Source: Candidatus Dormiibacterota bacterium (GTDB taxonomy: Bacteria > Chloroflexota > Dormibacteria > CF-121). From it: a stretch of DNA of 30,701 bases. The DNA is taken from the NCBI GenBank assembly GCA_036403615.1, contig DASWQQ010000173.1:1-30701 (forward strand), written 5' to 3'. The position numbers and the translations under genes were made by a program. Shown here piece after piece: positions 1-30,701 of the stretch (position 1 is the stretch's first letter; each line of letters opens with the position of its first letter). The notes beneath the pieces were generated by a model. The model saw nothing but the letters and a program-made list of their open reading frames with translations, did not search any database and was not told the DNA's origin.

Positions 1-576
1 TCGGGCGCCGGCCGGTCGGTAGTTCATCTCAGCGGAGCCCAGGACCGGGCCCCGCTTCGCCCGCTGGCCGAGGCCGGCCTTCGAACCGGTGTCTTCCATC
101 CGCTTCAGACCTTCCGCCGTGGACCGGAAGCGGCTGAGAACGTTGCTGGAAGCTACGTCGGGATCGACGCCGATCCGCCGCTGCGCGAGCAGCTCGGCGC
201 GCTGGCTACAGACATAGGCGGTCATGCCTTCGACCTGAGAGGCATCGATCGCGCCCTGTACCACGCCGCTGCGGTCTTTGCTGCCAACTATCCGGTGATG
301 CTCCTGGCGGAGGCGGCCCGACTCGCCGCCAGGGCCGGCCTCGATCAGGAGACTGCCCGTAACGGCATGACGCGGCTCCTCGCCGGCGCGGTTGCCAACC
401 TGCGGCAGACCACTCCGGAGGAGGCGCTCACCGGTCCGGCCGTCCGCGGCGATCTGGGCACGATCGAGCGTCACCTGGCAGCGCTGGCCGGCGATCCCGA
501 ACTGCAGGGTCTCTACCGGGCACTCGCCGAGCGCGCCATGAAACTGGCGGAGAAACACAAGGAGGCCGCGGCATGA
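1..576 (+). CDS. Rossmann-like/DUF2520 protein (PanG-type ketopantoate reductase candidate), 5'-truncated by the window edge
   Basis: Frame 1 is open from base 1 (SGAGRSVVHLSGA...GVFHPLQTF...LYHAAAVFAANY...ALTGPAVRGDLGTIERHL). HxSG, HPLQTF, YHAAA and TGPxxRGD are DUF2520-family motifs. The stop overlaps the panB start (ATGA). Confidence 0.85.
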   Translation, partial: SGAGRSVVHLSGAQDRAPLRPLAEAGLRTGVFHPLQTFRRGPEAAENVAGSYVGIDADPPLREQLGALATDIGGHAFDLRGIDRALYHAAAVFAANYPVMLLAEAARLAARAGLDQETARNGMTRLLAGAVANLRQTTPEEALTGPAVRGDLGTIERHLAALAGDPELQGLYRALAERAMKLAEKHKEAAA

Positions 577-1376
577 GTACCACTGTTCGGGACCTGCGCA
601 AGTGGAAGAGCGAGGCAACCCGCTTCACCATGCTGACGGCGTACGACTACACAACCGCCCGCTGGCTCGAGCGAGCCGGCATTCCGGTTCTACTCGTGGG
701 CGACAGCCTGGGCGGCACCATGCTCGGCTATCCCGACACGCTCAGCGTGACCATGGACGACATGGTTCGCCATGCGGGTGCCGTGGTCCGCGGCGCCCCC
801 GGCGCACTGGTGATTGGAGACATGCCCTTTATGAGCTACCACGCCGGCGCTGAAGACGCGATCAGGAATGCCGGCCGTTTTCTGCAGGAGGCGCGCGTGC
901 AGGCGATCAAGATGGAAGGAGGGGGGCGGGTGATCGACTACACCAGGCAGCTGACCGCCATGGGCATCCCGGTGATGGGCCATCTCGGCCTTACTCCCAC
1001 CTTTGTGAACCAGTTCGGCGGGTTCAGGGTGCAGGGTCGAAGTGACGAGGGAGCCGAGCAGATCCTTGCCGATGCCAGAGCCCTGGAGGAGGCGGGGGCC
1101 TTCGCGGTCGTCCTCGAGGGGGTTCCGAGCGCGCTTGGCAAGCGAGTAACCGAGGCTGTCAGCATTCCGACCATCGGGATCGGCGCCGGGCCCGCCTGCG
1201 ACGGCCAGGTACTCGTCATCCAGGACCTTCTCGGTCTGAACCCGGACCATGTCGCCAGGTTCGTCCGTCAGTACGCCCAGCTTGGCGAGGAGATCGCGGC
1301 CGCCGCCCGTCGCTTCAGCGATGACGTCCGAAGCGGTGCATTTCCCAGCCCCGAGCACGAGTACGCCTCCCGCTAG
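573..1376 (+). CDS. panB: 3-methyl-2-oxobutanoate hydroxymethyltransferase
   Basis: Motifs MLTAYD, LVGDSLG, DMPF, KMEGG, GHLGLTP, VLEGVP, GIGAG and DGQVLV; RBS GGAGG upstream. Confidence 0.97.
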   Translation: MSTTVRDLRKWKSEATRFTMLTAYDYTTARWLERAGIPVLLVGDSLGGTMLGYPDTLSVTMDDMVRHAGAVVRGAPGALVIGDMPFMSYHAGAEDAIRNAGRFLQEARVQAIKMEGGGRVIDYTRQLTAMGIPVMGHLGLTPTFVNQFGGFRVQGRSDEGAEQILADARALEEAGAFAVVLEGVPSALGKRVTEAVSIPTIGIGAGPACDGQVLVIQDLLGLNPDHVARFVRQYAQLGEEIAAAARRFSDDVRSGAFPSPEHEYASR

Positions 1377-1401
1377 ACCTGTCATCGAGTCGGCCGCCGC
1401 C

Positions 1402-2229
1402 ATGCAACAGCAGGCGTTCAACTGGCTCAAGTCCGGGGACGAGATCGGCTTCGTGCCTACCATGGGTGCCCTGCATGCCGGCCATGACGCGCTTGTTGAG
1501 CGAGCCCGGCGCGAGAACCGCAGGGTGGTCGCCAGCATCTTCGTAAATCCCCGCCAATTCGGCCCCCAGGAGGACTTTCACCGTTACCCACGTCCCATCG
1601 AAGCCGATCGGGCAAGGCTCGAGGCGCTCGGAGTAGATGCCGTCTTCCACCCCCCGGTGGAACAGATCTACCCTCCAGCCTTCCGCTCCTCCATCGACCC
1701 GGGCCCGCTGGGAACCGTCCTCGAGGGTGCCAGCCGGCCCGGGCACTTCGCCGGCGTCCTGACTGTGGTCTTGAAACTCTTCGAAATCGTTCGCCCGACC
1801 CGGGCCTACTTCGGCCAGAAGGACTTCCAGCAGGTGGTCCTGATCCGCCAGCTGGTCCGCGATTTTTCTCTTCCAGTCCGCGTCGTCGGCTGCCCCACGG
1901 TGCGGGAGCCTGACGGGCTGGCGATGAGCTCCCGCAACGCTTACCTGGACCCGGGCCAGCGCCAGGTAGCTCCGGTTATCCGGCGGGCGCTGGCTGCGGC
2001 GGCCGGCCAGTTTGTCGAGGGGGAGAGGGATCCGGCGCGGCTCGAAGCCAGTGTTCGCGCCACGCTCAGCGAGGCGGCCGGCGCCGAGATCGATTACGTC
2101 TCAGTCATCGAAGAGAGCACGCTCAGTCGTACCGAGTTAGCTCAACCCGGCAATATAGTCGTGGTCGCTGTTAAACTGGGCACAACTAGATTGATCGACA
2201 ACGTCGTCTTGGGAGCGGAGAGCTTCTGA
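1402..2229 (+). CDS. panC: Pantoate--beta-alanine ligase (start uncertain; homology extends a few codons upstream of the ATG at 1402)
   Basis: Motifs GFVPTMGALHAGH, SIFVNPRQF, RPGHFAGV, FGQKDFQQ, REPDGLAMSSRN and RLIDN. Confidence 0.96.
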   Translation: MQQQAFNWLKSGDEIGFVPTMGALHAGHDALVERARRENRRVVASIFVNPRQFGPQEDFHRYPRPIEADRARLEALGVDAVFHPPVEQIYPPAFRSSIDPGPLGTVLEGASRPGHFAGVLTVVLKLFEIVRPTRAYFGQKDFQQVVLIRQLVRDFSLPVRVVGCPTVREPDGLAMSSRNAYLDPGQRQVAPVIRRALAAAAGQFVEGERDPARLEASVRATLSEAAGAEIDYVSVIEESTLSRTELAQPGNIVVVAVKLGTTRLIDNVVLGAESF

Positions 2230-2300
2230 GTGCCAATGGGCGCTCGAAGCAAAAGGGGCGAGCAACAGGTCCAAAAGCAAAGGCAAAGCCGTCCGTCAAA

Positions 2301-3494
2301 GTGGCACGCCCTCGGGCCGCGAGTCCGGTAAAAAAGCCCAGCGCAGCGGTCGCCAGGACGGCCGCCACGATTCGACCTGACCGTAAGTCGGCCCCGACGC
2401 CGGCAACGTCAGAGGCCCCCGCTTTGCTGGGCGGGCCGGCCGAGATCGAATCGCCCGCTCCGGTCGCCGCCCCGGTGGCGGTCCAGCCGCCCCTACCTCC
2501 GGGCGTCCCGACCATGCCTTTCCCCCGGCCCACCATCCTCGGACTGGGCTCACCCTGGCGGACGGCCGGGCGTCCCCCCGGGATGCCCCCTCGGCCGGCA
2601 ACACCCCCGCCGCCCCCGGTGCCGGTTGCTAAGCCGTCTCCGCCTCCCGTCATCACCATGCGGTTTCCCATCAGTGCTGTCGACCGGCTGATCAAGGAGG
2701 CCCTGGCGGAGGATATCGGCGACGGTGACCTGACCACTCAGACCCTCTTCCCGGGCAAGGTCAAGGCTCGCGGGAAGCTGATCGCCAACGAGGACGGCGT
2801 GCTCTGCGGCCTGCCGATCTTCAAGCGGGTCTTCGAATTGGTCGACAAGAACATCACATTCGAAGCCCGCGCCACCGATGGCACCGTGCTGGCCGGCGGC
2901 CAGCTGGTCGCCCGCGTCTCGGGTCCCGCCACCACCGTGCTCCAGGCTGAGCGGACGGCGCTCAACTTCCTCCAGCACCTATCCGGGATTTCAAGTCAGA
3001 CGGCGAAGTTCGCGAACGCCGTCAAGGGCACCAAGACGCGCATCCTGGACACCCGCAAAACCACCCCTGGTATGCGTTTCCTGGAGAAGTACGCGGTCGA
3101 GGTGGGCGGCGGTATGAGCCACCAGAAGGGCCTCGCCGATCGCCTGATCGTCACCGAATCCCACCTTGCCCTGAGTGACGGGGTGGCGACGGTAGTTCGG
3201 TCGCTCAAGAAGGCGGTTCCCGGCAAGAGGATCGAGTTGACGGTGAGCAACATGCAGGAGTTGGAGCAGGCTCTTACGGCGAAGGTCAACGTCCTTCTTC
3301 TGGACAACTTCCCGCCGGGCCAGGTTCGTCAGGCGATCGCCCTGGTCCAGGGTCGCGCCAAGGTCGAGGTTTCTGGCAAGATCGCCCTCGACAACGCCCG
3401 CGCCTACGCCCTGGCCGGGGTCGACTATATCTCCGTCAGCCAGCTGACCCAGTCGGTCAAGGCCTTCGACTTCAGCTTCCGCGTCGCGCGCTAA
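2301..3494 (+). CDS. NadC (quinolinate phosphoribosyltransferase)-like protein with degenerate active site and long Lys/Pro-rich N-terminal extension; may start at CTG 2226
   Basis: NadC fold motifs ALAED..GDLTT, AERTALN, LDTRKTTPG and LLDN are present. NHR, IKDNH, EVE and SVGxLTH are substituted. Confidence 0.85.
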   Translation: MARPRAASPVKKPSAAVARTAATIRPDRKSAPTPATSEAPALLGGPAEIESPAPVAAPVAVQPPLPPGVPTMPFPRPTILGLGSPWRTAGRPPGMPPRPATPPPPPVPVAKPSPPPVITMRFPISAVDRLIKEALAEDIGDGDLTTQTLFPGKVKARGKLIANEDGVLCGLPIFKRVFELVDKNITFEARATDGTVLAGGQLVARVSGPATTVLQAERTALNFLQHLSGISSQTAKFANAVKGTKTRILDTRKTTPGMRFLEKYAVEVGGGMSHQKGLADRLIVTESHLALSDGVATVVRSLKKAVPGKRIELTVSNMQELEQALTAKVNVLLLDNFPPGQVRQAIALVQGRAKVEVSGKIALDNARAYALAGVDYISVSQLTQSVKAFDFSFRVAR

Positions 3495-3524
3495 CCGCCG
3501 GAAGCGGTGATCCGAAGTTAGAGG

Positions 3525-4394
3525 TTAGTGGTATACCGGCGCGCTGGCAACCTCGGCAGGTGCCTGGCGGCGCCGGCGCCGGCGAGCTTCGAGCGCCCTC
3601 AGCGTGTAGCGGTAGCCCTCGTCGAGGTAGGAGGCGGTCAGGCCAAAGTCCATCGAGTGCTTGAGGAAGCCGGCGCTCGGTCGGAGGTGGACGATTTCGA
3701 TCGAGCGCCCCATCTGCTGGATGGTCCACTGGGTCCGGTGCTGGGCTGCCACCTGGAAGGTGTGGTCGACGATCGCGTTCATGGAGGCGAGCGGTGCTGG
3801 CAGCTGGCCGGCATAGCCGGAGTCGAGGATGAAGATCCGCCGGGCGCCAAGCTCGATCGCGGTGTCCAGGCCGGTCGGGTCGACCATGCCGCCGTCAACG
3901 TGCTGGTGCTCGCCGATCGTCACCGGGGGAAAGATTCCCGGAATGGCCGAAGATGCCAGCACGGCGGGGGCCAGCGGCCCACTCGAAAAAACCGCCTTTT
4001 GGCCGGCGGTCAGATCGATGGCCACCACGTGAAGCGGTACCGCCAGATCTTCGAAGTCATGCGCTCGCAGGTGCTGGCTGATCAGGCGCGACAGGCCACT
4101 TCCTTCGTAAAGTGAGGGACGCCGCCGCATCATGTTGCGGGCTGCCCGCCACCAGACCATGTCGAGCGTCTGCCGGCTTACCTGGCGCCAGACCTCGTCC
4201 AGCTTTTCGACCCACTCCAGCTCCGGGCGGTGGGCCAGCCAGGCTCCGTTCCATGCCCCGATCGAGACTCCCACGACGAGATCGGGGCGGATACCGTGCT
4301 CCAGCAGGGCACGCAACATACCAACCTGCAGGGCGCCGCGCGCGCCACCGCCTGAGATGGCGAAAGCCGTCTTCTCGCGACGCCAGTGGATCAT
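3525..4394 (-). CDS. Patatin-like phospholipase
   Basis: GGGARG (oxyanion hole), GVSIG (catalytic Ser) and DGG (catalytic Asp). Start set at ATG 4394 (MIHWRREKTAF) rather than the ORF-track start at 4622. Confidence 0.92.
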   Translation of the reverse strand: MIHWRREKTAFAISGGGARGALQVGMLRALLEHGIRPDLVVGVSIGAWNGAWLAHRPELEWVEKLDEVWRQVSRQTLDMVWWRAARNMMRRRPSLYEGSGLSRLISQHLRAHDFEDLAVPLHVVAIDLTAGQKAVFSSGPLAPAVLASSAIPGIFPPVTIGEHQHVDGGMVDPTGLDTAIELGARRIFILDSGYAGQLPAPLASMNAIVDHTFQVAAQHRTQWTIQQMGRSIEIVHLRPSAGFLKHSMDFGLTASYLDEGYRYTLRALEARRRRRRQAPAEVASAPVYH

Positions 4395-4472
4395 GCTTAC
4401 TGTCCAGTTTAGGCAGCCACCTGCAGTTCGTCCATCGCCGAGATCGAATGCTAGGACTGAACTCGCACCGAT

Positions 4473-4481
4473 TGCTATACT
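4473..4481 (+). promoter_or_regulatory. Extended -10 promoter element (TGcTATACT), probably driving rpsA
   Basis: Near-consensus TGnTATAAT in the divergent intergenic region, about 135 nt before the rpsA ATG; no clear -35. Confidence 0.5.
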
Positions 4482-4615
4482 TCGAGGTGACTCGCGCCTC
4501 TGCTTACAACTTGACGACCAACGAGTTCCAATAAGAAAAGGTGGTGCCCACTGGATTGTCTGATTTTGAGTCTTCCCAGGATTATTCGGATTCGCAGGAC
4601 GGAGCCTCGGAATCC

Positions 4616-5794
4616 ATGGCAACGACCATGGAAGAGTACCTCGATCAGGAAGAGGCTTCCAGCAAGCGCCTAGCCCACGGCGACATCATCGACGGCGTCG
4701 TCGTCAGGGTCGATCCGGATGAAGTTCTGGTCGATGTCGGCTCGAAATCAGAGGGCGTTATTTCCAGCCGCGAGCTGGGAACCAAGGAAGCCGGGACGCC
4801 CGACCTCCAGTCCGGCGACCGCATCAAAGTCTTCGTCCTGCAACCCGAAAATGAGGACGGCAACGTCGTCCTTTCTTTGCGTCGTGCCCGGGCCGAATCG
4901 GTCTGGCTGAAGGCGCAGGACAAGCAGGTCTCCGGCGAGCTGATGGAGGCAGAGGTCCGCGAGCAGAACAAGGGCGGGTTGATCGTCAACATCCTCGGCC
5001 TGCGGGGCTTCCTGCCGACCTCCCAGGTCTCCCGTACCCACAGCGCCAACCTCCAGGAGCTGGTCAACCAGCGCATCGGCGTCAAGATCCTCGAGGTGAA
5101 TCGCAAGCGCAACCGGCTGATCGTCAGCCAGAAGGCCGCCTTCGACGAGGACCGGGCCCGCCAGCGCACCGAGCTCTTCGACCGGCTGAAGGTCGGCGAC
5201 GATGTCCGCGGCAAGGTCTCCGGACTCACTTCCTACGGCGCCTTCGTCAACCTGGGCGCGGCCGACGGGCTGATTCACATTTCCGAACTCTCCTGGGATC
5301 GGGTGGCCAACGTCGGCGATGTGCTCCAGGTCGGCCAGGACATCGATGTCCGGGTGATCAAGCTCGACCCCGAGACTTCCAGGATCTCGCTCAGCCTTCG
5401 GCAGCTCGGCCAGGATCCCTGGGATCACATCGAGAAGCGCTATCCGCCAGGGGCGGTCATCGAGGGTGAGGTCACCAAGACCAAGAAGTACGGCGCATTC
5501 CTTCAGATCGGCGACGGCATCGAGGGCCTTCTCCACATCTCCGAACTTGCCTGGGAGCACGTCGAGCACACCGAGGACGTCGTCCAGGTGGGCCAGAAGC
5601 TCAAAGTGAGGGTGCTTCAGGCCGACCGCACCCGGCGCCGGATCAGCCTCTCACTGAAGCAGGCCGAGGAGGCTCCCGCTCAGGAGCGAGTCGAGGATTC
5701 CGAGGTTTCCGATTATCCCGGCGAGATCGAGCGGGTTCCCGAGGCCGAACCGGAAAGGGTCCTGGCTCACGTCAGCGCCGCTCCCCAGGAATAA
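4616..5794 (+). CDS. rpsA: 30S ribosomal protein S1 (four S1 domains, monoderm type) with acidic C-tail
   Basis: Four S1 repeats (VLVDVGSKSEG; GGLIVNILGLRGFLP; YGAFVNLGAADGLIHISELSW; YGAFLQIGDGIEGLLHISELAW). GGAG precedes ATG 4616. Confidence 0.93.
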   Translation: MATTMEEYLDQEEASSKRLAHGDIIDGVVVRVDPDEVLVDVGSKSEGVISSRELGTKEAGTPDLQSGDRIKVFVLQPENEDGNVVLSLRRARAESVWLKAQDKQVSGELMEAEVREQNKGGLIVNILGLRGFLPTSQVSRTHSANLQELVNQRIGVKILEVNRKRNRLIVSQKAAFDEDRARQRTELFDRLKVGDDVRGKVSGLTSYGAFVNLGAADGLIHISELSWDRVANVGDVLQVGQDIDVRVIKLDPETSRISLSLRQLGQDPWDHIEKRYPPGAVIEGEVTKTKKYGAFLQIGDGIEGLLHISELAWEHVEHTEDVVQVGQKLKVRVLQADRTRRRISLSLKQAEEAPAQERVEDSEVSDYPGEIERVPEAEPERVLAHVSAAPQE

Positions 5795-5800
5795 CTGAAC

Positions 5801-5817
5801 CGGGGCGCCAAGCCCCG
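5801..5817 (+). terminator. GC hairpin after rpsA (possible terminator, weak U-tract)
   Basis: cggggc-gccaa-gccccg, 6 nt after the stop codon. Confidence 0.35.
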
Positions 5818-6033
5818 TCTGCGTCTCGTCGCTGGCTAAGCAAATATTAGACTTGCGATGAATTCAGCCGGAATATGCGCTAAACTGCCCCCGAACGATT
5901 GTTTAGACCTTCCCGCAGGGTGGTAACTCCCTAACGTCGCAGCCGGCGGCCGGGCCGATCCCGGTCCGCAAGTCATCCAAGGAAATCCGGGTATCGTAAT
6001 AGGTAGCAACAGAAGTCATGCGGAGGTTACTGG

Positions 6034-8583
6034 TTGTACCCCTTTGAAAGGTTTACGGAGCGAGCAAAAAAGGTCCTGACGCTGGCCCAGGAAGAGGCCG
6101 AGCGCTCGCACCATTCATATATCGGCACCGAGCACCTGCTCCTCGGCCTGCTGCGCGAGGGTGAGGGCCTGGCCGCCAAGGTCCTCAACAACCTCGGCGT
6201 CGAAATCAATAAAGTGCGAGCCACGATCGAGTCGGTGCTCGGTCGCAACGAGCGGATCATCATCCAGCAGATCATCCCGACCTCCCGGGTGAAGAAGGTC
6301 ATCGAGATCTCCTTCGAGGAAGCCCGGCGGATGGGCAACAACTACGTCGGTACCGAGCATCTCCTGCTGGGCCTTCTGATCGAAGGCGAGGGCATCGCCG
6401 CCCACGTGCTCGAAGACCTGGGCGCCAACCTGGAAAAGGTTCGCGGTGAGATCGACCGCCTGCTCCACGAGAGCGGGCTCGACGAGGAGGCCACCGCTGC
6501 CAAGAAGCCGTCCAAAACACCGCTGCTCGACCAGTTCTGTCGCGACCTGACCGACCTGGCGGCCAAGAACACGCTCGACCCGGTGATCGGCCGCGAGTCC
6601 GAGATCGAGCGCGTGGTCCAGATCCTTTCCCGCCGGACGAAGAACAACCCGGCACTTATCGGCGAGCCCGGCGTCGGCAAGACCGCCATCGCCGAGGGCC
6701 TTGCCCAGCAGATCGTGCTCGGCAATATCCCCGAGTCCTTGCGCGGGAAGCGCGTGCTGACCCTCGATATGGGCGCCCTGGTAGCCGGCACCAAGTACCG
6801 CGGCGAGTTCGAGGAACGGCTCAAGAAGATCCTGGACGAAATCCGTTCCAGCCGCGAAGTCGTGCTCTTCATCGATGAGCTGCATACCCTGGTCGGAGCG
6901 GGTGCCGCCGAAGGCGCGATCGACGCCGCCAACATCCTCAAGCCGGCCCTGGCCCGTGGCGAGATCCAGTGCATCGGCGCCACGACGCTGAACGAATACC
7001 GCAAGTACATCGAGAAGGACGCAGCCCTCGAGCGCCGCTTCCAACCCGTCTTCGTGGACGAGCCATCCCTGATCGAGACGATCTCGATCCTGCACGGGGT
7101 CAAGAGTCTCTACGAGAAGCACCACCGAGTCACCGTCACCGACAAGGCGATCAAGGCCGCGGCGGACCTCTCCGTCCGCTACGTCACCGATCGCTCGCTG
7201 CCGGACAAGGCGATCGACCTGATGGATGAGGCATCGGCACGAGTGCGGATGAAGCTCACCACCACTCCTCCCGAGCTTAAGACGATGCAGAAGGAGATCC
7301 GCGACCTTCAGATCAAGAAGGAAGAGGCGATCGCGAACCAGGACTACGAGACCGCGGCCTCCTTTAGGGACAGGGAAAAGAAGCTCAAGGACAAGTACGT
7401 CAAGGAAGAGATGGAGTGGCGCGACAAACTGGGCGCCACCGTGCCCGAGGTCGACGAGGAGCACATCGCCGAGATCGTCAGCGCCTGGACCGGCGTCCCG
7501 GTATCCCGGCTCGTCGAGGAAGAATCCGCCCGACTGCTTCGCATGGAGGAAGACATCCACGCGCGGCTGATCGGCCAGGATGACGCCGTCAAGGTGATCT
7601 CCCAGGCAGTGCGTCGCGCGCGTGCGGGTCTCAAGGACTCCCGCCGCCCGATTGGATCGTTCATCTTCCTCGGCCCGACCGGTGTCGGCAAGACCGAGCT
7701 GGCCCGCCAGCTGGCTCGCTTCCTCTTCGACAATGAGGACGCGATTGTCCGGCTCGATATGTCGGAGTTCATGGAGCGCCACAGCACCGCGCGCCTGGTC
7801 GGGTCGCCGCCAGGCTACGTCGGCTACGACGAGGGCGGCCAGCTGACCGAGGCGATCCGCCGCCGTCCTTACTCGGTGGTCCTCTTCGACGAGATCGAGA
7901 AGGCCCATCCCGAGGTCTTCAACATGCTGCTCCAGATCCTTGAGGATGGCCGGCTCGCCGACGCCAAGGGCAAGCAGGTGAACTTCTCCAACACGATCGT
8001 GATCATGACCTCCAACATCGGCGTCTCGAACCTCCAGGCTGCCACGACCTCGCTGGGCTTCCAGCCCTCGATGCCGAGCACCAGCCAGGAAGAGAAAGAG
8101 CACGGAAAGATGCGCGAGAAGATCATGGACGAGTTGAAGAAAACATTCCGTCCCGAATTCCTCAACCGGGTCGATGCCGTGGTCGTGTTCAAAGCGCTTT
8201 CGGCCGCCGAGATGCGACAGATCGTCGACCTCCTCGTGATCAAGGTGGCGCAACGCCTCGAGGAGCACGAGATGAAACTCGAGGTCACCACCGAAGCCAA
8301 GGACTACCTGGCCAAGGAGGGTTACGACAAAATCTACGGCGCGCGTCCGCTGCGCCGTGTGATCCAGCGCCTGATCGAAGACCCGTTGTCGGAAACGCTG
8401 CTCACGACCAAGTTCAGCGCCGGGGATTCGGTCATGGTCGAAATGGTGGACGGTGTCCTGAGACTCACTCCGATCAAGAAGGAGCGCGAGTCGAAGGCAG
8501 AGCAGCCCAAGGCGGAGAAGCCGGAAAAGCCGGAGAAGCCTCCCAAGGAGCCGGTCGCCGGCAAGGGCAAGGGCGAGAGCTAA
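6034..8583 (+). CDS. clpC: ATP-dependent Clp protease ATP-binding subunit ClpC
   Basis: Doubled Clp-N repeat ([10 protein letters not shown]), Walker A motifs GEPGVGKT and [13 protein letters not shown], short UVR/M-domain, [20 protein letters not shown] and GARPLRR. TTG start with GGAGG RBS. Confidence 0.96.
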
Positions 8584-8603
8584 GCCAGCCCAGTCAGAAA
8601 CGA

Positions 8604-8637
8604 GGACCGCCGGGATCGTCCCGGCGGTCCTTCTTTA
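8604..8637 (+). terminator. Intrinsic terminator between convergent clpC and DUF3237 genes
   Basis: 12-bp stem ggaccgccggga-tcg-tcccggcggtcc followed by ttcttta. Confidence 0.85.
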
Positions 8638-9075
8638 TCCGGCCTCTTGCTGAAGAAGGGCGAGGTCGTTCTCGCAGAGGAAAGCGCGGGCCTGGGCTTT
8701 ATCCATCTTGGAGTCGAGTACTCCTTCGACCAGGCCGAAGACATTGTTGACCCAGGCGTAACGAGCGTCCCCACTCCGCAGACCAAGCGAGGTTGTGAAG
8801 ACCCGTGCCTTGTCCGCCGCGCGGAGCAGGGCGATGCCATTCATCTCGACGTACACCTTGGCGCCGTCTCCGGTCGACAGGACACCGCGGACGGTTGGAC
8901 AGTTGACGTTGTCCGGCCGTTTCGGCGGCACATTTACGAGCTTCAGCGTACCGCTGAGTCGGTCGCCTTTCACAGTCCCCTCGATTTCCCCCACGTACTG
9001 CCCTCCGGCTCCAAAATCGACGTAGTCGAACCAGGTGTAGTGAAATTCGAAATCGAAAAGCGGCGTTAGCTTCAT
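8635..9075 (-). CDS. DUF3237 (UPF0311)-like beta-barrel protein
   Basis: GTVKGDRLSG, T.DGA.VYV and RYAWVN pattern; strong RBS (AAAGGAGG) before the ATG. Confidence 0.7.
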   Translation of the reverse strand: MKLTPLFDFEFHYTWFDYVDFGAGGQYVGEIEGTVKGDRLSGTLKLVNVPPKRPDNVNCPTVRGVLSTGDGAKVYVEMNGIALLRAADKARVFTTSLGLRSGDARYAWVNNVFGLVEGVLDSKMDKAQARAFLCENDLALLQQEAG

Positions 9076-9273
9076 CCTTCCTCCTTTCTCCTTGGTGCCA
9101 GCTGCGCGTCAGTAACCTATTCTCCCAATCGTCATTGCACCGCCGTGACGAGAGTGGTCTTACCGGCAGCATCAGCGCCAGCTTCCAGGTTCTGGCGCAC
9201 TGGAACCTCTTCACGGGAAAGTGATAGCCGGTATGAGCGGTCCGCCAGCCTGCGCTGCCCACAATTGTCTTCA

Positions 9274-16856: not shown

Positions 16857-18278
16857 GTGAAAACCAAGGCGCCGCGGACCGTTTATGCCTGCCAGCAGTG
16901 TGGCAACCAATCCTCAAAATGGGTCGGCCGTTGCCCGGAATGTGGCAACTGGAACAGTTACGTAGAGGAGCAGGCGGCCGCGGAGCCCAGCAGATCCACC
17001 CTCCGGCGCCGGACGGTGTCCAGTGCCCAACCCATGCCGCTGGCCGAGGTGCAGTTCACGCAGGCGAACCGGCTACGCCTCGGGATGCGTGAGCTCAGCC
17101 AGGTTCTCGGCGGCGGGATCGTGCCCGGGTCACTCGTGCTCGTCGGGGGCGATCCCGGTATCGGGAAGTCGACCTTGCTGCTCCAGCTGGCGAGCGAAGT
17201 GGCAGCCACCTACGGGCCGGTGCTCTATGTCTCCGGGGAAGAGTCGGTGCAGCAGCTCAAGCTTCGCGCCCAGCGCCTGGGCGTCCACGGGGACCGGCTG
17301 ATGGTGCTCGCCGAAAATGACCTTGAGAGCATCATGGAGCACCTCACCGCTTCCCGTCCGATGATGGCCGTGATCGACTCGATCCAGACCGTCTTCCTGA
17401 ACGGGGTGACGTCGGCACCCGGCAGCGTCAGCCAGGTTCGTGAGTGCGCAGGCCAGCTGATGCTGCTGGCCAAGAGCAGCCAGATTCCGATCTTCCTGGT
17501 GGGCCACGTCAACAAGGAGGGGGCGATCGCCGGACCTCGCGTACTGGAGCACATCGTCGATACCGTCCTCTACCTGGAAGGCGAGCGTCACCACAGCTTC
17601 CGCATCCTCCGGAGCCAGAAGAACCGCTTCGGGTCCACTGACGAGATCGGGGTTTTCGAGATGCTCGACAGCGGCATGAAGGAGGTGGTCGACCCCAGCC
17701 GTGCCTTCCTCCAGGACCGGTCCCTCACCGAGGTCGGCAACGTCGTGCACGTTGCGCTCGAAGGCAGCCGGCCGCTGTTGGTCGAGCTGCAGAGCCTGGT
17801 CAGCCCGACCGCCTTCACACCGCCCCGTAGATCGGTTAACGGCATCGACCTCAACCGGCTTCACATGCTGGTAGCCGTACTCGAGAAGCGCGCCCGCCTC
17901 TCACTGGGGCAGCAGGATATCTTCGTAAACGCGGCCGGCGGGGTCAAGGTGGTCGAACCTGCGGTCGACCTCGCGGTGGCGCTGGCGATCGTCTCCAACG
18001 TACGTAACCTGCCGACAGGCTCAGACCTTGTTGCCATCGGCGAGCTCGGTCTGAGCGGGGAACTGCGCCGAGTTAATCAGATCGAGCGGCGGCTCCTGGA
18101 AGCGCACCGTCTCGGATTCAAGCGCGCCATCATCCCGAGCTCGGCCGAGATCCGGTCAAAGGAGCTGAAAGGAATGGAACTCCGGCGAGCGGATACCATC
18201 CAGGAGGCCATCCGGCTGTGCTTTGGCGAAAACAAGGGCCGGTCCGCGGACTTGCCGCCAGGGCCGGGCCCCAGGTAA
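16857..18278 (+). CDS. radA: DNA repair protein RadA/Sms
   Basis: C4 zinc finger (CQQCG...CPECG), Walker A GGDPGIGKST, KNRFG motif and C-terminal Lon-like domain (GELGLSGELR). TATAGT lies 12 nt upstream. Confidence 0.97.
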   Translation: MKTKAPRTVYACQQCGNQSSKWVGRCPECGNWNSYVEEQAAAEPSRSTLRRRTVSSAQPMPLAEVQFTQANRLRLGMRELSQVLGGGIVPGSLVLVGGDPGIGKSTLLLQLASEVAATYGPVLYVSGEESVQQLKLRAQRLGVHGDRLMVLAENDLESIMEHLTASRPMMAVIDSIQTVFLNGVTSAPGSVSQVRECAGQLMLLAKSSQIPIFLVGHVNKEGAIAGPRVLEHIVDTVLYLEGERHHSFRILRSQKNRFGSTDEIGVFEMLDSGMKEVVDPSRAFLQDRSLTEVGNVVHVALEGSRPLLVELQSLVSPTAFTPPRRSVNGIDLNRLHMLVAVLEKRARLSLGQQDIFVNAAGGVKVVEPAVDLAVALAIVSNVRNLPTGSDLVAIGELGLSGELRRVNQIERRLLEAHRLGFKRAIIPSSAEIRSKELKGMELRRADTIQEAIRLCFGENKGRSADLPPGPGPR

Positions 18279-18612
18279 AGGCGTTGGCGCAATTAGGCGC
18301 CCTGGGCGACACCGCCGCGGCTGCCCTGCGAGACAGCCGAAAGCACCTCCGGTTGATTTCGGCCACAACCTGCTCCTCGGTTTGGCCCGCGGTGAAGTCC
18401 ATCACGTGCTTGAGGCAGGCGCCGTTGAAGGCGGGGGCGGTGAGTTCGGCCTTCGGAGCTGCTGGGGCCGGGGTCGAGGCTCTCGCCGCGGCGGGACCGG
18501 TAAGGGCCATGACCGCCAGCCCGGCCAGAAGCAGCCAGAGGAGTGGCTCCGCCAGGTGGCGGATCTTCGGGGTTTTGCGACGGCCGGGCCACAATGCTGG
18601 CGCGATTTTCAT
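18130..18612 (-). CDS. Hypothetical secreted/membrane-anchored protein with four Cys; overlaps the 3' end of radA
   Basis: Basic N-terminus, hydrophobic stretch and AxA cleavage-like site; GC-rich third positions; occupies the otherwise empty gap between radA and yacL. Confidence 0.6.
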   Translation of the reverse strand: MKIAPALWPGRRKTPKIRHLAEPLLWLLLAGLAVMALTGPAAARASTPAPAAPKAELTAPAFNGACLKHVMDFTAGQTEEQVVAEINRRCFRLSRRAAAAVSPRAPNCANAFTWGPALAASPRTGPCFRQSTAGWPPGWYPLAGVPFLSAPLTGSRPSSG

Positions 18613-18699
18613 GCTTTAATTAGCGCACGATGGCTGCTGTCTTCGCTCACCTGATGTTTGTCTTCGGATCGCCAATCCTGGAACAAGGAGGTGATCTGA

Positions 18700-19818
18700 A
18701 TGCGCGTGGAACGGGTCTTCCGGCTTCTTGGCCTTTTGTTGGGACTTATAGCGGGCGTGGAATACGCCTCATTCATCCTCTCGGAAGCAAGCATCCACGG
18801 CTACACGCTGCGAGCGGTCGTTCTCCTGCTGACCGCACTGGCCGGCGCGCTCTTCGGCTTCTTCGGGCTACCCTACGTCACGACCAAGCCCTTCTTCTGG
18901 CTCGAAGATAAGCTAAACGTCACCCCGCTACCCGACCTGGTAGCGGCGACCGTCGGTCTTCTGGTCGGATTGCTTCTGGCCGCCCTGGTCGGGCTGTTCC
19001 TGGCCAAGCTGCCCTGGTACCTGGGCTTCGTGATCTCCCTGATGGTCGCCCTCGTCTTCGCCTACTGGGGCGTCACGCTCGGCCTCAACCGGCGCAACGA
19101 GATGATGGCACTGGTCCTCGGGCCAGCTCGAGCGGCTGGCGCCGTGGGCAGCCGGCCGCAGGCCGCCACCGTGCTGCTCGATACCAGCGTCATCATCGAT
19201 GGGCGGATCATGGACATCGCTCAGACCGGTTTCCTTCGCGATCATATGCTGGTACCGCATTTCGTCCTCGCCGAGTTGCAGTACATCGCCGACTCCAGCG
19301 ACACGCTGCGACGCAATCGTGGGCGCCGCGGCCTCGAGGTACTGAACCTGCTGCAGAAGGAGCCCCTGGTCGATATCGAGTTCACCGACGATGACGTACC
19401 CGACGTCCCGGAGGTCGATATCAAGCTGATTCGCCTTGCCCGTATCCGGGGCGCCGCCATCATGACCAATGACTACAACCTGAACCGGGTGGCCCAGCTG
19501 GAAGGAGTAAAGGTCCTCAACTTGAACACGCTGGCCAACGCGCTCAAGCCGGTGGTCATCCCCGGTGAGGAGATGAACGTCCAGTTGATCAAGGATGGCA
19601 AGGAACCGAACCAGGGAGTCGGCTACCTGGATGACGGCACCATGATCGTTGTCGAGAACGGCCGCAAGTACATGAACCAGACGATCGGAGTGGTTGTCAC
19701 GTCGGTACTCCAGACGGCGGCCGGGCGGATGATCTTCGCCACGCCGGCGAGTGAGTCGACGCTCGAGCGACGGCCCAAGCCTTTACGCAAGATCCAGGGC
19801 GGAAGCTCCAGTCACTAA
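18700..19818 (+). CDS. Membrane-bound PIN/TRAM domain protein (YacL family)
   Basis: Four N-terminal TM helices, PIN motifs LLDTSVIIDGR, ELQ, RGRRGL and TNDYNL, TRAM motif QGVGYLDDGTMIVVE; RBS AAGGAGGTG. Confidence 0.93.
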   Translation: MRVERVFRLLGLLLGLIAGVEYASFILSEASIHGYTLRAVVLLLTALAGALFGFFGLPYVTTKPFFWLEDKLNVTPLPDLVAATVGLLVGLLLAALVGLFLAKLPWYLGFVISLMVALVFAYWGVTLGLNRRNEMMALVLGPARAAGAVGSRPQAATVLLDTSVIIDGRIMDIAQTGFLRDHMLVPHFVLAELQYIADSSDTLRRNRGRRGLEVLNLLQKEPLVDIEFTDDDVPDVPEVDIKLIRLARIRGAAIMTNDYNLNRVAQLEGVKVLNLNTLANALKPVVIPGEEMNVQLIKDGKEPNQGVGYLDDGTMIVVENGRKYMNQTIGVVVTSVLQTAAGRMIFATPASESTLERRPKPLRKIQGGSSSH

Positions 19819-20185
19819 ACCGGTCGTTGTAAGGGTCGACTCCGGACCTGGCTTCATCGAAGAACTTCGCCTGGCGGCAGTTGCTTCCGCAGACGCGACC
19901 CGCTTCGTGATCGGGCGGCGCGAAGCCCCTGCCGAAGCCCTGGCCTCCGCGGAGCCGGTGGTAGCCGTCGGGCAGCCGGTGCGTGATACCTGCAAGGAAG
20001 TGGTCGAAGGAATAGCCCGCCGAACGGTTCCCCGTGAGTCGCTCGTCGAGCTCACCGGACCCTGGCTTTTCTCAAATGCCGCGCTGCGCGGAGCGCTGGA
20101 TCGAGTTGGGGAAGCCGCCCCCGAGGACCCGCTCGCGCTCTGCCGCGTCGCCGGTCTTCGCATTCGCGTCATCCTGGCTGGATGA
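19751..20185 (+). CDS. Truncated IspD-like protein retaining the beta-arm (start codon uncertain; could be a pseudogene)
   Basis: PVRDTCKEVVEGIARRTVPRESLV matches the IspD beta-arm consensus PVxDTxK...TxxRxxL. No N-terminal GxGxR loop, HD or NxK motif. The stop overlaps the next ATG (ATGA). Confidence 0.6.
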   Translation: MSRRSSDGPSLYARSRAEAPVTKPVVVRVDSGPGFIEELRLAAVASADATRFVIGRREAPAEALASAEPVVAVGQPVRDTCKEVVEGIARRTVPRESLVELTGPWLFSNAALRGALDRVGEAAPEDPLALCRVAGLRIRVILAG

Positions 20186-20862
20186 CTGTCGCGGCGGTGA
20201 TCGTCGCGGGCGGTCGTGGCACCCGCATGAAGGCGAACGTCAACAAGGTATTTCTCGAGGTGGGAGGCCGTCCCATCATCGAGTGGTCGCTTGCGCTCTT
20301 TGAACAGGCCAGGAGTGTGGAGACTGTCGTAGTGGTGGCCCAGCCCGCCGATATCGCCGGCTACCAGTCCCTCATCTCCCGCTTTCCCAAGGTGGCGCGA
20401 GTCGTGCCCGGTGGCGACCTGCGCCATCGGTCCGAGTTCGCAGGCGTGGCGGCGCTCTCGGGCCGCATCGACGCCGGCGAGATCGATCACGTGCTGGTAC
20501 ACGACGCCGTTCGCCCTTTTGCGACGCGGCGGTTGGTCGAGCGTCTGCTGGCAGCGATGCCCGATGTCCAGGCCTGCATCCCGGGCCTGCCGCTACCCGC
20601 CTCGGCCGTAGTGGCAACTGATGGCTGGGTCACCGGCTTCCCCAATGGGCTGTGGTGTGTTCAGACACCGCAGGCTGCCGACGCCACCTGGTTGCTGGAG
20701 GCTCACAACAGGGCGGCTCGGGCCGGCTTTGTTGGCACCGATACTGCTTCCGTAATCGAGTGGGCGGGTGGCGAGGTCCGCGTCATCACGGGCGAGCCGG
20801 ACAACATCAAGATCACGACGCCGGCCGACCTTCTCCTGGCCGAGGCAATCGCCGGGCGCTAA
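20182..20862 (+). CDS. IspD/TarI-family cytidylyltransferase (CTP-binding core intact, beta-arm motif absent)
   Basis: AGGRGTRM...NK, GGDLRHRS, HDAVRP, QTPQ and NIKITTPADL. Confidence 0.88.
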   Translation: MTVAAVIVAGGRGTRMKANVNKVFLEVGGRPIIEWSLALFEQARSVETVVVVAQPADIAGYQSLISRFPKVARVVPGGDLRHRSEFAGVAALSGRIDAGEIDHVLVHDAVRPFATRRLVERLLAAMPDVQACIPGLPLPASAVVATDGWVTGFPNGLWCVQTPQAADATWLLEAHNRAARAGFVGTDTASVIEWAGGEVRVITGEPDNIKITTPADLLLAEAIAGR

Positions 20863-22013
20863 GGCGTGACGCGGCGGCTCAAGCCGTGCAGCATCAGGAG
20901 GGCGATCGCGAGTACGGTCAGGATTGGTCCCAAGAGCCGCAGACCGAACACCTGCAAGAAGACACCGATGACCGCCGGAAACCCGCCGGCGCCGAGCGTT
21001 CCGGCCGCCAGCTGGTAGCCAACGGCATGGGCCGTCATGCCACGTCCGAGCCGGACCGGCGTGAGGGACAGAAGCAGCGGAAAGATGACGCTGACGGACA
21101 GTCCTAGCAACGGCAGAGCGATGAAGGCCGAGACGAGTGGGGGAGCGAGCCAGAAAGACAGCGTGCCGATCAGCACGGTGCTGAGGCAAACGTCGAGCAG
21201 GCGGTTGGCATCGAGGCGATGGCCCAGCATGCCGAGTCCCATCCGTCCGGCCGCCAGGCTGATCCAGAATAGTGACAGGCTCAGGCCGGCGGTGTTGGCA
21301 GAGAGGGAGCGTCCCGAGGTGAGGTGGGTAAAGGACCAATCGCCCGTCGCCCCTTCGATCCCACTTCCCAGGAGAAAGACACCCACCAGCAGGATCAGGA
21401 GTCGCCGGCGATTCGATGTTGCCTTTTGGCCTGCCGACTGCAGTCCAGGGGCTTCCGCGGGGACCACTCCGCGCGGCCAGCCGACCAGGACGCCAACGCC
21501 CGCAAAGAGGATCGCCATGGCGAGAAAAGCGCCACGCCATGAGCCGGTGGCCCGCAGCGACCCCACGACCACCGGGGGACCGAGGGCGGCGCCCACTGCC
21601 CATGACGCGTGCAGCCAACCCATGAAGCGCACCCCCCGGGTGAGCGACACCTGTGCGTTGACGGTCGCGTCGATCAGCCCCGACCCGACGCCCACCAGCA
21701 GGCTGGCGGCCGCCAGGACCACCAGGTTTGAGGCGACGGCAAACCCGAGCGTGCCCGCGCCGGCCGTCGCGCAGGCGGCCATCAACAAGACCGGGGTCCT
21801 CACGCGGGTGCTGAGTGCGCCGGTCGCGGTGCTGACCACGAAATAGGCCGCCGTCCAGCCGGCGATAACGATTCCCAGCCCTGATAGTGGGGCCTCCAGG
21901 GAGACTCGCATGTACGGCCAGGCGACGCCGATCGCGCCGGCCGGAAGGCCCAGGCCGATGAAGGAGAGAAGGGGGGTCAGAACCTCGAGCGTGGCGGCCC
22001 GGCGTCCGATCAC
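20859..22013 (-). CDS. MFS transporter
   Basis: About 12 hydrophobic helices with MFS-like spacing (G.LIDATVN, LHASWAVGAALGP, GRMGLG); GTG start. Confidence 0.88.
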   Translation of the reverse strand: MIGRRAATLEVLTPLLSFIGLGLPAGAIGVAWPYMRVSLEAPLSGLGIVIAGWTAAYFVVSTATGALSTRVRTPVLLMAACATAGAGTLGFAVASNLVVLAAASLLVGVGSGLIDATVNAQVSLTRGVRFMGWLHASWAVGAALGPPVVVGSLRATGSWRGAFLAMAILFAGVGVLVGWPRGVVPAEAPGLQSAGQKATSNRRRLLILLVGVFLLGSGIEGATGDWSFTHLTSGRSLSANTAGLSLSLFWISLAAGRMGLGMLGHRLDANRLLDVCLSTVLIGTLSFWLAPPLVSAFIALPLLGLSVSVIFPLLLSLTPVRLGRGMTAHAVGYQLAAGTLGAGGFPAVIGVFLQVFGLRLLGPILTVLAIALLMLHGLSRRVTP

Positions 22014-22086
22014 CCGGCGATTATCCTTTCTGGATCGGTTCGCCTTGAGTAACTCCCAAACCGGCTGAATCTGGACTCCCCCGCCG

Positions 22087-22092
22087 TATACT
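22087..22092 (+). promoter_or_regulatory. -10 element TATACT upstream of the ispD-ispF-cysS-rlmB operon
   Basis: Near-consensus hexamer 36 nt before GTG 22129; no convincing -35. Confidence 0.45.
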
Positions 22093-22128
22093 TCAACCCA
22101 CCAAATCGACTAGACAAAGGGGTGAGGT

Positions 22129-22827
22129 GTGGAGGTACAAGCGATCATTCCGGCCGCCGGGGCCGGGCTTCACAACGGGGAGTCCAGTGCCAGGGTTCTG
22201 ATGTCGGTCGGTGGCCGTTCCCTCATACGCCGTACGCTCGAAGCGTTCGATCACTTTCCCGAAATCACCGGCATTATCGTGATGGTCTCCCAGCGCAATC
22301 TCCTCCAGGTCACGCGCGAACTCGAGTCGGATGGCTGGCGGAAGCCGATCGACATCCAGCTTGGCGGCGAGCGGCGCCAGGATTCGGTCCGTCTCGGGCT
22401 GGAGAGCCTGCGGCAGAGTCCCCCTGACTTCGTATTGATTCATGACGGTGCCCGGCCGCTTGTAACCGACGAGTTGATCCACCAGGGCCTGGAAACGGCG
22501 CGCGAATTTGGCGCGGCGACCGCCGCCGTGCCTGTCCGCCATACCTACAAGCACGTCGACACCTCCGGCTTCGTTCACGGCACTGTCGAGCGGGCCGACT
22601 TGATGCAGGTCCAGACCCCGCAGGTCTTTCGCTACGACTGGATCCTGGAGGCCCATGAGAAGGCGGTACGCGAGGGGATCGTCGTCGAGGATGACGCTGA
22701 ACTGATCGAGAAGCTGGGCAAGCCGGTCAAGGTCTACTCAGGCTCCTATGGCAACCTCAAGGTCGCGACCCACGAGGATGCACTGATGGTCGAGGCCCTG
22801 CTTGCCGCCGGCCCCGTGTGCGTGTAG
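22129..22827 (+). CDS. ispD: 2-C-methyl-D-erythritol 4-phosphate cytidylyltransferase-like protein with altered CTP-binding loop
   Basis: GGERRQDSV, HDGARPL, QTPQVF and NLK; sits directly before ispF. The N-terminal loop reads AAGAGLHNG...AR instead of AAGxGxRM...PK. Confidence 0.8.
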   Translation: MEVQAIIPAAGAGLHNGESSARVLMSVGGRSLIRRTLEAFDHFPEITGIIVMVSQRNLLQVTRELESDGWRKPIDIQLGGERRQDSVRLGLESLRQSPPDFVLIHDGARPLVTDELIHQGLETAREFGAATAAVPVRHTYKHVDTSGFVHGTVERADLMQVQTPQVFRYDWILEAHEKAVREGIVVEDDAELIEKLGKPVKVYSGSYGNLKVATHEDALMVEALLAAGPVCV

Positions 22828-23294
22828 GTAGCGGTTTCGATCTACACCGGCTGGAGGTCGGCCGGCCGCTGGTCCTTGGTGGCGTCGAGCTTCCCTGGGA
22901 TCTGGGGTTGAGCGGCCACAGCGATGCGGACGTCATCTGCCACGCGCTGATCGATGCGCTCTGCGGCGCCGCCGGAATCGGCGACATCGGCACCCTTTTC
23001 CCGGACACCGACGCGGCTTACAAGGATGCCCGCAGCCTCGACCTGCTGCGCGAGGTGGCGGAGCACTGCCGTCGAGCCCGCTGGGTGGTGGAGAACGCGG
23101 ACGTCACCCTGATTGCCCAGGCGCCGAAGGTGGCCCCTTATCGAGAGGCAATTCGTAGCAACCTCGCCGCGGCCCTCGGCGTCGACACCGCCGCAGTCGG
23201 CGTCAAGGGCACCACGACCGATCACGTGGGGGCGATCGGCCGAGGGGAGGCGCTGGCGGCGCAGGCGGTGGTCCTGCTGCGCGAGCTGCCATGA
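22818..23294 (+). CDS. ispF: 2-C-methyl-D-erythritol 2,4-cyclodiphosphate synthase
   Basis: RVGSGFDLH, GHSDADV..HA..DAL, GDIG..FP and VKGTT. Confidence 0.96.
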   Translation: MRVGSGFDLHRLEVGRPLVLGGVELPWDLGLSGHSDADVICHALIDALCGAAGIGDIGTLFPDTDAAYKDARSLDLLREVAEHCRRARWVVENADVTLIAQAPKVAPYREAIRSNLAAALGVDTAAVGVKGTTTDHVGAIGRGEALAAQAVVLLRELP

Positions 23295-24673
23295 GTGGTC
23301 TGCGCCTGCACAACACCATGTCGGGCGCGATTGAGCCATTCTCGCCCCTCGAGGCAGGCCAGGTCCGGATGTACACCTGCGGCCCTACCGTGCACGACTT
23401 CGTCCACCTCGGCAACTTCCGAACCTTCCTCTTCGAGGACCTGTTGCGCCGCGTCCTGCTGCAGCGTGGCTACCAGGTCACCCAGGTGATGAACCTGACC
23501 GACGTCGAGGATCGGATCATAAAGAAGGCGGCCGACCGCAGCGAAACCATCGATGAATTCACCGAGCCTTACATCGAGGCGTTCTTCCAGGACCTTGCCA
23601 CCCTGTGCATCGAGCGCGCCGAGCAATATCCGCGGGCGACCCACCACATTTTCGAGATGGTGACGCTGATTCAGACGCTCACTGGAAAGGGCCACACCTA
23701 CGTCAGCGATGGGTCGACATACTTTCGAATCGGCACCTTCCCGCGCTACGGCTCGCTGGCCCACCTCGATGTGGGCGGACTCAAGGCGGGCGCACGCGTC
23801 GACGTCGACGACTACGCTAAAGACGATCCCCGGGACTTCGTCCTATGGAAGGCGAGGCAACCCGGCGAGCAGGCGTGGGAGACGCCTCTGGGCGCGGGCC
23901 GACCCGGCTGGCATATCGAATGCTCGGCGATGAGCATGAAGTACCTGGGACAGAGTTTCGACATCCATACCGGCGGGGTCGACAACATCTTTCCCCACCA
24001 CGAGAATGAGATCGCACAGAGCGAGGCCGCTACTGGAAAGCAGTTTGCCCGTTTCTGGCTGCACGCCGAGTTCCTTCAGGACGCCGTCGGAGAGAAGATG
24101 TCCAAGCGGCTGAAGAACTTCACGACGTTACGGGACGTGCTCGCCGAGGGTTATCAACCGCGGGCGATTCGCTTCGCCCTGATGACGGGCGCCCATTACC
24201 GGAGCCAGCTCGCCTTTTCACCCGAACTGCTCAAGAGCGCCGAGAGCGCCGTCAAACGCCTCAACGAGTTCACCCTCCGCCTGGGAACCACCGAAACCGA
24301 GGCGGAGCCGTCGCCAGAGGTCCGCTCGCGCTGGGATGCGGCGCTCGACGAGGACCTCAACTTGCCGTCAGCAGTCGGGCAGCTGTTCGAATTCGTCAAG
24401 GTATTCAACACGCGCATCGAGGCCGGCAACGTATCCGCCGGGGAGCGCGCCGGGGCGATCGCCTTTCTGCGTCACGCCAACCGGGTTCTAGACGTCATCG
24501 AGTTTCCCCGCGGATCGATTGATGCCGAGGTCGAGGCCCTGATCGCTGAGAGGGAGGCGGCCCGCAGGGCGCGCAATTTCGCCCGATCCGACGAGATCCG
24601 CGCTCAGTTGCTGGCAATGGGCATCCAGCTGGAGGACACCAGGGACGGCCCGCGCTGGAAGCGCATCTCTTAG
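23291..24673 (+). CDS. cysS: Cysteine--tRNA ligase
   Basis: [40 protein letters not shown] and C-terminal D.IR..L...GI..ED. Confidence 0.97.
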
Positions 24674-24683
24674 AGGCACCGGC

Positions 24684-25439
24684 ATGCCCCGCCCGCCCGA
24701 CATCATTTACGGCCGCAACCCGGTACTGGAGGCGTTCAAAGCCGGCCGCCAGGTTCGGCGGCTCCTGCTCGCGGACAACCTGCGCGAGGAGCCGCGTCTG
24801 AAGGAGATCCGGCGCCTGGCCGCCCGGCAAGCGCTGAATATCGAGTCAGCGCAGAGGCGCCAGTTGGACGACATCGCCCACTCCGAAGCCCACCAGGGTG
24901 TAGTTGCATACGTCGGCCGGCGTAAATACTGGGATCTCGAGGAGATGGCGAGGGAGGCTCTAGCCGAACGGAACGAAGCTGTCCTGCTGATGCTGGACAG
25001 CCTGCAGGATCCCCAGAACCTTGGAACGCTCAGCCGCACGGCGGAGGCAACCGGCGTTGGTGGCATCATCCTCTCCCACAACCGCTCCCCGGAGATCACG
25101 CCGGCGGTGGTCAAGGCTTCGGCAGGCGCAGCCGAACACCTCCGCTACGCCCAGGTCGCCAACCTGGCCCAGGCAACTGATGTGCTCAAGCGGCTTGGCT
25201 TCTGGATCCTCGGGCTTGCCGGGGAGGGCGGCACGCTTTACACCGAGTTCGATTTCCGCCGGCCGCTGCTGTTGATCGTGGGGGCGGAGGGCGAGGGGAT
25301 GCACCAACTGCTCCGCAAAAAGTGCGACGCCATGCTTCGCCTGCCGATGCTCGGCCGTGTCGGTTCGCTCAACGCCGCCGTAGCCGGTTCGGTGCTGCTC
25401 TACGAGATCGTTCGCCAGCGGGGTGGTCCGGCTACGTGA
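24684..25439 (+). CDS. rlmB: 23S rRNA (guanosine-2'-O)-methyltransferase RlmB, TrmH/SpoU family
   Basis: IYGRNPVLEA, HQGVVA, QDPQNLG..R, GAEGEG and SLNAAVA. Confidence 0.93.
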   Translation: MPRPPDIIYGRNPVLEAFKAGRQVRRLLLADNLREEPRLKEIRRLAARQALNIESAQRRQLDDIAHSEAHQGVVAYVGRRKYWDLEEMAREALAERNEAVLLMLDSLQDPQNLGTLSRTAEATGVGGIILSHNRSPEITPAVVKASAGAAEHLRYAQVANLAQATDVLKRLGFWILGLAGEGGTLYTEFDFRRPLLLIVGAEGEGMHQLLRKKCDAMLRLPMLGRVGSLNAAVAGSVLLYEIVRQRGGPAT

Positions 25440-27063
25440 TCGCTGGCGGCGGCGGTGGCGGATGGGCCGGTGCTCCGCCGGTCCCGCCGCCCATCTGGCT
25501 CCGGTGCTCCTCGAGTGCCGCGTCATATTCCTCCAGTGACTTGTACTCCTCCGCCTCGAGCAGCACGCGCCTGGTTGCCGTAACCCAGTCGCGATCCAAG
25601 GTTTTCAGCATGGGGAGGCCCCGCTTGCGCCGGTAAATTGCAAACAAAATGACTGCGCCGACCACCCAGATAGGGCCGACCACTCGCGCGTACTCGTGGG
25701 TAAGCAAGACCATGATGAGGAAGAAGAGCACGCCCAGAAACCCCAGCGCGCCGAGCAGCGGAAACCAGACCTGGCGGCCTTTGTACTGGATCTGAATGTT
25801 CAGAGGCATCATGTAGGGCCGTGGCGTGAACGGATCCTTGAATCGAAGCACGAAGAGGGAGATGAAGACCAGCAGGTAGCCGGTGGTAGCGCCGAAGGCA
25901 TACAGGTCCGCCAGGACGAAAATCGCCGCAGTGTTACCGGGCGGTCCAGGTGTGAAGAATGCGAAGATCGTCTGGAGAAGTGCGACACCGCCAAAGACGA
26001 TGACAGCACGCGCCGGGGTTGCGAACTTCTTGTTGACCTTGGAGAACCAGGCAGGAAGCAGGTCAAACTGGCTCATCGAGTAGCTCAGCCTCGAGGAACT
26101 CACGACGCCGGAGTTTGCCGAGATGTACACAATCAGGGCGCCGATTGCCGCAGTGAGCGGGGCGGCAACGACACCGATCACCGGGATTCGGCTGGCAATC
26201 AGCGCCACCGCATCGCCATCATGCCCGCGGAAGTCGAGCGGGTGGAGAAGCCCAACCGCGAGCACGGAGAACGCCATCGCGAAGAGTAGCACCGAGATAA
26301 CGAGGCCGATCGACGTCCGAGGGATGATGGTGGCCGGCCGGCGGGTTTCCTGAGCGACCTGCGAAATCGTCTCCAGGCCAACGAAGGCGATGATCGCAAG
26401 TGACGACCCGAAGGCGAACTGGCTGAGGGAAGGCCTGTCGAAGGCAAACTCGCGGGCGACCATCTCCGGATGCCATACCAGCACGAAGCCGGCGACCACA
26501 ATGACGGTCTGGGCGATGATCGCGATCGTCCCGATAATTTCGTTGAAGTTTGTCGAGATCTTGATGCCGCGGACGTTGAGCCAGATCAGGAGCAGAATGC
26601 CCGCCATGGACTCCAGGAGCCAGATCCATGCGAGGTGGATCGGCCCAAGCGTGAGGGTGAAGTCAGTTACGTGGTGTCCGGCACTCACGAGGGGAACGAA
26701 GAAATTGAAATAGCCGAAAGCCACCACGGTGAAGAGCGAGATATCGATCGTGTAGTCGAGCACCAGCGCTGCGCCGGCAACCAGCCCCCAGAAATCTCCC
26801 AAACCGCGCAAGGTGAAATACTGGCCGCCGCCGGCCAGCGGGTACGAGGACGCGAGTTCCGCATAGCAGAGGCCTACGAGCGCGAAGACCAGCCCCGCTG
26901 CCAGGAAGGCGAGAGGGGCAAGGCCGAGGGCAGCCAGAGTGATGATTCCCAGGGCCGTATAGATGTCCGCTCCCACGGCGGCGTAGCCCCACATATAGGA
27001 GCCCCAGACCGAAACGTCGCGGCGAAGCTCGCTGCTGGAAATCCCCTCCTGCGGCGGCTGCAT
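25432..27063 (-). CDS. APC-family amino acid permease
   Basis: About 12 TM helices, YAELASSYPLAGG, FVGLETISQVAQE and SRLSYSMS; Pro-rich C-tail. Confidence 0.9.
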   Translation of the reverse strand: MQPPQEGISSSELRRDVSVWGSYMWGYAAVGADIYTALGIITLAALGLAPLAFLAAGLVFALVGLCYAELASSYPLAGGGQYFTLRGLGDFWGLVAGAALVLDYTIDISLFTVVAFGYFNFFVPLVSAGHHVTDFTLTLGPIHLAWIWLLESMAGILLLIWLNVRGIKISTNFNEIIGTIAIIAQTVIVVAGFVLVWHPEMVAREFAFDRPSLSQFAFGSSLAIIAFVGLETISQVAQETRRPATIIPRTSIGLVISVLLFAMAFSVLAVGLLHPLDFRGHDGDAVALIASRIPVIGVVAAPLTAAIGALIVYISANSGVVSSSRLSYSMSQFDLLPAWFSKVNKKFATPARAVIVFGGVALLQTIFAFFTPGPPGNTAAIFVLADLYAFGATTGYLLVFISLFVLRFKDPFTPRPYMMPLNIQIQYKGRQVWFPLLGALGFLGVLFFLIMVLLTHEYARVVGPIWVVGAVILFAIYRRKRGLPMLKTLDRDWVTATRRVLLEAEEYKSLEEYDAALEEHRSQMGGGTGGAPAHPPPPPPAIT

Positions 27064-27070
27064 CCAGAAG

Positions 27071-27076
27071 ATAGTA
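27071..27076 (-). promoter_or_regulatory. -10 element (TACTAT) for leaderless APC permease gene; possibly bidirectional
   Basis: TAnnnT hexamer exactly 7 nt before ATG 27063, no SD; the opposite strand reads GATAGT toward the NYN gene. Confidence 0.5.
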
Positions 27077-27098
27077 GCGGGGCCGGTACCCTGAGCCG

Positions 27099-27626
27099 AT
27101 GGACCGGCTGATCGTTGACGGCTACAACATGATCTTCGCCTGGCCGGAGCTGGCCAGCCTCAAAGACACCAAGCTGGAAGATGCCCGGGACCTGCTGATC
27201 GCGATCCTGGCCGACTACGGCGCCATGACCCGGCAGCAGGTGACCGTGGTCTTCGACTCACACCGGCGCATCGACGGCGAGGCGTCCAGCGAGCGCATCA
27301 GCGGGGTCCAGGTTGTCTTTTCCGGTAAAAAAACATCGGCCGACCACGTCATCGAGCGCCTCGTCTTCGGCGCCAGGCCGAGCGACGACGTCACGGTGGC
27401 GACCTCGGACGGGCTGCAACGTGACTACGCGCTCGGCCGAGGGATAAAGACGGTATCCGCGACCATTCTCAAGGCACAGATCGACGCGGTCCTGGAGCAG
27501 CGTAACCGCCAGATCGGGGACAGTCGGGCACGTTCTGACATCTCGCGCCGGCTCGAGGACCGCCTTGATGCTGAGACGCGTGAGCGCCTCGATCGTTTGA
27601 GGCGCGGCGAACCACCGGAAAAATAA
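27099..27626 (+). CDS. NYN-domain ribonuclease, YacP/Rae1 family
   Basis: LIVDGYN, VVFD, SAD..IE and VATSD acidic motifs; follows rlmB as yacP does in Bacillus. Confidence 0.88.
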   Translation: MDRLIVDGYNMIFAWPELASLKDTKLEDARDLLIAILADYGAMTRQQVTVVFDSHRRIDGEASSERISGVQVVFSGKKTSADHVIERLVFGARPSDDVTVATSDGLQRDYALGRGIKTVSATILKAQIDAVLEQRNRQIGDSRARSDISRRLEDRLDAETRERLDRLRRGEPPEK

Positions 27627-27657
27627 GGAAGGGGCCGCGCGTGCGGCCCCCTCTTTC
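27627..27657. terminator. Probable bidirectional intrinsic terminator between convergent NYN and CHAP genes
   Basis: ggggccgc-gcgt-gcggcccc hairpin flanked by a purine run on the left and ctcttt on the right. Confidence 0.75.
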
Positions 27658-27671
27658 CCCCTACTCGCCGG

Positions 27672-28472
27672 CTAGCAGTGCGGTAATCCGGGGCTGAAGT
27701 TGTTGAACGCCGGGGTCGTCGTGTAGTAGTCGGTGATATACGAGCCGTCGCTCAGGCGGTCCCAGATCCCCGTGCCATTGATGACGCTGCTGGAACGAAC
27801 CTGGCAGGCGATCGAAATCTGCTGTCCGTTCTGCAGGAAGCCGATCGTGCCAAAGCTGGTGCCGGGCCCCGACCGCTGCCGTACCACGTCGGTGACGCGA
27901 TAAAGGTGAGATCCAGGTTGTACCGGCGGTGCCGGAGGCGGCGGCGTCGCGGAGCGACCTGCCACGAAGTGGATGTAGCGGGGCGCCTGGATGGTTCGCG
28001 TGCCGTAGCCGAGATAGTGTGCCCAGTTGTACTCTTCGATCACGGCCTGGCCGGAAGCATTGACCGCCATGACGTAGGCGACGTGTCCGCCCCACCACGC
28101 GTAGTTCTCGCCGCCGTGCCAGACCGCCACGGCTCCCGCGGAGGGATGGCTGTCAACCGTGTAGCCGATGCTGCGCGCCGCCGCATCCCAGGAGCCGCCG
28201 TTGCCAAAGAAGGCGGTGCGGCCGTTGGGACCGGTCAGAGAAGCGCCGTGAAAGCGGACGCCCTCCTGGCTCAGCCGAAAGGCCACGAAGGAGGTGCAGT
28301 AGCCGGTGTAAAAGCCCCAGGGGTCCAGCCGGTTGGCTGTACCGCGGTATGGGTAGTCGTTGACTCCTGCCGCCAGCACGGTGGTTGCTGGAGCGGCCGC
28401 CAGCAGCATCGCCGAACCCATCACCACCGAAATCGCTTTGCGAACGCTGAACCGAGACGATTTGCGGACCAT
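27672..28472 (-). CDS. Secreted CHAP-domain peptidoglycan hydrolase with C-terminal SH3b-like domain
   Basis: Signal peptide, catalytic Cys (YCTSFV), His (GHVAYV), EEYNW, Pro linker and RQRSGPGTSF...CQ...WDRL...Y..DYY. Start at ATG 28472 chosen from the GAGAGGGG SD. Confidence 0.9.
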   Translation of the reverse strand: MVRKSSRFSVRKAISVVMGSAMLLAAAPATTVLAAGVNDYPYRGTANRLDPWGFYTGYCTSFVAFRLSQEGVRFHGASLTGPNGRTAFFGNGGSWDAAARSIGYTVDSHPSAGAVAVWHGGENYAWWGGHVAYVMAVNASGQAVIEEYNWAHYLGYGTRTIQAPRYIHFVAGRSATPPPPAPPVQPGSHLYRVTDVVRQRSGPGTSFGTIGFLQNGQQISIACQVRSSSVINGTGIWDRLSDGSYITDYYTTTPAFNNFSPGLPHC

Positions 28473-28646
28473 TCGGCGAACGCCCCCTCTCATCGCGCTC
28501 AATCGCGCGGAATTTTGCTCCCCGATCGCTGCAGGTTTAACGTCGCTGAGTGGAGGAGGGCATCACTGTCTGTGAAATCGTTTCAGGCGGTCGCACTCGC
28601 GTGCGCCACCGTTACAGGCGGCGCAACGATTCGTTATCGACGCCTG

Positions 28647-29315
28647 CTACTTCGGCGCTGGGGGAACGATTTCCGGCTTTCCCGGCCCCTTGAGCTCGGA
28701 CCGTGCGTAGCGGAATATCCCGATCGTCCAGAGCCACCCCAGCAGCAGTCCGGCGGCCACATCGGTGGGATAGTGGACGCCGAGAAAGACACGAGAGCCG
28801 GCTACCAGAATGGCGATTACCACGGCAGCCGTGAGCGCCAGGTTCCGCCAGGGGGAGGGACGCCCCTGGGTCAACAGGCTCGCAATCGCCAGGTAAATGC
28901 CCGCCGCCTGGGTGGTGTGCTCTGAAGGAAAACTGAGCGAGGTCAGATGCGTCAGGTGTTCGATGGTGGGGCGGGGTCGGGCGACGATCAACTTGACGAC
29001 CGAGGGTAAGGCCGCCGTGCCCGCCGCCACGACGATCAGCGCCAGGTCGTCGGCCGGCCTCTTCCACCGCCGCAGCAGCACGAGCGCGATCGTGAGGGGA
29101 GCCAGGATCGCGAACGAGCCCGCATCGCTCACGATGCCGGCGATGGTCGTCGATAAAGATGTCCGGTGGTCGGAAACGCCCTGCATCGCCGTGAGGTCGA
29201 AACCTGGTGACGAGGCCCGGACCAGGATGCCGGCAACGGCGGTTACGACTGCCAGCACCAGAAAGATGATCCCGATACGGGTGGCGAAGCGCAGCAGTGA
29301 GGAGCGGTCAGGCAT
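28647..29315 (-). CDS. PAP2-family membrane phosphatase
   Basis: K....RPRP, SFPSEH (PSGH variant) and SRVFLGVHYPTDV. Confidence 0.9.
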   Translation of the reverse strand: MPDRSSLLRFATRIGIIFLVLAVVTAVAGILVRASSPGFDLTAMQGVSDHRTSLSTTIAGIVSDAGSFAILAPLTIALVLLRRWKRPADDLALIVVAAGTAALPSVVKLIVARPRPTIEHLTHLTSLSFPSEHTTQAAGIYLAIASLLTQGRPSPWRNLALTAAVVIAILVAGSRVFLGVHYPTDVAAGLLLGWLWTIGIFRYARSELKGPGKPEIVPPAPK

Positions 29316-30701
29316 GCCCGCCGTAGCTCGCCCGCGTGATGACGTGCAGACCGTCGGGGACCACTTCGAAGGTCGCGGGTATCCTGCCGCAGATCTCGCC
29401 GTCCAGCGCTACGTCCATCGGCTTCTCCGGAGACACAGTGACCCTGGTCACAGCCTGGAGTGTCACGCCGCGGACCAATCGGGGTCGCCCGAGCAGGTTG
29501 TTGATGAGCGACTGCACCAGCCGACGGATGGGCAAGTGTTCGATCAAAAGCAGCTGGAGTTTGCGGCTCCTCGGGTCGGCACCTGGCACCTTGAGACCGA
29601 GCGCGCCCCCGATGACCGGAGTATTGATAACCGACAGTTGTTCCAGGCGGCGCTCCTGTTTCCCCTCATCGAGGGTTAGTTCGCAGTTGAACGTTGGCCT
29701 CTCTCTCAGCGCCATCACCCCGGCAACCGCGTAGGTGAGGCGGCCGAGCCGGTGACGAAGGTCGGCCCTGGTGGCGAGCCGCGCGAAATTCACGTTGAGG
29801 CCGGCAGTCGCGGCGTGGACGAAGTGGCGCGGCGGCTTGCCCGGCTGAAGCAGGCGCCCGGCGTCGATGGTCGAGACCTTGCCCACCGCAAGGAGATGGG
29901 CGGCGTGCTCGGGCCTCATCGGCAGCTGAAGCGAGCGGGCAAAATCGTTCGAGGTTCCAAGAGGTAGAACCCCGAGGACCGCGGCTGTTCCGACGAGCAG
30001 GTTGGAGACCGCGCCTACGGTTCCATCGCCGCCGGCCGCAACGATGAGCGGCGGACGCTCGCTTTTCTTGATGATGTCGGCAACGCGCTCGACTTGCTCG
30101 ACGCTCAGCTCTTCAGATATCTCGAGACCTGCCTCCGCCATCGCCTTGCGGGCTCGCTCGAGCTTATTTTGTGACTTTCCGGCGTGCGCGCTGGTGACCA
30201 GGACCACGCGATTCGTCGGGGGCCGAAGTGTTATCGGGGCGGGCGTCCGCGCGTCCCTCCATTCCTGCCCGGCCTTGATCAAAGCATCAGCTGAAAGCCC
30301 CATCACCGTACCGATAGTCGCCCCCGCCAGTACATCGAAGGGATAGTGAACGCGAAGGTGCACCCGCGAGTAGGCGACCGCGCTCGCCAGCGGCAGGGTA
30401 AGCACCAGCCAGCGAGGGTCCTCGCGCGCGACGGCAGTCGTGAAAGCAAAGGCCGAGGCCGAGTGACCGGAGGGAAAGGAAAACGAGCCAGGGATCGCCA
30501 CTATTGGCGGGCGATCTCCGCGCCGGCGCTCCGGCCTGCCGCGGCGTGCCAGGTATTTCAGCGGTAGGTTGACCAGCGTCGAGGTAAGCGCGATGGCAAG
30601 CACGCCGCGTAGCGCAGCACGTCGTCCGCGGTCTCCGCCGGCGATCGCCAGGATGCCGGCGATCGACAGCCAGAGCACCGACCGATTGGCTGTGGTCGTC
30701 A
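29308..30701 (-). CDS. PAP2 phosphatase - diacylglycerol-kinase-family (DAGKc/YegS-like) fusion, 5'-truncated by the window edge
   Basis: PAP2 motifs K...RRGRP, FPSGH and SRVHLRVHYPFDV, followed by kinase motifs AAGGDGT, PLGTSNDFA and LDGE. The frame stays open to the window edge (..TTTANRSVLW). Confidence 0.9.
   Translation of the reverse strand, partial: TTTANRSVLWLSIAGILAIAGGDRGRRAALRGVLAIALTSTLVNLPLKYLARRGRPERRRGDRPPIVAIPGSFSFPSGHSASAFAFTTAVAREDPRWLVLTLPLASAVAYSRVHLRVHYPFDVLAGATIGTVMGLSADALIKAGQEWRDARTPAPITLRPPTNRVVLVTSAHAGKSQNKLERARKAMAEAGLEISEELSVEQVERVADIIKKSERPPLIVAAGGDGTVGAVSNLLVGTAAVLGVLPLGTSNDFARSLQLPMRPEHAAHLLAVGKVSTIDAGRLLQPGKPPRHFVHAATAGLNVNFARLATRADLRHRLGRLTYAVAGVMALRERPTFNCELTLDEGKQERRLEQLSVINTPVIGGALGLKVPGADPRSRKLQLLLIEHLPIRRLVQSLINNLLGRPRLVRGVTLQAVTRVTVSPEKPMDVALDGEICGRIPATFEVVPDGLHVITRASYGGHA

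What the first reader, a model, noticed from the sequence alone, without database searches (positions are those of the whole stretch)
19751..20862. Candidate split/heterodimeric IspD: two coupled genes carry complementary halves of the active site
Seen in sequence: ORF 20182-20862 keeps the IspD core motifs (GGRGTRM...K, HD..RP, QTPQ, NIK). Where the beta-arm PVxDTxK...TxxRxxL should be, it reads PLPASAVVATDGWVTGFPNGL. The gene immediately upstream, joined by an ATGA overlap, is almost nothing but that arm (PVRDTCKEVVEGIARRTVPRESLV at about 19976-20050) plus the following helix, and has no nucleotide-binding motifs. Established, from recall of the E. coli IspD structure: IspD is a dimer formed through the beta-arm, and arm residues of the partner subunit (Thr140, Arg157) complete the MEP site, while Arg20, Lys27, Asp106, Arg109 and Lys213 come from the core. 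Inference: the short protein supplies in trans the arm residues the full-length one lost, giving an obligate heterodimeric cytidylyltransferase or a dedicated activator/specificity subunit. I know of no described example.
Basis: partly seen in the sequence, partly recalled or inferred. Interest (0 to 1): 0.8.

Follow-up and report, generated by a model that had tools for sequence, protein, structure and literature searches.

The report
Two-gene IspD: catalytic core plus arm-donor
In this soil bacterium (Candidatus Dormibacterota) an essential isoprenoid-pathway enzyme, IspD, seems to be built from two adjacent genes, one keeping the catalytic core and the other, a shrunken dead copy, keeping only the arm that completes the partner's active site.

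Summary

The window carries three IspD paralogues:
- **D0** (19751/19817-20185) is a truncated pseudo-IspD.
- **D1** (20182-20862) is full length.
- **D2** (22129-22827) is coupled to ispF.

Across 18 D0, 18 D1 and 11 D2 orthologues, conservation is complementary:
- D1 always keeps Arg20, Lys27, Asp106, Arg109, Thr165 and Lys213. It never has Lys142 or Arg157, and Thr140 varies.
- D0 has lost every core motif, but Thr140, Lys142 and Arg157 are invariant.

D0 is not a relic. It is intact in every relative examined and is under purifying selection (dN/dS 0.17 in the arm). Its stop almost always overlaps the D1 start as ATGA. Alone it folds confidently into an IspD-like fold.

A D0:D1 complex is predicted with ipSAE 0.85 against 0.00 for the best control. 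The D0 arm lies against D1's active-site residues.

The same D0-D1 pair occurs in other gene contexts. In several lineages that have MEP-pathway genes, no D2 was found and the pair is the only IspD-family candidate.

No biochemistry exists. Two points stay open: how D0 starts translation in most relatives, and what D2 does now that its phosphate loop is eroded.

I judge this a new variant of a known enzyme.

The parts
18700..19818 (+). PIN/TRAM (YacL-like) membrane protein gene. Its last 68 nt overlap the D0 ORF if D0 starts at GTG 19751.
   Evidence: Pfam PIN, E 2.6e-7. It is 85-94% identical in relatives. The overlap is under selection in the PIN frame only, with dN/dS 0.06-0.15.
19751..20185 (+). 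D0: a truncated pseudo-IspD (144 aa from GTG 19751). Conserved coding begins at 19817, directly after the PIN/TRAM stop. A public gene call starts at GTG 19904 (92 aa).
   Evidence: Weak IspD hit to profile positions 98-197. Intact in all relatives. dN/dS is 0.25-0.33 for the N-terminal part and 0.26-0.29 from the arm to the end. The AF2 model has pLDDT 92.8, and all 50 listed PDB matches are IspD-family cytidylyltransferases.
19976..20050 (+). D0 beta-arm, PVRDTCKEVVEGIARRTVPRESLV. It carries the equivalents of E. coli Thr140, Lys142 and Arg157.
   Evidence: T, K and R are invariant in 18 of 18 D0 sequences. This is the most constrained part of D0, with dN/dS 0.11-0.17. In the predicted complex it contacts D1 residues 185-190, 210 and 212.
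20182..20185 (+). ATGA overlap of the D0 stop and the D1 start (translational coupling).
   Evidence: Read directly from the sequence. It is ATGA in 20 of 21 S-type loci and GTGA in one of those loci and in the distant locus L105.
20182..20862 (+). D1: a full-length IspD with a canonical catalytic core and a degenerate arm. This is the proposed catalytic subunit.
   Evidence: TIGR00453 194.4 bits against a cut-off of 181.3. R20, K27, D106, R109, T165 and K213 are present in 18 of 18 sequences.
20587..20655 (+). D1 degenerate arm, LPLPASAVVATDGWVTGFPNGLW. It is 4 residues shorter than canonical and has no Lys142 or Arg157 equivalent.
   Evidence: The K142 position reads V13/A5 and the R157 position reads P17/S1. 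Arm dN/dS is 0.25-0.32 against 0.12-0.17 for the rest of D1.
20859..22013 (-). MFS transporter gene, convergent with D1. It separates D0-D1 from D2 in most relatives.
   Evidence: Pfam MFS_1, E 1.6e-22. Present in most g1 and g5 loci, absent in g2 and g3, and broken in G004.
22129..22827 (+). D2: the vertically inherited IspD, coupled to ispF. Its arm is intact, but its phosphate loop reads GAGLHNGESSARV (Arg20 to His at 22171-22173, Lys27 to Arg at 22192-22194).
   Evidence: TIGR00453 200.6 bits. H at position 20 in 11 of 11 sequences, and R8/K3 at position 27. In genus g2, R20 is kept but K27 is N. D2 nests within the class's own IspD clade.
22818..23294 (+). ispF, overlapping the end of D2.
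   Evidence: ORF list. It is 72-91% identical in relatives and always sits next to cysS.

Best explanation
D0 and D1 are the two subunits of an obligate heterodimeric MEP cytidylyltransferase (IspD).

**What is established about IspD.** IspD is normally a homodimer held together by interlocking beta-arms. Each active site uses the core of one subunit (Arg20, Lys27, Asp106, Arg109, Thr165, Lys213) and arm residues (Thr140, Arg157) of the other. That the arm residues act in trans is my recollection of the E. coli structure.

**What is shown here.** D1 has kept the whole core and let its arm decay. D0 has lost its core: it is mutated in the long forms and partly deleted in this window. D0 has kept the arm residues invariant.

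**What is inferred.**
- The D0:D1 dimer has one complete active site, made of the D1 core and the D0 arm.
- The reciprocal site is dead. That explains why the D1 arm and the D0 core were both free to degenerate.
- The ATGA stop-start overlap couples their synthesis about one to one.
- D2, the ancestral ispF-linked copy, has an eroding phosphate loop and was lost in several lineages. D0:D1 is therefore probably the main IspD of this family.
For: 1. **Complementary invariant residues.** Seen across 18 D0, 18 D1 and 11 D2 sequences aligned to E. coli IspD. The invariant columns of the D0 alignment include T58, K60, T70 and R73, which are the arm residues.
2. **D0 is a maintained gene.** It is intact in 6 of 6 same-genus genomes and in most same-family genomes. 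dN/dS is 0.17-0.33 in its own frame and above 0.9 in the other frames.
3. **Asymmetric constraint.** The arm is the most constrained part of D0 (0.17). It is the least constrained part of D1 (0.25-0.32 against 0.12-0.17).
4. **Strict adjacency.** The pair is adjacent with an NTGA overlap in all loci examined.
5. **Joint inheritance.** The D0 and D1 trees are congruent, and each paralogue is monophyletic (99, 99, 100 SH-aLRT). In G005 both genes were replaced together: D1 is 48% identical to the window's, while D2 is 87% and PIN/TRAM 92%.
6. **Predicted complex.** ipSAE 0.85 against 0.00 for the best of 3 controls. That mark was reached by 58 of 80 solved complexes and 2 of 110 mismatched pairs. 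The interface is D0 55-80 against D1 138-161, 185-190, 210 and 212.
7. **D0 alone folds.** pLDDT 92.8, and all 50 listed PDB matches are IspD-family cytidylyltransferases, with TM up to 0.72.
8. **D2-less genomes.** In G008 (91% complete) and G009 (94%) no D2 was found, and the Pfam IspD search found D0+D1 as the only IspD-family genes. G012 (89%) also has no D2. All three, and G013, have IspG and DXR, and no HMG-CoA reductase was found.
9. **Other contexts.** The same pair with the same motif split occurs in L083 (after clpC), in L105/L106 and in L107 (directly before ispF-cysS, no D2 between).
10. **Literature.** Thr140 hydrogen-bonds the ME hydroxyls, and its phosphomimetic mutants lose activity (PMC3111433). 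Lys27 and Lys213 are critical (PMC5020098).
Against: - There is no experiment on binding, stoichiometry or activity.
- The complex score may come from the model's memory of IspD homodimers.
- Thirteen of 18 D1 arms still carry Thr or Ser at the Thr140 position, and a few have Lys or Arg near the Arg157 position. Residual homodimer activity is therefore not excluded.
- Most D0 orthologues in genera g1, g5, g4 and g2 have no ATG, GTG or TTG near the start of the conserved coding region. How, and how much, D0 is translated is unknown.
- Where D2 is present, its intact arm could serve D1 instead of D0.
- That Thr140 and Arg157 act in trans is recalled from the E. coli structure paper. I could not read that paper here.
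Confidence: 0.68

Rival explanations
1. D1 is active as a homodimer, either on MEP with a reduced arm contribution or on another polyol phosphate. D0 is a non-catalytic regulator or stabiliser whose arm merely mediates binding.
For: D1 passes the TIGR00453 equivalog cut-off by itself. Thr or Ser persists at the Thr140 position in 13 of 18 D1 sequences. The D1 arm is still under some constraint, with dN/dS 0.25-0.32.
Against: If the D0 arm only mediated binding, invariance of exactly the substrate-contact residues would not be expected. Yet T140, K142 and R157 are conserved in 18 of 18 sequences, and also in distant metagenomic forms. In D1 these same residues are variable or absent. In the predicted complex the D0 arm touches D1 K210 and T186-D187.
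Confidence: 0.15
2. The arm that completes D1's site in vivo comes mainly from D2. D0 is then a secondary or condition-specific alternative partner, or D1 pairs with either one.
For: D2 keeps a perfect arm, and the arm is its most constrained region (dN/dS 0.03-0.06). Its phosphate loop erodes in two different ways: R20H in g1 and g5, K27N in g2. That is what would be expected if its own core mattered less.
Against: No D2 was found in G008, G012, G009 or G013, nor next to the D0-D1 pairs in L105 and L107, whereas every D1 locus examined has D0 directly upstream. D0, not D2, is translationally coupled to D1. The rest of the D2 core (D106, R109, T165, K213) is fully conserved, which suggests D2 still acts as an enzyme.
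Confidence: 0.12
3. The short ORF is a decaying fragment of a duplicated ispD, an untranslated pseudogene left open by the high G+C content.
For: The HMM scores are weak. Most relatives lack a canonical start codon. The public gene call for the window is only 92 aa.
Against: Selection is frame-specific: dN/dS is 0.17-0.33 in the D0 frame and above 0.9 in the other frames. The frame is kept through many in-frame indels, with lengths of 150-177 codons. Catalytic arm residues are invariant. AF2 gives pLDDT 92.8. A profile search finds dozens of related short and long forms (230 hits at E<1e-10).
Confidence: 0.03

Closest known systems
Homodimeric IspD (MEP cytidylyltransferase; E. coli 1I52/1INI, B. 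subtilis 5DDT, M. tuberculosis 2XWN)
   Same: The fold is the same and the arm-mediated dimer interface is the same (PMC5099578). The full set of catalytic and substrate residues is present when D0 and D1 are taken together. The genomic position next to ispF and cysS also matches.
   Different: The residues are split between two different polypeptides. One of these, D0, is a truncated, catalytically dead paralogue. Only one of the two sites of the dimer can be complete.
Pseudoenzyme-activated enzymes ('prozymes'), for example trypanosomatid AdoMetDC/prozyme (PMC5201418) and PRMT1 ENZ/PRO (bioRxiv 10.1101/776112). From my own knowledge, also trypanosomatid deoxyhypusine synthase paralogue heteromers with shared active sites.
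   Same: A catalytically dead paralogue is retained under selection, and it is proposed to be required for the activity of its catalytic partner.
   Different: Those examples are eukaryotic. Here the system is bacterial, the two genes are translationally coupled, and the dead partner is proposed to donate substrate-binding residues directly rather than to relieve autoinhibition. Activation has not been tested here.
Heteromeric nucleotidyltransferases with a non-catalytic paralogous subunit: ADP-glucose pyrophosphorylase GlgC/GlgD or small/large subunits, and GMPPA/GMPPB (from my own knowledge; not tested here).
   Same: A nucleotidyltransferase-fold catalytic subunit is paired with a degenerate paralogue.
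   Different: In those enzymes the non-catalytic subunit is regulatory and full length. It is not known to supply active-site residues in trans, and none of them belongs to the IspD family.
Heteromeric cis-prenyltransferase NgBR/DHDDS (from my own knowledge; not tested here).
   Same: A pseudoenzyme partner contributes a short conserved motif in trans to the catalytic subunit's active site.
   Different: The fold and the chemistry are unrelated.

Membership tests
IspD (PF01128 / TIGR00453), applied to D1 (20182-20862) | HMM score above the curated cut-off | tested here: met
   TIGR00453 194.4 bits against 181.3. Pfam 184.8 against 27.
IspD, applied to D1 | Phosphate loop GxGxR...K (Arg20, Lys27), HDxxRP (Asp106, Arg109), TPQ (Thr165) and NIK (Lys213) | tested here: met
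   All are present in 18 of 18 orthologues.
IspD, applied to D1 | Arm residues Thr140, Lys142 and Arg157 (PVxDTxK...TVxR) | tested here: not met
   K142 reads V13/A5, R157 reads P17/S1, and T140 reads T9/S4/A3/G2. The arm is 4 residues shorter than canonical.
IspD, applied to D0 (19751-20185) | HMM score above the curated cut-off | tested here: not met
   Pfam 20.3 bits against 27. TIGR00453 26.7 bits against 181.3. Only profile positions ~98-197 match.
IspD, applied to D0 | Core catalytic residues (Arg20, Lys27, Asp106, Arg109, Thr165, Lys213) | tested here: not met
   These are absent or deleted in the short forms. In the long forms they are replaced, for example NIK becomes N[VIL]P.
IspD, applied to D0 | Arm residues Thr140, Lys142 and Arg157, and the IspD fold | tested here: met
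   T, K and R are present in 18 of 18 sequences. The AF2 model matches IspD structures with TMq 0.64-0.72.
IspD, applied to D2 (22129-22827) | Full motif set | tested here: not met
   The arm, HDGARP, QTPQ and NLK are intact and the HMM score is 200.6 bits. However, Arg20 is His in 11 of 11 sequences and Lys27 reads R8/K3. In genus g2, Lys27 is Asn.
Pseudoenzyme-dependent heteromeric enzyme | The dead paralogue is retained under purifying selection and co-inherited with the catalytic paralogue | tested here: met
   dN/dS values, adjacency and congruent trees.
Pseudoenzyme-dependent heteromeric enzyme | Physical complex of the two proteins | tested here: inconclusive
   This is a prediction only. 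ipSAE is 0.85 against 0.00 for the best control, a mark reached by 58 of 80 solved complexes and 2 of 110 mismatched pairs. It may reflect the model's memory of IspD homodimers.
Pseudoenzyme-dependent heteromeric enzyme | The catalytic subunit's activity depends on the partner | not testable with these tools
   This needs enzyme assays of D1 alone against D0+D1.

The most novel reading that the evidence does not exclude
In most Dormibacter-type genomes D0 is not made from a start codon of its own. Its conserved coding region begins at the second base of the PIN/TRAM stop codon, always in the +1 frame, and the next ATG, GTG or TTG lies 4 to 60 codons further on. D0 could therefore be produced by a programmed +1 shift or hop at the PIN/TRAM stop, mostly NNC-UGA-C. 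That would give a PIN/TRAM-D0 fusion that tethers the heterodimeric IspD to this membrane protein. D1 would then be made by ATGA-coupled reinitiation.
Probability: 0.1. Interest if true: 0.85.

Novelty: new variant of a known kind. Interest (0 to 1): 0.72.

Why it matters
IspD is an essential MEP-pathway enzyme and a drug and herbicide target, and in every structure I found it is a homodimer.

A natural version would show how a homodimer with shared active sites can evolve into an obligate heterodimer. In it, the core and the trans-acting arm lie on separate, co-translated polypeptides. One of those polypeptides has shrunk to about 120 residues. Each gene lost the complementary half of the active site.

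It would also give a ready-made natural experiment on which arm residues are needed in trans.

It affects annotation. Public records name D0-type proteins plain 'IspD'. In this family the conventionally placed ispD (D2) lacks a canonical phosphate loop. Pathway reconstructions for Dormibacterota may therefore credit the wrong gene.

Tried and rejected
- **Word-indexed protein search with D0**. It found only the window's own 92-aa gene call. The full HMM search was needed.
- **First genome-collection scan with the broad D0 alignment**. I repeated it with S-type sequences only, so it reached Dormibacterota only. The taxonomic breadth of the long forms is still unknown.
- **Literature.** I found no paper on heteromeric or pseudoenzyme IspD. 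The kinetic paper of Richard et al. 2004 is not held.
- **Start of D0.** I rejected each of the following:
  - A conserved canonical start. There is none.
  - A near-cognate start at codon 33. It is just a Leu/Val codon with synonymous variation.
  - A CTGA-type overlap as in the outgroups. It falls in the wrong frame (PIN+2, while D0 is PIN+1).
  - A relay through a 5-codon mini-ORF. It is present in L023 but not conserved.
  - A classical slippery +1 site or a well-spaced SD-like stimulator. None was seen.
- **Sequencing runs**. Only soil DNA runs hold the locus, and the RNA runs hold about 5% of the sampled words. I did not lay any reads.
- **Homodimer against heterodimer, and D1:D2.** These could not be compared because only one complex job was allowed.
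- **Unpublished genomes.**
  - G002 and G003 (L026, L027, L086, L087) and G049 (L046) appear in the synteny tables and in the first dN/dS runs.
  - The D0 alignment and codon table include L026 and L027, so its 150-177 codon length range draws on them. The public loci alone span 150-177 codons.
  - The same-genus 6 of 6 count includes G002 and G003.
  - They were left out of alignments A2, A3 and A5, the residue table, the tree, the arm analysis and the repeat dN/dS run.
  - No conclusion depends on them.
Full report
**Layout of the window**

On the + strand the order is:
- radA, 16857-18278
- a PIN/TRAM (YacL-like) gene, 18700-19818
- the short ORF, here D0: 19751-20185, 144 aa from a GTG
- an IspD-like gene, D1: 20182-20862
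- a convergent MFS transporter gene, 20859-22013, on the minus strand
- a second IspD, D2: 22129-22827
- ispF, 22818-23294
- cysS

The D0 stop and the D1 start overlap as ATGA. The genome is a 73%-complete metagenome-assembled genome. Record titles of relatives place it in Candidatus Dormibacterota, genus Ca. Dormibacter.

D1 scores 194.4 bits on the ispD equivalog model TIGR00453, above the 181.3 cut-off. D2 scores 200.6 bits. D0 matches only profile positions ~98-197 at 26.7 bits, and falls below the Pfam cut-off at 20.3 against 27.

I took E. coli IspD from the annotated K-12 record and aligned the three paralogues to it:
- D1 has GGRGTRM..NK, HDAVRP, QTPQ, TDTAS and DNIK, but its arm reads LPLPASAVVATDGWVTGFPNGLW.
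- D0 has none of the core motifs but reads PVRDTCKEV...RRTVPRESL at 19976-20047.
- D2 has the arm (PVRHTYKHV...GTVERADL), but its phosphate loop reads GAGLHNGESSARV.

**The pattern is conserved, not a local accident**

The order PIN/TRAM-D0-D1-(MFS)-D2-ispF-cysS recurs through the family. The table gives residues at E. coli positions in 18 D0, 18 D1 and 11 D2 sequences from public genomes.

| E. coli position | D0 | D1 | D2 |
|---|---|---|---|
| R20 | none | R18 | H11 |
| K27 | none | K18 | R8, K3 |
| D106, R109 | not conserved | all | all |
| T140 | T18 | T9, S4, A3, G2 | T11 |
| K142 | K18 | V13, A5 | K11 |
| R157 | R18 | P17, S1 | R11 |
| T165 | G16, S1, H1 | T18 | T11 |
| K213 | deleted, or P | K18 | K11 |

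The invariant columns of the D0 alignment include T58, K60, T70 and R73, which are the arm residues.

Selective constraint follows the same pattern:
- D0 arm: dN/dS 0.17, against 0.29-0.36 for the rest of D0 after the arm.
- D1 arm: 0.25-0.32, against 0.12-0.17 for the rest of D1.
- D2 arm: 0.03-0.06, against 0.07-0.09 for the rest of D2.

**D0 is a real gene**

- It is intact in 6 of 6 same-genus genomes and in most same-family genomes.
- Its length varies from 150 to 177 codons through in-frame indels only.
- dN/dS is 0.25-0.33 in the D0 frame, starting from the first codon after the PIN/TRAM stop. It exceeds 0.9 in both other frames.
- The stretch that overlaps PIN/TRAM is selected only in the PIN frame. 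The result is the same without the unpublished genomes.
- AlphaFold2 folds the 122-residue D0 (19817-20182) with mean pLDDT 92.8 and pTM 0.83.
- All 50 listed PDB matches are IspD-family cytidylyltransferases, with TMq up to 0.72.

**Where D0 came from**

Some relatives carry a full-length D0 of about 190-250 aa in the same slot: G005 in the same genus, G009, and genus g2.
- Its phosphate loop is gone.
- HDxxRP has become, for example, QQPNRP.
- NIK has become N[VIL]P.
- The arm is kept.

The short form in the window is the same protein with about 60 core residues and the C-terminal helix deleted.

A profile search of 1.84 billion representative proteins found 230 matches at E<1e-10. They include dozens of short (62-138 aa) and long (190-250 aa) D0-like proteins with the same features. 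Public sources name them simply IspD.

**D0 and D1 behave as a unit**

- Each paralogue is monophyletic (SH-aLRT 99, 99, 100).
- D2 nests inside the class's own IspD clade, as sister to the IspDs of another family. D0 and D1 lie outside that clade and have congruent internal topologies.
- In G005 both D0 and D1 are of a different type: a long D0, and a D1 only 48% identical to the window's. Its D2 (87%) and PIN/TRAM (92%) are ordinary for the genus. The pair was therefore exchanged together.
- The stop-start overlap is ATGA in 20 of 21 S-type loci.
- The same pair, with the same division of motifs, occurs in other settings:
  - L083: after clpC.
  - L081: a short contig.
  - L105/L106: radA, PIN, D0 (138 aa, TTG start), D1, ispF, cysS, with a GTGA overlap.
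  - L107: long D0, D1, ispF, cysS.

**Genomes without D2**

- No D2 was found in G008 (91% complete), G012 (89%), G009 (94%) or G013 (94%).
- In G008 and G009 the Pfam IspD search found only D1 and D0. Its other hits there were short N-terminal matches in larger open frames, which I take to be unrelated nucleotidyltransferases. G012 was not part of that search.
- G013 has one further IspD-like paralogue elsewhere.
- All four genomes encode IspG and DXR, and no HMG-CoA reductase was found. They appear to depend on the MEP pathway.
- In G008, G009 and G012 no other IspD-family gene was found, so the IspD step would fall to D0+D1. In G013 the fourth paralogue is another candidate. 'Not found' in draft genomes is not proof of absence.

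**Predicted complex**

I submitted D1 and D0 with my own alignments. The result was ipSAE 0.85 (runs 0.85, 0.85, 0.84) against 0.00 for the best of three controls. That mark was reached by 58 of 80 solved complexes and 2 of 110 mismatched pairs, and the counts hold only roughly with user alignments.

The interface is D0 residues 50, 55-80 and 104-118 against D1 residues 129, 133, 138-161, 185-190, 193, 198-202, 210 and 212.
- It is an IspD-like arm-to-arm dimer.
- The D0 arm (T58, K60, R73) lies against D1's K210 (Lys213 equivalent) and T186-D187.

The tool warns that a pass for a family with solved complexes may come from memory. The score shows likeness to an IspD dimer, not binding.

**Mechanism**

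*Established:*
- The beta-meander arm makes the main dimer contact (PMC5099578).
- Thr140 hydrogen-bonds the C1 and C3 hydroxyls of the ME moiety. The equivalent T141D mutant in F. tularensis loses about 75% of its activity, and T141E is inactive (PMC3111433).
- Lys27 and Lys213 stabilise the transition state (PMC5020098, citing Richard et al. 2004).
- From my recollection of the E. coli structure paper, which I could not read here, Thr140 and Arg157 reach into the partner subunit's site.

*Shown here:* the split of these residues between D0 and D1, and their co-inheritance.

*Inferred:*
- D0:D1 is an obligate heterodimer with one composite, fully canonical MEP site. The reciprocal site is dead.
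- Synthesis is coupled through the ATGA overlap.
- The origin was probably duplication followed by complementary degeneration.

**D2**

D2 is the vertically inherited copy, and its sequence is very well conserved (82-90% identity between genera). Its phosphate loop has changed in two different ways: R20H in g1 and g5, and K27N in g2. The gene was lost in several lineages.

Either D2 works with an unusual loop, or it is moving toward a non-catalytic role, possibly as a second arm donor for D1. I could not decide between these.

**Unresolved: the start of D0**

- In all 20 S-type loci that include PIN/TRAM, D0 is in the +1 frame relative to PIN/TRAM.
- The PIN/TRAM stop (mostly NNC TGA C; CAC TAA A in the window) falls at D0-frame codon 28-29.
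- The next ATG, GTG or TTG after the overlap lies anywhere between codon 32 and codon 89.
- Long D0 genes in g4 and g2 likewise begin right after the stop with no canonical start.
- Yet the first codons after the stop are under selection, and they form a strand in the model.
- The window itself has a GTG at 19751.
- Other lineages have ordinary starts (L105 TTG, L038 ATG, L042 ATG). D0 is therefore probably a free-standing protein with non-canonical initiation here. A +1 shift from PIN/TRAM is not excluded.

In the other families of the class, the single ispD starts in an NTGA overlap with the PIN/TRAM stop in 15 of 17 genomes. The split is CTGA 9, ATGA 3, TTGA 2 and GTGA 1. These organisms seem to tolerate non-AUG codons at coupled starts.

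**Novelty**

Searches of the paper library found no description of a heteromeric or pseudoenzyme-dependent IspD. The principle is known from other enzyme families, where a dead paralogue is needed by its catalytic partner. I therefore rate this a new variant of a known kind, supported by strong comparative evidence but no biochemistry.

Noticed in passing
window 22129-22827 (D2); L045, L048, L051 (genus g2 D2): The ispF-linked, vertically inherited IspD has a non-canonical phosphate loop that eroded in two ways. Arg20 is His in genera g1 and g5, where Lys27 is Arg or Lys. In genus g2 Arg20 is kept but Lys27 is Asn. The rest of the protein is very well conserved, and the arm is its most constrained part.
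   Followed up: partly
window 19733-19903; L023-L037, L040, L044, L045, L049, L084-L104: D0 has no conserved start codon. Its coding region begins at the second base of the PIN/TRAM stop, always in the +1 frame. In most relatives there is no ATG, GTG or TTG for tens of codons. The cause could be non-canonical initiation or a +1 shift from PIN/TRAM.
   Followed up: partly
L041, L052, L053, L055, L057, L061, L062, L065, L073 and others (other Dormibacteria families): The single canonical ispD starts in a 4-nt NTGA overlap with the PIN/TRAM stop in 15 of 17 genomes. In 9 of these the overlap is CTGA, so CTG appears to serve as the start of an essential gene.
   Followed up: partly
L028-L037 (g5 D0 linker); L044, L045, L049 (g2 long D0): A G+C-rich palindromic element (CCCTCCCC...GGGGAGGG) sits in frame inside D0. 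It is translated as PPLxGEG[RQ]xGG in g5. In g2 it appears as tandem SSLPLAGTGTN units. It looks like a small repeat element tolerated in a loop of the protein.
   Followed up: no
L047 (G013:C14:46630-47277); G051:C169:11498-12145: Two genomes carry a fourth, distant IspD-like paralogue (147-151 bits on Pfam IspD) outside the ispD locus. Its function was not examined.
   Followed up: no
L024 7118-8178; L050 5648-5957; L025 3104-4514: The MFS gene between D1 and D2 is split over several frames in G004 and reduced to fragments in G005. In G006, radA is broken into five frame-shifted pieces. That genome is a 4-contig assembly, so the radA breaks may be assembly indel errors.
   Followed up: no
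L105 3915-3970: The public gene call for the D1-type gene starts at an internal Met and cuts off the phosphate loop. The real start is a GTG that overlaps the D0 stop (GTGA).
   Followed up: yes
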